Shown in pieces: positions 1 through 60,025 of a stretch of 60,025 bases of DNA. Position 1 is the first letter of the stretch, and every line of letters begins with the position of its first letter. The translations under genes and the position numbers were made by a program. The stretch is from an uncultured Gammaproteobacteria bacterium (GTDB taxonomy: Bacteria > Patescibacteriota > Patescibacteriia > UBA1558 > S5-K13). The notes under the pieces are model-generated. The model was not told the origin of the DNA. It ran no database searches and saw nothing but the letters and a program-made list of their open reading frames with translations. The DNA lies in assembly GCA_964639335.1 (NCBI GenBank), contig CAZXCJ010000001.1, positions 1-60,025 on the forward strand, written 5' to 3'.

Positions 1-72
1 ATATTCTAATAAATTTTATCAAATGTCCAAGTAGGACATTTCTATTTCACCTTTAAAAATTACTAAAAATAT

Positions 73-101
73 TTGACACCATAAACAATTAACCATATAA
101 T
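73..101 (+). promoter_or_regulatory. consensus sigma70-type promoter (TTGACA-17-TATAAT)
   Basis: ttgaca at 73-78 and tataat at 96-101 with a 17-nt spacer, about 30 nt upstream of the ATG at 134. Confidence 0.6.
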
Positions 102-133
102 AATTACTACTATTTAAAATTCAATACTAAATT

Positions 134-496
134 ATGAACAAAAAAATATTAAAACAAATAGAAAAAACTTTATTAGAAAAAAAAGAGCAAACTAAAAAAG
201 AATTGGACTCCTTTGCTGAAAAAAATGAAAAGGTAGAAAATGATTACAACGCCAAATTTCCTCAATACGGAGACCATGAAGATGAAAATGCTTCAGAGGT
301 GGCTGATTTTGAAGGTGATTTGTATTTAGAAAAAACTTTAGAAAGGTCTTTAAAAAAAATTGATGAGGCCTTAAAAAAAATTAAGCAAGGAATCTACGGA
401 AAATGCGAAAAATGCGGAAAACCAATACCTGAAAAAAGATGTCTAGCATTTCCTACGGCCTCAAAGTGCATGGATTGTAAAAAGAAATCTTTATAA
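134..496 (+). CDS. DksA/TraR-family C4 zinc-finger protein
   Basis: Coiled-coil N-terminus followed by CEKCGK...CMDCKK, a CxxC-N17-CxxC zinc finger. Confidence 0.7.
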   Translation: MNKKILKQIEKTLLEKKEQTKKELDSFAEKNEKVENDYNAKFPQYGDHEDENASEVADFEGDLYLEKTLERSLKKIDEALKKIKQGIYGKCEKCGKPIPEKRCLAFPTASKCMDCKKKSL

Positions 497-978
497 TGAA
501 AAAAATTTATTACAAATTGATTATTATATTACCTTTATTTATTTTTTTCTTATTAGACAGAATAACAAAATATTTAGCCACAAATAAACTCCCCTCTTCC
601 GGAGTTTATTTATTTAAATATATAAAATTAAAACTAGAAACAAATTTTGGAATTGCTTTTGGCATAAAAATACATCCAATTATTATAATTATTCTAGTAT
701 CTCTAATTATTCTCATACTTGTATATATATTTCTTAAAGGTTTAAAAAAGGGGAAATATTTAAATTCTTTTTTAATAGGTCTTATCATAGCCGGGGCTTT
801 TAGTAATTTGTTTGATAGAATAATTAAAGGAGAGGTGATAGATTTTATTGAAATAGGGTTCTGGCCAAGCTTTAATTTGGCAGATCTTTATATTAGTTCA
901 GCTATCTTACTATATATAATATTTAATTTTAAAAATAAAACCCCGAACCGAAATGGTTCAGGGTTTAAAATAATCTAA
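496..978 (+). CDS. lspA: lipoprotein signal peptidase (signal peptidase II)
   Basis: Four TM segments; NFGIAFG and FNLADLYIS motifs typical of LspA; TAATG overlap with the upstream gene. Confidence 0.85.
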   Translation: MKKIYYKLIIILPLFIFFLLDRITKYLATNKLPSSGVYLFKYIKLKLETNFGIAFGIKIHPIIIIILVSLIILILVYIFLKGLKKGKYLNSFLIGLIIAGAFSNLFDRIIKGEVIDFIEIGFWPSFNLADLYISSAILLYIIFNFKNKTPNRNGSGFKII

Positions 979-987
979 CTGCTCTAA

Positions 988-1971
988 TTATTCTGAATCT
1001 TCATTAAATAAACCTTTTTGCTGAGGACGGTTGTCGTCTTCATCTTTTTTATCCTTAATCTTTTTTTTGCCAGAAAAAAAAGTTGAAAATATCACAATTA
1101 TTACCAGAATGATCAAAAGCCAAATACCTATATTTCTATTTTTCTCTTGCTTGGCTTGAATATCTAAATCTTCCATAATTTCTGCTTTTTCTTCTTCGCC
1201 CAAGGTGGCTGGTTGCAAATTCTCTGTTGTCTCATCTATTTGGGCTATTTCTTCATCTCCGTCAATATTCACTAAAATTCCCTCATCTTCACCTTCTACA
1301 ACTTCTAAATTCTCGTTGCTAGAGCTTTCAAAAATAATAACTTCGCCTTCTGTGTCCTCTTCGCTAACGAAAACCTCTCCTTCTGCTTCTTCTGAAATAG
1401 CACTTATGTTTTGATCTTCTGAATCAGTTTCTGAATCAGTTTCTTCTGAATCTTGATCAACATCCACGACATTTTCATCTACGCTTTCCTCTGCAACTTC
1501 TAAAGATGAAGGGGTAGTTGGCAAATCTAAATTTTCTCTTACGGGGCTTTCAAGAGAAAATACAGCACCCCGAGAAACAAAACTTCTTTGCCATCTAGTT
1601 TCTGTCCAAGCAATAACCTTCCATTGATGTCGGCCCTGGCTTAACCCTTGATCCACTAAAAAATAAAAGTTGCCAGTAGGGCTATCGTCATCCTTAACTA
1701 CAGTAGCTGGTCCATAATACTGATCATCAACATAAATGTCTATTTCCGTATTATTCCAGGTTAGACCAGTTAAATAAAATGGTTCATTAATATTATAAAT
1801 TTCGCTATCTGGTTTAACTAGGGTTGGAATTGGGACATAACACTTACTTAATTTACATTCTTTTTCTAATTCAGCATTATGATCTATTTCTACTTCAGCT
1901 GCGCTTACATTTGCAAAGAACAGAAATGATAGCATTAAAAATGCTATCGTCAAAAATACTTTTTTTGTCAT
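988..1971 (-). CDS. secreted, C-terminally anchored acidic protein of unknown function
   Basis: N-terminal signal peptide, a long D/E/S-rich tract with a TDSETDSE tandem repeat, one C-terminal TM followed by a basic tail. Confidence 0.5.
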   Translation of the reverse strand: MTKKVFLTIAFLMLSFLFFANVSAAEVEIDHNAELEKECKLSKCYVPIPTLVKPDSEIYNINEPFYLTGLTWNNTEIDIYVDDQYYGPATVVKDDDSPTGNFYFLVDQGLSQGRHQWKVIAWTETRWQRSFVSRGAVFSLESPVRENLDLPTTPSSLEVAEESVDENVVDVDQDSEETDSETDSEDQNISAISEEAEGEVFVSEEDTEGEVIIFESSSNENLEVVEGEDEGILVNIDGDEEIAQIDETTENLQPATLGEEEKAEIMEDLDIQAKQEKNRNIGIWLLIILVIIVIFSTFFSGKKKIKDKKDEDDNRPQQKGLFNEDSE

Positions 1972-2029
1972 AGGCGAAATTACTTAATAATTAAATGTAT
2001 TCTTAGCTTATTACTTTTATTTTTTTTGT

Positions 2030-2132
2030 CAACCCCGCACCTTTTCTCTAAAAATAATTACAAAACAATCAATTTTCTATTCTCTTAAAATATCTATATA
2101 GCCCCTATCTTAAATTAAAAAGGTGTCGGGGT
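2030..2132. repeat. long-range inverted arms aaccccgcacctttt / aaaaggtgtcggggt enclosing about 73 nt of AT-rich DNA (copy A)
   Basis: Arms at 2030-2044 and 2118-2132; the same architecture occurs at 26545-26646 with a compensatory change. Confidence 0.5.
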
Positions 2133-2211
2133 CAATATTGACAGAATTTAAATTATTCACTATTCATTCTCACTCTTAATAGTAGGTTGTGGAGACTTGC
2201 CCGCCAATAAG

Positions 2212-2559
2212 CTAATTAAAAAATTTAATATCTGCTTTTTTGTTTTGAATATCTAAAACAATACTAATTATTTCTAATCTATATTCTTGATTAACTTTAT
2301 TTTTTTCTATATATCTATTAATCGCTGCTTTCAAATGTTCTTTTTTATTTTCTGAAATAGCTTCTTCTGGATAGCCAAACTTTAAATTAGTTCTAGTTTT
2401 AACTTCTATAAATCTTAAAATATGATTTTTTTCAGCTAAAATATCAATTTCGCCTTCTCTAAAATAAATATTCTGGTCCAAAATTATATAATCCTTACCC
2501 TTAAGAAACTTAATGGCAATTTGCTGACCTAATTTACCTATTTTTTGATTATGGTTCAT
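2212..2559 (-). CDS. yraN: YraN-family (UPF0102) endonuclease-like protein
   Basis: GEIDILA...FIEVKTR motif pattern of UPF0102/YraN; about 115 aa. Confidence 0.75.
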   Translation of the reverse strand: MNHNQKIGKLGQQIAIKFLKGKDYIILDQNIYFREGEIDILAEKNHILRFIEVKTRTNLKFGYPEEAISENKKEHLKAAINRYIEKNKVNQEYRLEIISIVLDIQNKKADIKFFN

Positions 2560-2590
2560 ATAGTTAGAATTAAGGAGTAAATATTACGAA

Positions 2591-2952
2591 TTACGAATAA
2601 TAAAATTTTGAGCTCTTAATCAATCCAATTAACATTTTGTAAATGTTAATTGATTCTTCAAACATCCTTTTAAATTCATTATCCTTTAGATAATTGAGGT
2701 CTTTAGAAATTAAAATTTGACTTTGTAATTCGGAAACTGATCCTAGACTATTATAATAAAAATTAACCTTTTCTTTATAAAATTTTCTATTAAATCCCTC
2801 TGCGATATTTGAAACTACAGAAATAGAACATCTTCTCATTTGGCTTATTAGGTCAAAAACTTCTTCTTTGGGAAAATTTTTAAAGCTAATCTATGAGATT
2901 GCTGCCAAACCCCTAAATCTCTAAAACTTTTTATCTTATTATTTCCATACAT
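2591..2952 (-). pseudogene. four-helix-bundle (23S rRNA IVS protein / Avd-like) gene, frame-disrupted
   Basis: N-terminal piece MYGNNKIKSFRDLGVWQQSHRLALKIF (2851-2952) stops early. The rest, FKNFPKEEVFDLISQMRRCSISVVSNIAEG..., continues in another frame. Confidence 0.6.
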
Positions 2953-3057
2953 ATTTTTTTCCTTTTCTTAATTCTTATTTAAAAAAACAAAAAACCGCTT
3001 ATTGCGACCCCTTTAGTTATCAAATTGTTATACTTGTCCCTACTCCTTACTCCCCCC

Positions 3058-3111
3058 CCTGCCTTGCCGTAGTTCCCCGCTTTTTTAGAAAAGTGGGTGA
3101 ACGTAGGCAGG
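3058..3111 (+). repeat. GC-rich nested-hairpin module (family member without a tRNA-derived tail)
   Basis: Outer arms cctgcct 3058-3064 / aggcagg 3105-3111, gtag...cgta junction, inner hairpin ccccgctttt..aaaagtggg. A G-U pair is possible only on the plus strand. Confidence 0.45.
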
Positions 3112-3118
3112 TTGTTCC

Positions 3119-3511
3119 TTACTTCAAATACTTCTCATATTCTTTTCTTTTCTTATCTTCAGCTCTTAATTGCGGAACTCTATTCAAATAATATTGTATA
3201 ATGGTAATCAGCCAAATTAATAAAAAGCCCCACCACAATATCAAAACAAATCTAATTTGAAAATAGGGAACTCTAAATTTTCTGAAAAGTATAAGAAATA
3301 AACTAAGCAAACCCCCAATAAACAAAAAATTGGTTAATTTAGTATATAAAACTTTTTGATATTTATCTTTGGCCTTTTTGGAAAAAAAATACTTTAAAAA
3401 AATAGCCATTAAAATAAATGCTAGGGAAATCGCCAAAATAATAAAAAAAGTTCCTGGCTTAATGGCCGGGGGATAAGCGTCAAAAAGATATTGAAAACTT
3501 ATAATAGACAT
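3119..3511 (-). CDS. small integral membrane protein
   Basis: Four predicted TM helices; no recognisable motif. Confidence 0.45.
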   Translation of the reverse strand: MSIISFQYLFDAYPPAIKPGTFFIILAISLAFILMAIFLKYFFSKKAKDKYQKVLYTKLTNFLFIGGLLSLFLILFRKFRVPYFQIRFVLILWWGFLLIWLITIIQYYLNRVPQLRAEDKKRKEYEKYLK

Positions 3512-3512
3512 T

Positions 3513-4070
3513 CTACTTCTTAAAAATTAAACCAAAATGATATTGTCCTGCCTCAAATTCTTCCTCCAATTTTAAACCAAATACTTCACACAATTCTTTT
3601 ATTTTTTCTGGATTAACCCTTTTCTTAATGTCTGGTCCCAAAGGTGCGCCAATATTTTTCCAATCAATAATTAAAAGCTTGCCACCAACTTTAATTAATC
3701 TGATAGCTTCTTTAATCATTTCAGCCATATTAGCAGATTGAAAAAGGACATTATTCAAGATTCCTAAATTTAAAGAGCTTTCGGAAATTTTAGTAACTCC
3801 ATAGATTTCTAAATTACTCCAAATTGTGCGGACATTACTAAGGCCCTGATTTTTAGCATGACTTTCAGCTGAAGATAAAACTTGTTTTTGAACATCAACA
3901 GCATAAACCAAGCCCTTGTCTCCAACTATTCTAGCAGCTTGAAAAGTAAAGTAGGCCTTGGGTCCACAACCTAAATCAGCCACCCTATCTCCGTAGCCTA
4001 AACCAATGTGTTTTTCTAAAATTTGTTTAGGATCCAAAAGTTGATTACCTCCAGCCTGTTTCTTAAACAT
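3513..4070 (-). CDS. class I SAM-dependent methyltransferase
   Basis: VADLGCGPKAYF (motif I) and VYAVD (motif II). Confidence 0.8.
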   Translation of the reverse strand: MFKKQAGGNQLLDPKQILEKHIGLGYGDRVADLGCGPKAYFTFQAARIVGDKGLVYAVDVQKQVLSSAESHAKNQGLSNVRTIWSNLEIYGVTKISESSLNLGILNNVLFQSANMAEMIKEAIRLIKVGGKLLIIDWKNIGAPLGPDIKKRVNPEKIKELCEVFGLKLEEEFEAGQYHFGLIFKK

Positions 4071-4212
4071 ATATTTTTGTACATACTTATTGTATAATAA
4101 ATTACAACAGTAAAATTATTATATAATAAGTCCATCTAATTAAATTATAAGATATTTAATAAAAAATCAAGTATATTTTAATTATATTACCTCTTGATTA
4201 AACAATCAACTT

Positions 4213-4836
4213 ATGAACCTTGGTATTTTAATCATTATTATCAGTTTGTTGTCTTATTTGAGTAATCACATTAATAACAAATATTTAAATCATTTATCTA
4301 TTAAATATTTTTATTATTTAGGAATTATCATTCATGAATCTTCTCATGCTTTAATGTGTTTTTCTACAGGTGCAAAAATTATTAAATTTGAAATATTTTC
4401 CAGACAACCAAAAGTAACTCATTATAAATCAAAAATACCTATCTTGGGACAAACCCTAATATCTTTAGCTCCTCTCATAGGAGGATTTGCATTTCTTTGT
4501 TTAATAAATAATTATGTTTTGAAGGGTTGTATTAATATAAATACTCCGACAAATTTAAAAGAATTATTGGCCCTACCTTTTTCCATATTATCGCAAATAA
4601 ATATTTTGGAATGGAAAAGTTGGATTGTAATAATTCTTTCTTTAAATATTGGGGCTATGCTTGGTCCGTCCTTTCAAGATTTAAAAAACATCTGGTGGGT
4701 CTTTATAATTTTGTTTTTTATTAAGTGGCCATTTTTAATAAATACTGGACTAATCATTATTGCTTTAATAATTACTAATATTATTATTCAAATTTCTTTT
4801 ATATTAATCTCTAAAATCATAAAACCAGCTTCTTGA
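4213..4836 (+). CDS. polytopic membrane protein with HExxH motif (putative zinc metallopeptidase)
   Basis: IIHESSHALM sits within or next to a TM helix; multiple TM segments. Confidence 0.45.
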   Translation: MNLGILIIIISLLSYLSNHINNKYLNHLSIKYFYYLGIIIHESSHALMCFSTGAKIIKFEIFSRQPKVTHYKSKIPILGQTLISLAPLIGGFAFLCLINNYVLKGCININTPTNLKELLALPFSILSQINILEWKSWIVIILSLNIGAMLGPSFQDLKNIWWVFIILFFIKWPFLINTGLIIIALIITNIIIQISFILISKIIKPAS

Positions 4837-4861
4837 AACTGGCTTTATTTATAAATATAAA

Positions 4862-5221
4862 TTAGGACCCTAATTCATGTATAATGTCTTGGACTTTAGT
4901 AATATCCTCTACTTCTAATCCTACGCTTTCTAATTCCGCTTCAGATTTTTGATTAGCTTCCTCTTTTTTTTCATTTAAGGCATTTATTATTAATTCTTTA
5001 ACCATTTTTTCTCTTTCCTTTTCATCTGAAACTCTGGTAAAAAAATTCTGTTTATTTTTTGTGTCATTAAAGATTGTTTCAAAATCTAATTTAAAAAAAT
5101 CATGCAAATTTTCATTTAATTCTTTAATTTTCTTTTTTAAAGTACCTTCAAACTTTTCCAAAACTTCAATACCGCGCTCTTCTTTATTTCCCATATTGTC
5201 TTCTCCAAATTTAATAGCCAT
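4862..5221 (-). CDS. hypothetical acidic coiled-coil protein
   Basis: ORF only; K/E-rich. Confidence 0.35.
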   Translation of the reverse strand: MAIKFGEDNMGNKEERGIEVLEKFEGTLKKKIKELNENLHDFFKLDFETIFNDTKNKQNFFTRVSDEKEREKMVKELIINALNEKKEEANQKSEAELESVGLEVEDITKVQDIIHELGS

Positions 5222-5276
5222 ACTTTTTATAATTAATTATTATATTTTTATATTAGCTTAAAATTTAAAAATAAAA

Positions 5277-6572
5277 CTAGATATTAAATTTTTTTACTTT
5301 TTCCAAAACATCTGATAAGGTCTCTCCGAAAAATATTAAACCATCTTGGTGCCCGCCCATAACTAAAACTCCTTGGTCTCTATTGGCTTTCTTCTGTAAA
5401 ATCTTCTTAATAGAAAAAGCCATTTCCGGGGTCCCATAAGCGGCCATCTGATCAGTAGTAGGAACCTTACCTTTTAATTTCTGCCATAATTTCCGGTTAT
5501 GAATATGAATAACGGCCTTAATAGAAAGACTAGAAACATAAACCGCTAAATGGCTCATGCTCTCTGAAGAAGGCTTGCTTCCCCCAGAATAAACCACTTG
5601 ATTCTGCTTAAAATCCCAATCCAAAATTAAAGAATAATGTTTTGTTTTCAAATTCTTCAAGCCTCCGCTGGCACTGCCGGTGATAATAAATTTATTCTTT
5701 CCATAACGACAGCTAATATTCCCGAAACCGATCCCACTTTTATACATTCCAATCATATTTTTCCCCCAAAAATAATCCCGATATTTATCTAATTCTTTAA
5801 TATCTTTATTTTCTAAAGACTTATATTTTTTTAACCAACAATTAAATTTAATATAACCTTCGTCATTTATTTCTAAAATGTTCAATAAGTCACTGAATTT
5901 GCTAATGGAATAATTAGCCCTTTTTACTTTGGCATTACTAAAATGAATCGAAGTAAATCCCATCCGATTAGCACCAATAACATCCATTTCATAATTATCA
6001 CCAATCACATAAACCTGACAATTTTGACCACACTTAGATTTTTTTAAAGCTAATTTAAAAATTGCTGAAAACGGTTTTTCTCGACCGATCTCCTCCGAAC
6101 AAACTATAAAATCAAAATATTTAGCTATACTTAACTTTTCTAATTTTTTAATTTGGACATAGGTTAACAAATTAGACACTAAACCCATTTTAATTTTGCT
6201 TTCATACAATATCTTTAGGGTCTTTTCAACTGTGGGAAATAATTTTAGATATTTATAAGTTGTTCGCCAATAAATATCAGCTAAATCATCCTGAAGAAAC
6301 TCTGGATCACTAGGAAATTCTATAATCTCTAACATTCTCTGGAAGTATAATAAACGATTATGAGATGAAGCCGTCCCTTTTAAATTTTTATGAACATATT
6401 TTCTAGATTCACCATATAACTCATTAAACTTCTTTCTAGAAAATTTTGGCTTATATTTTTTAAAAAATAAAAAACAAACCTCTTTTGCTTTGGTATAGGC
6501 CTCTGTAGAATTACATAAAGTATCATCCAAATCTACTAATAATAATTTACCCATAAATTTATTATAGCACAA
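5277..6572 (-). CDS. fusion protein: HAD-family hydrolase (N-terminal) plus class II aldolase/adducin-like domain (C-terminal)
   Basis: LLVDLDDTL, GLVSN and IGDNYEMDVIGA are HAD motifs. The C-terminal SESMSHLAVY...VIHIHN pattern matches class II aldolase. The true start may be the Met at 6554. Confidence 0.6.
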   Translation of the reverse strand: MCYNKFMGKLLLVDLDDTLCNSTEAYTKAKEVCFLFFKKYKPKFSRKKFNELYGESRKYVHKNLKGTASSHNRLLYFQRMLEIIEFPSDPEFLQDDLADIYWRTTYKYLKLFPTVEKTLKILYESKIKMGLVSNLLTYVQIKKLEKLSIAKYFDFIVCSEEIGREKPFSAIFKLALKKSKCGQNCQVYVIGDNYEMDVIGANRMGFTSIHFSNAKVKRANYSISKFSDLLNILEINDEGYIKFNCWLKKYKSLENKDIKELDKYRDYFWGKNMIGMYKSGIGFGNISCRYGKNKFIITGSASGGLKNLKTKHYSLILDWDFKQNQVVYSGGSKPSSESMSHLAVYVSSLSIKAVIHIHNRKLWQKLKGKVPTTDQMAAYGTPEMAFSIKKILQKKANRDQGVLVMGGHQDGLIFFGETLSDVLEKVKKFNI

Positions 6573-6638
6573 AACAAAAAATCACTTTTAAATAAGTGAA
6601 TTATTCTAGTCAATATCACCCCTTCCTTTTTTAAAGCT

Positions 6639-6884
6639 TTACTTTTTACTTACTAACTTCTCCTTTCCAATTCTAGACCATTTCTTAATTTGTCTTTCTC
6701 TTCTCATGGCCTCAATTTTAGTTTTAAACTCTTCAAAATATATAATTTTGACAGGTCTTCTTTGCTTAGTATATTTTGCACCTTTTCCTAAATTATGTTT
6801 CTTTTCTCTAGAATCTAAATTTTTACAATACCCTGTATAAAATGAGCTATCCCTGCACTTAGCTATATATGTATAAAATGACAT
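6639..6884 (-). CDS. GIY-YIG nuclease-superfamily protein (YhbQ/UPF0213-like)
   Basis: FYTYIAKC..SFYTGYCKNLDSREKKHNLGKGAKYT...RERQIKKW. Confidence 0.8.
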   Translation of the reverse strand: MSFYTYIAKCRDSSFYTGYCKNLDSREKKHNLGKGAKYTKQRRPVKIIYFEEFKTKIEAMRRERQIKKWSRIGKEKLVSKK

Positions 6885-6904
6885 AAAATATATTTAAAAC
6901 GTTT

Positions 6905-7031
6905 GTCCCTCGACTCCTCATTACATTCGTCGCTCGGGACACTCGATTCGTTTTTAAAAAGAATGGTTGGAATGAAGCGAAGCGAAATGAAAACCACGAG
7001 TGAGTCCCGAATTTATGAGGGACGAATCGAG
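6905..7031 (-). other. GC-rich structured spacer between tRNA-Ala(UGC) and the GIY-YIG gene
   Basis: 11-bp long-range complement (6940-6950 with 7023-7033) and 5-bp stems gtccc/gggac at 6905/6936 and 7004/7019. Confidence 0.4.
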
Positions 7032-7108
7032 TGGTGGACCTGGAGAGACTCGAACTCTCGACCCCCTGCTTGCAAAGCAGGTGCTCTAGCCAACTGAGCT
7101 ACAGGCCC
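7032..7108 (-). tRNA. tRNA-Ala (anticodon UGC), CCA encoded
   Basis: Cloverleaf gggcctg/caggtcc with G3:U70, anticodon loop ttTGCaa, T-loop ttcgagt. Confidence 0.93.
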
Positions 7109-7168
7109 TTATTTTATTATATATTAATCTTATATTATCGAATAACTATTTAAAATCTAATTGTTATT

Positions 7169-7281
7169 TGCGAAGTTGGGAACCAACTGTCGCAGACCCT
7201 GAGCCCGTCGAAGGGTCGAAGATCCTCCGTAGTCCCTCACTTTTTAAAAAAGTGGGGGGCGAAGGGGGAAGCTACAGGCCC
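7169..7281 (+). repeat. GC-rich multi-hairpin element ending in a 12-nt complement of the tRNA-Ala 5' end
   Basis: Hairpins at 7169-7194 and 7195-7218; nested module 7223-7269 (tcctcc-gtag-[hairpin]-cgaa-ggggga); 7270-7281 is identical to 7097-7108. Confidence 0.55.
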
Positions 7282-7401
7282 ATGTAGGAATTTTCAATTA
7301 CCAATTATCAATTTACAATAAATTTTTAATTATTGAATTATTAATTAAGTATGGCCGCGCCACAAACCCGAGTAAGGAGTTTACGACGAGCGAGTGGTTT
7401 A

Positions 7402-7478
7402 TGGTGGGTCCTATAGGATTCGAACCTACGGCCTTCTCGGTGTAAACGAGACGCTCTAACCAACTGAGCCAAGGACCC
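7402..7478 (-). tRNA. tRNA-Val (anticodon UAC), CCA encoded
   Basis: Acceptor gggtcct/aggaccc, anticodon loop ttTACac, T-loop ttcgaat. Confidence 0.92.
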
Positions 7479-7546
7479 GTATGAATGTAAATAACAAATT
7501 ACAAATTTCAAATTACAAATAAAAACTTTTTAAAAAGAACTACTTG

Positions 7547-7597
7547 TCCTCCGTAGCTCCGAATCTTGTGAGGAGCGAAGGAGGAAGCCAAGGACCC
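7547..7597 (+). repeat. nested-hairpin module ending in a 12-nt complement of the tRNA-Val 5' end
   Basis: tcctcc-gtag-gctcc..ggagc-cgaa-ggagga-agc followed by caaggaccc; 7586-7597 is identical to 7467-7478. Confidence 0.55.
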
Positions 7598-7717
7598 AAT
7601 AAATTAATTTTGAATTATCAATTTTTAATTTCAAATAAATTTTTAATGAATTAATCTTTAATTAAAAATTTTGGGATTCAGATTTAAATTAAAATTTAAA
7701 ATTCAAAATTCAACTGC

Positions 7718-7806
7718 TGGTGCCAGAGAGAGGACTTGAACCTCCACGAGAAAAAATTCTCACAGGCCCCTCAAGCCTGAGCGTCTACCAGTTCCGCCAC
7801 TCTGGC
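7718..7806 (-). tRNA. tRNA-Leu (anticodon GAG), long variable arm, CCA encoded
   Basis: Acceptor gccagag/ctctggc, anticodon loop ttGAGgg, type II variable arm, T-loop ttcaagt. Confidence 0.9.
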
Positions 7807-7843
7807 AAAGGTCTACCAGACTGCCCCGCATATGAAGGAAGTA

Positions 7844-8284
7844 TTACTTAAATACGGATTTTTTTAATCTCTTAGTATAATTTTTTAGATAATATAATTT
7901 TGACTTCCTAGATTTTATTTTACCAACAACCTCTATTTTATCTATTAATGGAGAATTTATAGGAAATATCTTTTCTACTCCAATGCCACCTGATTCTTTT
8001 CTAACTGTAATAGTGGCCCCAACTTCTTGTCCGTGCTTACGAGCCAAAACAATGCCTTCAAAAACTTGGATTCTTTCTTTTTCTTCACCCTTAGTGTTTT
8101 TTTCTTTAATTTTTTGATAAACTTTAATAATTTGCCCTGGCTGAATATCCTTAAAATTGGCTTTTAAATCTTTTTTATCAATTTTTATGTCTTTTTTATC
8201 TTCTGATTTTTCAGATGTTTTGGCTTTTTGAACCTTTTCTTTCTCAAACTCTTTATTTATTGACTTATCTTCTTCTTTTTTCAT
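7844..8284 (-). CDS. rplS: 50S ribosomal protein L19 with a K/E-rich N-terminal extension
   Basis: IQPGQIIKV...[15 protein letters not shown]...ITVRK...[11 protein letters not shown]. The start was moved to the Met at 8284 because the upstream 50 codons of the ORF are hydrophobic junk. Confidence 0.9.
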
Positions 8285-8428
8285 AATATGTATAATGTTA
8301 TTATTTACAAGTAATAAAATACTAACTAAAAAATGGTCTAAAGTCAAGAGTTGCTTGTTTAAAGCTAAAATTAAAACTATAATAAAATAGTCAAAAACTT
8401 CTATTCTTAAAATAATAATAATAAAAAT

Positions 8429-9034
8429 ATGCAACCAAACGAAAAAGACAAAAAAATAATGAATTTCTTATTCGAAATAGGGACAATGAGAAAACTACCA
8501 AGAATGCATCAACAAACATTATTGTCTCAAGATTTATCAGACAATATTGCGACTCATTCTTATCGGGTTTCAATCATTGCTTGGTTTTTAGCCAAATTAG
8601 AAAAGATTAATCCCTATAAAACAGTAATGATGGCTTTATTACATGACATCAAAGAAGTAAGAAGTGGCGATCATAATTATGTACACAAAAAATATATTAA
8701 AGTATTTGATAAAGAAATTGCTAAAGATCAACTGGGCGAATTGCCCTTCAATGACTTATTTGAATTAAATGAAGAATTTGAAATACGAAAAAGCAAAGAA
8801 GCAATAATCGCTAAAGACGCTGACCTTCTTGACCAGATTCTTTTATTAAGAGAATATGCTCATCAAGGAAATAAAGAGGCAGAAATCTGGTTGAGCGGAA
8901 AAGGCAATTCTGAAAAAATAAATGCTCAATATAAAAACCTTAAAAGCAAATCAGCCAAAAAATTAGGTCAAGCAATTTTATCTGGAAAAATTTCCGAATG
9001 GTGGAAAAATATCTGGACAGCTAAAAACAGATAA
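8429..9034 (+). CDS. HD-domain phosphohydrolase (YfbR-like 5'-deoxynucleotidase family)
   Basis: HSYRVSIIA...[13 protein letters not shown]...KDADLLD. Confidence 0.7.
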
Positions 9035-9095
9035 AAAATTAAATTAATAAAAAAGCCTCGTGCCAATACACGAGGTTTTATAGATTTTAAACATT

Positions 9096-9788
9096 TTATT
9101 CAGGGAGTGGGGGTGGTTGAAAAAAATCTTCAGAAATTTCAGTGATAATACATTTTGCATCACCAACTGATTCTCCTACTTGATATTTTCCAATCCAGAT
9201 GTTGCCTTCCTTTTTTTCAAAAGAATAAGCAATTACTCTCTCTTCCCCACTATAAACCTTATTAAAATCAATAGATTTGGAGCTAATCATCACATCCCAA
9301 ATTATTGATTCGCGATAAACAGTATTTCCCATAAATCCAAGTGTCCACTCCTCAATTACTCCTTTCATTAATCCCGATCTACTTTCTTTGTCTGAAAATA
9401 TAGTTCCTGAAAAAAAAGTACTCTTTTGGCCCTTAAAAAACCTTACTCCCTCTACTCCTTTTTCTGTCTTCATTGTCGTGCCTTCTTGGAAAAAAAGACC
9501 CTGAATCAAATAAATTCCTGATTGTGAAAATTCATTTGCCGGTTTTAAAAAATCCTCCACTCGCTTCTCAAAAATACTTCTGACAATCTCTTTAACTTCC
9601 TGAGAGGAAAGTTTTTTATCAAAACTAGATTCTGCCACTGGAAATTCTTTAATTTGATTTCCAGTACTGTCTATCTTATCGACTAACCACGAATTACCTT
9701 TTCCGTCATCAATTTCTCCAATTACAAAAACAACTTGTCCGTCTTTAGTTAACCAATATTCTCTTTGTTTAATTATCTTTTTTTTCAC
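9096..9788 (-). CDS. hypothetical protein
   Basis: 230-aa ORF with no recognisable motif. Confidence 0.4.
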   Translation of the reverse strand: MKKKIIKQREYWLTKDGQVVFVIGEIDDGKGNSWLVDKIDSTGNQIKEFPVAESSFDKKLSSQEVKEIVRSIFEKRVEDFLKPANEFSQSGIYLIQGLFFQEGTTMKTEKGVEGVRFFKGQKSTFFSGTIFSDKESRSGLMKGVIEEWTLGFMGNTVYRESIIWDVMISSKSIDFNKVYSGEERVIAYSFEKKEGNIWIGKYQVGESVGDAKCIITEISEDFFQPPPLPE

Positions 9789-9896
9789 TTGATCCTCCTG
9801 ATCATTATTTTTTCTTTATCTTAACTTATCACAAAAAACTTTTTTGTCAAACAAAAAATCTCTTTTGCAAAAGGGATTTTGAATTATTTAAATAAT

Positions 9897-10655
9897 CTAC
9901 CCCTTCTCTTTATAAATTTTCTGAGCTAATTCTAAATCTTCTAAAGTATTTACTCCCATAAACTCAAAGCCATCTTCAATTACTAAAGAATTTATTTTTA
10001 AACCTTGTTCGCTAGCTAACTTTACTAAATCTGTTAAATAATACTCGGCCTGGTAGTTATTATTATTTAATTTTTTCAAATTCTCCCATAGCCATTCATC
10101 TTGAACACAATAAATAGCTGGATTAAGCTCAGTAATTTTCTTTTCTGTTTCATCGGCATCTTTAAATTCCACAATTTTAATAATTTCATTATCCTTATTT
10201 CTAATAATCCGGCCAAAATGCCAATAACTTTGGTAATTGCCTTCAAAATTAGATAATTTTAAAGTAAGCATAGTTAAAACTGATTTTTTTTGCTGGTGTA
10301 AAGTAATAATATTTTTAATAGTGTGTGGAGAAATAAAAGGCATATCTCCATATAAAATTAAATGGTTTTTAAATTTTCTTTGTAAAAGTATTTGGCATTG
10401 TTGGACAGCGTGTCCAGTTCCCAATTGTTCTTTTTGCCAAACAAAATTATAATCTAATCCTAAAAGTTCAATTATTTCTTGACCTTTAAAGCCCACTACA
10501 ATAGAAACCGAATTCAAACATCCGGCTTGCTTTATGTTTTCCAAAAGATTTTCTATTACTGTCTGGCCGTCTAATTTTGTTAAAACCTTGGGATGATTTA
10601 CGTTCATCCTGATTCCTCTCCCACCGGCCAAAACAATAATGCTTAAATTATCCAT
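9897..10655 (-). CDS. sugar-phosphate nucleotidyltransferase (GlmU N-terminal-domain-like)
   Basis: IVLAGGRGIRM...PKVL...GTGHAV...LYGDMP. Confidence 0.8.
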   Translation of the reverse strand: MDNLSIIVLAGGRGIRMNVNHPKVLTKLDGQTVIENLLENIKQAGCLNSVSIVVGFKGQEIIELLGLDYNFVWQKEQLGTGHAVQQCQILLQRKFKNHLILYGDMPFISPHTIKNIITLHQQKKSVLTMLTLKLSNFEGNYQSYWHFGRIIRNKDNEIIKIVEFKDADETEKKITELNPAIYCVQDEWLWENLKKLNNNNYQAEYYLTDLVKLASEQGLKINSLVIEDGFEFMGVNTLEDLELAQKIYKEKG

Positions 10656-10659
10656 ATGC

Positions 10660-11697
10660 TTAATCTTGAACCTCGGTTACCAAAAATGACTGGGCAATAT
10701 TTTCATCAATTAATTCTTGCTCATATAATGTTTTAATGGCCTGGGTCATGGTTACCATGCCGGCATCAGCACTGGTTTGCATAACTGTATTTAATTGTGG
10801 AATTTTATTTTCTCTAATAATATTAGCTACTGCTGGAGTATTAATTAATATTTCTCTAGCTGCTATCATGCCACCACCTTTTTTAGGCAATAATTGCTGG
10901 GCAATGATTGCGTTTAAAACCATAGAAAATTGCATGCGTACCTGCCCTTGCTGATGAGGAGGAAAAACATCAACTATTCTATCCATGACTTGAGCGGCAT
11001 TAGGAGTATGCAGGGTAGCTAAAACCAAATGGCCTGTTTCTGCTAAAGTTAAGGTCAACGCAATGCTTTCTAAGTCCCTCATCTCTCCAACCATAATTAT
11101 ATCCGGATCTTGTCTTAAGACATGTTTTAAACCCGAGGCAAAAGTAACCATATCAGAATCTAATTGTCTCTGAATTATAATACTTTCGGCCTTGGGAAAT
11201 AAATATTCAATTGGATCTTCTAAGGTAATAATTACCAAATCTTCATTTTGGTTAATATAATTAATCATCGAAGCTAAAGTAGTAGACTTACCACAGCCGG
11301 TTGGCCCAGTAACTAAGATTAAGCCGCTTTTTTTACTAACCAATCTTTTAGCAATATCCCCTAATCCAATATCTTCTAAAGTAGGAATTTCTTCACTAAT
11401 AATTCGTGCCACTAAACTAATATTGTCTTTTTCCCAAAATAAATTAACTCTAAACCGGCCTATCCTCGCTATTTCATAAGAAAAATCTAAATCTTTTTCT
11501 TCTTGAAATTTCTTTCTTTGAGTTGCAGTAAGAATATTATCAATCATTTTTTTCAACTCATCATTACCTAAAATAGAAAATTTTTCTAAATGAGTTATGG
11601 CTGTGTTTATTCTTAAAATTGGTTTATGGCCAACAACCAAATGCAAATCTGAGGCCTTTTTGTCTACAGATATTTTTAAAAGCTTGTTTAAATCCAT
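10660..11697 (-). CDS. pilT: type IV pilus retraction ATPase PilT
   Basis: Walker A GPTGCGKSTT, Asp box, Walker B, His box; about 345 aa, typical of PilT. Confidence 0.9.
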   Translation of the reverse strand: MDLNKLLKISVDKKASDLHLVVGHKPILRINTAITHLEKFSILGNDELKKMIDNILTATQRKKFQEEKDLDFSYEIARIGRFRVNLFWEKDNISLVARIISEEIPTLEDIGLGDIAKRLVSKKSGLILVTGPTGCGKSTTLASMINYINQNEDLVIITLEDPIEYLFPKAESIIIQRQLDSDMVTFASGLKHVLRQDPDIIMVGEMRDLESIALTLTLAETGHLVLATLHTPNAAQVMDRIVDVFPPHQQGQVRMQFSMVLNAIIAQQLLPKKGGGMIAAREILINTPAVANIIRENKIPQLNTVMQTSADAGMVTMTQAIKTLYEQELIDENIAQSFLVTEVQD

Positions 11698-11717
11698 AAG
11701 ATTTAGTTAAAAATTTA

Positions 11718-11759
11718 CCATCGTGAAATAGTATCACTTTGTGATAATTTCACAGGGTG
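11718..11759 (-). promoter_or_regulatory. conserved 5'-leader hairpin upstream of pilT
   Basis: Minus strand reads caccctgtgaaat-tatcac-aaa-gtgata-ct-atttcac. It is a paralogue of 37166-37204 with a compensatory inner-stem change. Confidence 0.5.
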
Positions 11760-11917
11760 AAAAGGTAAAAGTAAAAATTACAATTACAATTTTAAATTTC
11801 TAGTTTTAATTTTTTAATTTATTTCTATACTAATAATACTAATTATATCAACTTTATACAACTTAATTTAAAATTAAATAATTAACAATTCATTTATGGG
11901 TATTTACCCATAACTAT

Positions 11918-12733
11918 CTATCCTTTTTTCTTGTCTATTAAAAATTTAACAATAGAAACTGTAGATTTGTGTTTTTGAGGTGGGTACCAATCTTGAAATT
12001 TTATTAAAGGATATTGTTTGTGCTTATTAAAAATATATTTTTCATTTTTATTCCAACCCTGAATTACTTTTTGTGGTTGAGAAAAATCTATATTCTGTTC
12101 GTAATCAATTAAAGTTCTATTTAAATATAAAAAGCCTTGAGGATATTTTTTGGAAATCCTTAAAGTAAGTTCCCAATCCTCCCAAAAATCCATTTTTTCG
12201 TCCCAATTTCCGACTTTTTTAATAATATCTTTCTTATGAACCAAAGTATTTGTATCAATTAAAATCTTACGTTGCCATAACCTCTTTAAATCAAAATATT
12301 TCCCGTGATTAGTAATTTCATCTCTGAGAACTTTTTTCTGACCATTTTTTCGGATAATATTTAAACGATAATTTTTCTTAGCAAAAACAACGACCTTATT
12401 AGGAAATTTTTGAAAGGCCTTTAAATAGGATTCTAAAAAATCCCTATACCATTCATTATCACTGTCTAAATAGGCAATATACTTGCCGTGGGCCCTTTTT
12501 AAAGCATAATTACGGGCATAAGAAACGCCTTGATTCTTTTTTAATTGGAAATACTTAATGCGTGGATCAGTGTAAATATTGATTAATTCCTTAGTTTTAT
12601 CATTAGATGCATCATCTATAATAATTAACTCAAAAAAAGGATAGGTTTGATTTAAAACCGAATTAATGGCTCGCCATAAAAAATGACATCTATTATAAGT
12701 AGGTATTATTACGGAAAATAGAGGATCTTTCAT
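11918..12733 (-). CDS. family 2 glycosyltransferase
   Basis: FSVIIPTYNR...IIDDASND...DSDN. Confidence 0.85.
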   Translation of the reverse strand: MKDPLFSVIIPTYNRCHFLWRAINSVLNQTYPFFELIIIDDASNDKTKELINIYTDPRIKYFQLKKNQGVSYARNYALKRAHGKYIAYLDSDNEWYRDFLESYLKAFQKFPNKVVVFAKKNYRLNIIRKNGQKKVLRDEITNHGKYFDLKRLWQRKILIDTNTLVHKKDIIKKVGNWDEKMDFWEDWELTLRISKKYPQGFLYLNRTLIDYEQNIDFSQPQKVIQGWNKNEKYIFNKHKQYPLIKFQDWYPPQKHKSTVSIVKFLIDKKKG

Positions 12734-12785
12734 AAAATTGGCTATTTATAAACAAATTATACAAAAATTTACACTTTTTGACAAG

Positions 12786-13043
12786 TTTTTCCACAGGTTT
12801 ATACACAAGTTGGGGATAACTTGACAATTTTTTCTAAATTTATTAAAATTTTATTGAAAATTAATAAAAATTAAAACTTTTTCAATTAAAAATTACTTAT
12901 TTATAACACAAAATTACTAAAAAAGTCAATTTTTTTGACAAAATAAACAAAAAATTACATTTTTTATACCTGTTTATCCACAAAATTATCCCCAGCTATA
13001 CCCATATTAAATAAATAACACTCCTAAATTATTCCTTATCCAC
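12786..13043. promoter_or_regulatory. DnaA-box cluster flanking an AT-rich tract (oriC-like)
   Basis: Perfect ttatccaca at 12974-12982; one-mismatch boxes at 12786, 12798, 12810 (rc), 12986 and 13035; a tract of about 150 bp that is almost pure A/T at 12830-12960. Confidence 0.5.
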
Positions 13044-13066
13044 TCGCATAAAACCATCGTTCATAA

Positions 13067-13084
13067 ATTGTTCCACGTGGAACA
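13067..13084. repeat. 18-bp perfect palindrome ttgttccacgtggaacaa (copy 1)
   Basis: Exact palindrome with aaa/ttt flanks. Confidence 0.8.
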
Positions 13085-13161
13085 ATTTCATTATAAAACC
13101 CCTTAAATAAGCTATTAAATCATAATTTATAATTGAAAATTTATAATTGAAAATTGAATTA

Positions 13162-13187
13162 TGGTGTCCCAACCAGGACTTGAATCC
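13162..13187 (-). pseudogene. orphan tRNA 3'-end fragment (T-loop, acceptor, CCA)
   Basis: rc reads ggattcaagtcctggttgggacacca. It shares ttcaagtcct and the terminal acca with the tRNA-Leu 3' end. No matching 5' half is present. Confidence 0.4.
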
Positions 13188-13225
13188 CATTATACAGCGG
13201 AACAGGCCTGAATCTAATACTAAAA

Positions 13226-13300
13226 TGGTACCCTCGACAGGAATCGAACCCGTATCTTATCCTTAGGACGGATTTGTTCTATCCATTGAACTACGAGGGC
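13226..13300 (-). tRNA. tRNA-Arg (anticodon CCU), CCA encoded
   Basis: Acceptor gccctcg/cgagggt (G1-U72), anticodon loop gtCCTaa, T-loop ttcgatt. Confidence 0.8.
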
Positions 13301-13356
13301 ATAAAATTATATTTTTAAAAAGTAAAATCCTTTATCCAAGGCGAAAGGTTACATAA

Positions 13357-13374
13357 TTGTTCCACGTGGAACAA
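13357..13374. repeat. 18-bp palindrome ttgttccacgtggaacaa (copy 2)
   Basis: Exact copy. Confidence 0.8.
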
Positions 13375-13496
13375 TTGTAAATAAACAGTAGGGGCGTAAA
13401 CTATTCGTTAAGTAGTATTGTAAATAGCGCTGGTGGCAGCGCCATGAACTTGAATCAAGGAATAAACCTTAGCTCATGACAAAGACAAATAGTTCA

Positions 13497-13570
13497 TGGA
13501 GCGGGATACGAGAATCGAACTCGCGTTTATAGCTTGGGAAGCTAGCGTATTGCCACTATACTAATCCCGC
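13497..13570 (-). tRNA. tRNA-Gly (anticodon CCC), CCA encoded
   Basis: Acceptor gcgggat/atcccgc, anticodon loop ttCCCaa, T-loop ttcgatt. Confidence 0.9.
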
Positions 13571-13680
13571 TTATTCCTCCACTTTCTTCAAAAAGTGGAG
13601 GACAATTAACAATTTACAATTTACAATTTTAAATTATAAAAAAAATTAAAGTGCTTTATCTAAGCCAAAAAACACTTGAA

Positions 13681-13698
13681 TTGTTCCACGTGGAACAA
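13681..13698. repeat. 18-bp palindrome ttgttccacgtggaacaa (copy 3)
   Basis: Exact copy, 3 nt beyond the stop of the 13702 gene. Confidence 0.8.
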
Positions 13699-13701
13699 TT
13701 T

Positions 13702-14079
13702 TTATTCTGATTTATTTAACATCTTAAATGGTTTGCCCTTCTTCCAATATACTTCAAAATTAGCTAAGTCTTTAATTAATTTATTAAAATCACCATTAAA
13801 ACAAATAGCTCTGTCATCAATATAAACAGGTACTTTAACTTTATTATTCGTTATTTTTGACGGTAATGGCAAATTATTATCTTTAAACCATTTTTTTATT
13901 AAACTAATTGGTTTTCTTGTTGTTAATACTATAATTTCTATATTTGCCTTTTCTAACTTATACAAAAAATTTCTAATGCCAGATTTTGGAGATCCAAGCC
14001 ATTTTTCTCCTTTCCAACCAGTATAATTGTTAAAAATACCATCAAAATCAATGCTTATTTTTTTATTTTTTATACCCAT
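13702..14079 (-). CDS. HAD-superfamily phosphatase (deoxyribonucleotidase / 3'-phosphatase-like)
   Basis: IDFDG (DxD), LTTR and YIDDRA motifs in about 125 aa. Confidence 0.5.
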   Translation of the reverse strand: MGIKNKKISIDFDGIFNNYTGWKGEKWLGSPKSGIRNFLYKLEKANIEIIVLTTRKPISLIKKWFKDNNLPLPSKITNNKVKVPVYIDDRAICFNGDFNKLIKDLANFEVYWKKGKPFKMLNKSE

Positions 14080-14152
14080 AAACTCTTTGTTTATTTACCC
14101 ATTTTTTTAGACTTTCATCAAAAGATTAGCTAGTTTAAGCTAAAAACTAACC

Positions 14153-14215
14153 AAATTGTTCCACGTGGAACATTATAAAATCAACAGCTTCGCATAGGCA
14201 GGCGTGGAACAATTT
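14153..14215. repeat. 63-nt composite repeat: the palindrome split by a ~30-nt insert (the 9-nt right arm cgtggaaca is present on both sides of it)
   Basis: aaattgttccacgtggaaca-ttataaaatcaacagcttcgcataggcagg-cgtggaacaattt; near-identical to 15283-15345. Confidence 0.75.
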
Positions 14216-14216
14216 A

Positions 14217-14801
14217 CTAATCTAATTTATAACCTATTTCAAATAGCATTTCCATTATTTTTGCTAAAGGAATTCCTTGTAAAAGACTACTCCAACTCCC
14301 ATTGACCTCTTTTATAAAGGTAGAACTATAATGTCCTAAAGGATCATATCCAAGGGCATAAGTGTTATATTTGGAATCTTGCTCTAAATATTTATTTATT
14401 TCCTGCTTATTAATATTTCTCATAAGAACCTCTGTTTTTACAAAATCTGAAATATGCTTATTTTCTACTAAATTAAGCATATAAATACCTGTATAAAAAG
14501 AATATTTATTGTTTGATAAAAATTTTAATCTATTAATGGCTTCTTTTTTATTTTTAGGTTTTTCTAAAATTTTTCCTTGAAAATAACCAACAGAATCAAA
14601 TCCAATAATAATACCCTTAGAATGATTTTTAGCTACTGCCTCAGCCTTTAATTTTGATAGATATTTTACTAATTCTTCCGGTTTTCCCGGTCTTTCTGCT
14701 CCATATTCATCGACATTACTCGATTCAGCAATAAAATCTAAACCGAGTCTTTTAAAAGTCTCTTGTCTATAAGGAGAACTTGTAGCTAGTATAATTTTCA
14801 T
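14217..14801 (-). CDS. maf: Maf-like nucleoside-triphosphate pyrophosphatase
   Basis: IILATSSPYRQE...ESSNVDE...IIGFDSV...ILEKP. Confidence 0.85.
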   Translation of the reverse strand: MKIILATSSPYRQETFKRLGLDFIAESSNVDEYGAERPGKPEELVKYLSKLKAEAVAKNHSKGIIIGFDSVGYFQGKILEKPKNKKEAINRLKFLSNNKYSFYTGIYMLNLVENKHISDFVKTEVLMRNINKQEINKYLEQDSKYNTYALGYDPLGHYSSTFIKEVNGSWSSLLQGIPLAKIMEMLFEIGYKLD

Positions 14802-14807
14802 ATAAAA

Positions 14808-15233
14808 TTAATTTATTTTAGTTAAATCACCATTAAGCACCATGGGGTTGGCCAATTTTATTTCTAAAACATACTTTAAATCCTTTTCACTAGGTAAATC
14901 ATATAATAAAAAAATCTTTTTGTCTAAGTGTCTAGCTACAGCGATTTCCATTAAAGTAGCACCGCCAACATAGCCATTAATGCCACTCTTAGGGTAATTC
15001 AGTACCAAAACAGCTTCACTATCAGCTACCATATTAAAATGCTCTTTGTCTATATCTATACCAGAGCCACTAAAATTCTGACAATGTTCTAAAGATTCGT
15101 TCAATTTTGGATTTTTAATACATTCCTGAGTATCATTAGGTATTAAAACTTCATGTTTTAATATTTCCAATTCTTTCTTTATTTCCAACATTTTCTGAGC
15201 AAAATACATGCTCCCACAAATCACAATTTTCAT
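14808..15233 (-). CDS. nucleoside 2-deoxyribosyltransferase-like protein
   Basis: MKIVICGSM...SEAVLVLN...GGATLMEIAVA...KIFLL pattern of the NDT/Rcl fold. Confidence 0.5.
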   Translation of the reverse strand: MKIVICGSMYFAQKMLEIKKELEILKHEVLIPNDTQECIKNPKLNESLEHCQNFSGSGIDIDKEHFNMVADSEAVLVLNYPKSGINGYVGGATLMEIAVARHLDKKIFLLYDLPSEKDLKYVLEIKLANPMVLNGDLTKIN

Positions 15234-15282
15234 AAAATTAAAATTATATACTATAATGTATTATTTAAGCCAAGAACTACCT

Positions 15283-15345
15283 AAATTGTTCCACGTGGAA
15301 CATTATAAAATCAACGTCTTCGCGCAGGCAGGCGTGGAACAATTT
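15283..15345. repeat. 63-nt composite repeat (second copy)
   Basis: Differs from 14153-14215 at four positions inside the insert. Confidence 0.75.
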
Positions 15346-15380
15346 TTATATAATAAACTTTAAAAAACTTTAAAACAAAA

Positions 15381-16343
15381 TTATTTTAAAGAATCTAAAT
15401 ATTTTTGAGCATCTAAAGCTGCCATACACCCTGTTCCAGCGGAAATTATGGCTTGTTGATATTTAGAATCCATCACATCTCCACAAGCGAAAACTCCATT
15501 TTGAGAGGTTTTAGTGGTCCATGGCTCTATAATTTTAATATAGCCTTTATCATCTAATTCTATTTGTTCTTTAAATAACTCTGTATTAGGAATATGGCCA
15601 ATCGCTAAAAACACTCCATCTACTGCCTGTTCTTCTGTTTTGTTGGTCTGATTATTAAATAATTCTACTTTTTCTAATTTCTCATCGCCTAAAAACCTCT
15701 TAATTTCTGTAAAGCTAATTATTTCTATATTTTTGTTGTTTAAAACTTGCTCAATACGAACTTTTTCACCATTTAATTTATCACCTCTATTCACAAGTTG
15801 AACTTTTGAAGTAAATTTAGTTAAAAATAACGCATCTACCAAAGCTGTATTACCTGATCCCAATACAATTACTTTTTTATCTTTAAATAAAGCGCCGTCG
15901 CATGTTGCGCAAACTGCCACTCCTTTTCCCCAAAATTTTTCCTCACCTTCTATGTTTAATTTTCTGGGGTTTGTGCCCGTAGATACTATCAATGCCTGAG
16001 TTAAATACTCTTGTTTTTCTCCTTGAATTTTAATCTCATTATCATGGATATCCACATTTTTTGCGACGTCGCTTTCAATCCGACAGCCATACTTTTTTGC
16101 TTGTTCTCTCATCTTCATCATTAATTCAAAACCCTCAATGCCATCTGGAAAACCCGGATAATTTTCTACAATAGTAGTGGTAGTTAACCAGCCACCCGGC
16201 TGAGGGCCCTCTAATAATAAAGGTTCAAATCCGGCTCGAGCTAAATAAAGCCCAGCAGTTAGACCAGACGGGCCAGAACCTAAAATTATAACTTTTTCTT
16301 TATTCAACCCGTTAGATATTTTTTGTTTTATTTTGTCCGTCAT
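15381..16343 (-). CDS. trxB: thioredoxin-disulfide reductase
   Basis: GSGPSGLTAGLYLARAG, redox-active CATCDG, second dinucleotide-binding GSGNTA. Confidence 0.92.
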   Translation of the reverse strand: MTDKIKQKISNGLNKEKVIILGSGPSGLTAGLYLARAGFEPLLLEGPQPGGWLTTTTIVENYPGFPDGIEGFELMMKMREQAKKYGCRIESDVAKNVDIHDNEIKIQGEKQEYLTQALIVSTGTNPRKLNIEGEEKFWGKGVAVCATCDGALFKDKKVIVLGSGNTALVDALFLTKFTSKVQLVNRGDKLNGEKVRIEQVLNNKNIEIISFTEIKRFLGDEKLEKVELFNNQTNKTEEQAVDGVFLAIGHIPNTELFKEQIELDDKGYIKIIEPWTTKTSQNGVFACGDVMDSKYQQAIISAGTGCMAALDAQKYLDSLK

Positions 16344-16524
16344 ATTTTTATACCTTATTATTATAATAATTTAGTCCCGCAAAATAATTAAATTATCTAA
16401 CGGGTTTCATATTATTAGATATTATTTGTTAATCCATAATAAAAATACACATTATATACCATTTTAGACCCATCAAATATTAAAAAATGATTAAAATATC
16501 TCACGGGATTCATATATAAATTAA

Positions 16525-16917
16525 TTATTTTAAAATTTTTTCAGCTCCACAATAAATTTCCTCAATATTTAAAATAACAGCTGATTTAGCTTCTGTTGTA
16601 GGGTTATGTCTTAATTCTTCTACCCATTTAACTGTTTCTTCAAAAATAGGACCATCCTGATAGATTTTTACATTACCCTTCAACTGATAAGACTTCCCGC
16701 TCTCTTTATCTAGAATAACAAAAGACATCTGAGGATTCTCTTTCAAATTTTTCTCTGTTTTAAAAAATTTATTATTCGCAATTAAAATCTGACTATCATT
16801 ATAAACTTTCAAAAACTTAACATAAATAAGATTCGGTACATTCTCCTTAGAAGATGTGCCCAATATATATAGTCCCTGATCATTAATTGCTTTTTGAATA
16901 TAGTCTGGAATATTCAT
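16525..16917 (-). CDS. pyridoxamine 5'-phosphate oxidase-family FMN-binding protein
   Basis: Size and split-barrel-like pattern only. Confidence 0.5.
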   Translation of the reverse strand: MNIPDYIQKAINDQGLYILGTSSKENVPNLIYVKFLKVYNDSQILIANNKFFKTEKNLKENPQMSFVILDKESGKSYQLKGNVKIYQDGPIFEETVKWVEELRHNPTTEAKSAVILNIEEIYCGAEKILK

Positions 16918-16930
16918 ATATTTATTAATT

Positions 16931-17179
16931 TTAAATTTTTATTAATCTTTTATTTCTAAAAGCTATTCCTGAAGCAGTTTTTAAATATTTTTCGAAATCT
17001 AAGGCAACTTTTTTATCTTCAAATGCAGAATAAAAAACAATTTTCCAAGGCTTAAATTTATTTGTATATACTGATTTCCCAGAATTATGACCATTTATCC
17101 TATTTTTAATAGTTTTAGAGAATCCTGTATAAAATCGTTTAGGATAATTAATACTTTGAATAATATAGACGTAGTACAT
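16931..17179 (-). CDS. GIY-YIG nuclease-superfamily protein
   Basis: YYVYIIQS...RFYTGFSKTIKNRINGHNSGKSVYT..PWKIVFY. Confidence 0.8.
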   Translation of the reverse strand: MYYVYIIQSINYPKRFYTGFSKTIKNRINGHNSGKSVYTNKFKPWKIVFYSAFEDKKVALDFEKYLKTASGIAFRNKRLIKI

Positions 17180-17310
17180 ATTAATTTTTTTAAATCTAAC
17201 GAACTGGCCGTGCCATCCGAAGCGCAGATAATAATTATTTTAAACTTTTGTTGTCTAAGCAAGCCCTGCTACGCTAAAGCTACGCAGGGCATCCTTCGCT
17301 ACGCGAAGGA
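17180..17310 (-). other. structured spacer between tRNA-Ala(GGC) and the GIY-YIG gene
   Basis: 10-bp hairpin 17290-17299/17303-17312; 7-bp stem gccctgc/gcagggc at 17263-17290; GC-rich block at 17203-17224. Confidence 0.4.
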
Positions 17311-17386
17311 TGGTGGACTCGGGGAGACTCGAACTCCCGACCTTCTGCATGCCATGCAGATGTTCTACCAACTAAACTACGAGCCC
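17311..17386 (-). tRNA. tRNA-Ala (anticodon GGC), CCA encoded
   Basis: Acceptor gggctcg/cgagtcc with G3:U70, anticodon loop atGGCat, T-loop ttcgagt. Confidence 0.9.
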
Positions 17387-17410
17387 TTAAATAATTTTAA
17401 TAAATCAATG

Positions 17411-17462
17411 TGGCCAGCTGCCTGTCCGCTGAAGCTTTAGCGAAAGCGGAAGCTATAGGCCC
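17411..17462 (+). repeat. nested-hairpin module ending in a 12-nt tRNA-Ala-5'-end-like complement
   Basis: tccgct-gaag-ctttag-cgaa-agcgga-agc-tataggccc. The 12-mer matches tRNA-Ala(UGC) at 11/12 positions and the adjacent tRNA-Ala(GGC) at 8/12. Confidence 0.5.
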
Positions 17463-17578
17463 AAATTAAATTTTAAATAAACCTTATAACTTACAGCTTA
17501 CGGCTTATAACTGCTCCTTACATTATAACATTTTAAAAATTATATCAACATTTAAACATTATGCATATATATTCATAA

Positions 17579-18307
17579 CTATTCTGCCACTTCCCAAATA
17601 TACTCAAACATTGCTTTTTGAATATTAGCTATTTCCTTGCTTTCTATAACAACCGCTATATGATCTTTTATAAAAGAAAAAAATGCTATTTTATTACCAA
17701 AAATAACCATATTTCCATGATATTCAAATTCTTGAGGAATAAACCTAACCAGCCGAAGTTCGCCTCCTCCCAACTCCTTACGCTTTTTAGCAACTTTAGT
17801 TTTTCTTAAAATAATCCTAGCCAACATTTTAGACTTAATTCTTCTTTGAACAAATTCTAAATGATAATCACCCATAGATCTTAATAAGTCATCAGCTGAT
17901 CCAAAGGATAATAATTCACGATTATTATCTTCCAAAATTTCCATAAAAATATTTTTTATTCCCTCAATATCCTGATAAAAACGAACCTTGGGCCTGTCTT
18001 TAGCAGAAGAATAAAGAGCGTTCAATTGTGGCAAAACACTTTCTAGGACCTCTGCTTTTTGTTTAGCTAATTCAAAAATTCTTTTAGGATCATCTACACT
18101 AAAATGCTTAATGGTTTTTTTCTTAAAGCTAGAAGCGATTCCTTTTTTAATTAAAGAATTTAAAATATCATAACAAGAAGAGCGAGCTATCCCAGATTTA
18201 TTAGAAATAATATTAACCGTGGCCGAACCCAACTCTAAAACAGCTAAATAAACTTTAGCTTGTTTTTTATTTAACCCAAATTGTTCTAAGGCCTTCTGTA
18301 GCTGCAT
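17579..18307 (-). CDS. TrmB-family transcriptional regulator
   Basis: N-terminal wHTH LNKKQAKVYLAVLELGSATVNIISNKSGIARSSCYDILNSLIKKG. Confidence 0.75.
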   Translation of the reverse strand: MQLQKALEQFGLNKKQAKVYLAVLELGSATVNIISNKSGIARSSCYDILNSLIKKGIASSFKKKTIKHFSVDDPKRIFELAKQKAEVLESVLPQLNALYSSAKDRPKVRFYQDIEGIKNIFMEILEDNNRELLSFGSADDLLRSMGDYHLEFVQRRIKSKMLARIILRKTKVAKKRKELGGGELRLVRFIPQEFEYHGNMVIFGNKIAFFSFIKDHIAVVIESKEIANIQKAMFEYIWEVAE

Positions 18308-18325
18308 ATAATATTAAATAAAAAA

Positions 18326-18385
18326 ATTAGTATAGTATTCGTAGCATTAGTATTAATTCGTATATTGGCATCGATTGATTAGTAT
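18326..18385. promoter_or_regulatory. candidate operator repeats in the divergent trmB-like / ABC operon intergenic region
   Basis: attagtat at 18326, 18346 and 18378; the first two extend to attagtatNNtattcgta / attagtattaattcgta with a 20-bp period. Confidence 0.4.
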
Positions 18386-18562
18386 GTCGACATTTCCGAC
18401 AACTTTTCTATACCTCAATTATAGCTTATTTAAAGCAAAAAGTCAAGTGTTCTAATACTTTTAGTCGAAATTATGGACTTATGCTTGTAATTAGATATAA
18501 TATATTGTTAATCAAAACAACTTAGTTAATAACATAAATTAGAAAAGGAAAGGAACAAAAAT

Positions 18563-19573
18563 ATGTCTAAGAAAAATAAGATTGTCATTGGATTAATATT
18601 AATAATATTAATTGTGATAGTTGTTTTATCAATTAGTTTAAAAAAGCAGGGATTAGAACCAACATCTAGTCAATTAATTAAACTGAAACTTGGTGGACAT
18701 ACTACAATAGCAGGTGTTATTTTGGAAACAGCACAAGATAAAGGATTTTTTAATGAACAGGGTTTAGATGTGGAGATTGAACGAATAGAGAGTTCTAAAA
18801 TATCAATGGCTGGATTAGAAAACGGAGAATTAGATATAGTTATTGGTTCAAGATCAGCAGGAACTTTTAATTATTTGGCAAAAGATGAAAAATTACGAAT
18901 CATTGCTGATGCAGGCAGAGTTACTCCAGTTATTATTATTAGAAAAGACCTTAAGGATTCAATTAAAACATTAAAAGATCTAAAAGATAAAACATTTGCT
19001 ACACCAAGACAGGGAAGTACTTCTCAATATGCTTTTGCTAAAGTTTTAGAAAGTGTTGGTTTATCTTTGAATGATATTATATCTAAATCTCTTAAACAGC
19101 AAGAAGCTGTTACAGCTTTAGAAACAGGCAACTTAGATGCTGGAATAATTAATGAACCATATGCAACTATAGCAATTGATAAAGGAATTGGTATTAGGTT
19201 AGGTGAGAATGAAGTAGAAAAGCTCTTTCCTAATGGTCAGCAACACATGGTCTTACTTATTACTACAAATACTTTAACAGATAAAGCTAATGCTGTTAAG
19301 AAATTCTTTAAAGCATACAAAAAAGCAGTAGATTATTATAATAAAGCAAAGGAAGGTAATCAGCCAGAAAGAGATGAAGTGATACGTATTATATCTAATT
19401 ATACAGGCATTGATTCTAAAATTATTAATAAAATTGTTTGGATTGATATTGCAAGTAATCTAAAACCTGATATGGCTTATCTGGAAGAAGCTCAAGATTG
19501 GTATTTTGAGAATGGATTCTTAGAGCAAAAAGTTAATTTACATGAAAAAGTTGATTTGAGTTTTTTGCCTTAA
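18563..19573 (+). CDS. ABC transporter substrate-binding protein (NMT1/THI5, nitrate-sulfonate-bicarbonate type)
   Basis: N-terminal anchor and SBP fold pattern; lies upstream of a NitT/TauT-type permease and ATPase. Confidence 0.7.
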   Translation: MSKKNKIVIGLILIILIVIVVLSISLKKQGLEPTSSQLIKLKLGGHTTIAGVILETAQDKGFFNEQGLDVEIERIESSKISMAGLENGELDIVIGSRSAGTFNYLAKDEKLRIIADAGRVTPVIIIRKDLKDSIKTLKDLKDKTFATPRQGSTSQYAFAKVLESVGLSLNDIISKSLKQQEAVTALETGNLDAGIINEPYATIAIDKGIGIRLGENEVEKLFPNGQQHMVLLITTNTLTDKANAVKKFFKAYKKAVDYYNKAKEGNQPERDEVIRIISNYTGIDSKIINKIVWIDIASNLKPDMAYLEEAQDWYFENGFLEQKVNLHEKVDLSFLP

Positions 19574-19586
19574 TTTTTTAATAAAG

Positions 19587-20360
19587 ATGAATAAAATCAA
19601 ACTATTAAAAATAAAAGGACTAGCTTATCCGCTTGGGAGCATTGTTTTGCTATTAATAATTTGGGAAAGTATAGTTAAATTAGGATTTGTTAAGTCTATT
19701 TTTTTACCTCCTCCATCAGCAGTCTTTTTGTCTCTATTAGGAAATTATGAGTATTTGATTATCAGTATTTTAATTACTTTAAAACATATAGCTATAGGTT
19801 ATTTTATTGGAGTTCTACTTGCTGTTTTTCTTGGAATTTTGATTGGCTGGTATAAAAATATTGACTTATCAATCAGTCCAATACTTTTAATAATCAGTAC
19901 TATTCCTATTGTTACTTTTTTCCCCTTGTTTATCTTATGGTTTGGACTAGGAATAACTCCAATAATCTTATGTGCTGTTATAGCAGCTTTCTTTCCTACA
20001 TTATCAGCTACTGTTTCAGGTGTAAAAAAGGTTAATAAAGATTATATTGAAGTGGCTAAAAACTTTAATATGGATGAAAAAAGAATTTTAATAAAAGTCA
20101 TACTACCAGCAAGTCTTCCATATATTACTAATGGTTTAAGATTATCTATTCAATTAACATTCTTAATAACCCCAGTAGCTGAAATGCTTATGGGTGATGT
20201 TGGCTTAGGAGGTTTTATTTGGAAAAATGCTGATTTATTTAGAACTGAATTAGTTATATTAGGGCAAATAACCTTAGGAGTGATGGGTTTAAGTTTATTT
20301 AAAATTTTTGATTTAGTAGAAAAAAATTATATTTTGCCATGGATGCGAATAAAAAAATAA
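19587..20360 (+). CDS. ABC transporter permease (NitT/TauT family)
   Basis: Six TM segments and an EAA-like loop (EVAKNFNMDEKRILIKVILP). Confidence 0.8.
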   Translation: MNKIKLLKIKGLAYPLGSIVLLLIIWESIVKLGFVKSIFLPPPSAVFLSLLGNYEYLIISILITLKHIAIGYFIGVLLAVFLGILIGWYKNIDLSISPILLIISTIPIVTFFPLFILWFGLGITPIILCAVIAAFFPTLSATVSGVKKVNKDYIEVAKNFNMDEKRILIKVILPASLPYITNGLRLSIQLTFLITPVAEMLMGDVGLGGFIWKNADLFRTELVILGQITLGVMGLSLFKIFDLVEKNYILPWMRIKK

Positions 20361-20361
20361 T

Positions 20362-21075
20362 ATGCTTAAAGTTAAAAATATTTCAAAAATATTTGATAAT
20401 AAAGCTGGAAAAATTCACGTATTAAATGATATCAATTTTGAATTACATAAATCTGAATTTTTAGCTATGCTTGGCTCATCTGGCTGTGGTAAAACTACTC
20501 TTTTAAAAATTATAAGTGGGCTAGAAAAACCAGATTCTGGGAAAGTTGTTTTTCAACATAAGAATTGTAAGACACCAATTGTTTGGCAAGAACATAGACT
20601 TCTGCCTTGGTATACAGTAAAACAAAATATTGTTTTTGGTTTAGAGATGAATAATATTGAGAAATCTGAAACAGAAAAAAAACTTAAAAAATACATTAAT
20701 TTAATCAAATTGAATGGATTTGAGGATTATTATCCTTTTCAATTGTCCGGCGGAATGCAACAAAGAGTAGCTATTGCTAGAGCAATGATTATTGAGCCAG
20801 ATATTCTTTTAATGGATGAACCGTTTTCCTCAGTTGATTATCATACAAAGATGATTCTTTTCAATGAGCTGAAAAGAATACAGAAAATAACAAAATTACC
20901 AATTATTTATGTGACTCATGATACTAGAGATGCTATATCTTTTGCTGATAGAGTAATAGTTTTGTCTTCAAAACCAACAAAAGTTCAAAAAATTATAGAT
21001 ACAAAGGAAATCAAGTTATTAAGCATGCCTATGGAAAAAGAGATATGTGGTTTATTAGAAGGACAGACATTATAA
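20362..21075 (+). CDS. ABC transporter ATP-binding protein
   Basis: Walker A GSSGCGKTT, signature LSGGMQQR, Walker B ILLMDEP. Confidence 0.88.
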   Translation: MLKVKNISKIFDNKAGKIHVLNDINFELHKSEFLAMLGSSGCGKTTLLKIISGLEKPDSGKVVFQHKNCKTPIVWQEHRLLPWYTVKQNIVFGLEMNNIEKSETEKKLKKYINLIKLNGFEDYYPFQLSGGMQQRVAIARAMIIEPDILLMDEPFSSVDYHTKMILFNELKRIQKITKLPIIYVTHDTRDAISFADRVIVLSSKPTKVQKIIDTKEIKLLSMPMEKEICGLLEGQTL

Positions 21076-21236
21076 ATCTAAATCTAAGTCATTGTCTAAA
21101 AACAATGGCTTTTTTAACTTTATCCTGAAAACTGGCGGGTTTTTTAAATTTCTTTTTTAACTCTTCTATTATATAATAGGTGTAGAATCTATAAACCACA
21201 TAATTGAAATAAAACTGTCTTTTAAAACTACAATTT

Positions 21237-21881
21237 ATGATCAAAGGAATTATATTTGATATGGATGGCGTAATTTCAGATACTCAAAAAATCCATTCTA
21301 AAATTGAATCTGAACTATTAGCTAAATATGAAATACATATTCCGCCTGAAGAGATTACTCAAAAATATGCCGGAGTTAGAACTAAAGAATTTTTTGATAA
21401 ACTATTAAGCAAGCAGAATAAAAAATATAATATTGATGCTTTAGTGAATAAAAAATGGGGCAAGCTGGAAAAAATCGCTTCATTGTCAGTTGACGCTATA
21501 AATGGCTCAATTAACCTAATTAAAAGCCTATATTCTAAAAAATATACTATGGCTGTCGCTTCTGCCTCATATTCAAAGTATGTCCAAAATGTACTAAAAA
21601 CCTTAAAAATAATAAATTATTTTTCTGCAATTGTTAGTGGAGATATGGTTTCAAAAGGAAAACCAAACCCTGAAAGCTTTTTATTGGCCGCTAAAAAAAT
21701 ATATCTTCATCCTAGCCAATGTTTGGTTATTGAAGATGGAATCAATGGCATGCAAGCAGCTAAATCTGCAAATATGAAGTGCATTGGGTTGGTAGATGAT
21801 ATAAATAAAATTTATCCTACTAAAAATTTAGTAACGTCTTTATCTAAAATTACTTTAAACTATTTAAATCAAATAAAATAA
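21237..21881 (+). CDS. HAD-family hydrolase (beta-phosphoglucomutase-like)
   Basis: IIFDMDGVISDT...VASAS...KGKPNPE...EDGINGMQAA. Confidence 0.8.
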   Translation: MIKGIIFDMDGVISDTQKIHSKIESELLAKYEIHIPPEEITQKYAGVRTKEFFDKLLSKQNKKYNIDALVNKKWGKLEKIASLSVDAINGSINLIKSLYSKKYTMAVASASYSKYVQNVLKTLKIINYFSAIVSGDMVSKGKPNPESFLLAAKKIYLHPSQCLVIEDGINGMQAAKSANMKCIGLVDDINKIYPTKNLVTSLSKITLNYLNQIK

Positions 21882-21886
21882 ACAAG

Positions 21887-22516
21887 ATGCCCATTTGGAA
21901 TACTATTTATCAAAATTATTTAAAAAATGGATTAGCTTGGGCCAGTATTAGTAAAAATATTCATCCCTTATTTAAAAAATTTTTAAAAAAATCAAATTTT
22001 GAATTTAAATATGCTTTAGATATTGGATGTGGCACTGGAAAATATCTAAAAATTCTGCAAAACAATGGATTTAAAACCAATGGAATAGATTCCAGCGAGA
22101 TTGCCATTGCCATGACTAAAAAAATATTAAATAATAATTCTGAAATCTCTTCTGTCAATATGTTTAAATTTAAAATACCAAAAAATAAATATGATTTAAT
22201 TATTTCTATTTCAACAATACACCATGGCACAAAAGAACAAGTTCAAAATTTAATTAATAAGATACATAAGGCAATTATAAAAAATGGAAAAGTTTTTATT
22301 ACTTTGCCTGATTTTAAAAGCAGTAAAAAATGGAATACTTTTAAAAATTATAAAAAAATTGCGCCAGCCACCTTCATCCCTTTATCGGGTCCAGAAAAAG
22401 GGTTAATTCATAGCTTTTATACTAAAAAAGAGATCCAAAAATTATTTTCAAAATTTAAAAAATTAAAACTAAACCTAGACAATCACGGCCGATGGATTAT
22501 TATGGCCTTAAAATAA
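21887..22516 (+). CDS. class I SAM-dependent methyltransferase
   Basis: ALDIGCGTGKY motif I. Confidence 0.75.
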   Translation: MPIWNTIYQNYLKNGLAWASISKNIHPLFKKFLKKSNFEFKYALDIGCGTGKYLKILQNNGFKTNGIDSSEIAIAMTKKILNNNSEISSVNMFKFKIPKNKYDLIISISTIHHGTKEQVQNLINKIHKAIIKNGKVFITLPDFKSSKKWNTFKNYKKIAPATFIPLSGPEKGLIHSFYTKKEIQKLFSKFKKLKLNLDNHGRWIIMALK

Positions 22517-22539
22517 AACTTATTATTAAATTAACCTCT

Positions 22540-22830
22540 ATGGAAATTAAAACAGCTCAAAATTTAGTTTATGAACATTTAGTTAAAATAGGGTATACTA
22601 AAAGTGAGACCACGCCTATCCATGCTTTTTTACATTTAATTGAAGAGGTTGGAGAAACAGCTCGAGCCTTGTTACATCAAGAGACTAAAAGAGAGAAGTT
22701 TGCCAATAGCACTAAAAGCGGAATTATAGAAGATGAAATAGCAGACATATTTTGGCAAACCTTAAAATTAGCTTCTTATTTAAAAATAGATTTAAATCAG
22801 GCCTTTCAAAATAAATTAGAAAAAAATTGA
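22540..22830 (+). CDS. MazG-like nucleotide pyrophosphohydrolase
   Basis: LIEEVGETARAL...EDEIADIFWQTLKLA; start placed at the Met at 22540. Confidence 0.7.
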   Translation: MEIKTAQNLVYEHLVKIGYTKSETTPIHAFLHLIEEVGETARALLHQETKREKFANSTKSGIIEDEIADIFWQTLKLASYLKIDLNQAFQNKLEKN

Positions 22831-22895
22831 AACAAGCCAAAAAACAATTAAAAAATAATAAAATTTAAAAATTTAATTAATAATTAAAAAAAACT

Positions 22896-23279
22896 ATGGG
22901 AAACACTCAAATTTTACAAATCATTGGCATTATCTATGTTTTATTAGGGCTAGGAATGTTGATTAATCCTAAATATCATTCTAAGGTTTTTAAGGATTTG
23001 ATTGAAAATGAATCCAATACTTATCTTTTGGGATTTATAGGATTAGTTGTTGGCTACCTTTTGATAACTTTTACCGGAAAAACAACTGGTTGGTTTATAA
23101 TCATCCCTATTTTTGGATGGATTGGATTAATTAAAAGTGCTTTATTCTTTTTGGCTCCTCAAGCCCTAATGGGTATTACCAAGATTTTTTTAAAGAAAAA
23201 AGAATATTTAATCTTTATGGGCATCTTAGTAACTATCTTTGGCGGAATTCTTACTTACGTTAGTTTCTTAGTATTATAG
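22896..23279 (+). CDS. small membrane protein
   Basis: Four TM helices. Confidence 0.45.
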   Translation: MGNTQILQIIGIIYVLLGLGMLINPKYHSKVFKDLIENESNTYLLGFIGLVVGYLLITFTGKTTGWFIIIPIFGWIGLIKSALFFLAPQALMGITKIFLKKKEYLIFMGILVTIFGGILTYVSFLVL

Positions 23280-23347
23280 ATTTTAAAATTCTGAAATTAA
23301 AAAGCCCGAAAACCAAATTCGGGCTTGTTTTGTTTTAAATTGAATCC

Positions 23348-23698
23348 TTACTTTAAGTTTTCGCAGGTCCATATTTCTACCTGACCCTTTGGATCTTCGT
23401 CGTTTGGTAAAAACTCTTCTGGCGTGTTATTAAAAATGCACGCTACATTCGCGCAAGAATAACAGGGGTATAATGAAAACTCAATTCCACATTTTCTGGC
23501 AAATCTTCCGACAAGTTCTTTCACCTCTCCCCTGTTTTTAATGTCATATTCCACATGAACAATAATATCCCCATTATCATTAAGACATCCCCATACAACC
23601 TTAACAAAAGGACTTCTTATTATAGAAAGTTCCCTTCTGTTCTTATCAAAATTTGCTAAAGGAATTGTGAACAGAAATGTTTCTCTTTTTTTATACAC
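23348..23698 (-). CDS. hypothetical Cys-rich protein
   Basis: ORF only. Confidence 0.4.
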   Translation of the reverse strand: MYKKRETFLFTIPLANFDKNRRELSIIRSPFVKVVWGCLNDNGDIIVHVEYDIKNRGEVKELVGRFARKCGIEFSLYPCYSCANVACIFNNTPEEFLPNDEDPKGQVEIWTCENLK

Positions 23699-24011
23699 TC
23701 TTTCTCCTAACTGTTTTAGTTAAAAACAATGTTGTGCCCATGATTAAAAAAGGGATGGGCGTGCTAAACAATAAATTTTGTATGGGAATATTATGAATAA
23801 GAAAATTATCTATTACCCAAAATATGCCAATCATTATAAAACAAAATCCTGCCAGCCGGCGCAATCTGTCTTCCCTGGTTTTTTGTGACCAAGCTAGAAA
23901 AAAAACTAACCACATCATGACTTCTATTATCATAAAAGACAAAGTGCCTTTTAAAATAAATACCTTTAATACCAAGGAAAGGCTAATCATCAAGCTAAAG
24001 ATAAATAACAT
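23691..24011 (-). CDS. small membrane protein
   Basis: Three TM helices; 8-nt overlap with the downstream ORF. Confidence 0.4.
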   Translation of the reverse strand: MLFIFSLMISLSLVLKVFILKGTLSFMIIEVMMWLVFFLAWSQKTREDRLRRLAGFCFIMIGIFWVIDNFLIHNIPIQNLLFSTPIPFLIMGTTLFLTKTVRRKSV

Positions 24012-24091
24012 ATTATCCTCCGAATTATTTTTTTATTTTAAAATAAAAATAGCAAAATTTTCTAAACTTGTCAAAATTAAAAAGCCCTTAG

Positions 24092-24457
24092 TTATTCACC
24101 TAAGAGCTTTTTTGATATTTTTAAAGAATGAATACGCTCATGAGCTCCCGTGGAGAATTTCTCTGCTCCTAGAAAGAAAAAGAAGATAGGCATTATAGAC
24201 TTCTTATAGCTAATCTGGGGTCCTCCTAAAAAAACAAAAATGAGAATAGCGTTGATCATTAGGAGCATTCCCAACATTATTAGAAAAAGATTTTCTTCTT
24301 TTTCTTTTTTGCATTGAAAATAAAGCAAACCAAGACCTAAGACCATAACAAGCTCTGTTATAACCATAAAGGCGTTGCCTATCCAAATAGAATATCCGAA
24401 TGTTAATAAGAGAAAAAATTCGTAAACTATAAAACAAGCTAACATATCATCCTCCAA
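24092..24457 (-). CDS. small membrane protein
   Basis: Four TM helices. Confidence 0.4.
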   Translation of the reverse strand: MEDDMLACFIVYEFFLLLTFGYSIWIGNAFMVITELVMVLGLGLLYFQCKKEKEENLFLIMLGMLLMINAILIFVFLGGPQISYKKSIMPIFFFFLGAEKFSTGAHERIHSLKISKKLLGE

Positions 24458-24576
24458 ATTATTTTTTTATTAATATAATCAACTTATAGAATTATTCTTG
24501 AATTGTCAATATATACATTTAATAAAAAAATTGTTATTATTAAAGAATAAAAATAGTTTAAAATTAAATTAAAAAT

Positions 24577-24984
24577 ATGCTCAAAAAAATAATCCAACTT
24601 TTATTAATCTTAGTCCTTTTAAGCATTTTGGTTTTAATTTTTATTTTTGTTTTTAATCCTGCCGATTTAAGAACTAAAATAATTAGTAAAGGTATTAACA
24701 ATTTTTTAAGTAATACTTTGGATGATTATACTCCCTTAAAATCCGGCTCTAATCCCGAAGTTACCAATTCAGGAAATACTGATCATCCTTTATTAAATGA
24801 CGATCAGGAAAAAATGCTTGAAAATTTAGGAATTAATGTCAGTCAATTACCAACTGAGATTAGCCCGGCTATGGCCGAATGTTTTATAGAAAAATTAGGA
24901 GCTAAAAGAGCTGATGAATTGGTAAACGGAGCCACTCCTGGAGCTTTAGATATATTTAAAGCCAAGAATTGTCTAAATAAATAA
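24577..24984 (+). CDS. hypothetical N-terminally anchored protein
   Basis: Signal/anchor helix followed by a soluble domain. Confidence 0.4.
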   Translation: MLKKIIQLLLILVLLSILVLIFIFVFNPADLRTKIISKGINNFLSNTLDDYTPLKSGSNPEVTNSGNTDHPLLNDDQEKMLENLGINVSQLPTEISPAMAECFIEKLGAKRADELVNGATPGALDIFKAKNCLNK

Positions 24985-24990
24985 AGATTT

Positions 24991-25341
24991 ATGCCTATAA
25001 ATCTAATAATTGCTGGAATTGTATTTGTGTTTTTATTAGTATTTTTAATTATAAAACTAAAAACTCCTTCTCAAGAATATGGAGAGGAGTTAAAAAAACA
25101 AAACCCTAGTATTCCAGACGAAAAAACTCCTCTCGCGCTCCCACTAGAAAAAACTGTGGAAAATAAAAGGACAATCATTATTTTTACTCTTGGGGTGACA
25201 ATTTTAATAGGTGGAATAGCTTATTTTATATTTAAAAATAAAAATGAGGCTACAGGCGATAGTAGCTCCTTTTATTTCCCCTTCTGGTTAGTGGCCTTAA
25301 TTCCTATTTTTGCCAAAAAGAAGAAAAAAAAGCTAATTTAA
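24991..25341 (+). CDS. small membrane protein
   Basis: Three TM helices and a K-rich tail. Confidence 0.4.
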   Translation: MPINLIIAGIVFVFLLVFLIIKLKTPSQEYGEELKKQNPSIPDEKTPLALPLEKTVENKRTIIIFTLGVTILIGGIAYFIFKNKNEATGDSSSFYFPFWLVALIPIFAKKKKKKLI

Positions 25342-25452
25342 ACGAAAAAGAAAAAAACCAAAGTCCATTATAATAATAGTTATCTTATTACTTCTTTTGG
25401 GAATGCTGACGTTTTTTTCTAATGAGATAAATTGTATTTTATTATATAAAAT

Positions 25453-25480
25453 AAAAAATCCTGCTAAACAGGATTTTTTT
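25453..25480. terminator. bidirectional intrinsic terminator
   Basis: aaaaa-atcctg-ctaaa-caggat-tttttt. Confidence 0.65.
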
Positions 25481-25522
25481 ATAACACTCAAATTAGTGGC
25501 AAGCTTTAAACATAAAATCAAA

Positions 25523-26328
25523 CCGAAAGGTGGTCATCTTATACACCTCTACATACTAGACAAAGAAAGACAATGCATACAGCAGAAGAACAGAAAGCTA
25601 TTAAGCTGAGAAAACAACATATGCATTGGGGTAAAATGAAGTTATCTCCATTATATAAAAATATCTATCAAGAAAAGCTTTCTAGTTGGCAATTTCAAAG
25701 AATAATCCAAGATTACAAACTTTATCCTAAACCAGTTAAGAATGCTAGAACACAGGCTAAAAGACAAAGATCATTAAAAAAGAAAAGAATAACTGAATTA
25801 AAGAAGAAAAAACCAATATTAGGTTACTTATTACATTTTGATACCATAGTTATTTATTGGAATGGAATGAAAAGATATATTATTACTATGATAGATGAAT
25901 TTACTAAAATAGCTTTTGCTAGAATGTATAAAAATCATAGTTCTTATTCAGCTCAAGACTTTCTAAATAGAGTTGATTACTTATTAGATAATAAAATTAA
26001 TAATGTTCATTCAGATAATGGATCAGAATTTGGAAAATACTTTAAACAGCTTTGTAAACAATTAAAACTAACTCAATATTATTCTCGAACTAGAACACCT
26101 AAAGATAATCCTTCCATAGAAAGATTTAATAGAACTTTAAAGTATGAATGGTTATTTGATGGTAACTTTAATGAAGACATAGATGTATTTAATAATAATT
26201 TAAAAGACTTCTTAATTGAATATAATTTTGTTAGACCTCATCAAACATTAAACTATTTAACACCTATGCAATTTGCTGTAAAATACAAACAAGTGTCCGA
26301 AAGGTGGTCATCTTATACACGGGGTTGA
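25523..26328 (+). mobile_element. IS481-like (rve/DDE) element remnant bracketed by 24-bp direct repeats
   Basis: ccgaaaggtggtcatcttatacac at 25523-25546 and 26297-26320; I could not find terminal inverted repeats. Confidence 0.55.
25573..26328 (+). CDS. DDE (rve) transposase, IS481-family-like, lacking the N-terminal HTH region
   Basis: HFDT...MIDEFTK...HSDNGSEF...TRTPKDNPSIERFNRTLKYEW; only 251 aa. Confidence 0.8.
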   Translation: MHTAEEQKAIKLRKQHMHWGKMKLSPLYKNIYQEKLSSWQFQRIIQDYKLYPKPVKNARTQAKRQRSLKKKRITELKKKKPILGYLLHFDTIVIYWNGMKRYIITMIDEFTKIAFARMYKNHSSYSAQDFLNRVDYLLDNKINNVHSDNGSEFGKYFKQLCKQLKLTQYYSRTRTPKDNPSIERFNRTLKYEWLFDGNFNEDIDVFNNNLKDFLIEYNFVRPHQTLNYLTPMQFAVKYKQVSERWSSYTRG

Positions 26329-26352
26329 CAAATTCTGTCAGTATGCTATATT
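26325..26352 (+). promoter_or_regulatory. near-consensus outward promoter at the transposase 3' end
   Basis: ttgaca at 26325-26330, 16-nt spacer, tgc-tatatt (extended -10) at 26344-26352. Confidence 0.55.
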
Positions 26353-26358
26353 GAGTAG

Positions 26359-26501
26359 TTATTTTAAAAATCCCTATATTCCTGCATCCACGACAAGCAT
26401 GGGAATTGTCTGCGGAGGCTTGCTCTGGTCATCATTGTAAAATGATCTACTCGAGTAATCCTCGAGATAGTTTTCTTGGGTGCAGTAATGTGGGGGTTTT
26501 T
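26359..26501 (+). ncRNA. candidate structured small RNA of unknown class
   Basis: 8-bp closing helix 26382-26389/26478-26485; three internal hairpins, including atcatt-GTAA-aatgat and ctcgag-taatc-ctcgag; terminal aaaaatccc/gggggttttt. Confidence 0.4.
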
Positions 26502-26544
26502 CTTTAATTTCTAATTCCCAATTTTAAATTTTCAATTTGAATTT

Positions 26545-26646
26545 AACCCCTCACCTTTTAATTTGAAAATTTAATACCTTAATTTTACTATATAATCTTT
26601 TTAAAATAATTTTTTGATATTAGTTTACAAAAAAGGTGATGGGGTT
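26545..26646. repeat. long-range inverted arms aacccctcacctttt / aaaaggtgatggggtt (copy B)
   Basis: Arms at 26545-26559 and 26631-26646. The architecture and the extra T in the 3' arm are the same as at 2030-2132. Confidence 0.5.
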
Positions 26647-26919
26647 AATTTACAATAAACCAATTTTCAATATTTCTCGATTAAAAAACAATTTAGTAAG
26701 ACATTAATAATTGGTTATTGTTATATTGATTATTAAATGTAAATTGAAAATTTCAGATTGATAATTAATCTTGCTATTGACCTTACTTAATAAAAAGACT
26801 ATTATTCTATTAGACTAGTATATTGTATTTATACTAGTTTTTTTAAAAAATAAATTTAGTAAATAGTTTATAGTTTAAATAAACCATTAACTACAAACTA
26901 CTAACTACCAACTAACCTT

Positions 26920-28308
26920 ATGTTTCAAAATATAGAAGAAATTAAACAGGCTATCCAAGTAATTTGCGAAGAAAAAAATATCTCCGTAGATTCTGTAATT
27001 GAAAGCATTGAAGCTGCTCTGGCCGCGGCCTATCGCAAGGATTTTGGTAATAAACTGCAAAACATCCAAATTAAATTTGATTTGGAAACTGGAGATATTA
27101 AGGTCTGGGATGAAAAAATTGTAGTAGAGGACAGAGATTTAGAAAAAGAGGCCGAAGAATATCAGGAAATTAAAGACAATTTAAAAGAGGGAGAAGAAAT
27201 GCCAGAGGATTTTATTAAATTTAACCCTAAAACCGAAATTATGCTTTCCGAAGCAAAAGAAGTTAAGAAAAAAGCCAAATTAGAAGACATTATTAAAATA
27301 GATTTAGAAATTCCTAGCGATTTTGGAAGAATTGCCGCCCAAACAGCCAAACAAGTTATTATCCAAAGAATTAGAGAAGCTGAAAGAGAGACTATTTTCA
27401 GTGAATTTAAGAAAAAAGAAGGTGAAGTTATTAATACAATTGTACAAAGACGCGAAGGTCCAAATGTTATTGTTGATTTAAATAAGGCCCTGGGTATTAT
27501 CCCTCCAGAAGAACAAGTTCGTAATGATCACTATACCCCCGGAGCTAGATTAAGAGTATTAATCTTAAAAGCCGAAGAAACTAATAAGGGCCCAAAAATA
27601 ATTGTCTCTCGAGCTCATCCCGAAGTAGTTAATAAAATATTCAATCTAGAAGTTCCTGAAATCGCCAGCGGAGTTGTAGAAATCAAAGCCATAGCTCGCG
27701 ATCCTGGAGCCAGAACAAAAATTGCTGTTCATAGTAAAGAAGAAAATATTGATCCTATTGGTTCTTGCGTTGGCCAAAAGGGCTCCCGTGTTCAAACCAT
27801 TATTAATGAATTGGGTGGGGAAAAGATAGATATTATTCAGTGGGATAAAGAGCCAACCAATTTTATTAAAAATTCTCTATCTCCAGCTAAAATTTCTAAC
27901 ATTGAAATAAATAAAAAAGAAAATTCCGCCATTGTACAAGTTGAGGAAGATCAAATGTCTTTGGCTATTGGCCGCGGTGGTCAAAATGTAAAATTAGCTG
28001 CTAAATTAACTGGTTGGAAAATAGATATTGAAGGAGCAGAAAACTTTTTAGACAAAAAAGATGTTGAAAAACCTAAAGATTCGTCCGCTAAATTCTCAAC
28101 AAAGTCGGAAGCAAAAGACCAGGAAACTAAAAAAGAAAAAAGCAAAAAATCTAAGAAGCCCAAAACTAAAAAACTAGAAAATAAGGAAATAGAAGTTCAA
28201 AAAGTCAAAGAAGAAAAGACAGAAAAACAAGAGGACAAAGAGATAGAAAAAAAGATAGAAGAAAAATCAAAAAACTCCAAAAAACCCAGAACTAAAAATT
28301 CCAAATAA
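26920..28308 (+). CDS. nusA: transcription termination/antitermination factor NusA with a Lys-rich C-terminal tail
   Basis: NusA N-domain, S1 and KH1/KH2 (GSCVGQKGSRVQ, GRGGQNVKLA); the last 90 aa or so are K/E-rich low complexity. Confidence 0.92.
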   Translation: MFQNIEEIKQAIQVICEEKNISVDSVIESIEAALAAAYRKDFGNKLQNIQIKFDLETGDIKVWDEKIVVEDRDLEKEAEEYQEIKDNLKEGEEMPEDFIKFNPKTEIMLSEAKEVKKKAKLEDIIKIDLEIPSDFGRIAAQTAKQVIIQRIREAERETIFSEFKKKEGEVINTIVQRREGPNVIVDLNKALGIIPPEEQVRNDHYTPGARLRVLILKAEETNKGPKIIVSRAHPEVVNKIFNLEVPEIASGVVEIKAIARDPGARTKIAVHSKEENIDPIGSCVGQKGSRVQTIINELGGEKIDIIQWDKEPTNFIKNSLSPAKISNIEINKKENSAIVQVEEDQMSLAIGRGGQNVKLAAKLTGWKIDIEGAENFLDKKDVEKPKDSSAKFSTKSEAKDQETKKEKSKKSKKPKTKKLENKEIEVQKVKEEKTEKQEDKEIEKKIEEKSKNSKKPRTKNSK

Positions 28309-28433
28309 TAAAATATAAACCAACCCCCACCATCTCCCCCTTAGTAAGGGAGAGAGGGGGGGATAAAATTGGAAGCGAGAGTTAAAAATGCCAACTTTTA
28401 CCTTTTAACTTTTGCCTTTCAACTAAAAAACCT

Positions 28434-30428
28434 ATGAGTCAAACAATAATCTTTGCCTTGGGGGCCTCTTTAGTGGCTATTTTTTACAGCTTAATTGTTG
28501 GAAAAAGCATCTCTAAAAAAGATGCCGGAGATGAAAAAATTAAAAAGATAGCTCAAGCTATCCACGAAGGTGCCATGGCCTTTTTAAATAAAGAATATAA
28601 GGTCTTGCTAATTTTTGTTGTTGTTATTGCTGTTTTATTAGGAATCGGCATGGGAGAATGGAAAGCTGGCTTGGCCTTTATCACTGGTGCTATATTTTCA
28701 GCACTAGCTGGCAATATTGGTATGCGTATTGCCACTAAGGCCAATTCTCGCACAGCTGTAGCCTGTCGAAGTGGCATTAATCCTGGTTTAAAAATAGCTT
28801 TTTCTTCTGGAACCGTAATGGGCTTAGGCGTAGTTGGCTTCGGACTTTTAGGAATTTCTTTAATGTTTTTAATGGCTGGCAGCACTATCACTCAAAGTGC
28901 TACTAACATTATGTATAGTTTTGGTTTTGGAGCTTCCTTGATTGCTCTTTTTGCTAGAGTAGGCGGTGGTATTTATACTAAAGCCGCTGATGTTGGGGCT
29001 GACTTGGTTGGCAAAATAGAAAAAAACATTCCTGAAGATGATCCTCGCAATCCAGCTACTATAGCTGATAATGTTGGTGATAATGTTGGTGATGTAGCTG
29101 GTATGGGAGCTGATCTTTTTGAATCTTATGTGCAATCAATTATCGCCGCTATGATTATTGGCGCCGCGGCCTTTAAAACTGGAAGTGGAATAACCCTCCC
29201 GTTGCTCTTAGCTGGCGCTGGGATATTTTCTGCTATTTTAGGAACATTATTTGTAAAAACTAATGATGAAAAAAAGATCCACAGTGCTTTAAATAGAGGT
29301 ATTTTTGGAGCTGCAACTTTAATGACTATAATTTCTTATTTTATAATCACTCGTACTGGAAATGACATAAAAATATTTTATGCCATGTTAATTGGTTTAG
29401 CTGGCGGAATCATTATTGGCTTAGCTACCGAATATTTTACTTCTGGCAGTAAAAAACCTGTCCAAAGCATTGCTCAAGCCTCTAAAACTGGGGCCGCTAC
29501 AAATATTATTCAGGGCTTATCTATAGGAATGATATCAACCATTATTCCTGTTTTAGTAATTTCCTTAGCTATTGTTTTTGCCCATCAATTAATGGGTTTA
29601 TATGGTATTGCTATTGCCGCTGTAGGTATGCTTTCTACTTTAGGAATTACCTTAGCTACTGACTCTTATGGTCCAGTGGCTGATAATGCCGCTGGTATCG
29701 CAGAAATGGCTGGCATGGGACAAGATGTTCGTGAAAGAGCTGAAAACTTAGATGCTGTTGGAAATACTACTGCTGCCATTGGCAAAGGTTTTGCTATTGG
29801 TTCGGCTGGCTTAACTGCTCTAGCTTTATTTTCTAGCTTTACTCAAATATTAAAACAAAACGGCTTAAGCAGTGTTATTGATATTACAGAACCAACTATT
29901 ATTGTGGGGTTATTTATTGGTGGATTACTCCCTTTTGTATTTTCGGCTTTAACCATGAGTGCTGTAGGCAAAGCTGCTTTTAAAATGGTGGAGGAAGTCC
30001 GCCGCCAATTTAAAGAAATCCCGGGAATTATGGAAGGCACTGCTCAAGCTGACCATGAAAAATGTATTGCTATCTCCACTAATTCAGCTTTGAAAGAAAT
30101 GATTATTCCTTCTTTATTAGCTATTATAATTCCTATTTTAGTCGGCCTTTTATTGGGCGTCCGGGCCTTAGGTGGTTTAATCGCTGGCTCTACGGTCTGT
30201 GGATTTTTAATGGCCGTATTTATGTCTAATGCTGGCGGAGCCTGGGACAACGCTAAAAAATATATTGAAGCCGGGCATTTGGGTGGTAAGGGTAGTGATG
30301 CTCATAAAGCTGCTGTTACTGGCGACACTGTCGGCGATCCATTTAAAGATACTTCTGGTCCTTCCTTAAATATCTTAATCAAGCTTATTTCCATTGTTTC
30401 ATTGATTTTTGTAATGATTTTTATATAA
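28434..30428 (+). CDS. hppA: membrane-bound cation-translocating pyrophosphatase
   Basis: [50 protein letters not shown]. Confidence 0.95.
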
Positions 30429-30448
30429 TATAAAACAGTTTATTTTAA

Positions 30449-30474
30449 AAACCTCGTTAATTAACGGGGTTTTA
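30449..30474 (+). terminator. intrinsic terminator after hppA
   Basis: cctcgtt...aacgggg stem followed by tttt. Confidence 0.55.
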
Positions 30475-30485
30475 GTTTCTTAGTA

Positions 30486-30514
30486 TTGACAAAATTGACA
30501 GGATAATTTATATT
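30486..30514 (+). promoter_or_regulatory. sigma70-type promoter (TTGACA-17-TATATT)
   Basis: ttgaca at 30486-30491 and tatatt at 30509-30514; aggagga RBS before the ATG at 30544. Confidence 0.55.
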
Positions 30515-30543
30515 TAGATATTATTAAAAAATCAGGAGGATAT

Positions 30544-30834
30544 ATGCCAAACGGAAAAAAATGGCCAACCATTCTACAGGACCTAAACAAAGGAGATGGG
30601 GTCAAAATAAGTTTCTCTTTTCAGGGCAGAAAAAAAATTACTGGAATTGTCTCTACTATTAAAAAAGTCGCTAATGCTATTTTCGTAAACATTGTTGACC
30701 TCGAAAAAACGTATAAGACCTTTTCAAAAAAACCTTTCAAATATGCATTAGCCATATATAATGAAAGGACTGTCTATTTGACAGTTGATGACGGAGGTAT
30801 TAGGGAGGTACGTTTTAAAATAAAAAAAGCATAG
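30544..30834 (+). CDS. hypothetical protein
   Basis: ORF with a strong RBS and its own promoter and terminator. Confidence 0.5.
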   Translation: MPNGKKWPTILQDLNKGDGVKISFSFQGRKKITGIVSTIKKVANAIFVNIVDLEKTYKTFSKKPFKYALAIYNERTVYLTVDDGGIREVRFKIKKA

Positions 30835-30980
30835 AATATCAATCAAGGAATTTAAACTACTAGCGGTTAGCGGTTTGAATTCCTTTTTTTATTATATTTA
30901 ATACGAAAAAAGTCCCGATATAAATATCAGGACTTCTAAATTAAGAAAATTAGGACTCTCCTCTAGAAATAAATAAATTA

Positions 30981-31364
30981 TTAATTTGCTAATAATTCAT
31001 CATTTATTTTTAAAACCTCCTTTAAAGAAACCCAGGGGAATTTTACTATAATGTATAAAATTGCTACCACAGTTACTATAACAGCAAGTTTTTCTAAATG
31101 AAAAATGTACATCAGCAAACCTAACACTAATACTACCGAAATTTTAATAAAAAGGGTGAACAAAACTAATTCATTTACATAGCTCCAAATTCGAACTGCT
31201 ATCCCCAGAAAAAAGATCGGTTTGCCTTGTTCTTTTCTCAGCTTGTCTATATCATCACGAACCTTTAAAGAAGCGAAAATCATTATTCCACCCATAAATA
31301 AAAATAGGACGAAACATTGGGCAAAATATTTAACTACCATATTCATTGTCATACGATCCTCCAT
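30981..31364 (-). CDS. small membrane protein
   Basis: Four TM helices; terminator hairpin at 30912-30935. Confidence 0.45.
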   Translation of the reverse strand: MEDRMTMNMVVKYFAQCFVLFLFMGGIMIFASLKVRDDIDKLRKEQGKPIFFLGIAVRIWSYVNELVLFTLFIKISVVLVLGLLMYIFHLEKLAVIVTVVAILYIIVKFPWVSLKEVLKINDELLAN

Positions 31365-31599
31365 CGGATTTATTTGATATATAAATATTAACCTTATAAA
31401 TTAAAAAACGCAAGGTCTCTATTCTTCTTCACCATTAATCCAAATTTAAAAACCTAAAACCTAAAACCTAACAAGCTAACTGCTAATAAGCTAATTCATT
31501 TGACTTCTGCTTAACAAAACCCTAAAATAGAGCTAATATAATAATAGAATTTTAAATTTTAAATTTTAAAAGAAAAATTAATTAATTAATTTTAAAGTT

Positions 31600-31959
31600 A
31601 TGAAAAGCGATTTTAAACCTATCTATGATTTGGAGGATAGAACATGTAAATTCGGCGAGGAAATTATCTTATTTTGCAAAGAATTAAAACCAGATTTAAT
31701 CAATAAACCGATTATCAATCAAATAATCCGCTCTGGAACAAGTGTAGGAGCAAATTATTTAGAGGCTAATGGAGCTTCTTCAAAAAAAGATTTTAGAAAC
31801 AAAATACACTTTTGTAAAAAAGAAATCCAGGAGACAAAACATTGGCTAAAGATGATGGCGAGATGTAACCCTGAAAAAAAATTCACTATCCAAAAAATTT
31901 GGCAAGAAGCCCATGAATTAACTTTAATCTTCGGCAAAATAGCCTCTTCATCAAAATAA
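31600..31959 (+). CDS. four-helix-bundle protein (23S rRNA IVS protein / Avd-like family)
   Basis: IRSGTSVGANYLEANGASSKKDFRNKIHFCKKEIQETKHWL. Confidence 0.75.
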   Translation: MKSDFKPIYDLEDRTCKFGEEIILFCKELKPDLINKPIINQIIRSGTSVGANYLEANGASSKKDFRNKIHFCKKEIQETKHWLKMMARCNPEKKFTIQKIWQEAHELTLIFGKIASSSK

Positions 31960-32000
31960 TAATTTAATATCTAATTTATTTTAAAATTAATAATAAACCT

Positions 32001-32405
32001 ATGTTTAAAAATGAGGGTCCAAAAAACATTAAAGACACTGAAACCATTATTGGTGAATCGGTGGTAGTGGAGGGTGATTTTAATGGTAATGGCAATATTG
32101 TTATTGAAGGAAAATTAAATGGAAATCTATCAACTGATGGTCATATTTTGATTGGTGAAAAAGCAGAGATTAATGCTGATGTTAAGGCTGGCAGTGCCTT
32201 TGTTTCTGGTCAAATAAAGGGCAATGTTAAAATTAATAATTCTCTAGATATTGCTAAAACCGCTAAAATAACTGGCGATATTGAAGCCAGTTCAATTGCT
32301 ATGGAAGCTGGTTGTAAAGTAAATGGTTGTGTTAAAATGAATGGTTCTGAAAAATTTGAAAAAAAAGACATTTCTGCAAAAGAAGATAATGAATCAGAAA
32401 TATAA
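32001..32405 (+). CDS. bactofilin-family polymer-forming protein
   Basis: Beta-helical repeats GDFNGNGNIVIEGKLNGNL...GQIKGNVKINNSLDI. Confidence 0.75.
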   Translation: MFKNEGPKNIKDTETIIGESVVVEGDFNGNGNIVIEGKLNGNLSTDGHILIGEKAEINADVKAGSAFVSGQIKGNVKINNSLDIAKTAKITGDIEASSIAMEAGCKVNGCVKMNGSEKFEKKDISAKEDNESEI

Positions 32406-32495
32406 AAATTTTTCCCTGCTTGTAACTTGAAACTTGTCCCGCGAAGCAGGCAACAATTATATTATAAATAGAGGCGGGATAACTTTAAACTATTT

Positions 32496-33236
32496 ATGTA
32501 TCTCTATATATATGATTCTTGTTTAAAAGATAAAAAATACAAGAATTTAATCAACAAAATTGAGAATAAAATTATTGACCTGGATATTAAGGGCAAGGAT
32601 TTGCATTTGAATTTATTAAAAAATGTTGGTGATTTTATAGACCGAGAAATAAAACAAGGAGCTCATACTGTAGTAATTATTGGTGATGATAATACTTTTA
32701 GCCAGGCCTTAAATAATATTATCTCTAAAGATATTGTTATAGGTTTTATCCCCACAGATGCTAAAAGCGTTTTTGCTCAAATTTTTGGCATTCCTTATGG
32801 TGAATTGGCTTGTGACGTATTGAGTGGACGAATTATTAAAAAAATAGATGTGGGTAAAATCAACCAAAAATATTTTTTGCATTCCGTGCAAATAGAAAAT
32901 GCTGATAATGTGATTATAAAAATAGACAATTTTGAAATTAAAACCACTGCTAATAATAAAATTATCATTAAAAATTTTGACCAGAAAAATTTACTTGGCA
33001 ATCATATTTCTAATCCTACTGATGGAATTTTAGAAATGTATATTGAAAAACCCGGCAAACTATTTACCAAAAGCTCTCAACACAGCTTATTTGTAACCAA
33101 AGAAGTAAATATTACTTCTAAAAATGACTCCGTGCCTTTATTATTAGATAATTACCAAAAAATCAATACTCCAGCTAAAATTAGTGTAATAAAAGAAAAA
33201 CTCCAAATGATTGTTGGTTCTAATCGACAATTTTAA
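32496..33236 (+). CDS. diacylglycerol-kinase-catalytic-domain-like (YegS/NAD-kinase fold) protein
   Basis: HTVVIIGDDNTFSQALNNI replaces the usual GGDGT. Confidence 0.45.
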   Translation: MYLYIYDSCLKDKKYKNLINKIENKIIDLDIKGKDLHLNLLKNVGDFIDREIKQGAHTVVIIGDDNTFSQALNNIISKDIVIGFIPTDAKSVFAQIFGIPYGELACDVLSGRIIKKIDVGKINQKYFLHSVQIENADNVIIKIDNFEIKTTANNKIIIKNFDQKNLLGNHISNPTDGILEMYIEKPGKLFTKSSQHSLFVTKEVNITSKNDSVPLLLDNYQKINTPAKISVIKEKLQMIVGSNRQF

Positions 33237-33308
33237 ATGTTTTATATTAATAAGTTCGTATATAAGGAGTTAGGCGAAATTTTATTTTTCTTACGCTAAT
33301 CTAAAAAT

Positions 33309-34058
33309 ATGACGAGAGACGAAATAACCAATCATTTGGCTGATAAATTTAAAAATAATTCTTTTGTGTTTGCTTTTTGGCTTGAAGGTGCAGACGTTCA
33401 TAACAGAGTCGATGAATATTCTGATATTGATATATGGATCGACGTTGAAGATAATCATGAATCAGAAATATTAAACGAAATTGAAGTTATTTTGTCAGAA
33501 CTTGGGAAAATAGACTTTACTCATGAAATAAATCATTCTCATCCAAAAATAAGACAAAAGTTTTTTCATCTTGAAGGAACTTCGGAATTTCTAATAATCG
33601 ATATTTGTTTACAAAGTCATTCGAGAATTTTTTGGTATAGAGAAGGATTCCAAGACGAAAAAGCAAAAATCATTTTTGATAAAAGTAATGTTATCCAATA
33701 CAAGCAAGTTAACCAACAAGAATTCGACGAGGAAATTTCAACAAGAATCAAAGAATTGAAAAAAACTTTTCTTTTCTTTCAAGCTTGGGTCAAAAAATCA
33801 ATAAATCGTAATAATTTCCTTGAAGCACTTGGCTCATATCATGAAAAGGTTTTACAACCTCTTGTTGAAATTCTAAGAATAAAGCATCAACCAACCAAAA
33901 ATGATTTTTACCTCAAAGACATCTCGAAAGATATACCAAAAAAACTTTTGTCAGAGTTGGAAGATTTATACAAAATAACTTCAATTGAGGATATAAAAAC
34001 GAAGAGCCAGAAAGCAAAAGAATTATTTTTTAGCGTTGTCGAAAATACCGAAAAATAA
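33309..34058 (+). CDS. nucleotidyltransferase-domain protein (ANT-like)
   Basis: GADVHNRVDEYSDIDIWIDVED (G-x-n-DxD). Confidence 0.5.
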   Translation: MTRDEITNHLADKFKNNSFVFAFWLEGADVHNRVDEYSDIDIWIDVEDNHESEILNEIEVILSELGKIDFTHEINHSHPKIRQKFFHLEGTSEFLIIDICLQSHSRIFWYREGFQDEKAKIIFDKSNVIQYKQVNQQEFDEEISTRIKELKKTFLFFQAWVKKSINRNNFLEALGSYHEKVLQPLVEILRIKHQPTKNDFYLKDISKDIPKKLLSELEDLYKITSIEDIKTKSQKAKELFFSVVENTEK

Positions 34059-34239
34059 AACATCGCATAACAGCACGTATCTGGTTCGGCAGATTGGACG
34101 CAATTTGATTCAAAAGGAATGTCAAATCTACCTCTCCCAAATTTCGCAAAAAACTATTAGATTCTAAAAGAAATTTTTGCGAAACTTCAGATACACGCGA
34201 ACGTTATGTGAAATATTTATTTTTCCAATCAATAAAAAC

Positions 34240-34575
34240 ATGGACTATTTTCAAAAATTAAAAGCAATTGCTAAAGGGTTAAATAAAAAATATCCCAATG
34301 GAAATAAACCATTTCAAATTATTACCCGGCTATCTGAAGAAACCGGTGAATTAGCAAAGGAAGTAAATCATTTTGAAAAAACTGGAAAAAAAATAGAAAA
34401 ATATGGTCCACCTGATAAAAATAATTTGGCAAAAGAAGTGCAAGATATTTTTCGTTCAGCTTGGCATGTTGCTTTATATTACAATATTGAAAAAGAATTA
34501 CTAAATTCAATAGACAAGCGCTTTAAAAAATTAAAAAAGGACAGCTACATTAAGGACAAAAATTTAAAAAAATAA
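34240..34575 (+). CDS. MazG-like nucleotide pyrophosphohydrolase
   Basis: LSEETGELAKEVN...AKEVQDIFRSAWHVA; start placed at the Met at 34240. Confidence 0.65.
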   Translation: MDYFQKLKAIAKGLNKKYPNGNKPFQIITRLSEETGELAKEVNHFEKTGKKIEKYGPPDKNNLAKEVQDIFRSAWHVALYYNIEKELLNSIDKRFKKLKKDSYIKDKNLKK

Positions 34576-34594
34576 ATCTGACATATCACATACC

Positions 34595-34623
34595 AAAAAA
34601 CCACTCAGTAAAACTGGGTGGTT
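34595..34623 (-). terminator. minus-strand intrinsic terminator
   Basis: rc reads aaccacccag-tttta-ctgagtggtt-tttttt. Confidence 0.55.
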
Positions 34624-35000
34624 CTAAAAAATAAACTACCACCCCGTCTGCGGAGTGATTTCTATCATGTCGACTTTGTCAGCTAGGACATATTATATTA
34701 ATATCTGCGAACATTACAAAAATTTAGTTAGAATTTGAATGAGACATACGTTAAAAAACTTTGACTATTTGAGGAGTGGAATGACAATGAAACGACGAGT
34801 TTCAAAGTTTTAGGATGTTGAATGATTAAATTATCTAAATTTTTGTACAGTTCGCGATTTTGCGGAGCCACCACTTTTTTAAAAAGGGGTGACAAAAGAA
34901 AAAAATCGTATTTAAACACATGCACCATCTAAAGCTAATAGCTTTCCCCTTTAATAAAACACCTAATTAATTTAGATGTTTTTATTTTATCTAAAATCTT

Positions 35001-35306
35001 TTAGACTGCTAAAGGTGCTTCTTTTTTATTGGACTTAGTTTTTATTAAATCTTTTAAATAAACTGTATTATCTTCTACAATCATTTTATCTTTTTCTAAA
35101 CTAATTACTTGCTCAAAATGGATAATCATTAATTCTCCGGTAATTTTTTTCACTAAATTATTGGGCTTTATTAAATACTGAATAATCTTATGCGTATCTG
35201 TGTCTATTACAAAATCAGCAATACAACCTAATTCCTGATTACTTTGAGTTTCAACTTTCAATCCAATTAGTTGTTCTTTGCTTAAGCGCATATTATTTTG
35301 AATCAA
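35001..35306 (-). CDS. PRC-barrel domain protein
   Basis: LIGLKVETQSNQELGCIADFVIDTDTHKIIQYLI. Confidence 0.6.
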   Translation of the reverse strand: MIQNNMRLSKEQLIGLKVETQSNQELGCIADFVIDTDTHKIIQYLIKPNNLVKKITGELMIIHFEQVISLEKDKMIVEDNTVYLKDLIKTKSNKKEAPLAV

Positions 35307-36048
35307 TAATTTCTGGCTGAGCTAATTTTGGAGGGTCTTGAGAAATATTTTCATTAACAGCTTTATTAATAATATATTGGTCTAAAACATTTAACAAAGT
35401 CATTATTAACCAATACAAGGCTAAGCCGCCTGGGAAACTAGCCGCAATAAAAACTGTGATTATGGGCATAAAATACATCATTTGCTTGCTCATGGTCTGA
35501 GCCATACCTGCATTTTTTGGAACTGGAGTAGATTTTTTCTTTTTCATTAAAATCATGCTATGCCAAAATTGAGCTGCCCCTGCTAAAATAGCTAAAACTA
35601 TCTGGGGTTTAGCTAAATCAATAACCCCTAACATTATAGGGTTTAAATATCCAGGGTTGGAAACAAAAGGATAAAGCAAATTAAAATTAGTATCTATTAA
35701 GCCAGTTCTAAAAACTCGGAAAACAGCAATTATAACTGGTAATTGAATTAGAAGAGGCAGACAGGAAGATAAAGGATTAATTTTTTCTCTCTTATACAAG
35801 CTCATCATTTCTTGCCCTAATTTCTCTTTATCGCCCTTATGTTTCTCTTTTAAAGCATCCATTTTGGGCTGTAAATCCTGGAGGGCCTTTTGAGATTTTA
35901 AACCTTTATGAGACAGTGGCCATAAAATTGCTTTAACTACAAGCGTGAGTAATATAATAGATATTCCAATATCTGGAATTAAATTATAAAAAAAGATTAA
36001 TAAATTAAATAAAGGTTGGTATAAAACTGTATTAAATAAATCTCCCAT
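35293..36048 (-). CDS. yidC: membrane protein insertase YidC (short form)
   Basis: Five TM segments; KALQDLQPKMDALKEKHKGDKEKLGQEMMSLYKREKINPLSSCLPLLIQLPV. Confidence 0.88.
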   Translation of the reverse strand: MGDLFNTVLYQPLFNLLIFFYNLIPDIGISIILLTLVVKAILWPLSHKGLKSQKALQDLQPKMDALKEKHKGDKEKLGQEMMSLYKREKINPLSSCLPLLIQLPVIIAVFRVFRTGLIDTNFNLLYPFVSNPGYLNPIMLGVIDLAKPQIVLAILAGAAQFWHSMILMKKKKSTPVPKNAGMAQTMSKQMMYFMPIITVFIAASFPGGLALYWLIMTLLNVLDQYIINKAVNENISQDPPKLAQPEIIDSK

Positions 36049-36121
36049 ATAGTTTTTATTTCTTTATTATTAAATAATTAATTACAAAATTACAAATTAC
36101 CTATTACCAATTACTCCTTGC

Positions 36122-36355
36122 CTATTCCACTGGATCATGCCCGCCTTTAGAAAAAGGATTACAGCGCAAAACTCTCCAAACAGATTTTAAAACTCCTTTA
36201 AAAATTCCATATTTCTGAATTGCTTTATAACCATATTCTGAACAAGTTGGATAATATTTGCAATAACCTTGCGGATGTTTATATTTAAACCAACCCGTGT
36301 CTGGCGATAAAGTTTTTTGATAAAACTTGATTAAAAATAATAATGTTTTTTTCAT
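36122..36355 (-). CDS. yidD: membrane protein insertion efficiency factor YidD
   Basis: YQKTLSP...CKYYPTCSEYGYKAIQKYG...RCNPFSKGGHDPV. Confidence 0.9.
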   Translation of the reverse strand: MKKTLLFLIKFYQKTLSPDTGWFKYKHPQGYCKYYPTCSEYGYKAIQKYGIFKGVLKSVWRVLRCNPFSKGGHDPVE

Positions 36356-36429
36356 ATTTTAGTCGCTAGTCGCCAGGCATTAAACCTTAAATAAGACATA
36401 ATAAATTTCTATATCCCAACACCCAATGA

Positions 36430-36777
36430 CTAATGCCTAATTAACAACTTCGCTTTTTTTAATAAATACAATATTTCTTTTTCTGTGTCCTGGTATTTTA
36501 AAGCTAAAACTCCTTTTTTAACAAAAAAAACTAAATTATAAGATTTTTTAATTTGTTCTAAATTTAATCTAATAATTTCGTAAATTCTGCGCCTAATTTT
36601 ATTTCTTTCTACGGCTTTTTTAGAAATCTTAGCGGAAATTACTATAGCAAAACAATTGGTTTCTTTTTTGGTCTTTATAAATCTTAGAACAAAATTATTA
36701 CTATAAAATTTATATGGTGATTTTAAAATTTGATCAAAATCCTTTTTTTTATGTAAACGAAACTTTTTAGCAATCAT
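36430..36777 (-). CDS. rnpA: ribonuclease P protein component
   Basis: FRL.KKKDF...ISKKAVERNKIRRRIYE (RNR motif); position after rpmH. Confidence 0.85.
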   Translation of the reverse strand: MIAKKFRLHKKKDFDQILKSPYKFYSNNFVLRFIKTKKETNCFAIVISAKISKKAVERNKIRRRIYEIIRLNLEQIKKSYNLVFFVKKGVLALKYQDTEKEILYLLKKAKLLIRH

Positions 36778-36786
36778 TTTGCTAAT

Positions 36787-36945
36787 TTAATATTTTTTAT
36801 TTTCTGCGCTTACGGAAAGCTTTTTTCGCCCCTTGGTTCTTCTTCTTTTTAAAATTCTTTTACCACCAACAGAGGACATTCTTTTCATAAAACCATGTTT
36901 TCTTAGTCTTTTTCTTTTCTTTGGTTGATATGTTCTTTTAGGCAT
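36787..36945 (-). CDS. rpmH: 50S ribosomal protein L34
   Basis: My own translation gives [52 protein letters not shown]. The ORF is too short for the supplied track. Confidence 0.9.
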
Positions 36946-37165
36946 AAATTTGTTCAAATAATCAAAAAATCGTTAAATCAAAAAATCAATTACCTTCTTG
37001 ATTTATTGATTCAATGTAGATTAAGAATATCAGTTTTAAATGTTTTGGTCAATATTGTGTTATTGTTTTTTAAACTATAATTAGCTAAGATTAAAATAAT
37101 GAAAAGAGTAAAACTAAAAATATAAAATTAAAAATAACTTTTAACTTTCTACTTTATACTTTTCA

Positions 37166-37204
37166 CCCTGTGAAATTATCGCGAAGCGATACTATTTCAC
37201 AGGG
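37166..37204 (+). promoter_or_regulatory. conserved 5'-leader hairpin
   Basis: ccctgtgaaat-tatcgc-gaa-gcgata-ct-atttcacaggg, 17 bp in total, ending 14 nt before the ATG at 37219. Confidence 0.5.
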
Positions 37205-37218
37205 TAAACTATAATCTT

Positions 37219-37503
37219 ATGACCAAATTTGAATTTTTAAAACAAAATAATGAAATCCAGCATGAAAAAACTCTAGACAGATATGCCCAAAAACTTAAAG
37301 CTTTAATAATAGAGCAGGAATATAAAATAAATCCTATAATTGAGGCTAAATTAAAAAAATATCTTCAAGAAAAAGATGTTAAAAAATTAAATATTAGTGA
37401 AGAGAATATTTTAAATCAAGCTATAGAGTTAATTAAACAGGAAAATGGAGGAGTATTACCTGAAGCTTTAGAAAAAAAAGATGAAAACTTAGAAGCTGCT
37501 TAA
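37219..37503 (+). CDS. hypothetical protein
   Basis: 94-aa helical K/E-rich ORF. Confidence 0.4.
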   Translation: MTKFEFLKQNNEIQHEKTLDRYAQKLKALIIEQEYKINPIIEAKLKKYLQEKDVKKLNISEENILNQAIELIKQENGGVLPEALEKKDENLEAA

Positions 37504-37534
37504 GTAATAAAAAATGGTAATTAGTAATTTGTAA

Positions 37535-37984
37535 CTATTTTAGATACTTCTTCATTCCTACTTCTTGGTCTTTCAAGCCAAATTTTTTATAAAAAGGAAT
37601 TAGTTTTTTATCACAATCCAAAACTATTTTATAACAACCCTTGGCTTTAGCTGTTGCTATGGCTTTTTTTATTAAAGCACTGGCAATTCCTTGGCCTTCA
37701 TATTCTTTGCGGGTCACTGCATCCTCAATATGCCCAGCCAATTTACCACCTCGCAAAAATTTTTGCTCTAATAATAAAGTAACTGAAGCAATAATTTGCC
37801 CATCATCTTTTTCAGCTATAAAAATAATAGAATTTTGCTTATTTATTTTTTCTAAAATTTTTTCAGCTTGTTTTTGATTTATATCCCCAACAAAAGAGAG
37901 GTAGCTTAATGTTTTTAAATAACCTTTTTTTGGATCTAAATCTTGAGTGGTTAATTTTTTAATTTGATAATTTAACTTAGTCAT
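37535..37984 (-). CDS. GNAT-family N-acetyltransferase
   Basis: RKEYEGQGIASALIKKAI (acetyl-CoA motif A). Confidence 0.85.
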   Translation of the reverse strand: MTKLNYQIKKLTTQDLDPKKGYLKTLSYLSFVGDINQKQAEKILEKINKQNSIIFIAEKDDGQIIASVTLLLEQKFLRGGKLAGHIEDAVTRKEYEGQGIASALIKKAIATAKAKGCYKIVLDCDKKLIPFYKKFGLKDQEVGMKKYLK

Positions 37985-38096
37985 AAATTTAACTTAATTT
38001 TATATTTATAATCATACCCTATCTTCTAAAAAGCGTCTATGATCTATAATATAAAAAACCAGAAGACGAATCTCCTGGTTTATAAAATTTTTAACT

Positions 38097-38564
38097 CTAC
38101 AAGTCTAAGAAAAAAACTCCTCTACATAAAAAAGTGTGTTCCTTATAAAGAATTATTTCAACCTCTACTGGCTTATTAGAGGATTTAAAAAATTCAATAA
38201 ATTTCTCCCAAAGAAATGGATTAAATTCAGTGCTTCTGTTGCCGGTTCCAAAAATTATATCTTTCTCTTTTTTTAGAATAGATAATTTATCCTTTTTTTT
38301 AGAACCAAAACAACAACTTGGATTAATAATGATAGCAATTTTATCAAAATTATGATAATTATTAATAAAATTAATATCTATTAAATCTTCCATACCAGCA
38401 ATACCTTGAAAAACAATCTGATTAACATTTTGACTGTCAATTTTTTTCTTTTCTAACTTTTTGTTTTTTATTTCATGATAAAGAAAAAAAATCAAAAATT
38501 TAAAAAACCAACGCATTACCTTTCTAAAAGAATTATCCTTTTCTATTTCTAAGAGTTTTTGCAT
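38097..38564 (-). CDS. hypothetical protein
   Basis: ORF only. Confidence 0.4.
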   Translation of the reverse strand: MQKLLEIEKDNSFRKVMRWFFKFLIFFLYHEIKNKKLEKKKIDSQNVNQIVFQGIAGMEDLIDINFINNYHNFDKIAIIINPSCCFGSKKKDKLSILKKEKDIIFGTGNRSTEFNPFLWEKFIEFFKSSNKPVEVEIILYKEHTFLCRGVFFLDL

Positions 38565-38871
38565 TTACTTCCTCCTGCTTTTTTATCTATTGATATTTTC
38601 ACTATAATTTTATATAATACATTAACTAGATTTTCTGTCAATAGAGGGCTAAAAAATTATTAAAACTTATACCCGCTTTATCAACAATTTATAAACATTT
38701 ATTAATTCTAATTTATAGGTTAGAATACTAACACTGGTCTTAAAAATAAAATATTATCATCATGAATCCTGTTAGATGTTTTAATTATTTCTCAAATAAT
38801 ATTTAACGGATTAAACAATATTGTATATTTATTTTATATTTACTATAGATTAAAAAATAATATCTAACAGG

Positions 38872-40242
38872 ATGAATAAAGAAAAAATTTGGCAAGCTGT
38901 TTTGGGAGAATTAGAGCTTTCAATTTCTAAAGCCAGTTTTACCACTTGGTTTAAAAACACTTATATCTTAGATATTGAAAAAGAAAATGTTTTAATTGCT
39001 GTTCCAAATGGCTTTACTAAAAGATGGTTAGAAAGTCGCTATAACAAAAATATTTTAGAGGCCTTAAATAATATTTTAAAAGACCAGGGTATAAAAAATT
39101 TAATTTTTAAAATTTCTCCAGACATAAAACATTCTGAAAAAAAAGAAAAGATTAGTCTAAAAGAAATAACTAAAAAATATTCAGAAAAAAGTACTAAGCT
39201 TTCTATAAATGGAACCTATATTTTAAATCCTAAATATACTTTTAATGGATTTATAGCTGGTAAACAAAATGAATTAGCTAAAGCCGCTTGTGTGGCCGTT
39301 GCTAAAGAACCTGGCCAGGTCTATAATCCACTTTTTCTCTATGGAGAAGTGGGGTTAGGAAAGACTCATTTAATGCAATCCATAGGCAATGAAATCAAAA
39401 AAACCCTTCCTAAATATAAAATGATTTACATTAGTAGTGAGGATTTTACTAATGATTATGTTAAATCCATTCAATCTGGTAATATGGATAACTTTAAAAA
39501 AAAATATCGTGAATTAGATATCTTACTAGTTGATGATATTCAATTTATGAAAGGTCAGGAAAGAACTCAAGAAGAGTTTTTTCATACTTTTAATGCCTTA
39601 CATCAGCAAAACAAACAAATAGTTATTAGTTCTGATAGGCCGCCAAAGTCATTGCCAGCTATAGAAGAAAGATTAACCTCTCGTTTTGAAAGTGGCATGA
39701 TTGCAGACATAGGCCATCCAGATTTAGAAACAAGAATAGCCATTTTAAAATCAAAAATTAAAGAAAAAAACATTAAATTAGAAATTTCCGAAGATGTTAT
39801 TACCTATATTGCTAATATTGCCAGTAATAATGTCCGTGAGTTAGAGGGGGCTTTAAATAGAGCTATGGCTGTTCATGAATTAAATAATGAAGAAATAAAT
39901 ATTGATTCTGTAAAAGAAATACTAGGCAAACTATCTTCTTCTCAAAAAAGCGTTGGTATTAACACTAAAAAAATAATAAAGACAATCTCTGAATATTTTG
40001 AATTAAAATTAGAAGATTTAAAAGGCAATTCTCGCAAAAAGGAATTAGTAGTCCCTCGGCAAATATGTATGTATTTAATGCGTAAAGAAATTAATGCCTC
40101 TTATCCAAATATAGGTTCAGAATTGGGTGGCCGAGATCACACTACTGCTATCCATTCCTATAATAAGATAAATAAAGAGATTAAAAATAATGACAAAATA
40201 AAGAATGATATTGAGTTAATTAGACAGAGGTTGTATGGATAG
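38872..40242 (+). CDS. dnaA: chromosomal replication initiator DnaA
   Basis: GEVGLGKTHL, LLVDDIQF, sensor motifs and C-terminal DNA-binding GGRDHTTAIHS. Confidence 0.96.
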   Translation: MNKEKIWQAVLGELELSISKASFTTWFKNTYILDIEKENVLIAVPNGFTKRWLESRYNKNILEALNNILKDQGIKNLIFKISPDIKHSEKKEKISLKEITKKYSEKSTKLSINGTYILNPKYTFNGFIAGKQNELAKAACVAVAKEPGQVYNPLFLYGEVGLGKTHLMQSIGNEIKKTLPKYKMIYISSEDFTNDYVKSIQSGNMDNFKKKYRELDILLVDDIQFMKGQERTQEEFFHTFNALHQQNKQIVISSDRPPKSLPAIEERLTSRFESGMIADIGHPDLETRIAILKSKIKEKNIKLEISEDVITYIANIASNNVRELEGALNRAMAVHELNNEEINIDSVKEILGKLSSSQKSVGINTKKIIKTISEYFELKLEDLKGNSRKKELVVPRQICMYLMRKEINASYPNIGSELGGRDHTTAIHSYNKINKEIKNNDKIKNDIELIRQRLYG

Positions 40243-40348
40243 AGAATAAAGGAAACAAGAAATAAAAATTACTAATTACCTATTACTAACCTATTATTAA
40301 CCTTGTTAATAAACTGTTTATAAGAGTGGCTAATGTTGAGGAAAAAAA

Positions 40349-40480
40349 TGTGTATAAAACTGGGGATATAAATAAGATTGTTTTTATCCACTAAATATTC
40401 TAAGAGTTATTACTATATTCCTGAACAGATTTTAAACAGCTACAATCCTTCTAAGCAGGGTTAAAAATGGTTTATACACA
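40349..40480. promoter_or_regulatory. DnaA-box cluster in the dnaA-dnaN spacer
   Basis: tgtgtataa at 40349, tggggatat at 40361, ttatccact at 40384, ttatacaca at 40472; AT-rich tract at 40490-40560. Confidence 0.5.
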
Positions 40481-40582
40481 TAAAAACACTAAGCTTATTA
40501 TTATTATTAATTTTATATATATAAATCTATAAATAATAATTAATTCCAATTTAATGTGATTGGAAATAGAGGATAAAAAAAT

Positions 40583-41686
40583 ATGAATATAATATGTTTA
40601 CAAGAAAATTTAATTAAAGGATTGAATATTGTTAGTCATTTAGCAGGTAAAAATACTACTTTGCCAATACTAAACAATATATTAATACATGCTAAAGATG
40701 GAGAAATAATACTAACAACCACTAATTTAGAAATAGGAGTAAATTGTAAAATAAGAGGAAAAGTAAAGAAAGAGGGTAAATGTACAGTTCAAGCCCGACT
40801 TTTAACAGAGTTTATTAATTTATTGCCTAAAGAAAATATTTTATTAGATTATGAAAATAACAAATTAAACGTTAGATGTCTCAAAGATAAAACTTCTATA
40901 AATACATTAAGTGCTGATGATTTTCCTTTAATACCTAGTATAGACTCTAAAAATAAATATGTAGTAAAAATAAAAGAATTAAGAAATGCTTTATCAAAAG
41001 TAGTTTTCGCTGTAGCTATGGATACCACTAGACCAGAAATTTCAGGGGCTTTATTTAGTATAGAAAATAAAAAAATGACTATAGTGGGTACAGATTCTTA
41101 TCGTTTAGCAGAAAAATCTATTAATCTAGAAGAATCATCTTCTGATCAAAAAATTATAGTACCAATAGAAACAATTCAAGAAGTTTTAAGAATAATGAGT
41201 GACACTGAAGAAGAAAATATGGAATTTTATTTAGAAGAAAATCAAATCTTGTTTGAGTTAGATAATATTGAATTAGTCTCTCGGCTAACAGAGGGTTCTT
41301 ATCCGGATTATAAGCAAATTATTCCTAGCGGAGCTAAAACTAAAACAGAAATAGATATTAGAGATTTTATGCAAGCAGTTAAAAGAATTAGTTTATTTTG
41401 TAAGCCAGGAATTAATGATATTAAATTAAATTTTGTCCCTAATAAAAATGAGATAATTATTAGCTCTATTAGTGACCAATTAGGTGAAGGCATGACTATC
41501 GTTTCTTCTAAAATTGAAGGTGAAGAAAATGAAATAACTTTTAATTATAGATATTTATTAGATGGTTTAAATAATATTTTAGGCGATAAATTGGTCTTAG
41601 AGATTAATGATAGCGGTAGCCCAGGATTAATAAAATCAGACAAAGATCAAAATTATATTTATATTATTATGCCTATTAAACAATAA
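40583..41686 (+). CDS. dnaN: DNA polymerase III beta sliding clamp
   Basis: Three-domain 367-aa protein following dnaA; ILFELDNIELVSRLTEGSYPDY. Confidence 0.92.
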   Translation: MNIICLQENLIKGLNIVSHLAGKNTTLPILNNILIHAKDGEIILTTTNLEIGVNCKIRGKVKKEGKCTVQARLLTEFINLLPKENILLDYENNKLNVRCLKDKTSINTLSADDFPLIPSIDSKNKYVVKIKELRNALSKVVFAVAMDTTRPEISGALFSIENKKMTIVGTDSYRLAEKSINLEESSSDQKIIVPIETIQEVLRIMSDTEEENMEFYLEENQILFELDNIELVSRLTEGSYPDYKQIIPSGAKTKTEIDIRDFMQAVKRISLFCKPGINDIKLNFVPNKNEIIISSISDQLGEGMTIVSSKIEGEENEITFNYRYLLDGLNNILGDKLVLEINDSGSPGLIKSDKDQNYIYIIMPIKQ

Positions 41687-41753
41687 AGAGTAAGTATTAA
41701 GCAGTAAGAAGTAAGCATTAAGCAGTAGGTAGTAAACTTTAAAATTTAAGTAT

Positions 41754-42326
41754 ATGGATAAGAATATCGTTCGAAAAGCAAGAGAATATGCTGTTTCTGA
41801 AATAAATAAATTCGGATCTCCATCAAAAGATCTTTTTGAGCTTTCTGAAAATAAAGCCATAGAAATCGCTAAAGATTTTGATGTAAATATCGATATTGTA
41901 AAGATAGGAGTTTATTTAATGGATGTTAAATTAGGACAGGCAATAAAAGAAAATCGAATTACTGAACATATAAAGATGAGCGTAGATGCTACTAAAGAAT
42001 TTTTAAATGAATTTGAAATTACTGATGATGAAAAAGGTAAAATATTAAATTGTGTAGAAGCCCATCATTCTCAAATTCCTTTCATTTGTAAGGAAGCAGA
42101 AATATGCTGTAATGCTGATTGTTATCGCTTTATTCATCCTAGGGGAGTGTTTACCTATTTAAATATATTGGGTAGGAGATTTGATAATATAGATGCTTGT
42201 TTAGAACAAGTAGAAAAAAAGATGGAAGAAAAACATAATGCTCTTTCTTTAGATGTTTGTAAGAAAGAATTAGAAAAATATTATCAAGAGTTTAAAAAGT
42301 TTATTAATGCTTCTCGTTTAAAATAG
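41754..42326 (+). CDS. HD-superfamily-like protein (degenerate)
   Basis: VEAHHSQ...NADCYRF pattern; weak. Confidence 0.4.
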   Translation: MDKNIVRKAREYAVSEINKFGSPSKDLFELSENKAIEIAKDFDVNIDIVKIGVYLMDVKLGQAIKENRITEHIKMSVDATKEFLNEFEITDDEKGKILNCVEAHHSQIPFICKEAEICCNADCYRFIHPRGVFTYLNILGRRFDNIDACLEQVEKKMEEKHNALSLDVCKKELEKYYQEFKKFINASRLK

Positions 42327-42412
42327 AGTATTTTAAATTTTGTACAGACGCAAGGCATTGTGTCTCTCCCAACTTTTACCTTTTAACTTTTGACTAATTT
42401 TCCTATTTTCAT

Positions 42413-42441
42413 TTGACAAAGTTTTTATAAAAGTATATAAT
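42413..42441 (+). promoter_or_regulatory. consensus sigma70-type promoter upstream of rpoB
   Basis: ttgaca at 42413-42418, 17-nt spacer, tataat at 42436-42441. Confidence 0.55.
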
Positions 42442-42715
42442 CTATTGACAAAAGAATACAAAACTGCTATTCTTTTTATAACCTTATTATTTTATATAAT
42501 GTTTATTTTATATAAGTAAATTTTTTGTAAATAACTCTTCCAATTGGATGGGGTTATTTTGTTATTTAAACATTTTTTCTTAAATAAAAAATAAAAAAGA
42601 ACTCATTAAGAATATTTATGGGGAGGGGGTTTTATGTAAGTATTTCTTTTCTGTATAATTGAGTATTTAAAAAATAAGCTATTTTATATATTTATAATTT
42701 TTAATATCTTTAAAA

Positions 42716-45700
42716 ATGAATAAAGAAAATAGAAAATATTTTACTAAGTTTAGAAACGCTATTAAATTGCCGGATTTAATTGAAATACAGAAGAAGTCAT
42801 ATAAATGGTTTTTTGAAAAAGGTTTAAAAGAGCTCTTTGAAGAAGTATCTCCAATAAGAGATTTTACGGGCAGGGATTTAGAGCTTTATTTTTTAGATTA
42901 TCGTTTAGAAGATCCTAAATTTGACGAAGTTCATTCTCGAGAAAGAAATACCACTTATGAGGCGCCTCTGCGAATTAATGCCAAATTAAAAAATAATCGT
43001 AGCGGAAGCTCTAAAGAACAAGAAATATATTTAGGTGATTTTCCTTTAATGACAGAAAAAGGAACTTTTATTATTAATGGCGTGGAAAGAGTGGTTGTGT
43101 CTCAGTTAGTTAGAAGTGCTGGGGCTTTTTTTACTTCCCAAACGTATTTAGGTCGAAATTATTATGGAGCAAAAATAATTCCTAATCGGGGGGCCTGGTT
43201 AGAAATAGAAACTGATCCTAAAAAGAAAGTTTTATATGTTAATATAGATAGAAAAAGAAAAGTTGCGATTACGGCTATTTTAAGAGCATTTGGTTATGTA
43301 ACAGACGAAGAAATTATTGATTTATTTAAGGATGTAGACAATCATCCAGAAGTTAGTTTTATAAAAAATACTCTTGAAAAAGATATCTCTAAAAACCAAG
43401 AAGAGGGCTTAATAGAAATATATAAAAGAATCAGACCAGGGGACATGGCAACGGCTGACAATGCTAAGTCCTTAATTTTTTCTATGTTTTTTGATTTCTC
43501 TCGATACGATTTAGGAAATGTAGGCCGATATAAATTAAATAAAAGATTTAATCAGGACTATGCCATTATTAATAAACATAGAACTCTAAAAAAAGAAGAT
43601 TTAGTTAATGTTATTAAAGAAATTATTAGATTAAATCTAAGCCAAGAACCTGCTGATGATATTGATCATCTAGGAAACAGAAGAGTCCGGGCTGTAGGCG
43701 AATTAATTCAAAATAGATTTAGGATTGGTTTAGCTAGAATGGAAAGAATTATTAAGGATAGAATGAGCACAGCTGATGTAACTAGTTTAACTCCCAATTT
43801 ATTGATTAATGCTAAACCGGTAATAGGCACTATTAGAGAATTTTTTATGAGTTCCCAGTTATCTCAATTTATGGACCAGACCAATCCTTTAGCAGAATTA
43901 GAGCATAAAAGAAGATTGTCGGCTCTTGGCCCAGGTGGTTTATCTAGGGAAAGAGCAGGATTTGAAGTTAGAGATGTCCACAGAAGCCATTATGGAAGAA
44001 TTTGTCCGATTGCTACTCCAGAAGGACCTAATATTGGTTTAGTAGGACATTTATCTTCTTATGCCAGAATAGATGAATATGGTTTTTTACAAACTCCTTT
44101 TAGAAAAGTTATTAATAAAGTAAATAATATTCCTAATAAAACCAAGGGATATACTTTAAGAGAAAGCATTAAAGATTCTCAAACCAGAAAAGTTATTTTT
44201 GGTTCAGGAATGTTTATAAACGATACAGTGGCTAAAAAATTAGCAAAGTATAAAAGCATTAAGGAGATAAAAATTATTCCTGTGGTTACTAGCCAAGTTG
44301 TTTATTTAGATGCCTTTACAGAAGAAAAAGCTATAACTACAGCGGCCAACACTCCAGTAGATGAAAATGGTCATTTTATAGAAAAGCAAGCAGAAATTAG
44401 GGTTCATGGCCAGCCAACTTTTGATGATGTGGAAAAAATTGATTATATGGATGTAGCGCCTAATCAGATTATTAGTATTGCTACTTCTTTAATTCCCTTT
44501 TTAGAACATGATGATGCTGTCCGAGCTTTGATGGGCTCTAATATGCAGAGACAATCAGTGTCTTTAATAAATCCACAAGCACCTATTATTGGCACTGGGG
44601 TTGAAGGGCGAGCAGCTGGTGATAGCGGACAAGTTACACGAGCTAAAGAGGACGGAAAAGTTCTTTCTGTACAAGCGAATGAAATTGTTATTAAAAGTAA
44701 AAAGAAAAAAATTAGATATACTTTATCAAAATTTGCCCGCTCTAATGCTTCCACCTGTATGAATCAGCGTCCTATTATTAGCAAAGGCGACGCAGTTAAA
44801 AAAGGAGATGTTATTGCAGATGGAGCCGCTGTTGATCACGGAGAATTGGCTTTAGGGAGAAATGTTTTAGTGGCTTATATGCCCTGGGAAGGTGGAAATT
44901 ATGAAGATGCTATTTTAATTTCTGAAAATTTAGTTAAAACAGATGCTTATACTTCTATTCATATAGAAAATTATTCTATAGAAGTTCGAGATACAAAATT
45001 AGGTCCAGAATTAATTACCCGCGATATCCCTAATATAGGGGAAGAAAGATTAAAGGATTTAGATAGCGAGGGCATTATTAGAATAGGAGCTACTGTAAAA
45101 TCAGGAGATATTTTAATAGGTAAAATTACTCCTAAAGGAGAAACAGAATTGTCAGCGGAAGAAAAGCTTCTTAGGGCTATTTTTGGTGAAAAGGCTAAAG
45201 ATGTTAAAGATTCATCTTTATATCTTGAACATGGCGAACATGGGAAGGTTGTAGATATAAAATTTTTTTCTAGAAAAAAGGGCGATAAATTATCAGCTGG
45301 AGTAATAAAGACAATTCAGATTAGCATTACTCAGCTTAGAAAAATTCAAGTAGGAGATAAAATGGCTGGCCGACATGGTAATAAGGGAGTTATTTCCAGA
45401 GTTATTCCTCAAGAAGACATGCCTTTTATGGAAGATGGAACTCCAATTGATATTATTTTAAATCCTTTAGGTATTATTTCTCGTATGAATTTGGGACAAG
45501 TTTTAGAGACTCATCTAGGCTTAGCTGCTAAAAAATTGGGATATCATGTAGCCACCCCTCCTTTAAATGGAGTAAAAATAGAGCAAATTAAAAAGGAATT
45601 GAAAAAAGCTGGTTATTCTTCAGATGGAAAAGTTCAGCTTTATGATGGTAAGACCGGAGAACCCTTTGATAATAGAACAACTGTGGGCATCTCTTACATG

Positions 45701-46096
45701 CTTAAATTAAATCATTTAGTAGAAGATAAAATTCATCAAAGATCTATTGGTCCTTATTCTTTAATTACACAACAACCCTTAGGTGGCAAGGCACAATTTG
45801 GTGGACAAAGATTTGGAGAAATGGAAGTCTGGGCCTTAGAAGCTTATGGGGCTGCGCATACTTTGCAGGAAATTTTAACTATTAAATCCGATGATGTTAA
45901 TGGTCGAAGTAAGGCCTATGAATCAATTATTAAAGGTGAGGAAATTGAAAGGATTAATATTCCAGAAAGTTTTAATGTTTTAGTTAGCGAATTAAAGGCA
46001 TTAGGGATAAATGTAGAATTATTAAAACATGGTAAGGCTATTAAGGAAACAGGTTCTAGCTTTTTAGATAAGGACAAAAGAGGAATAGAAAATTAA
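42716..46096 (+). CDS. rpoB: DNA-directed RNA polymerase subunit beta
   Basis: Full-length conserved RpoB motifs (GDKMAGRHGNKGVIS, FGEMEVWALEAYGAA). Confidence 0.98.
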   Translation: MNKENRKYFTKFRNAIKLPDLIEIQKKSYKWFFEKGLKELFEEVSPIRDFTGRDLELYFLDYRLEDPKFDEVHSRERNTTYEAPLRINAKLKNNRSGSSKEQEIYLGDFPLMTEKGTFIINGVERVVVSQLVRSAGAFFTSQTYLGRNYYGAKIIPNRGAWLEIETDPKKKVLYVNIDRKRKVAITAILRAFGYVTDEEIIDLFKDVDNHPEVSFIKNTLEKDISKNQEEGLIEIYKRIRPGDMATADNAKSLIFSMFFDFSRYDLGNVGRYKLNKRFNQDYAIINKHRTLKKEDLVNVIKEIIRLNLSQEPADDIDHLGNRRVRAVGELIQNRFRIGLARMERIIKDRMSTADVTSLTPNLLINAKPVIGTIREFFMSSQLSQFMDQTNPLAELEHKRRLSALGPGGLSRERAGFEVRDVHRSHYGRICPIATPEGPNIGLVGHLSSYARIDEYGFLQTPFRKVINKVNNIPNKTKGYTLRESIKDSQTRKVIFGSGMFINDTVAKKLAKYKSIKEIKIIPVVTSQVVYLDAFTEEKAITTAANTPVDENGHFIEKQAEIRVHGQPTFDDVEKIDYMDVAPNQIISIATSLIPFLEHDDAVRALMGSNMQRQSVSLINPQAPIIGTGVEGRAAGDSGQVTRAKEDGKVLSVQANEIVIKSKKKKIRYTLSKFARSNASTCMNQRPIISKGDAVKKGDVIADGAAVDHGELALGRNVLVAYMPWEGGNYEDAILISENLVKTDAYTSIHIENYSIEVRDTKLGPELITRDIPNIGEERLKDLDSEGIIRIGATVKSGDILIGKITPKGETELSAEEKLLRAIFGEKAKDVKDSSLYLEHGEHGKVVDIKFFSRKKGDKLSAGVIKTIQISITQLRKIQVGDKMAGRHGNKGVISRVIPQEDMPFMEDGTPIDIILNPLGIISRMNLGQVLETHLGLAAKKLGYHVATPPLNGVKIEQIKKELKKAGYSSDGKVQLYDGKTGEPFDNRTTVGISYMLKLNHLVEDKIHQRSIGPYSLITQQPLGGKAQFGGQRFGEMEVWALEAYGAAHTLQEILTIKSDDVNGRSKAYESIIKGEEIERINIPESFNVLVSELKALGINVELLKHGKAIKETGSSFLDKDKRGIEN

Positions 46097-46123
46097 ATTT
46101 TAAACTTTTAACTATATAATTAT

Positions 46124-49100
46124 ATGCCAACACCCTCTTCAACAAAAACAACGTTCACATTTAATGAGATTAGTAAAATGCCAGATTTTGATGAGATTAA
46201 GCTTAGTTTAGCTTCCCCGGAAAATATTAAGGCCTGGTCTAAGGGCGAGGTTTTAAAACCAGAAACAATAAATTATCGGACACAAAAACCAGAGAAAGAT
46301 GGTTTATTTTGTGAAAGAATTTTTGGGCCAACTAAAGATTGGGAGTGTTATTGTGGAAAATATAAAAGAATTAGATATAAAGGAATAGTTTGTGATAAAT
46401 GTGGAGTAGAAGTTACTAGAAAAAGTGTCAGACGGGAGCGTTTTGGGCATATTGAATTATCCACGCCAGTATCCCACATTTGGTATTTAAGAGGGGTACC
46501 TTCTAAAATAGGTATAATTTTAAATTTATCAGTTCAACAATTAGAAAAAGTAGTTTACTTTGCTAATTTTATAATTACAGAAGTAAAAGAAGAATTGAAA
46601 AAAGAAGTTTTAATTCAAATTAATCAAGAATTAAAACAAAAAATTAAATCTATTGACAAAGAAATAGAAAATAAATCAGTAGAGATAGATAAAAAAATAA
46701 CAGAAGATAGAAAGAAAAAGAACGTAAAAGCAGTTAAAGAATTAGAGGAAGAAAAAAATAAATTAGTTGATTTAAAAGAAGAAAAAATAAAAAAATTAAA
46801 TGAAGCCGGAGAAATAGCAAAAAAGGAATTAAAACAAATTAAGCCTCTTAAAGTTATTTCTGAGAGTAGCTACCGAGAACTTTCTTTAAAATATGGTCAA
46901 GTATTTAATGCTGATATTGGAGCAGAAGCTATTCAAAGATTATTAAAAAAGGTTAATTTAGAAAACGTTTTAAAAGATTTGAATGAAAAAATAAAAGATG
47001 TCCCTAGTTCCAAACAAAAGAAATTAATTCGCAGGGCTCGGCTTATTCAAAATTTTATTAAAAATAAAATTCGTCCAGAATGGATGGTTTTAAATTTTAT
47101 TCCTGTTATTCCTCCAGACTTGAGACCGATGGTGCAATTAGACGGTGGACGTTTCGCGACGTCAGACTTAAATGATTTATATAGGAGAGTTATTAATAGA
47201 AATAACAGATTAAAGAGATTAAAAGATTTAAATGCTCCGGAAGTTATTTTAAGAAATGAAAAAAGAATGCTTCAGGAAGCAGTAGATGCCTTAATTGATA
47301 ATAATGCTCGTCATGGAAAAACAGTTACTGCTTCTACTGGACAAAAAAGAATGTTAAAAAGTTTGGCAGATATGTTAAAAGGCAAACAAGGTAGATTTAG
47401 AAGAAATTTATTAGGAAAAAGAGTTGATTATTCTGGCCGCTCTGTGATTGTAGTGGGTCCTAAATTAAATTTAGATGAATGTGGTATTCCAAAAATAATG
47501 GCCTTAGAATTATTTAAACCCTTTGTAATTTCTAAATTAATTGAAAGAGAAATGGTTCATAATGTTCGGAGTGCTAAGAGGTATATTGAAATGGGTCATG
47601 ATGAAGTTTGGGATATTTTAGAAGAAATTACTAAAAAGTCCTATGTATTTTTAAATAGAGCGCCTACTTTACATAGATTAGGCATTCAGGCCTTTAAACC
47701 CAAACTTATTGAGGGCAAGGCAATTCAAATTCATCCAATGGTTTGTGCGGCCTTTAATGCTGACTTTGATGGAGATCAAATGGCTGTTCATGTTCCTTTG
47801 ACTAAAAGTGCCCTAAAAGAAGCAGAAGAAATTATGCTTTCCACTAAAAATTTATTAAAACCAGCTACTGGAGACCCAGTTGTGGTTCCCACTCAAGATA
47901 TGGTTTGGGGGGCTAATTATTTAACTACTATTTTAAACGAGGATTTAGAGAAGAAAAAAATAAAAGTATTTCCTAATAGAGCTACGGTTTTGACCTCTTA
48001 TGATTTGAAAAATATCAAACTTCAGGATGTAATAAAAGTGTATATTAAAGGAAAATTAGAAAAGACATCAGTAGGTAGAATTATTTTTAATAGGATTGTT
48101 CCGGAAAAGTTAGGGTTTGTTAATGAAGAATTAGATTCTTCAAAAGTAAGAAATTTAGTAGCTGCAGCTTTAGATATTTATGGGAATGAAAAGACCATTG
48201 AATTTTTGGATAGATTGAAAAAATTGACCTTAAAATTTATTACAAAATCGGGCTTGTCTTGGAGCATGTCCGATTTGCCTCAAGTAAAAGGAAAACCAGC
48301 TCTTATTGAAGCCGCCAATAAAGAAGTAATAAAAATTCAAGATTTATATGAGAGTGGGCTTTTAACTAATAAAGAAAGATATGTAAAAGTAGTGGAAACA
48401 TGGACAAGGGTTAAAAGTGAAATTACAGAAAATTCCAAAAGTGGTTTTAACAAAAACAATTCAATCTATTCTATGATAAATTCAGGGGCGAGGGGCTCTT
48501 GGAGTCAGATGACTCAAATTATGGGCATGAAGGGACTGGTTATTAATCCAGCCGGAGAGATTATGGAACTTCCTATTAAGGCCTGTTTTAATGAGGGCTT
48601 AGATGTTTTGGAATATTTTATTTCTACTCATGGCACTAGGAAAGGTCTTTCAGATACAGCTTTAAGAACAGCTAGCGCCGGTTATTTAACTAGAAGATTA
48701 ATTGATGTTTCTCAAGATATTTTAATTTTAGAAAAGGACTGCGGTGATAAAAAAGGGTTTTTAATCACCAAAGAAGAATCTAAAGAAATGGGGAAAACTT
48801 TAGGTCAAAGAGTATTGGGACGCTATGTTTTAGAGGATGTTAAGGATATTAAGGGTAAAACCATTGTTAAGAAAAATACTTTAATTAATAAAGAATTGGC
48901 TTCTTTAATAGATAAAACTGAAATAAATGAGATTAAAATGCGATCTCTTCTAACTTGTAAATTAACCAGAGGTGTTTGTCAAAAATGTTATGGTTATGAT
49001 CTGGGATATAATAAATTAGTTAAAATGGGGACAGCTGTAGGTATTATAGCTGCTCAAAGCATTGGTGAGCCCGGAACGCAATTAACCATGAGAACTTTTC

Positions 49101-50020
49101 ATACTGGAGGTATTGCTGGCGGAGACATTACCCAGGGTTTACCCCGAGTAGAAGAAATTTTAGAAGTAAGAAATCCCAAAATGCAAGCTGTTATAAGTGA
49201 AATATCAGGCAAGGTTAAAATTTCAGACATTGAAGAAGAAAATAAAAAATCTAAATTAATCCAGGTATTTTCTGATGAAAATGTTTTAGAGACCTATGAG
49301 ATAAATAAACAGACAAAAGTTTTAATAAAAGATAAACAAGAAATTAAGAAAAAAGAAAATTTATTAGAAAAGAGTGGTCAAAAAATAAAATCTCTTAATG
49401 CTGGAATTACTCATTTAACCAAGAAGAAGTTAGAGATAATTGCCACTAAACCAATTGTAGGCGAGTATATTGCTCCTCCAGATATGAATCTGTGGGTTAA
49501 GGATGGAGATTTAGTAGATGCAGGCACACAATTAACAGAAGGTAGTATTAATTTGAAAAAATTATATCAGCTAAAGGGCAAAGAAGCGGTTCAAAGATAT
49601 ATTATCAAGGAAATTCAGTATATTTATTCTTCCCAGGGCCAAAGATTAAATGATAAACATATTGAATTAATTTGTAAGCAATTATTTTCTAGAGTTTATA
49701 TAGAAAATTCTGGAGAAACAGAATTTATTCCTGGAGAAATTATTACCATTTCTCAATTTAGAAAGGCTAATCAAGAAGCTAAAGAAAAAAATAAAAAAGA
49801 AGCCAAGGGCTCTGTTCTTCTTTTAGGAATGACCAAGGCAGCTTTAACTACAGATTCCTTTTTATCTGCGGCCTCCTTTCAAGAAACCGCTCGGGTTTTA
49901 ATTAATGCTTCTATCTCCGGGCAAGTAGATAAATTAAGAGGATTAAAAGAAAATGTGATTATCGGAAGATTGATTCCAGCGGGAACTGGGTTTAAGGCTA
50001 AAGATAGTGTTTCTAAATAA
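46124..50020 (+). CDS. rpoC: DNA-directed RNA polymerase subunit beta'
   Basis: Zn finger CYCGKY...CDKCGV, catalytic NADFDGDQMAVH, trigger-loop region. Confidence 0.98.
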   Translation: MPTPSSTKTTFTFNEISKMPDFDEIKLSLASPENIKAWSKGEVLKPETINYRTQKPEKDGLFCERIFGPTKDWECYCGKYKRIRYKGIVCDKCGVEVTRKSVRRERFGHIELSTPVSHIWYLRGVPSKIGIILNLSVQQLEKVVYFANFIITEVKEELKKEVLIQINQELKQKIKSIDKEIENKSVEIDKKITEDRKKKNVKAVKELEEEKNKLVDLKEEKIKKLNEAGEIAKKELKQIKPLKVISESSYRELSLKYGQVFNADIGAEAIQRLLKKVNLENVLKDLNEKIKDVPSSKQKKLIRRARLIQNFIKNKIRPEWMVLNFIPVIPPDLRPMVQLDGGRFATSDLNDLYRRVINRNNRLKRLKDLNAPEVILRNEKRMLQEAVDALIDNNARHGKTVTASTGQKRMLKSLADMLKGKQGRFRRNLLGKRVDYSGRSVIVVGPKLNLDECGIPKIMALELFKPFVISKLIEREMVHNVRSAKRYIEMGHDEVWDILEEITKKSYVFLNRAPTLHRLGIQAFKPKLIEGKAIQIHPMVCAAFNADFDGDQMAVHVPLTKSALKEAEEIMLSTKNLLKPATGDPVVVPTQDMVWGANYLTTILNEDLEKKKIKVFPNRATVLTSYDLKNIKLQDVIKVYIKGKLEKTSVGRIIFNRIVPEKLGFVNEELDSSKVRNLVAAALDIYGNEKTIEFLDRLKKLTLKFITKSGLSWSMSDLPQVKGKPALIEAANKEVIKIQDLYESGLLTNKERYVKVVETWTRVKSEITENSKSGFNKNNSIYSMINSGARGSWSQMTQIMGMKGLVINPAGEIMELPIKACFNEGLDVLEYFISTHGTRKGLSDTALRTASAGYLTRRLIDVSQDILILEKDCGDKKGFLITKEESKEMGKTLGQRVLGRYVLEDVKDIKGKTIVKKNTLINKELASLIDKTEINEIKMRSLLTCKLTRGVCQKCYGYDLGYNKLVKMGTAVGIIAAQSIGEPGTQLTMRTFHTGGIAGGDITQGLPRVEEILEVRNPKMQAVISEISGKVKISDIEEENKKSKLIQVFSDENVLETYEINKQTKVLIKDKQEIKKKENLLEKSGQKIKSLNAGITHLTKKKLEIIATKPIVGEYIAPPDMNLWVKDGDLVDAGTQLTEGSINLKKLYQLKGKEAVQRYIIKEIQYIYSSQGQRLNDKHIELICKQLFSRVYIENSGETEFIPGEIITISQFRKANQEAKEKNKKEAKGSVLLLGMTKAALTTDSFLSAASFQETARVLINASISGQVDKLRGLKENVIIGRLIPAGTGFKAKDSVSK

Positions 50021-50035
50021 ATAACATTTACATAC

Positions 50036-50068
50036 AAAAATCTCCTTGAGTTTTTCAGGGGATTTTTT
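50036..50068 (+). terminator. intrinsic terminator after rpoC
   Basis: aaatctcct...aggggattt stem with a T-run; a second hairpin plus T-run lies at 50105-50131. Confidence 0.65.
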
Positions 50069-50221
50069 GGTTGGGGGGGGGAAAAAGATATTTTATATAA
50101 CGTTTCGGGATATCTGAAGTCCCGATTTTTTAATTTATTATAGTTCAATATTAAGTAATTTTCTATTATTTTAAACTGTCTGTATTAGTAAATCGGGGTT
50201 TGGGTTGAATAAAAATGTTAA

Positions 50222-50605
50222 TTATTTTGCTATAAATTCTATATTTTTATAATTTTTTTTAGGATCTTTGCAATTTGGACAGCCATATTCTATAGGGTAC
50301 TGTTTAATATAATAATTTATAAATTTACCAAAAGCTAATAGTGGAAAATATTTTGGTTCATAACGAAGTGGCTTACCTTGAAATCCACAAGTATTGCATT
50401 TAATTTCACTCCATTTACTTGGTTTTGATATACTAAAGTAACTATGATATTTAATAGCTATTATAAATAAGTAAATTTCTAGTATAGATAGTATTAATAG
50501 AATTATTGTTAGAAGATTATTCTGATTTTTCCAAGACATAATACCGAAAATTATAAAAATAATTGCAAATAGAATAGGTTTGAATATTTTTTGTACTTCT
50601 TCCAT
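50222..50605 (-). CDS. membrane protein with a C-terminal zinc ribbon
   Basis: Two TM helices followed by CNTCGF...CPNCKD. Confidence 0.45.
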   Translation of the reverse strand: MEEVQKIFKPILFAIIFIIFGIMSWKNQNNLLTIILLILSILEIYLFIIAIKYHSYFSISKPSKWSEIKCNTCGFQGKPLRYEPKYFPLLAFGKFINYYIKQYPIEYGCPNCKDPKKNYKNIEFIAK

Positions 50606-50685
50606 AATATATAATATATAAATTAATAATTAATATTTTTATTCAACTAGATATCCCGTGTTATGTGATGTGTGAGTGACTTTGT

Positions 50686-51653
50686 TTATATCTTTTTTGA
50701 ATCATTTATTACTTTTGTCACGCTATTATTCAATTCGGCTAGGTTATTCTTTTCTTTTCTTTTAGTCAACATAGAATCACCACTACCCAAGTCTTTAAGC
50801 GAATGTCCACTGTGCCACCACTTGTCGTCTATGCCAATAAATCTATCATGAAATGTATTATTTTTATAGATGGTGATTGCTCGTCCCTCGGATTTTAGTT
50901 TTTTAACTTGTACAAAAAAATCTGCTGGGCTAGTTTTGTATGTGATAATAGTGATATTAATTCCCAGTTTTAAAAGTTTGACCATAGTAAGGATCTGATC
51001 GTCTATATACTTATCAATGATAGTAATATTATTTTTTGCAGATTTCATTAAATCTCTTATGTGAATATATGACTCAAAACAATTACCCTTTTGTATGTAT
51101 AAATTGGTCGGTGCCAAGGCCTTTTCTTTTGCCTTCTTTTTAAAAGCGGGTAATTTTTTAATATCTTTATGTTCTTTTATTAATGTTTCCAAATTTAAAA
51201 AACTAGCTCCCGCGATTTTTTTCAATAAATAACCAGTTGTGAAGGGAAGCGAAATTACTAATACATCAATACTATTATTAATAATTTTTTTAAGCAAGGG
51301 AACAAAGTCGCCATCACCCGAGACTAATACGAATTTTTTAAATAACGGCAATTTTTGCATTGCATCTACAGATAATTGTACATCCAACCCCTTTGAAATA
51401 AAGCTGTCACCTCTTTTTATTAGTTCCATGTAGTATACCTTGTATCCAATCTTTTTTAGCATACTATAAAATCGACTTTGCATTTTATCAGATGAGTTTA
51501 TGGCACCATAAAAATAGATTTTTGTGCCCCCCCAAAATTATTAATAAGTAGATTAAAAAAATTAGCGTAATTAATCTTTATATTAATTATCTTGGTAGCC
51601 GTGTAAAGCCAATCACCATCTATAAATATTGCTGTAGGAATATTTTTGTTCAT
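50686..51653 (-). pseudogene. NYN (LabA-like) nuclease domain fused to an HDR-motif PLD-like C-terminal domain; frameshifted at a G7 tract
   Basis: The N-terminal part MNKNIPTAIFIDGDWLY...NNFGG (from 51653) runs into C7 at 51527-51533. The rest (VLVSGDGDF...FHDRFIGIDDKWWHSGHSLKDLG) is in the +1 frame. Confidence 0.6.
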
Positions 51654-52002
51654 TATTAAATTGATTCAAATAAAAAGTCACTCACATTTCATTTAACTCC
51701 TTATATACGAACTATTTAATTAAGGGGCTAAAATAAGGGGTTTGTTTATATAAAATTGTAAATCATAACAAGTTATGATTCTAATTAAATAATATCACTA
51801 TGTATTGAATATGACAATTAGGTTTAATTGATTTTTGTAAAATCTATTGACTTATTTTTTAAATATGTTAGGTTATAAATATAAAAGGCCGCAAAGAGCC
51901 TTTTTTTATTTGGTCGATTTATTAATAATTAATAATTTTTTGAATTTTGTGAGCTAATAATTTTCTATTATTATTCATAATTTTTAAAGAAAGTAAAAAA
52001 CT

Positions 52003-52506
52003 ATGAAAAGCAATTTAACTAAAAAGGATTTTATGAAAATGTCCGAAGATGAATTAAGGAATGTCTTAAATGAGAATAATTTGTCAGAGTACGAATTTGA
52101 GGCCATGATTGAGGCCCTGGAATTAAAAGGTTTGAATGGTTCAATTATAACTATATCAGAACCTGATAGCGAAGAAGCGCAAATGGCTATGGAATATATT
52201 AAATATCATAATCAATTTCCACATTTATGTTTAGGCCAGACATCTCAGAAAAAATTGAAAAAATTCAGTCAGGATTTATTTAGAAATAGTGCTAGTTTAG
52301 AAGACAAGAAAAAGGCCTTAATTGCTTTAGGGCATACAGCTGATATTTTTGCATATAAGAGCTTAGAAAAATATATAGAAAGGCCAGATAGTGATTTGAA
52401 AATTTGGGCTAATATGGCCCTTCAAGAATGTCAGGATTTTTTAAAATCTAATTTAACAAATAAGCCAGTAATAAATATCACAGATTTAAACCAATTAAGT
52501 CGTTGA
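52003..52506 (+). CDS. hypothetical helical-repeat protein
   Basis: ORF only; HEAT-like KKALIALGHTAD. Confidence 0.4.
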   Translation: MKSNLTKKDFMKMSEDELRNVLNENNLSEYEFEAMIEALELKGLNGSIITISEPDSEEAQMAMEYIKYHNQFPHLCLGQTSQKKLKKFSQDLFRNSASLEDKKKALIALGHTADIFAYKSLEKYIERPDSDLKIWANMALQECQDFLKSNLTNKPVINITDLNQLSR

Positions 52507-52549
52507 CAACAGTATACAATATGCATACAATTGTATATATATTGTATAT

Positions 52550-53116
52550 ATGTTGAATTTTATCAAAAATAATCAAGGGAAAATTCTTAATTTGTTTTTT
52601 CAAAATACAGATCAAGAGTTTTATTTAAGAGAGATTGCACGTAAATTAAATAAAAAACCGGGCTATTTTCAAAGGGATATTAAAAATTTGGTAAAAGAAG
52701 GTATTTTAAATGATGAACGAAGGGCCAATTTGCGCTATTTTAAACTGAACAAAGAGTACCCTTTTTATAAAGAAATAAAGGAAATAATTTCTAAGTCCTT
52801 TGGTATTGAATTTACATTAAAAAAATTAATTAATAAATTTTCAAATATTGAATTGAGTTTTATTTTTGGTTCCATTGCTAAAAATTTTGAACATAGTGCA
52901 AGCGACATAGATTTGATATTAATTGGCAATATTAATCAAGACTTATTAATAAAAAATATTACTAAATTGGAGAAAGAATTAAATAGAGAAATTAATTATA
53001 TAGTATATGATAAAAAAGAATTCATTGAAAAAATTAAAAAGAAAAATGATTTTATAATAAAAATTTTACAAGAACCCAAAATAATTTTAAAAGGCAAATT
53101 GAATGACTATCAATAA
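52550..53116 (+). CDS. wHTH plus minimal nucleotidyltransferase (MNT) protein
   Basis: FIFGSIAKNFEHSASDIDLILIG (GS-x-DxD); N-terminal wHTH-like region. Confidence 0.7.
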   Translation: MLNFIKNNQGKILNLFFQNTDQEFYLREIARKLNKKPGYFQRDIKNLVKEGILNDERRANLRYFKLNKEYPFYKEIKEIISKSFGIEFTLKKLINKFSNIELSFIFGSIAKNFEHSASDIDLILIGNINQDLLIKNITKLEKELNREINYIVYDKKEFIEKIKKKNDFIIKILQEPKIILKGKLNDYQ

Positions 53117-53570
53117 TTTAATTAAAGAAAATTTATTACAAAAGATAGATAATATATCTCTTAAACAAATTGAGAGAAGATTCACTATGGCTTTATCATT
53201 TTCAAATTCAGCCAAAATTGATTTAAAAAATAAAAATAAAGATAATATAGTTGTTTATAATGATATTTATAATAGTATTCGTATTATGGGAGAAACATTT
53301 TTATTATTGAACGGCTATAAGGCATCAGTAAAGAATTATCATAAAACAGTTATTGAAGCCATGAAAAAATTAATGGACATTAAAGATATGAATTTTTTAT
53401 TTGATAGGTTGGATAGGATGAGAAAAAATAGAAATAAGCTTGATTATGATATTAATAGTTTTGATATTTCTAAGAAAACTTTAGAAAATATGCTGTTGGA
53501 TGCCGGTGTTTTGGCTAAAAAAATTAAAAGTTTTATAAATAAAAGCAATCCTCAAGAAAAATTGGTATAG
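53103..53570 (+). CDS. HEPN-like protein (partner of the MNT)
   Basis: 14-nt overlap with the MNT gene; helical; RMRKNRNKLDYD resembles R-x4-6-H but lacks the His. Confidence 0.5.
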   Translation: MTINNLIKENLLQKIDNISLKQIERRFTMALSFSNSAKIDLKNKNKDNIVVYNDIYNSIRIMGETFLLLNGYKASVKNYHKTVIEAMKKLMDIKDMNFLFDRLDRMRKNRNKLDYDINSFDISKKTLENMLLDAGVLAKKIKSFINKSNPQEKLV

Positions 53571-53718
53571 TAATTTTATTTATTTTATTTTAGTGATAGA
53601 CAAAAAATGATATAATATATTTACTCAATACTTCGGAAATATTTGATGTAAGTTAAATTTAGCATTTTTTACTAAGGAATTAAAATGTTGGAAATACTTA
53701 ATTCATTAATTTTTAAAT

Positions 53719-56121
53719 ATGTCTAAAAGACGGCCAGGTCGGCCCAGAAAAAAAAGAACCTATAAAAAACCTCCTACAAGAAGAATTAGAGAAAAAGAGG
53801 ACTCTAATCTTTTTTCAACAATGAATCCAGAAACCAAAAAAGCTGTTTTTGTTCTCGTTCTTTTGATTTTATCCTTTTTAACTTTTTTAGCATTGTTTAA
53901 TTTTTCCGGAAGCTTAGGGATTTGGATGCTGAAAGCAATGAAGTGGCTTTTGGGCTGGCTTTATTTTTTGCTCCCCTTTGTTTTGGCTATTTTAGGATTT
54001 TTGTTTTTAAATCCAAAAAAATATGTTTTAAAATTAAGACATTATTTAGGTTTAGTTTTTTTATTTTTAAGTAGCACGGCCTTATTAAATTTGATTGTCG
54101 GTTTTGAGGATATTTTTGCCAAATTAAATTTAGGCCAGGGTGGGGGATATTTAGGGATAGTTTTATTCTGGCCATTTTTTAAATTGGCTGGTTTTTGGGG
54201 CACTTTAGTTTTGCTTTTAGGATTATTTATTATATCAATTTTATTAACCTTTGACCTTTCAATAAGAGATTTAAATATTCCAGCGAAAATTAGGGAGAAC
54301 ATTAGTTTTCAAAGAAAAAAAATTGATGATGAAGATAATGATGCTTCTTTTGATTATGTTTCTGAAGAAGACGAAGATTTAGAAGAAGGAACCATAGAAG
54401 ACGAAGATGAAGAAATTAAGGATGAGGATGGAGGAGCATTTGTATCTGCTGATAAAATTGAATCTAAAGAACATCGAAAAAAAATTTATAGAGATATTCA
54501 AATACCATTAGAGCTATTAAATGATAATGGTTCTGAACCAACTAGTTATAATATAGAAAGCAGCAAGGAAAAAATTAAAAAGACATTAGCCCATTTTGGG
54601 ATACAAGTTGAGATGACCGAAGTTAATGTTGGGCCTACCGTTACTCAATTTACTTTAAGGCCCGGTGAAGGAGTTAGACTTCAAAAAATTGTATCATTAC
54701 AAAATAATTTGTCTTTGGCATTGGCGGCCCGTAGTGTTAGAATTGAAGCCCCGATACCAGGAAGATCTTTGGTTGGGATAGAAGTCCCTAATAAAGTTGT
54801 TTCCATAGTTCGTCTTAAGGAAATTATTTCAAGTGAAAAATTTCAGAGCCCTAATGGTCATTTAAAATTTGCTTTAGGCAAGGATGTTGCCGGGAATGTT
54901 AAAGTGGCAGATTTAGCTAAAATGCCCCATCTCTTAATAGCTGGTGCAACCGGGACTGGTAAATCTGTTTGTATAAATACTTTGATTATAAGTCTGCTTT
55001 ATAAACTAAATCCCAATGAATTAAAATTAATATTGATTGATCCAAAACGCGTTGAACTTTTTCCATATAATGGAATTCCACATCTTTTGACTCCTGTTAT
55101 CACAAAAGTTGACAAGGCGATAAATGCATTGAGGTGGGCTGTAAATGAGATGGAAGAGCGTTATGATTTACTTCAAAAAGTAAATAAAGTAAATATTTAT
55201 CTTTATAATAAATTAATTAGAAAGCCGGAAAATAAGATGCCAAATATAGTAATTATTATTGATGAATTAGCATATTTAACATCAATAAATAAAGCAGAAA
55301 TAGAGAGTGTTATTATTAGATTAGCTCAAATGGGAAGAGCAACAGGCATACATTTGGTATTAGCGATGCAAAGACCGTCTGTGGATATTGTTACTGGGAC
55401 AATCAAGGCAAATATTACTTCGCGTATTGCTTTTTTTGTTGCGTCTCAAGTTGATTCTAGAACAATGATTGATACTAGCGGGGCTGAAAAACTTTTAGGT
55501 AATGGAGATATGCTTTTTATTTGTGATACTTATCCTAAACCAAGAAGATTACAAGGAGCACTTCTTACTCCAGAAGAAAAAGATGCCGTAATTAAATATT
55601 TAAAACAGCAGGCCGAGCCGGATTATTTAGAAGAAATTACAGAAGAACAAGATAAAGGTATTCCTGGTTTTTCAGGCTCTAGTTCTAATCGTGATGAATT
55701 ATTTAATCAAGCTAAACAAGCTATTTTAAGTTCAGGTCAAGCATCTTCTACTTATTTAATGAGAGCTTTGAGCGTTGGTTATGCGCGGGGAGCTAAAATT
55801 TTAGACCAATTAGAGGCGGCAGGAATTATTGGACCACATAATGGGCCTAAACCACGCGAGATTTTAGTACAAGCAGATGATGAAGAGATATTGGAATCAC
55901 CGATTGTTGATTCTGAAAATTTGGAGAAGCAAGCTCAGCTGGAAGAGGTAGCGGATGAAATTTTAGAAAAAAATGAAGTATTAAGAGAGGAAAAATTAGC
56001 AGATGATGAGGAGGTTGAAAAAGATAGTAATTTTGTAAGAAAAGAAGAAACAAAAGAAGATAAAACAAATCTTGCCCCAGAAGGGATTTCTGATGATGAA
56101 GACGAATTTGAAATAGAATGA
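53719..56121 (+). CDS. ftsK: DNA translocase FtsK/SpoIIIE
   Basis: N-terminal TM helices, Walker A GATGTGKS, Walker B IIIDELA, gamma wHTH (LMRALSVGYARGAKILDQLE), acidic tail. Confidence 0.93.
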   Translation: MSKRRPGRPRKKRTYKKPPTRRIREKEDSNLFSTMNPETKKAVFVLVLLILSFLTFLALFNFSGSLGIWMLKAMKWLLGWLYFLLPFVLAILGFLFLNPKKYVLKLRHYLGLVFLFLSSTALLNLIVGFEDIFAKLNLGQGGGYLGIVLFWPFFKLAGFWGTLVLLLGLFIISILLTFDLSIRDLNIPAKIRENISFQRKKIDDEDNDASFDYVSEEDEDLEEGTIEDEDEEIKDEDGGAFVSADKIESKEHRKKIYRDIQIPLELLNDNGSEPTSYNIESSKEKIKKTLAHFGIQVEMTEVNVGPTVTQFTLRPGEGVRLQKIVSLQNNLSLALAARSVRIEAPIPGRSLVGIEVPNKVVSIVRLKEIISSEKFQSPNGHLKFALGKDVAGNVKVADLAKMPHLLIAGATGTGKSVCINTLIISLLYKLNPNELKLILIDPKRVELFPYNGIPHLLTPVITKVDKAINALRWAVNEMEERYDLLQKVNKVNIYLYNKLIRKPENKMPNIVIIIDELAYLTSINKAEIESVIIRLAQMGRATGIHLVLAMQRPSVDIVTGTIKANITSRIAFFVASQVDSRTMIDTSGAEKLLGNGDMLFICDTYPKPRRLQGALLTPEEKDAVIKYLKQQAEPDYLEEITEEQDKGIPGFSGSSSNRDELFNQAKQAILSSGQASSTYLMRALSVGYARGAKILDQLEAAGIIGPHNGPKPREILVQADDEEILESPIVDSENLEKQAQLEEVADEILEKNEVLREEKLADDEEVEKDSNFVRKEETKEDKTNLAPEGISDDEDEFEIE

Positions 56122-56311
56122 AGTTAGATTGTCAAAAATGTAATTTATTTCGAAAAAGACAATAGGGTCAACTACTAAGCCGTTTCATTTTTAACAGTTT
56201 AAGAAGATGAATTCTATTAGATAAATAATTAATTTAATCTGGATATATAAAAATAGTTTTAATTTAATTGGTAATATTTAATAGATAATCAAGCAAATAA
56301 TATTTAAGGGG

Positions 56312-56986
56312 ATGAATAGTTTTAGAATAAAAAAAATTGAAAATTTAAATTTGGGAACTAAGTTATCAGATGCTAGGAAAGCGAAAAATTTTAATCTAAA
56401 CTATGTTTATAAAGTAGTTAATATTCCTCTAAAATATTTACAGGCCCTAGAGGCGGAAGAATGGAATAAATTACCAGGAGAAGTATATATTAAAAATTTT
56501 TTAAAAACCTATTGTGAGTTTTTGGGTTTAAATCATAGATTATGTTTTAAACAGTACCAAAAACAAAACCCAAAATTGATTTTTGAAAAAGAAAAGAAAA
56601 GTGATATCCAGAGCCTTATTACCCCTAAAAGATTTAAAATTTTCGTTTTCATTTTATTTTTTGGTGTCTTTGCTTCCTATGCTTATTATAAAGTAAATGA
56701 CTATATTAGACCGCCAGAATTAAATATTATTTTTCCGGCAGAGAATTTTACAACTTCGGAAAATATGATTAGAATAGAAGGGCAAACAGAGCCAGAATCA
56801 ATTCTTAGCATTAATAATGAGGATATTTCAGTTAATGAAGAGGGAAATTTTTATTTGGATGTTAAATTAAAATATGGTTTAAATAAATTTGAAATTATTA
56901 GTCAAAGAGAGCATAGCCAAAAAAATAAAGCAGAATTAATAATTTTTAAAAGAAGGGTTGAAGATAATTTAAATAATAATCAATAA
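56312..56986 (+). CDS. HTH-domain membrane protein (RodZ-like)
   Basis: N-terminal Xre-type HTH, a single TM, C-terminal beta domain. Confidence 0.55.
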
Positions 56987-56990
56987 ATTT

Positions 56991-58019
56991 ATGTCTGATA
57001 AAAAAATAAAAGAGGTTGATGGTAAAAAATTAAAAGCCGTAGAAAGTGCTTTAGAGCAAATTAAAGATAAATACGGCCAGGGTTCTATTATGAAGATGAG
57101 CGCAACACAGGCCATAGATATAGATTCTATTAGCACAGGATGTCTTTCTTTAGACATTGCATTGGGCGTAGGAGGAGTTCCTCGAGGAAGAGTGATTGAG
57201 CTTTATGGTCCAGAATCTTCAGGTAAAAGCACTTTGGCTCAGCATATTGCTGCGGAGGCCCAAAAAGCAGGGGGTATTGTTGCTTATGTTGATGCCGAGT
57301 ATGCTCTAGATCCGGTTTATTCTAAAAAAATAGGAGTTAATGTTGATGATTTAATACTTTCCCAGCCAGATACTGGTGAGCAAGCTTTAGAAATTGTAGA
57401 AACCTTAGTGCGTTCCAATGGAGTAGATTTAATAGTAGTGGATTCAGTCGCTGCCTTGGTTCCTAAGGCAGAAATTGAGGGAGAAATGGGGGATCAACAA
57501 ATGGGACTACAAGCTAGATTGATGAGTAAGGCTTTAAGAAAATTAACTGCCTTAGTTTCTAAATCCCACACAATAATTATTTTTATTAACCAGATTAGAA
57601 TGAGAATAGGAGTATTTTTTGGAAATCCCGAAACTACTCCGGGAGGCAAGGCCCTGAAATTTTATTCTTCAGTAAGAATTGAAGTTAGAAAAGCAGCAGT
57701 GATTAAAAAAGGTGAAGAAATAGTTGGTAATAGAGTAAATTGCAAAGTAGTAAAAAACAAAGTAGCCCCGCCGTTTACCAAATGTCAATTTGATATTATG
57801 TATAATGAAGGAATTTCTTTAGCTGGCGATGTTTTGGATTTAGGATTAAAATATGAAATTATTAAGAAATCAGGCAATACTATTCTTTTTGGCGAAGAAA
57901 AATTAGGTATAGGTCGAGAAAATGCTCGTTTATATTTAAGAGAAAATAAAAAGATTTTAAATAATATTAAAAAAGAGATTTTAAAGAAAGTCAAAGAAGA
58001 AAGAAGTCAAAAAGACTAA
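56991..58019 (+). CDS. recA: recombinase RecA
   Basis: [17 protein letters not shown], loop L1/L2 motifs. Confidence 0.98.
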
Positions 58020-58085
58020 AGAACTAAAAAATCTAAGGACAAAGTGCTTTTAGTTTTTAAATTTGTTAGTTCATAAGTTAATATA

Positions 58086-59501
58086 ATGTTTGATGTTCGA
58101 AAAATAGCTCATAATACTATTATTCAAATTATCGGTAAAGGCGCCAATGTTCTCATTGGCGTTTTGGCTATTACTTATCTAACTAGATATTTAAGCCCTG
58201 CTGGTTTTGGACAATATATAACGGTTTTAACATTTTTACAAATTTTTGGAATATTTTTGGATTTTGGTTTGTATATTGTTTTACTGCGAGAGATTTCTAG
58301 TCCGTCAGCGGATAGAAATTTTATTTTTTCTAATGTTATTACTTTAAGAATTGTTTCTGGAATTGCTTTTTTTATTATTGCTCCAGCTATAGCCCTATTT
58401 TTTCCTTATCCAGGAATTGTTAAATGGGGGATTGCTTTAACCTCATTAGCTTTCTTTTTAAATAGTATGATTCAGGTTTATTCTGCCATATTTCAAAAGG
58501 AAATGAAAATGGTTAAGGTTGTAATAGCAGAGTCAATCGGAAAAATTTTCTTTTTGGGTTTAATAATTTTATTTATATTTTGCAAGGCCAATCTTTTGTT
58601 GATATTAATGGCTAATAATGTAAATTCAATTATCTTTTTTGTAATTTTAGCACTATTGGCCAGAAAATATGTTCAATATCGCTGGGTCATAGATTTAAAG
58701 TATTGGAAAAAGTTTTTGATATTGGCTTGGCCAATTGCCATAACCACTATTTTAAATTTAATTTACTTTAAAGCAGATACCTTGATATTATCAGTATTTC
58801 AACCAGCAGCGCATGTTGGTTATTATGGAGCACCTTATAAAATTTTAGAAGTGATTACTACTTTACCGCATTTGATTTTAGGTTTAGTTTTACCAATATT
58901 TACTTTTTATTGGGTTAAAAAAGACAAAGAAGGTTTTAAAAATTTATTTCAAAAGATTTTTGATTTATTTATTGTTTTGACCTTTCCAATGATCGTTTTA
59001 TTTATAGCTGAAGCTAAGGGAATAATAAATTTTATAGCTGGCCCAGAATATCCAGTTTCTATCAGCATCCTGAGGATTTTGATTTGGCCAACAGCTTTAA
59101 TATTTTTTAGTGCTTTGTTTAATTATGGAATTATTGCTATAGAAGAGCAAAAAAGAACTATTAAGTATTTTTTAGCTACGGCTTTGATTGCTTTGACGGG
59201 TTATTTAATTTTTATTCCGCGTTTTTCCTATTATGGAGCGGCCTATATGACTTTAGTCGCTGAATTTTTAATGGCCGCCTTTGCTTTTTATCTTTTACAA
59301 AAATATTCTGGCTGGAAAATAAATTTTACAGTTTTAATCAAGGTTTTGATTATTTCAATCGCGGCCTATTTATTATTAAATGTTTTAAAACTTAATTTTG
59401 TAGTAGAATTAATTATAGGAACAGGGACTTATTTAGCTTTACTAATTTTATTCAAAGTTTTGAATAAGGGTCTAATTAAAGAAGTAGTAAGCATTAAGTA
59501 G
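58086..59501 (+). CDS. oligosaccharide/polysaccharide flippase (MOP/Wzx family)
   Basis: About 14 TM segments; N-terminal pattern IIQIIGKGANVLIGVLAITYLTRYL. Confidence 0.7.
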   Translation: MFDVRKIAHNTIIQIIGKGANVLIGVLAITYLTRYLSPAGFGQYITVLTFLQIFGIFLDFGLYIVLLREISSPSADRNFIFSNVITLRIVSGIAFFIIAPAIALFFPYPGIVKWGIALTSLAFFLNSMIQVYSAIFQKEMKMVKVVIAESIGKIFFLGLIILFIFCKANLLLILMANNVNSIIFFVILALLARKYVQYRWVIDLKYWKKFLILAWPIAITTILNLIYFKADTLILSVFQPAAHVGYYGAPYKILEVITTLPHLILGLVLPIFTFYWVKKDKEGFKNLFQKIFDLFIVLTFPMIVLFIAEAKGIINFIAGPEYPVSISILRILIWPTALIFFSALFNYGIIAIEEQKRTIKYFLATALIALTGYLIFIPRFSYYGAAYMTLVAEFLMAAFAFYLLQKYSGWKINFTVLIKVLIISIAAYLLLNVLKLNFVVELIIGTGTYLALLILFKVLNKGLIKEVVSIK

Positions 59502-59523
59502 TAAGTAGTAAGCATTAAGGAAT

Positions 59524-60025
59524 ATGGAGAATTTAATTATAATTTTGTTTTATATTTTTTTTGGGGTTTTGGCTTGGAAAAATTTTAAATTTAGTTTATA
59601 TTCAGTATTTTTATTGCTTCCAACCTATCGAGTCCAGTTTGAAATTTTTGGTCTGCCGTTTAATTTATTATCAGGAATAATTTGGGTTTTAGTTTTAGTT
59701 TTTTTCTTAAAACATGTTAAGGAGATTCCAAATTTATTTAGAAATTTTAAAGAAAGGCTTAAAAATAAAAATAATATATTTGGCTCTTTGCGCTGGTCAA
59801 TTATTTTAATTTTAATTTCTGCTTGTTTGGCTGTTTGGACAGCAGGGAATGATTTAGCTTCTTTGGGCTTATTTAAAGCCTATTTTTTAGAGGCAATTAT
59901 CTTTTTTGTCTTGCTAGTGTTTAATTTAAAGAAAAAAGATTTTAAAAATTGTGTATATGGTCTACAAATATTAGTATTTTTAATTTTTGTTGTGGCCTTA
60001 TTTCAGAAATTAAGTGGCAATTTTA
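59524..60025 (+). CDS. polytopic membrane protein, O-antigen-ligase-like (partial; runs off the window)
   Basis: Open frame from the ATG at 59524 to the window end (my translation: MENLIIILFYIFFGVLAWKNF...); aagga RBS. Confidence 0.5.
   Translation, partial: MENLIIILFYIFFGVLAWKNFKFSLYSVFLLLPTYRVQFEIFGLPFNLLSGIIWVLVLVFFLKHVKEIPNLFRNFKERLKNKNNIFGSLRWSIILILISACLAVWTAGNDLASLGLFKAYFLEAIIFFVLLVFNLKKKDFKNCVYGLQILVFLIFVVALFQKLSGNF

Follow-up and report, generated by a model that had tools for sequence, protein, structure and literature searches.

A predicted rod-shaped RNA of an uncatalogued family is a core gene of one class of Patescibacteria

Judged from its sequence and that of its homologues, the segment 26358-26505 (+ strand) is an independent gene for a stable, rod-shaped RNA of about 135 nt, which belongs to an uncatalogued family. 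All positions refer to the window, that is, the whole 60,025-nt stretch of DNA that was analysed. The family forms part of the core genome of one Patescibacteria class, normally as a single copy; records of this class carry the labels Komeili-, Magasanik- and Uhrbacteria. A search of the literature found no description of the family, which also lies outside Rfam.

RNA families that are core to an entire bacterial class are very scarce, the well-known examples being rRNA, tRNA, RNase P RNA, tmRNA, SRP RNA and 6S RNA. The host class consists of ultra-small, uncultivated bacteria with genomes of about 1 Mb and, as far as our searches show, they have no SRP targeting system either.

Fold and covariation of the rod

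The + strand at about 26367-26500 adopts a single long hairpin fold (-59.8 kcal/mol, z = -7.4 against shuffles), while the - strand of the same locus reaches -36.4 kcal/mol only. The G+C content is 0.39-0.45 within the RNA compared to 0.15-0.25 in the flanking DNA. We used RNAalifold on a MAFFT alignment of 56 distinct homologues that had not been fitted to any structure, and obtained a continuous rod. From the base upwards it comprises the helices P0 and P1, a 10-nt bulge in the 5' strand facing one U, and the helices P2 and P3. Above P3 there follow a usually non-canonical pair, a G·U pair, a G-C pair, one more pair and a tip of variable length. The elements of the gene are as follows:

26325-26330, + strand: -35 hexamer TTGACA of the RNA gene's own predicted promoter
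26344-26352, + strand: extended -10 element, with TG at 26344-26345 and TATATT at 26347-26352, after a 16-nt spacer
26367-26380, + strand: 5' strand of P0, the outer closing helix, pairing with 26487-26500
26382-26390, + strand: 5' strand of P1, CUGCAUCCA, pairing with 26477-26485 (100% paired)
26391-26400, + strand: 10-nt bulge CGACAAGCAU, invariant in 56 of 56 sequences
26401-26410, + strand: 5' strand of P2, pairing with 26466-26475 (7 of 10 pairs compensated)
26411-26426, + strand: 5' strand of the middle of the rod, P3 and small internal loops, from the MFE fold; the P3 pairs covary
26427-26429, + strand: 5' side (GGU) of the G·U/G-C module, from covariation and its fixed distance
26431-26446, + strand: variable apical hairpin AUCAUU-GUAA-AAUGAU, from sequence and fold
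26449-26475, + strand: 3' strand of the module, P3 and P2, from the alignment fold and covariation
26476, + strand: single unpaired U facing the bulge, invariant
26477-26485, + strand: 3' strand of P1, UGGGUGCAG, pairing with the 5' strand of P1
26487-26505, + strand: 3' strand of P0, continued by a U tract at 26497-26505, an end like that of an intrinsic terminator

In the rod model 92.7% of the alignment cells are paired, and 27 of the 40 pairs show compensatory changes among the 56 homologues. The covariation score is 0.596, against at most 0.148 for controls slid by 1-3 columns. Among the pairs, G·U combinations outnumber A·C combinations by 348 to 50, and the covariance model built on the family scores 108.6 bits on the + strand compared to 27.2 on the - strand. 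Accordingly, the rod structure belongs to an RNA of the + strand.

The window had previously been given a sequence-only reading, which proposed a junction of three hairpins closed by an 8-bp helix and enclosed by an outer pairing. The continuous rod replaces this junction: the caagc/gcttg hairpin is paired in only 47% of the homologue cells with no two-sided change, and the ctcgag/ctcgag hairpin in 40%, with two-sided changes at 3 of 6 pairs in 12 cells, for which reason both side hairpins are rejected. The outer pairing, the 8-bp helix and the apical hairpin of that reading all form part of the rod. The 8-bp helix (26382-26389 with 26478-26485) changes from A-U to G-C in 15 of 56 sequences with zero cells broken, and the outer pairing turns out longer than described: P0 has 14 bp, runs into the U tract and shows compensatory changes at all 14 pairs.

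The best conserved part of the RNA is the 5' strand of P1 together with the bulge. The bulge deviates in only three distant members of the family, by 1-2 nt, and being invariant in the alignment it gives covariation no say on whether its bases are really single-stranded. A CAAG/CUUG pairing in its place is only weakly disfavoured, as it is broken in 2 distant members. In other orders of the class P1 is wholly replaced yet paired, for example as CUGCGGGCA/UGUCCGCAG or UCGCGCUCA/UGAGCGCGA. Those orders do retain the bulge together with the pairs on either side, C-G and A-U underneath and G-C on top.

A second conserved spot lies further up the rod. G26427·U26451 is a G·U pair in 53 of 56 sequences, the pair G26428-C26450 is invariant among the 56, and the position next to them (U26426 on the 5' side, facing 26452) is non-Watson-Crick in 45 of 56. 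On the 3' strand this module is separated from the bulge by 24 nt in 49 of 56 sequences. Beyond the module, tip stem and loop together vary from 4 to 19 nt across the family. The atcatt-GTAA-aatgat hairpin of the earlier reading does exist at 26431-26446, and the genome G001, a sister of the present one, has a compensated version of it, ACCAUU-GUAA-AAUGGU. Its GNRA loop is no feature of the family, other homologues having UUCG, UCAG, CUAG, GAAA and other tips.

No conserved ORF was found in the RNA, in agreement with the earlier reading. A short ORF starting from the AUG in CAUGG was considered and rejected, as the peptides vary among homologues.

Promoter, terminator and neighbouring genes

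The promoter in front of the RNA had been called near-consensus, and it is: with 11 of 12 consensus matches plus the TG, it is the top promoter-like site in 25300-27000. From the spacing, we predict transcription to start at about 26358-26361. A perfect TTGACA with a TG-extended -10 element is found upstream in 51 of 78 distinct homologues, 24-114 nt (mostly 24-80) 5' of P1; the other 27 have no obvious sigma-70 promoter inside 160 nt. At the other end, the long closing helix that pairs the 5' and 3' ends of the RNA is predicted to work also as a terminator, a double role that had been suspected before. A U tract follows P0 immediately on the 3' side in 33 of 56 homologues, and the others have a separate terminator hairpin. 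The conservation of promoter and terminator points to separate transcription of the RNA. In two genomes of the same genus, two tandem copies of the RNA are driven by one promoter.

Upstream of the RNA lies an rve-type transposase ORF (25573-26328) whose stop codon falls inside the -35 hexamer, an overlap already recorded in the sequence-only reading. That reading took the promoter for one facing outward from the transposase end, and the RNA for one possibly linked to an insertion sequence (IS). The transposase is single-copy in the genome and is bracketed by a 24-nt direct repeat. Similarity with G001 starts at 26319, one base before the right-hand copy of this repeat ends. We conclude that the IS, or a remnant of it, was inserted immediately 5' of a promoter that was already there, into which the transposase ORF now extends by three codons. 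None of the 51 promoter-bearing homologue loci has this transposase at that place, and no transposase family is among the recurrent neighbours of the RNA at the 56 loci. Thus the promoter belongs to the RNA gene and not to the IS, the transposase being merely inserted next door, and the outward-facing arrangement is an accident of insertion. The same RNA had been expected to follow copies of the transposase in related genomes if the two were linked; there is no such association.

Downstream, nusA starts at 26920, 419 nt after 26501, close to the 420 nt estimated earlier. It has a promoter-like site of its own (TTGACC-17-TATTAT, 26777-26805), which opens a block conserved with G001. A second block, 26539-26776, is a 238-nt insertion absent from G001, where only 62 nt separate the RNA from the nusA promoter region.

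The neighbourhood differs across the class. The RNA is found upstream of nusA in the same orientation at 10 of 56 loci, in the family of genomes to which the window belongs. A nusB-Nudix fusion lies upstream at 17 of 56 loci, and an Hsp20 gene with a large membrane protein downstream at about 26-31 of 56. At 30 of 49 loci the RNA and the gene that follows it are convergent. With neighbours this varied and convergent genes downstream, the RNA is not a leader. No consistent hint of a partner emerges from the gene neighbourhood of the 56 loci.

Distribution in cells and phages

The genome (1.07 Mb in 66 contigs) has one copy of the RNA. BLAST against 61 genomes from the same order detected the RNA in 60. 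A covariance model made from the 56 distinct sequences was then run on 401 genomes sampled evenly across the phylum, where it matches 25, all from the window's own class. None of the 376 sampled genomes of other classes has a match, and no unmatched listed genome belonged to the class. With 25 of 25 genomes inside the class and 0 of 376 outside, the family is class-wide and class-restricted rather than phylum-wide. The independent small RNA that the sequence-only reading had put forward is thus upheld, as a prediction, by a conserved promoter of its own, a terminator-like helix, a strand-specific fold and class-wide conservation.

The exact 20-nt core CTGCRTCCACGACAAGCATG is present in 63 GTDB species, which are Patescibacteria by record title or family fold; the exceptions among the core matches are two chance hits (Arthrobacter and Myxococcales) that lack the 3' half. 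The titles of core-bearing records name Komeilibacteria, Magasanikbacteria, Uhrbacteria, Parcubacteria and the Patescibacteria group, and some of these records are generically or wrongly labelled ('bacterium', 'uncultured Gammaproteobacteria').

Full-length copies of the RNA are also found on at least three phage contigs, identified by pattern scans of IMG/VR and then by the covariance model. For example, one copy (L130, 62.8 bits) lies between a Rad52-like gene and GroES/GroEL, with a ParB-methylase, the small and large terminase subunits and a portal gene further along, and another (L132, 54.7 bits) directly behind terminase genes. Two lower-scoring copies (L153 and L170, 36 and 23 bits) have ERF, ParB-like, PAPS-reductase-like and exonuclease genes as neighbours. 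A further one (L147, 53.8 bits) is on a viral contig of 63% G+C with no assigned gene content. The viral copies score under every complete cellular copy but one (L114, 40.3 bits), and from these low scores we take them to be old residents and not fresh captures. All of them were retrieved via the bulge sequence, so that conservation of the bulge in them follows from the search; P1, P2 and the rod are compensated independently. GenBank phages and plasmids gave no match, and further IMG/VR patterns gave chance hits only. Divergent full-length copies inside phage genomes are a pattern of trans-acting host RNAs such as tRNA and tmRNA. This carriage suggests that phages benefit from controlling some central process of the host on which the RNA acts.

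Candidate functions

No known RNA accounts for the locus. The sequence-only reading had failed to match it with known RNAs, and the search of Rfam 15 that it proposed returned no family for the locus or for six homologous loci, either at the gathering score or at E <= 10. Several classic RNAs are found elsewhere in the genome. A canonical 5S rRNA lies at C15:734-848, and the idea that the rod is a 5S rRNA without its beta arm is rejected accordingly. RNase P RNA of class A lies at C8:2439-2784. The tmRNA, detected by Rfam and missed by ARAGORN, lies at C2:41295-41718 adjoining smpB; given this genuine tmRNA, and as ARAGORN finds no tRNA-like acceptor/T-arm domain at the rod locus, an unusual tmRNA is rejected too.

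For SRP RNA, RF00169 has no match at the locus (E <= 10), in the whole genome, in 61 relatives or in the 401 phylum genomes, in a search whose controls were detected in 12-13 of 14 cases. E. coli Ffh and FtsY queries (tblastn and phmmer) have no match in the genome, where the same method recovers SecA, SecY, YidC, FtsE and SmpB. The domain PF00448 is absent in 21 relatives and in 400 of the 401 phylum genomes (7 candidates scored per genome). We found nothing on SRP loss in Patescibacteria in the literature that we searched. The rod is not an SRP RNA, since there is no model match and no Ffh or FtsY, and its conserved parts are misplaced for one.

The most likely reading, and one that we think is probably right, is that the RNA is a trans-acting, protein-docking RNA of the housekeeping type, working as a component of a ribonucleoprotein. 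The 10-nt bulge and the invariant pairs next to it (C-G and A-U on the lower side, G-C on the upper) would form the recognition surface. The non-canonical pair, the G·U and the G-C, fixed 24 nt up the rod, would provide a second contact module, and the tip and the outer helix would be free to vary. Through these two sites the RNA would dock in trans onto a conserved protein or machine. We infer protein docking from this anatomy and from analogy with SRP RNA, 6S RNA and Y RNA. Identification of a partner would reveal either a new ribonucleoprotein or a novel way of achieving 6S-type control.

The likeness to these RNAs is partial in each case. The 4.5S or small SRP RNA (RF00169) is also a single hairpin rod (about 100-115 nt) with conserved internal-loop modules, housekeeping and single-copy, but the conserved module of the present RNA is near the base, its tip is variable, and it has neither the GNRA tetraloop nor the symmetric and asymmetric loops of SRP RNA. 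Y RNAs, which are bound by Ro60/Rsr, have a terminal stem whose lower part carries a conserved, bulged recognition site, and their distal part varies. The rod RNA resembles them in its paired termini, its bulged site near the base and its variable distal part. Y RNAs are sporadic and not class-wide core genes, and Rfam has no Y RNA match at the locus. Like phage-borne tRNA and tmRNA, the rod RNA is a host core RNA with divergent, full-length copies inside phages; unlike them, it has no tRNA-like domain.

6S RNA (SsrS; RF00013) is the closest specific comparison. Both RNAs are stand-alone, strongly promoted rods with paired 5' and 3' ends, in which an unpaired stretch of the 5' strand separates a closing arm from an apical one. 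They differ in that the loop of the rod is one-sided (10 nt against 1 nt) and that of 6S is a large two-sided bubble, in that the rod RNA is shorter, and in that its family is invariant in sequence across the class, while 6S RNAs conserve shape rather than sequence. The main specific rival to the protein-docking reading is accordingly a functional analogue of 6S that docks RNA polymerase holoenzyme with a one-sided bubble. The bulge would stand for the template strand as exposed in an open promoter, with P1 and P0 imitating the DNA downstream of it, and the G·U/G-C module, located in the apical arm about 24 bp further up, would be roughly as far away as a -35 element. The enzyme would be released by copying the bulge and P1 into a short product RNA, with the predicted start 5'-AUGCUUGUCG.

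Several observations fit this 6S analogue. As 5S, tmRNA and RNase P RNA were found, and SRP RNA is absent along with its proteins, 6S is left as the sole classic RNA that goes undetected although the genome encodes its protein partner. The shape of the rod, its strong promoter and the fixed 24-nt spacing between bulge and module recall the -10 to -35 arrangement, the would-be template (the 5' strand of P1 and bulge) is the most conserved part, and carriage by phages would fit a takeover of host transcription. With RF00013, 6S-like RNAs (137-197 nt) were detected in 36 of 376 genomes of other Patescibacteria classes and in 0 of 25 genomes of the class that has the rod RNA, a difference that is not statistically decisive. 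Against the analogue, the 6S model has no match in the genome and none, even at E <= 10, at the locus or six homologues. A loop of 10 nt against 1 nt offers no non-template strand for sigma region 2. The 6S-like RNAs of the other classes, with their canonical large, two-sided bubble and a 3' hairpin, have no sequence in common with the rod family, and at about 135 nt the rod is at or just under the short end of their size range. On balance we regard such an analogue as unlikely. A broader and bolder proposal, which we rate as rather improbable, makes the rod the RNA subunit of an undescribed core ribonucleoprotein. In its sharpest version this would be a reduced, one-sided-bubble counterpart of 6S, docking RNA polymerase through the bulge and the module at -35 distance, and phages would carry diverged copies to manipulate the same machine.

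The bulge could also be the seed of a regulatory RNA that base-pairs with a conserved mRNA or rRNA target, which we consider very unlikely. An invariant single-stranded 10-mer on a stable scaffold is what would be expected, as seeds are usually single-stranded stretches displayed on such a scaffold, and the complement of the 10-mer starts with AUG. Nonetheless, no meaningful genomic site exists for this complement: beyond the opposite strand of the gene itself, the 1.07-Mb genome has one exact site, which falls within a gene, on the other strand and away from a start codon, and an mRNA target was therefore rejected. Pairing with rRNA fares no better. The best duplex of the bulge with the assembled rRNA pieces of the genome, from which 16S positions of about 710-1495 are missing, has -13.2 kcal/mol compared to a mean of -15.9 for 100 shuffled bulges, 93 of which pair as well or better. 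A pairing with the 16S helix-11-like GCUUGUUGGUG was rejected, as it does not surpass that of shuffled bulges. No same-sense 8-mers are common to the RNA and the assembled rRNA pieces. We also rejected mimicry of the 16S helix 44 decoding site (CAUGGGA, and CUUGGGUGCAG against CUGGGGUGAAG), because P1 covaries freely in other members of the class and the likeness vanishes there.

Two readings tie the RNA to its neighbours in the window. That it serves the nusA-infB operon of this genus in cis, as a leader or attenuator, as its place upstream of nusA at 10 loci and its terminator-like end could suggest, is highly improbable: elsewhere in the class the neighbours are unrelated and the next gene is mostly convergent, nusA has its own promoter-like site and is set apart by the 238-nt insertion, the rimP leader model RF01770 has no match at the RNA, and the phage copies have no nusA nearby. 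We give still less credence to an IS-associated transcript started at the transposase end, or to a mere DNA palindrome or terminator with no RNA function. The overlap of the transposase stop codon with the -35 hexamer is what speaks for the IS. It is countered by the single-copy state of the transposase, by synteny from 26319 and by the presence of RNA and promoter in relatives that lack the transposase, the RNA being found in 60 of 61 relatives with other neighbours. As for a palindrome or terminator, an invariant bulge would be needless in a terminator, and the G·U strand asymmetry, the fold energies and the covariance-model scores of the two strands all favour an RNA of the + strand.

Apparent absence of SRP components

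The genome carrying the window, G000, encodes SecA, SecY and YidC, and a whole-genome search found none of Ffh, FtsY and the SRP RNA.

C8:33233-36025, SecA
C11:18546-19781, SecY
window 35350-36018, YidC

Among 21 relatives, the only matches to PF00448 above cut-off were two weak P-loop matches, neither of them Ffh or FtsY. In an even sample of 401 genomes from the phylum (Patescibacteria), PF00448 exceeded the cut-off in only one, with only 7 candidates scored per genome, and the SRP RNA model RF00169 matched none. Searches for 5S, tmRNA and RNase P behave normally on the genomes used for the SRP searches. The phylum is apparently without SRP, and a literature search found no paper reporting this absence.

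tmRNA and rRNA genes of G000

An Rfam match places the tmRNA gene next to smpB.

C2:41295-41718 (-), tmRNA, 424 nt

ARAGORN did not report a tmRNA at this position, though Rfam detects it there; the gene may be interrupted by an insertion, or its tRNA-like domain may be unusual. The rRNA genes are broken across the ends of four contigs (C57, C64, C12 and C15) and 16S positions ~710-1495 are missing from the assembly. The 16S gene may therefore contain an insertion or repeat that broke the assembly.

Sequences flanking the rod RNA gene

The rve transposase ORF upstream of the rod RNA encodes 251 aa and is enclosed by a 24-nt perfect repeat whose copies are in direct, not inverted, orientation; no terminal inverted repeats were seen around it.

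window 25523-25546 and 26297-26320, direct repeat CCGAAAGGTGGTCATCTTATACAC
window 26539-26776, A/T-rich block, 238 nt, separating the rod RNA gene from the promoter region of nusA

The right-hand repeat copy encodes the C-terminus of the transposase, and the rod RNA promoter supplies its final three codons and stop. Comparison with the sister genome G001 found the 238-nt block missing there. With its long inverted repeats (arms 26512-26546/26733-26767 and 26531-26559/26631-26659), the block looks like a small non-coding, MITE-like insertion.

Tandem and phage-borne rod RNAs

Two loci of same-genus genomes, L004 (G003:C6) and L003 (G004:C76), carry the rod RNA twice in tandem, as diverged copies sharing one promoter, with a minimal tip in the first copy. 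Such an arrangement behind a single promoter implies that a dimeric precursor would be processed. On the phage contig L130, the rod RNA and a small ORF are directly followed by the phage's own chaperonin genes.

L130:2797-4638, genes for GroES and GroEL (phrog_5725, E = 1.7e-154)

Follow-up and report, generated by a model that had tools for sequence, protein, structure and literature searches.

A candidate integron-like cassette carrying a predicted NYN-PLD nuclease gene in a genus of Patescibacteria

A split nuclease gene enclosed by a short, exact inverted repeat, located in the window (the whole 60,025-nucleotide stretch of DNA analyzed here, which comes from a genome of the Patescibacteria), probably represents one cassette within an integron-like system of gene capture confined to the Patescibacteria genus to which this genome belongs. 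The preliminary description of the locus had called it a single-gene mobile cassette, and in substance this view stands, but the repeat does not correspond to transposon terminal repeats and appears instead to be the inner part of the two halves of a recombination site. Little is known about the routes by which the ultra-small, host-dependent Patescibacteria gain and trade accessory and defence genes, and our survey of the literature turned up no description of such a system, or of integrons, in these bacteria.

The gene is encoded on the minus strand and is divided into two pieces, namely an N-terminal piece of 51 aa (51653..51498) with the FIDGDW motif of the NYN domain, and a C-terminal piece called as 265 aa (51483..50686), which contains the remainder of the NYN domain, a linker and a PLD-fold domain with FHDRFIGID..WWHSGHSLKDLG. 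The repeat units tgtgagtgacttt (50671-50683) and aaagtcactcaca (51674-51686) are, as initially reported, exact 13-bp reverse complements; the left one lies 2 nt beyond the stop codon (50686-50688) and the right one 20 nt ahead of the ATG (51653). Taken by itself, a 13-mer inverted pair is close to what chance provides in an AT-rich window of 60 kb (26 of 100 shuffles give at least two matches at no more than two mismatches). The suggestion that the same pair might surround other genes was not borne out, given that these are the sole two copies in the 1.07-Mb, 66-contig genome holding the window, and neither did flanking repeats emerge as a general feature of the gene family: across 34 homologue loci, repeats between a locus's own flanks (mode 7 nt) were no different from those in the cross-locus controls, with the window as the sole exception. 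The flanking repeats are a property of the cassette frame described below and not of the NYN-PLD family, and the 13-mer pair is significant because the same architecture recurs around other genes. This recurrence involves different sequences, whereas the 13-mer itself has no other copies; furthermore, the conserved parts lie outside the repeat rather than at its tips, and no target-site duplication was seen. Hence a lone chance match, or a MITE-like transposon mobilized by a transposase in trans, is a highly improbable account of the locus despite the base composition of the window.

The recurrent architecture consists of GTTAnnnGAAAT at the 5' end and ACATCAnnnTAAC, 12 nt and GTT at the 3' end, and surrounds single genes at no fewer than three loci of the window's genome (hereafter G000) and in three congeners; it provides a simple sequence signature for finding cassettes, GTTAnnnGAAAT ... 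ACATCAnnnTAAC-N12-GTT. In the cassette with the NYN-PLD gene, read on the minus strand, the 5' arm (51674..51697) combines the conserved GTTAAATGAAAT (51697-51686) with the cassette-specific TGTGAGTGACTTT (51686-51674, the right repeat unit of the preliminary description), and the 3' arm (50660..50683) combines the cassette-specific AAAGTCACTCACA (the left unit) with the conserved ACATCACATAAC (50671-50660). The 12-nt spacer ACGGGATATCTA and GTT follow (50645..50659), with the junction between G 50647 and T 50646. Ahead of the 5' arm on the same strand, there is a conserved, attI-like 5' element of approximately 85 nt (51698..51782) that ends with ...GTTCGTATATAAGGAG and recurs on contigs C4 and C15 of G000 and in the congeners. 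This element is preceded by a promoter-like site, TTGTCA-17 nt-TG-TATTAT (51789..51817, minus strand), which reads into the cassettes and is conserved in the sister genome G005. A Shine-Dalgarno-like AAGGAG at 51702-51697 is followed by a mini-ORF, ATG AAA TGT GAG TGA (51692-51678), that is contained within the 5' arm.

The next cassette on the minus strand (50204..50646) encodes a 127-aa membrane/zinc-ribbon protein (50222..50605) between its own arms GTTGAATAAAAATATTAATTAT and ATAATTAACATTTTTATTCAAC, and no minus-strand terminator-like site was detected between the two genes. Elsewhere in the window, on the plus strand, the same frame encloses a gene for a 249-aa Pol-beta-type nucleotidyltransferase (33254..34087; arms GTTAGGCGAAAT-TTTATTTTTC and GAAAAATAAA-ACATCGCATAAC), with an adjacent degenerate cassette that carries a MazG-like gene (34203..34594; arms GTTATGTGAAAT-ATTTATTTTT and AAAAATAAAT-ctg-ACATATCACATACC). 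An nhmmer search of G000 identified six 5' cores (GTTCGkATATAAGGAGTTAnnnGAAAT) and seven 3' cores (ACATCAnnTAAC-N12-GTTC) on contigs C1, C4 and C15, paired, co-oriented and bracketing single genes. Among the 86 genomes of the order, four contain the 5' core, all from one genus (six copies in G000, five in G005 and one each in G002 and G004); a reversed-pattern control gave none in these four genomes and three scattered matches in the others, and the core is absent from viral contigs. By these matches, the cassette system appears to be restricted to the genus of the window. In addition to the nucleotidyltransferase and the MazG-like protein, the cargo includes an APH-like kinase, a NUDIX hydrolase and several uncharacterized proteins, and one cassette (C4:11818-11874) has no ORF.

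The 5' and 3' ends of the cassette are complementary over 24 bp, including a conserved 2-nt mismatch, and the 13-bp repeat turned out to be the inner portion of this longer match. Throughout the G000 cassettes, the roughly 13 nucleotides after the conserved GTTAnnnGAAAT vary from one cassette to the next and are the reverse complement of the 13 nucleotides that precede ACATCAnnnTAAC. The kinase, nucleotidyltransferase and NUDIX cassettes carry the inner arms TTTCAAATCCCAC, TTTTATTTTTC and TTTTAAAATTTAT, respectively, in place of TGTGAGTGACTTT. An inner arm and its own partner agree at 11-13 of 14 positions, whereas arms from different pairs average 4.7 (permutation p about 0.001); this complementarity is weak in the cassettes of G005, G004 and G002. 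In an alignment of 13 cassettes over a 25-pair helix, 68.9% of the cells are paired (30-42% in slid controls), the covariation is 0.405 compared with 0.167+-0.024 in shuffles (0/500), both partners have changed in 18 of the 25 pairs, and two columns lack pairing in 11-12 of the 13 sequences. When the 3' end of a cassette is joined in silico to its own 5' end at G|TT, the better-folding strand of these virtual junctions forms hairpins of 24-25 bp with a 12-nt loop; the DNA folding z-scores range from -5.2 to -10.2 for four of the five cassettes and are weaker for the NUDIX cassette (-2.0/-4.5).

Comparison of related loci provides evidence that the cassettes move. The closest intact relative of the split gene, P0001 (83% identical), is encoded at a locus, L009, whose homology with the window (50645-51717) comprises the gene together with approximately 65 nt upstream of the ATG and approximately 40 nt downstream of the stop. 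The NYN cargo is found here with the same frame in another context and another array, where the following cassette has the arms GTTATCTGAAAT-TGCACG and CGTGCA-ACATCAGATAAC; the L009 repeat differs from that of the window by one change on both sides (T-to-G with A-to-C). Conversely, the same rpoC-ftsK slot of G005 harbors a different gene, for a 227-aa protein, which the same short sequences enclose (GAGTTAWATGAAAT before it and ACATCACATAAY after it), and both this slot and the Sua5/DUF167 slot differ wholly in content between G000 and G005, in backbones that are 78-87% identical. No empty site was found in the congeners for the second cassette locus of the window, G005 carrying an unrelated gene there instead. 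Further evidence comes from a contig of JGI sample 3300023295, L204, which matches the window with 100% identity along 2525 nt that begin at T 50646, span the 127-aa cassette and reach into rpoC. On the upstream side of T 50646, L204 continues with the 3' element of another cassette (ACATTACCTAAC-ACAGGATATGTA-C) and then with unrelated sequence, so that the identity switches at T 50646, after G/C; the variant with the NYN cassette co-occurs with the L204 strain in this sample. A Logan contig, L203, begins at exactly 50646. By these two breakpoints, the NYN cassette ends on its 3' side between G 50647 and T 50646, and the L204 junction implies cassette turnover within the population. The assignment of the boundary to G|TT of the core site comes from this one junction, and some other junctions point to the second GTT (in GTTCG) as a possible crossover; neither circular nor empty-site forms of a cassette were observed.

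These observations bear on an explanation of the arms at the RNA level, for which the covariation would be equally expected. Under this explanation, the two untranslated regions (5' and 3') of each cistron anneal to form a 24-bp stalk resembling the processing stalks of rRNA, which would serve RNase III processing or mRNA protection, and the conserved flanks are a shared leader and trailer. The location of the arms within the likely transcript, downstream of the promoter-like site, and the Shine-Dalgarno sequence and mini-ORF of the 5' element are compatible with such a role. Nevertheless, RNA pairing does not account for the change of cargo at orthologous slots, the recurrence of one cargo in another context, the sharp switch at G|TT or the recombinase gene that adjoins the cassettes in two congeners (see below), and a search of the region against known RNA families gave a best E-value of 0.52, that is, no Rfam match. 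The non-Watson-Crick positions of the helix are mostly A.C on the sense strand, equivalent to G.T on the bottom strand (22 vs 5), which would speak against RNA pairing; because a single conserved column contributes 12 counts and inflates this bias, we dropped the strand argument as suggestive at most. Altogether, we consider it quite unlikely that RNA pairing accounts for the arms, although it and a hairpin recombination site are not mutually exclusive.

The recombination site reading gains further support from the gene neighborhoods of the congeners. In G004, a gene for a 278-aa tyrosine recombinase starts about 70 nt from the 5' element and is divergent from two cassettes, and an orthologous recombinase gene occupies the same position in G002; this recombinase-cassette intergenic region shows homology to the roughly 85-nt element that precedes the first cassettes of G000 and G005. 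The adjacency in the two congeners may stem from one ancestral locus. The G004 recombinase matches the NCBIfam profile NF040815, 'XerA / integron integrase', with 240.6 bits (cut-off 220) and scores 208 bits with TIGR02249, below the cut-off of 265; its best match in PDB is VchIntIA (E-value 2e-44). It does not contain the IntI-specific domain: residues 183-204 align with residues 181-245 of IntI4, and about 45 residues are missing. Judging from its position and similarity, this IntI/XerA-like recombinase is probably the enzyme that moves the cassettes. The window's own assembly lacks such a recombinase, its sole PF00589 gene being Xer-like, and no recombinase gene is present at the orthologous rplS locus; the cassette loci of this genome are therefore orphan arrays.

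The Xer-like character of both the neighboring recombinase and the one remaining gene in G000 raises the alternative that the cassettes are pdif-like modules or IMEX which the host dimer recombinase moves by acting on dif-like 11-6-11 sites. By eye, the arms resemble dif half-sites, with TTATGTGAAAT similar to TTATGTnAAnT and ACATCGCATAA similar to the XerC arm, in what we take to be the dif consensus. In a dif-consensus scan, however, the scores do not rise above the background and the cassette sites score below the genomic background; the same scan of the genome gave no clear chromosomal dif. The pdif modules of Acinetobacter and IMEX are likewise small accessory modules that lack a recombinase of their own, are bracketed by short inverted sites and are shuffled between replicons (PMC6449649, PMC13141974). 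Their sites, however, are sequence-conserved 28-bp mimics of dif that alternate in orientation and reside on plasmids, in contrast to the covarying arms and the direct orientation of the sites along the chromosomal arrays described here. Arms that vary in sequence and yet remain complementary suggest that structure, not sequence, is recognized, which argues against Xer/dif recombination. Weighing these points, we find this alternative just as doubtful as that of RNA pairing.

The closest parallels to the candidate hairpin-site cassettes are found in integrons. In both cases, compact, mostly promoterless single-ORF cassettes are arrayed downstream of a conserved site and of a promoter-like element, and the sites are imperfect palindromes that vary in sequence while the pairing is kept, with a nearly invariant AAC/GTT (cores such as GCCTAAC/GTTAGGC occur) and conserved unpaired positions. 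The G|TT junction, seen once, the ORF-less cassette, the divergent orientation of the recombinase in G004 and G002, the VchIntIA match and the cargo, with its nucleotidyltransferase, NUDIX, MazG, kinase and unknown proteins, are all typical of integrons as well. The attC sites of integrons are structural in nature and are recombined as the bottom strand (PMC2727003), and IntI is defined by its specific additional domain (10.1101/2022.02.06.479319), which the recombinase of the congeners lacks. The site geometry differs too: the stem extends past the crossover, with pairing that continues for about 17 bp beyond the R-box-like part, so that every cassette retains one half of the hairpin at its 5' end; the shortest central parts measure 12 nt; and the short sites have no recognizable L boxes. 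Moreover, there are several attI-like copies per genome, none of which adjoins a recombinase gene in the genome of the window. Given the integron-like mode of working, on the one hand, and the missing IntI domain and different site geometry, on the other hand, we classify the system as a variant and not as a member of the integrons.

Based on these features, we propose the following model. The cassette would extend on the minus strand from about 51697 to 50647 and consist of the 5' arm, a compact ORF and the 3' arm, followed by the 12-nt spacer and GTT. In an excised circular or single-stranded form, the two arms would become contiguous and could fold into a hairpin recombination site comparable to attC. 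Recombination at G|TT would separate the halves of this site and leave them on either side of the ORF, which is why the gene looks as if bracketed by an inverted repeat. The IntI/XerA-like recombinase of the congeners would act on the 5' element and on the hairpin sites, and the attI-like element, with its promoter-like site, Shine-Dalgarno sequence and mini-ORF, probably serves to express the promoterless cargo. A broader claim, which we regard as about evenly balanced between true and false, is that all this amounts to a previously undescribed system that combines a short XerA/IntI-like recombinase without the IntI domain, hairpins cut near the apex and dispersed, recombinase-less attI-like docking elements, is still turning over, and has as its first cargo a defence-type NYN-PLD gene held off by a new poly-G tract. 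If so, a site structure maintained without conservation of sequence and a recombinase devoid of the hallmark domain would widen the definition of integron-like recombination, and the enzyme could be an intermediate between the Xer and IntI types.

With respect to the cargo, the preliminary description had proposed a fusion of NYN and PLD-like domains, and profile, alignment and fold evidence agree on it. When the frame is read through, residues 7-142 match Pfam NYN (PF01936) with an E-value of 4.5e-20 (73.1 bits, cut-off 24.2), and the C-terminal half (residues 157-313) matches positions 146-301 of the 306-position PADLOC model PDC-S05 (E-value 7e-26) and, weakly, DrmC. As the PDC-S05 match is limited to residues 157-313 and the N-terminal half is an NYN domain, the fusion does not have the PDC-S05 architecture; we found no published tests of PDC candidate systems in the literature. 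A word-indexed protein search retrieved 121 proteins. About 100 of these, chiefly from Patescibacteria, are relatives along their full length, measure 315-335 aa and all share the two-domain build. The NYN-PLD family numbers about 100 protein clusters; for some homologues, PF13091 is recorded. The family alignment shows invariant W15, D114, D116, H269, R271, W280, S282, K287 and G290, a conserved D12, and nearly invariant D276, G283 and S285. The resulting PLD-like motif, HxR(x4)D(x6)GxSxK, differs from the canonical HxK(x4)D(x6)GSxN, which the family alignment does not contain, with Arg in place of the canonical Lys.

As suggested in the preliminary description, the structure was predicted, in this case with AlphaFold for the intact relative P0001 (mean pLDDT 88.6). 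The N-terminal domain of the model superposes on the LabA-like NYN protein 2qip (E-value 8.7e-10, TM 0.81), and a Foldseek search with the C-terminal domain retrieved Zucchini/PLD6, MITD1, FAM83 and the C-terminal domain of TrmB (E-values 6e-5 to 1e-3, probability 1.00), so that the modeled C-terminal domain has the PLD fold. Thus, compared with LabA/NYN proteins and with the PLD nucleases Nuc, Zucchini/PLD6 and DrmC, the protein is predicted to be a two-domain nuclease that joins a 2qip-like, LabA-type NYN domain to a PLD fold. In a profile scan of genome contigs, the full-length alignment drew overwhelmingly generic NYN proteins and recovered one true relative; the homologue loci in metagenome contigs were found by a scan with the C-domain alignment. 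The anticipated link to defence contexts was seen at both of the loci examined in long contigs, where the homologues lie directly behind restriction-modification genes. This proximity suggests that the NYN-PLD protein is probably a defence effector directed against phages or plasmids, an assignment that fits the context without amounting to proof, and makes the fusion a mobile, restriction-modification-associated candidate defence gene.

The break of the gene coincides with a G7 tract (51527..51533; C7 on the plus strand). The second frame is open only from 51537, and the shift accordingly falls at or just after the tract; reading through the tract yields 322 aa, in agreement with the preliminary description, and this is the length of the closest intact relative. 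The identical split gene with G7 is present in contigs from ten samples that were processed with different assemblers and pipelines (ERZ27315523, ERZ27315634 and ERZ27315761 from ENA; 3300031227, 3300005936, 3300023299, 3300022887 and 3300023295 from JGI; SRR5581653 and SRR5459190 from Logan). This breadth makes a sequencing artefact, one of the options considered initially, unlikely, and the frameshift is real at the consensus level. The corresponding site in 35 intact relatives has the form FG-x-x-T-K and contains no more than four G, and the closest relative, at L009, has TTTGGAACAAATACA; by this comparison, the G7 tract is a derived feature. A decaying gene is possible, with the frameshift as the sole defect seen: comparison with the 83% identical intact relative gives a dN/dS of 0.17, and none of the 50 conserved family positions has been lost, which implies that the break is either recent or leaky and tolerated.

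Most likely, the G7 allele is switched off in this population, and the break would represent either the recent inactivation of a costly cassette in the first position or the off state of a slippage-prone tract. A functional role of the tract, as a phase-variable switch or as a site of low-level -1 ribosomal or transcriptional slippage that provides some full-length nuclease, is a possibility that we take seriously but consider somewhat unlikely. The intact state of all the conserved residues would fit this role, but a young pseudogene is expected to look intact as well because the population is nearly clonal (over 6.8 kb, the G7-bearing contigs show 0-1 base differences from the window). Programmed frameshifting was considered and rejected, since no stimulatory RNA structure was detected 3' of the tract (z about 0), and this result also weakens the case for slippage. 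Poly-G/C contingency loci are known in AT-rich bacteria such as Campylobacter, Helicobacter and Neisseria. As in those loci, the G tract lies early in an accessory ORF of a genome with 30% GC in which such tracts are over-represented, but here the ten assemblies show no tract-length polymorphism at the consensus level, and a nearby G9 tract is invariant among the assemblies too. In favor of a functional tract, in addition to its derived state, G/C runs of at least 7 occur 15 times in the genome, an approximately fourfold excess over the 3.4 expected, and runs of at least 8 occur 8 times (0.5 expected). Finally, a distant member of the family, L136, carries an independent break at this codon, within a G6A6 run.

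The frame of the cassette that carries the frameshifted NYN-PLD nuclease gene recurs within the window at positions 33254-34600, where a gene for a 249-aa nucleotidyltransferase is followed by a MazG-like gene with degenerate arms. A paralogue of the latter is located in a different cassette array, on contig C4 of the same assembly (C4:14863-15245), and the matching slot of G005, a sister genome from the same genus, is occupied by a small Cys-rich gene unrelated to the window cargo. An 'empty' cassette, without an ORF, was detected at C4:11803-11874 (positions 1004-1075 of contig L179, which covers the same stretch); here, the long 5' element is separated from the 3' element by just 17 nt, and an array with three more 3' elements lies downstream. 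On contig C15, the DUF167 gene, a neighbor of a cassette slot, has the 3' part of its sequence partially duplicated immediately behind the APH-like kinase cassette (C15:4734-4849), which suggests that the docking region has been duplicated within this array.

Most copies of the 5' element terminate in AAGGAG, a gap of 5 nt and ATG AAA, with a stop within 1-7 codons, forming a mini-ORF; in the window copy, this stretch from AAGGAG to the stop spans 51678-51702. The ATG of the cargo gene follows the mini-ORF after 0-30 nt and has no Shine-Dalgarno sequence of its own. This arrangement is reminiscent of attI1, which contains a short ORF that boosts cassette translation.

For the next cassette, that of the 127-aa gene, the real arms map to 50204-50228 and 50623-50647. 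A 10-bp GC-rich inverted pair has its left copy (50106-50115) within the rpoC terminator hairpin and its right copy (50649-50658) inside the 12-nt spacer of the NYN cassette site. At 52003-53570, a 167-aa gene and an MNT/HEPN pair adjoin the cassettes, in an order that G005 retains; these genes belong to the backbone and are not part of the cassettes.

Homopolymers of at least 7 G or C are in about 4-fold excess genome-wide (15 versus 3.4 expected), four of them being runs of 9; examples in the window are at 50073-50081, 3052-3059 and 28356-28362. The G9 run behind rpoC shows no variation across four assemblies, and contigs frequently end at it. Of the approximately 57 NYN-PLD homologue loci that are not truncated, about 50 carry an intact gene. 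The distant homologue at L136 (~53% identity) is frameshifted in a G6A6 run (2575-2595), independently of the break in the window gene and at the same codon, whereas the homologues at L127 and L149 are frameshifted at other places.
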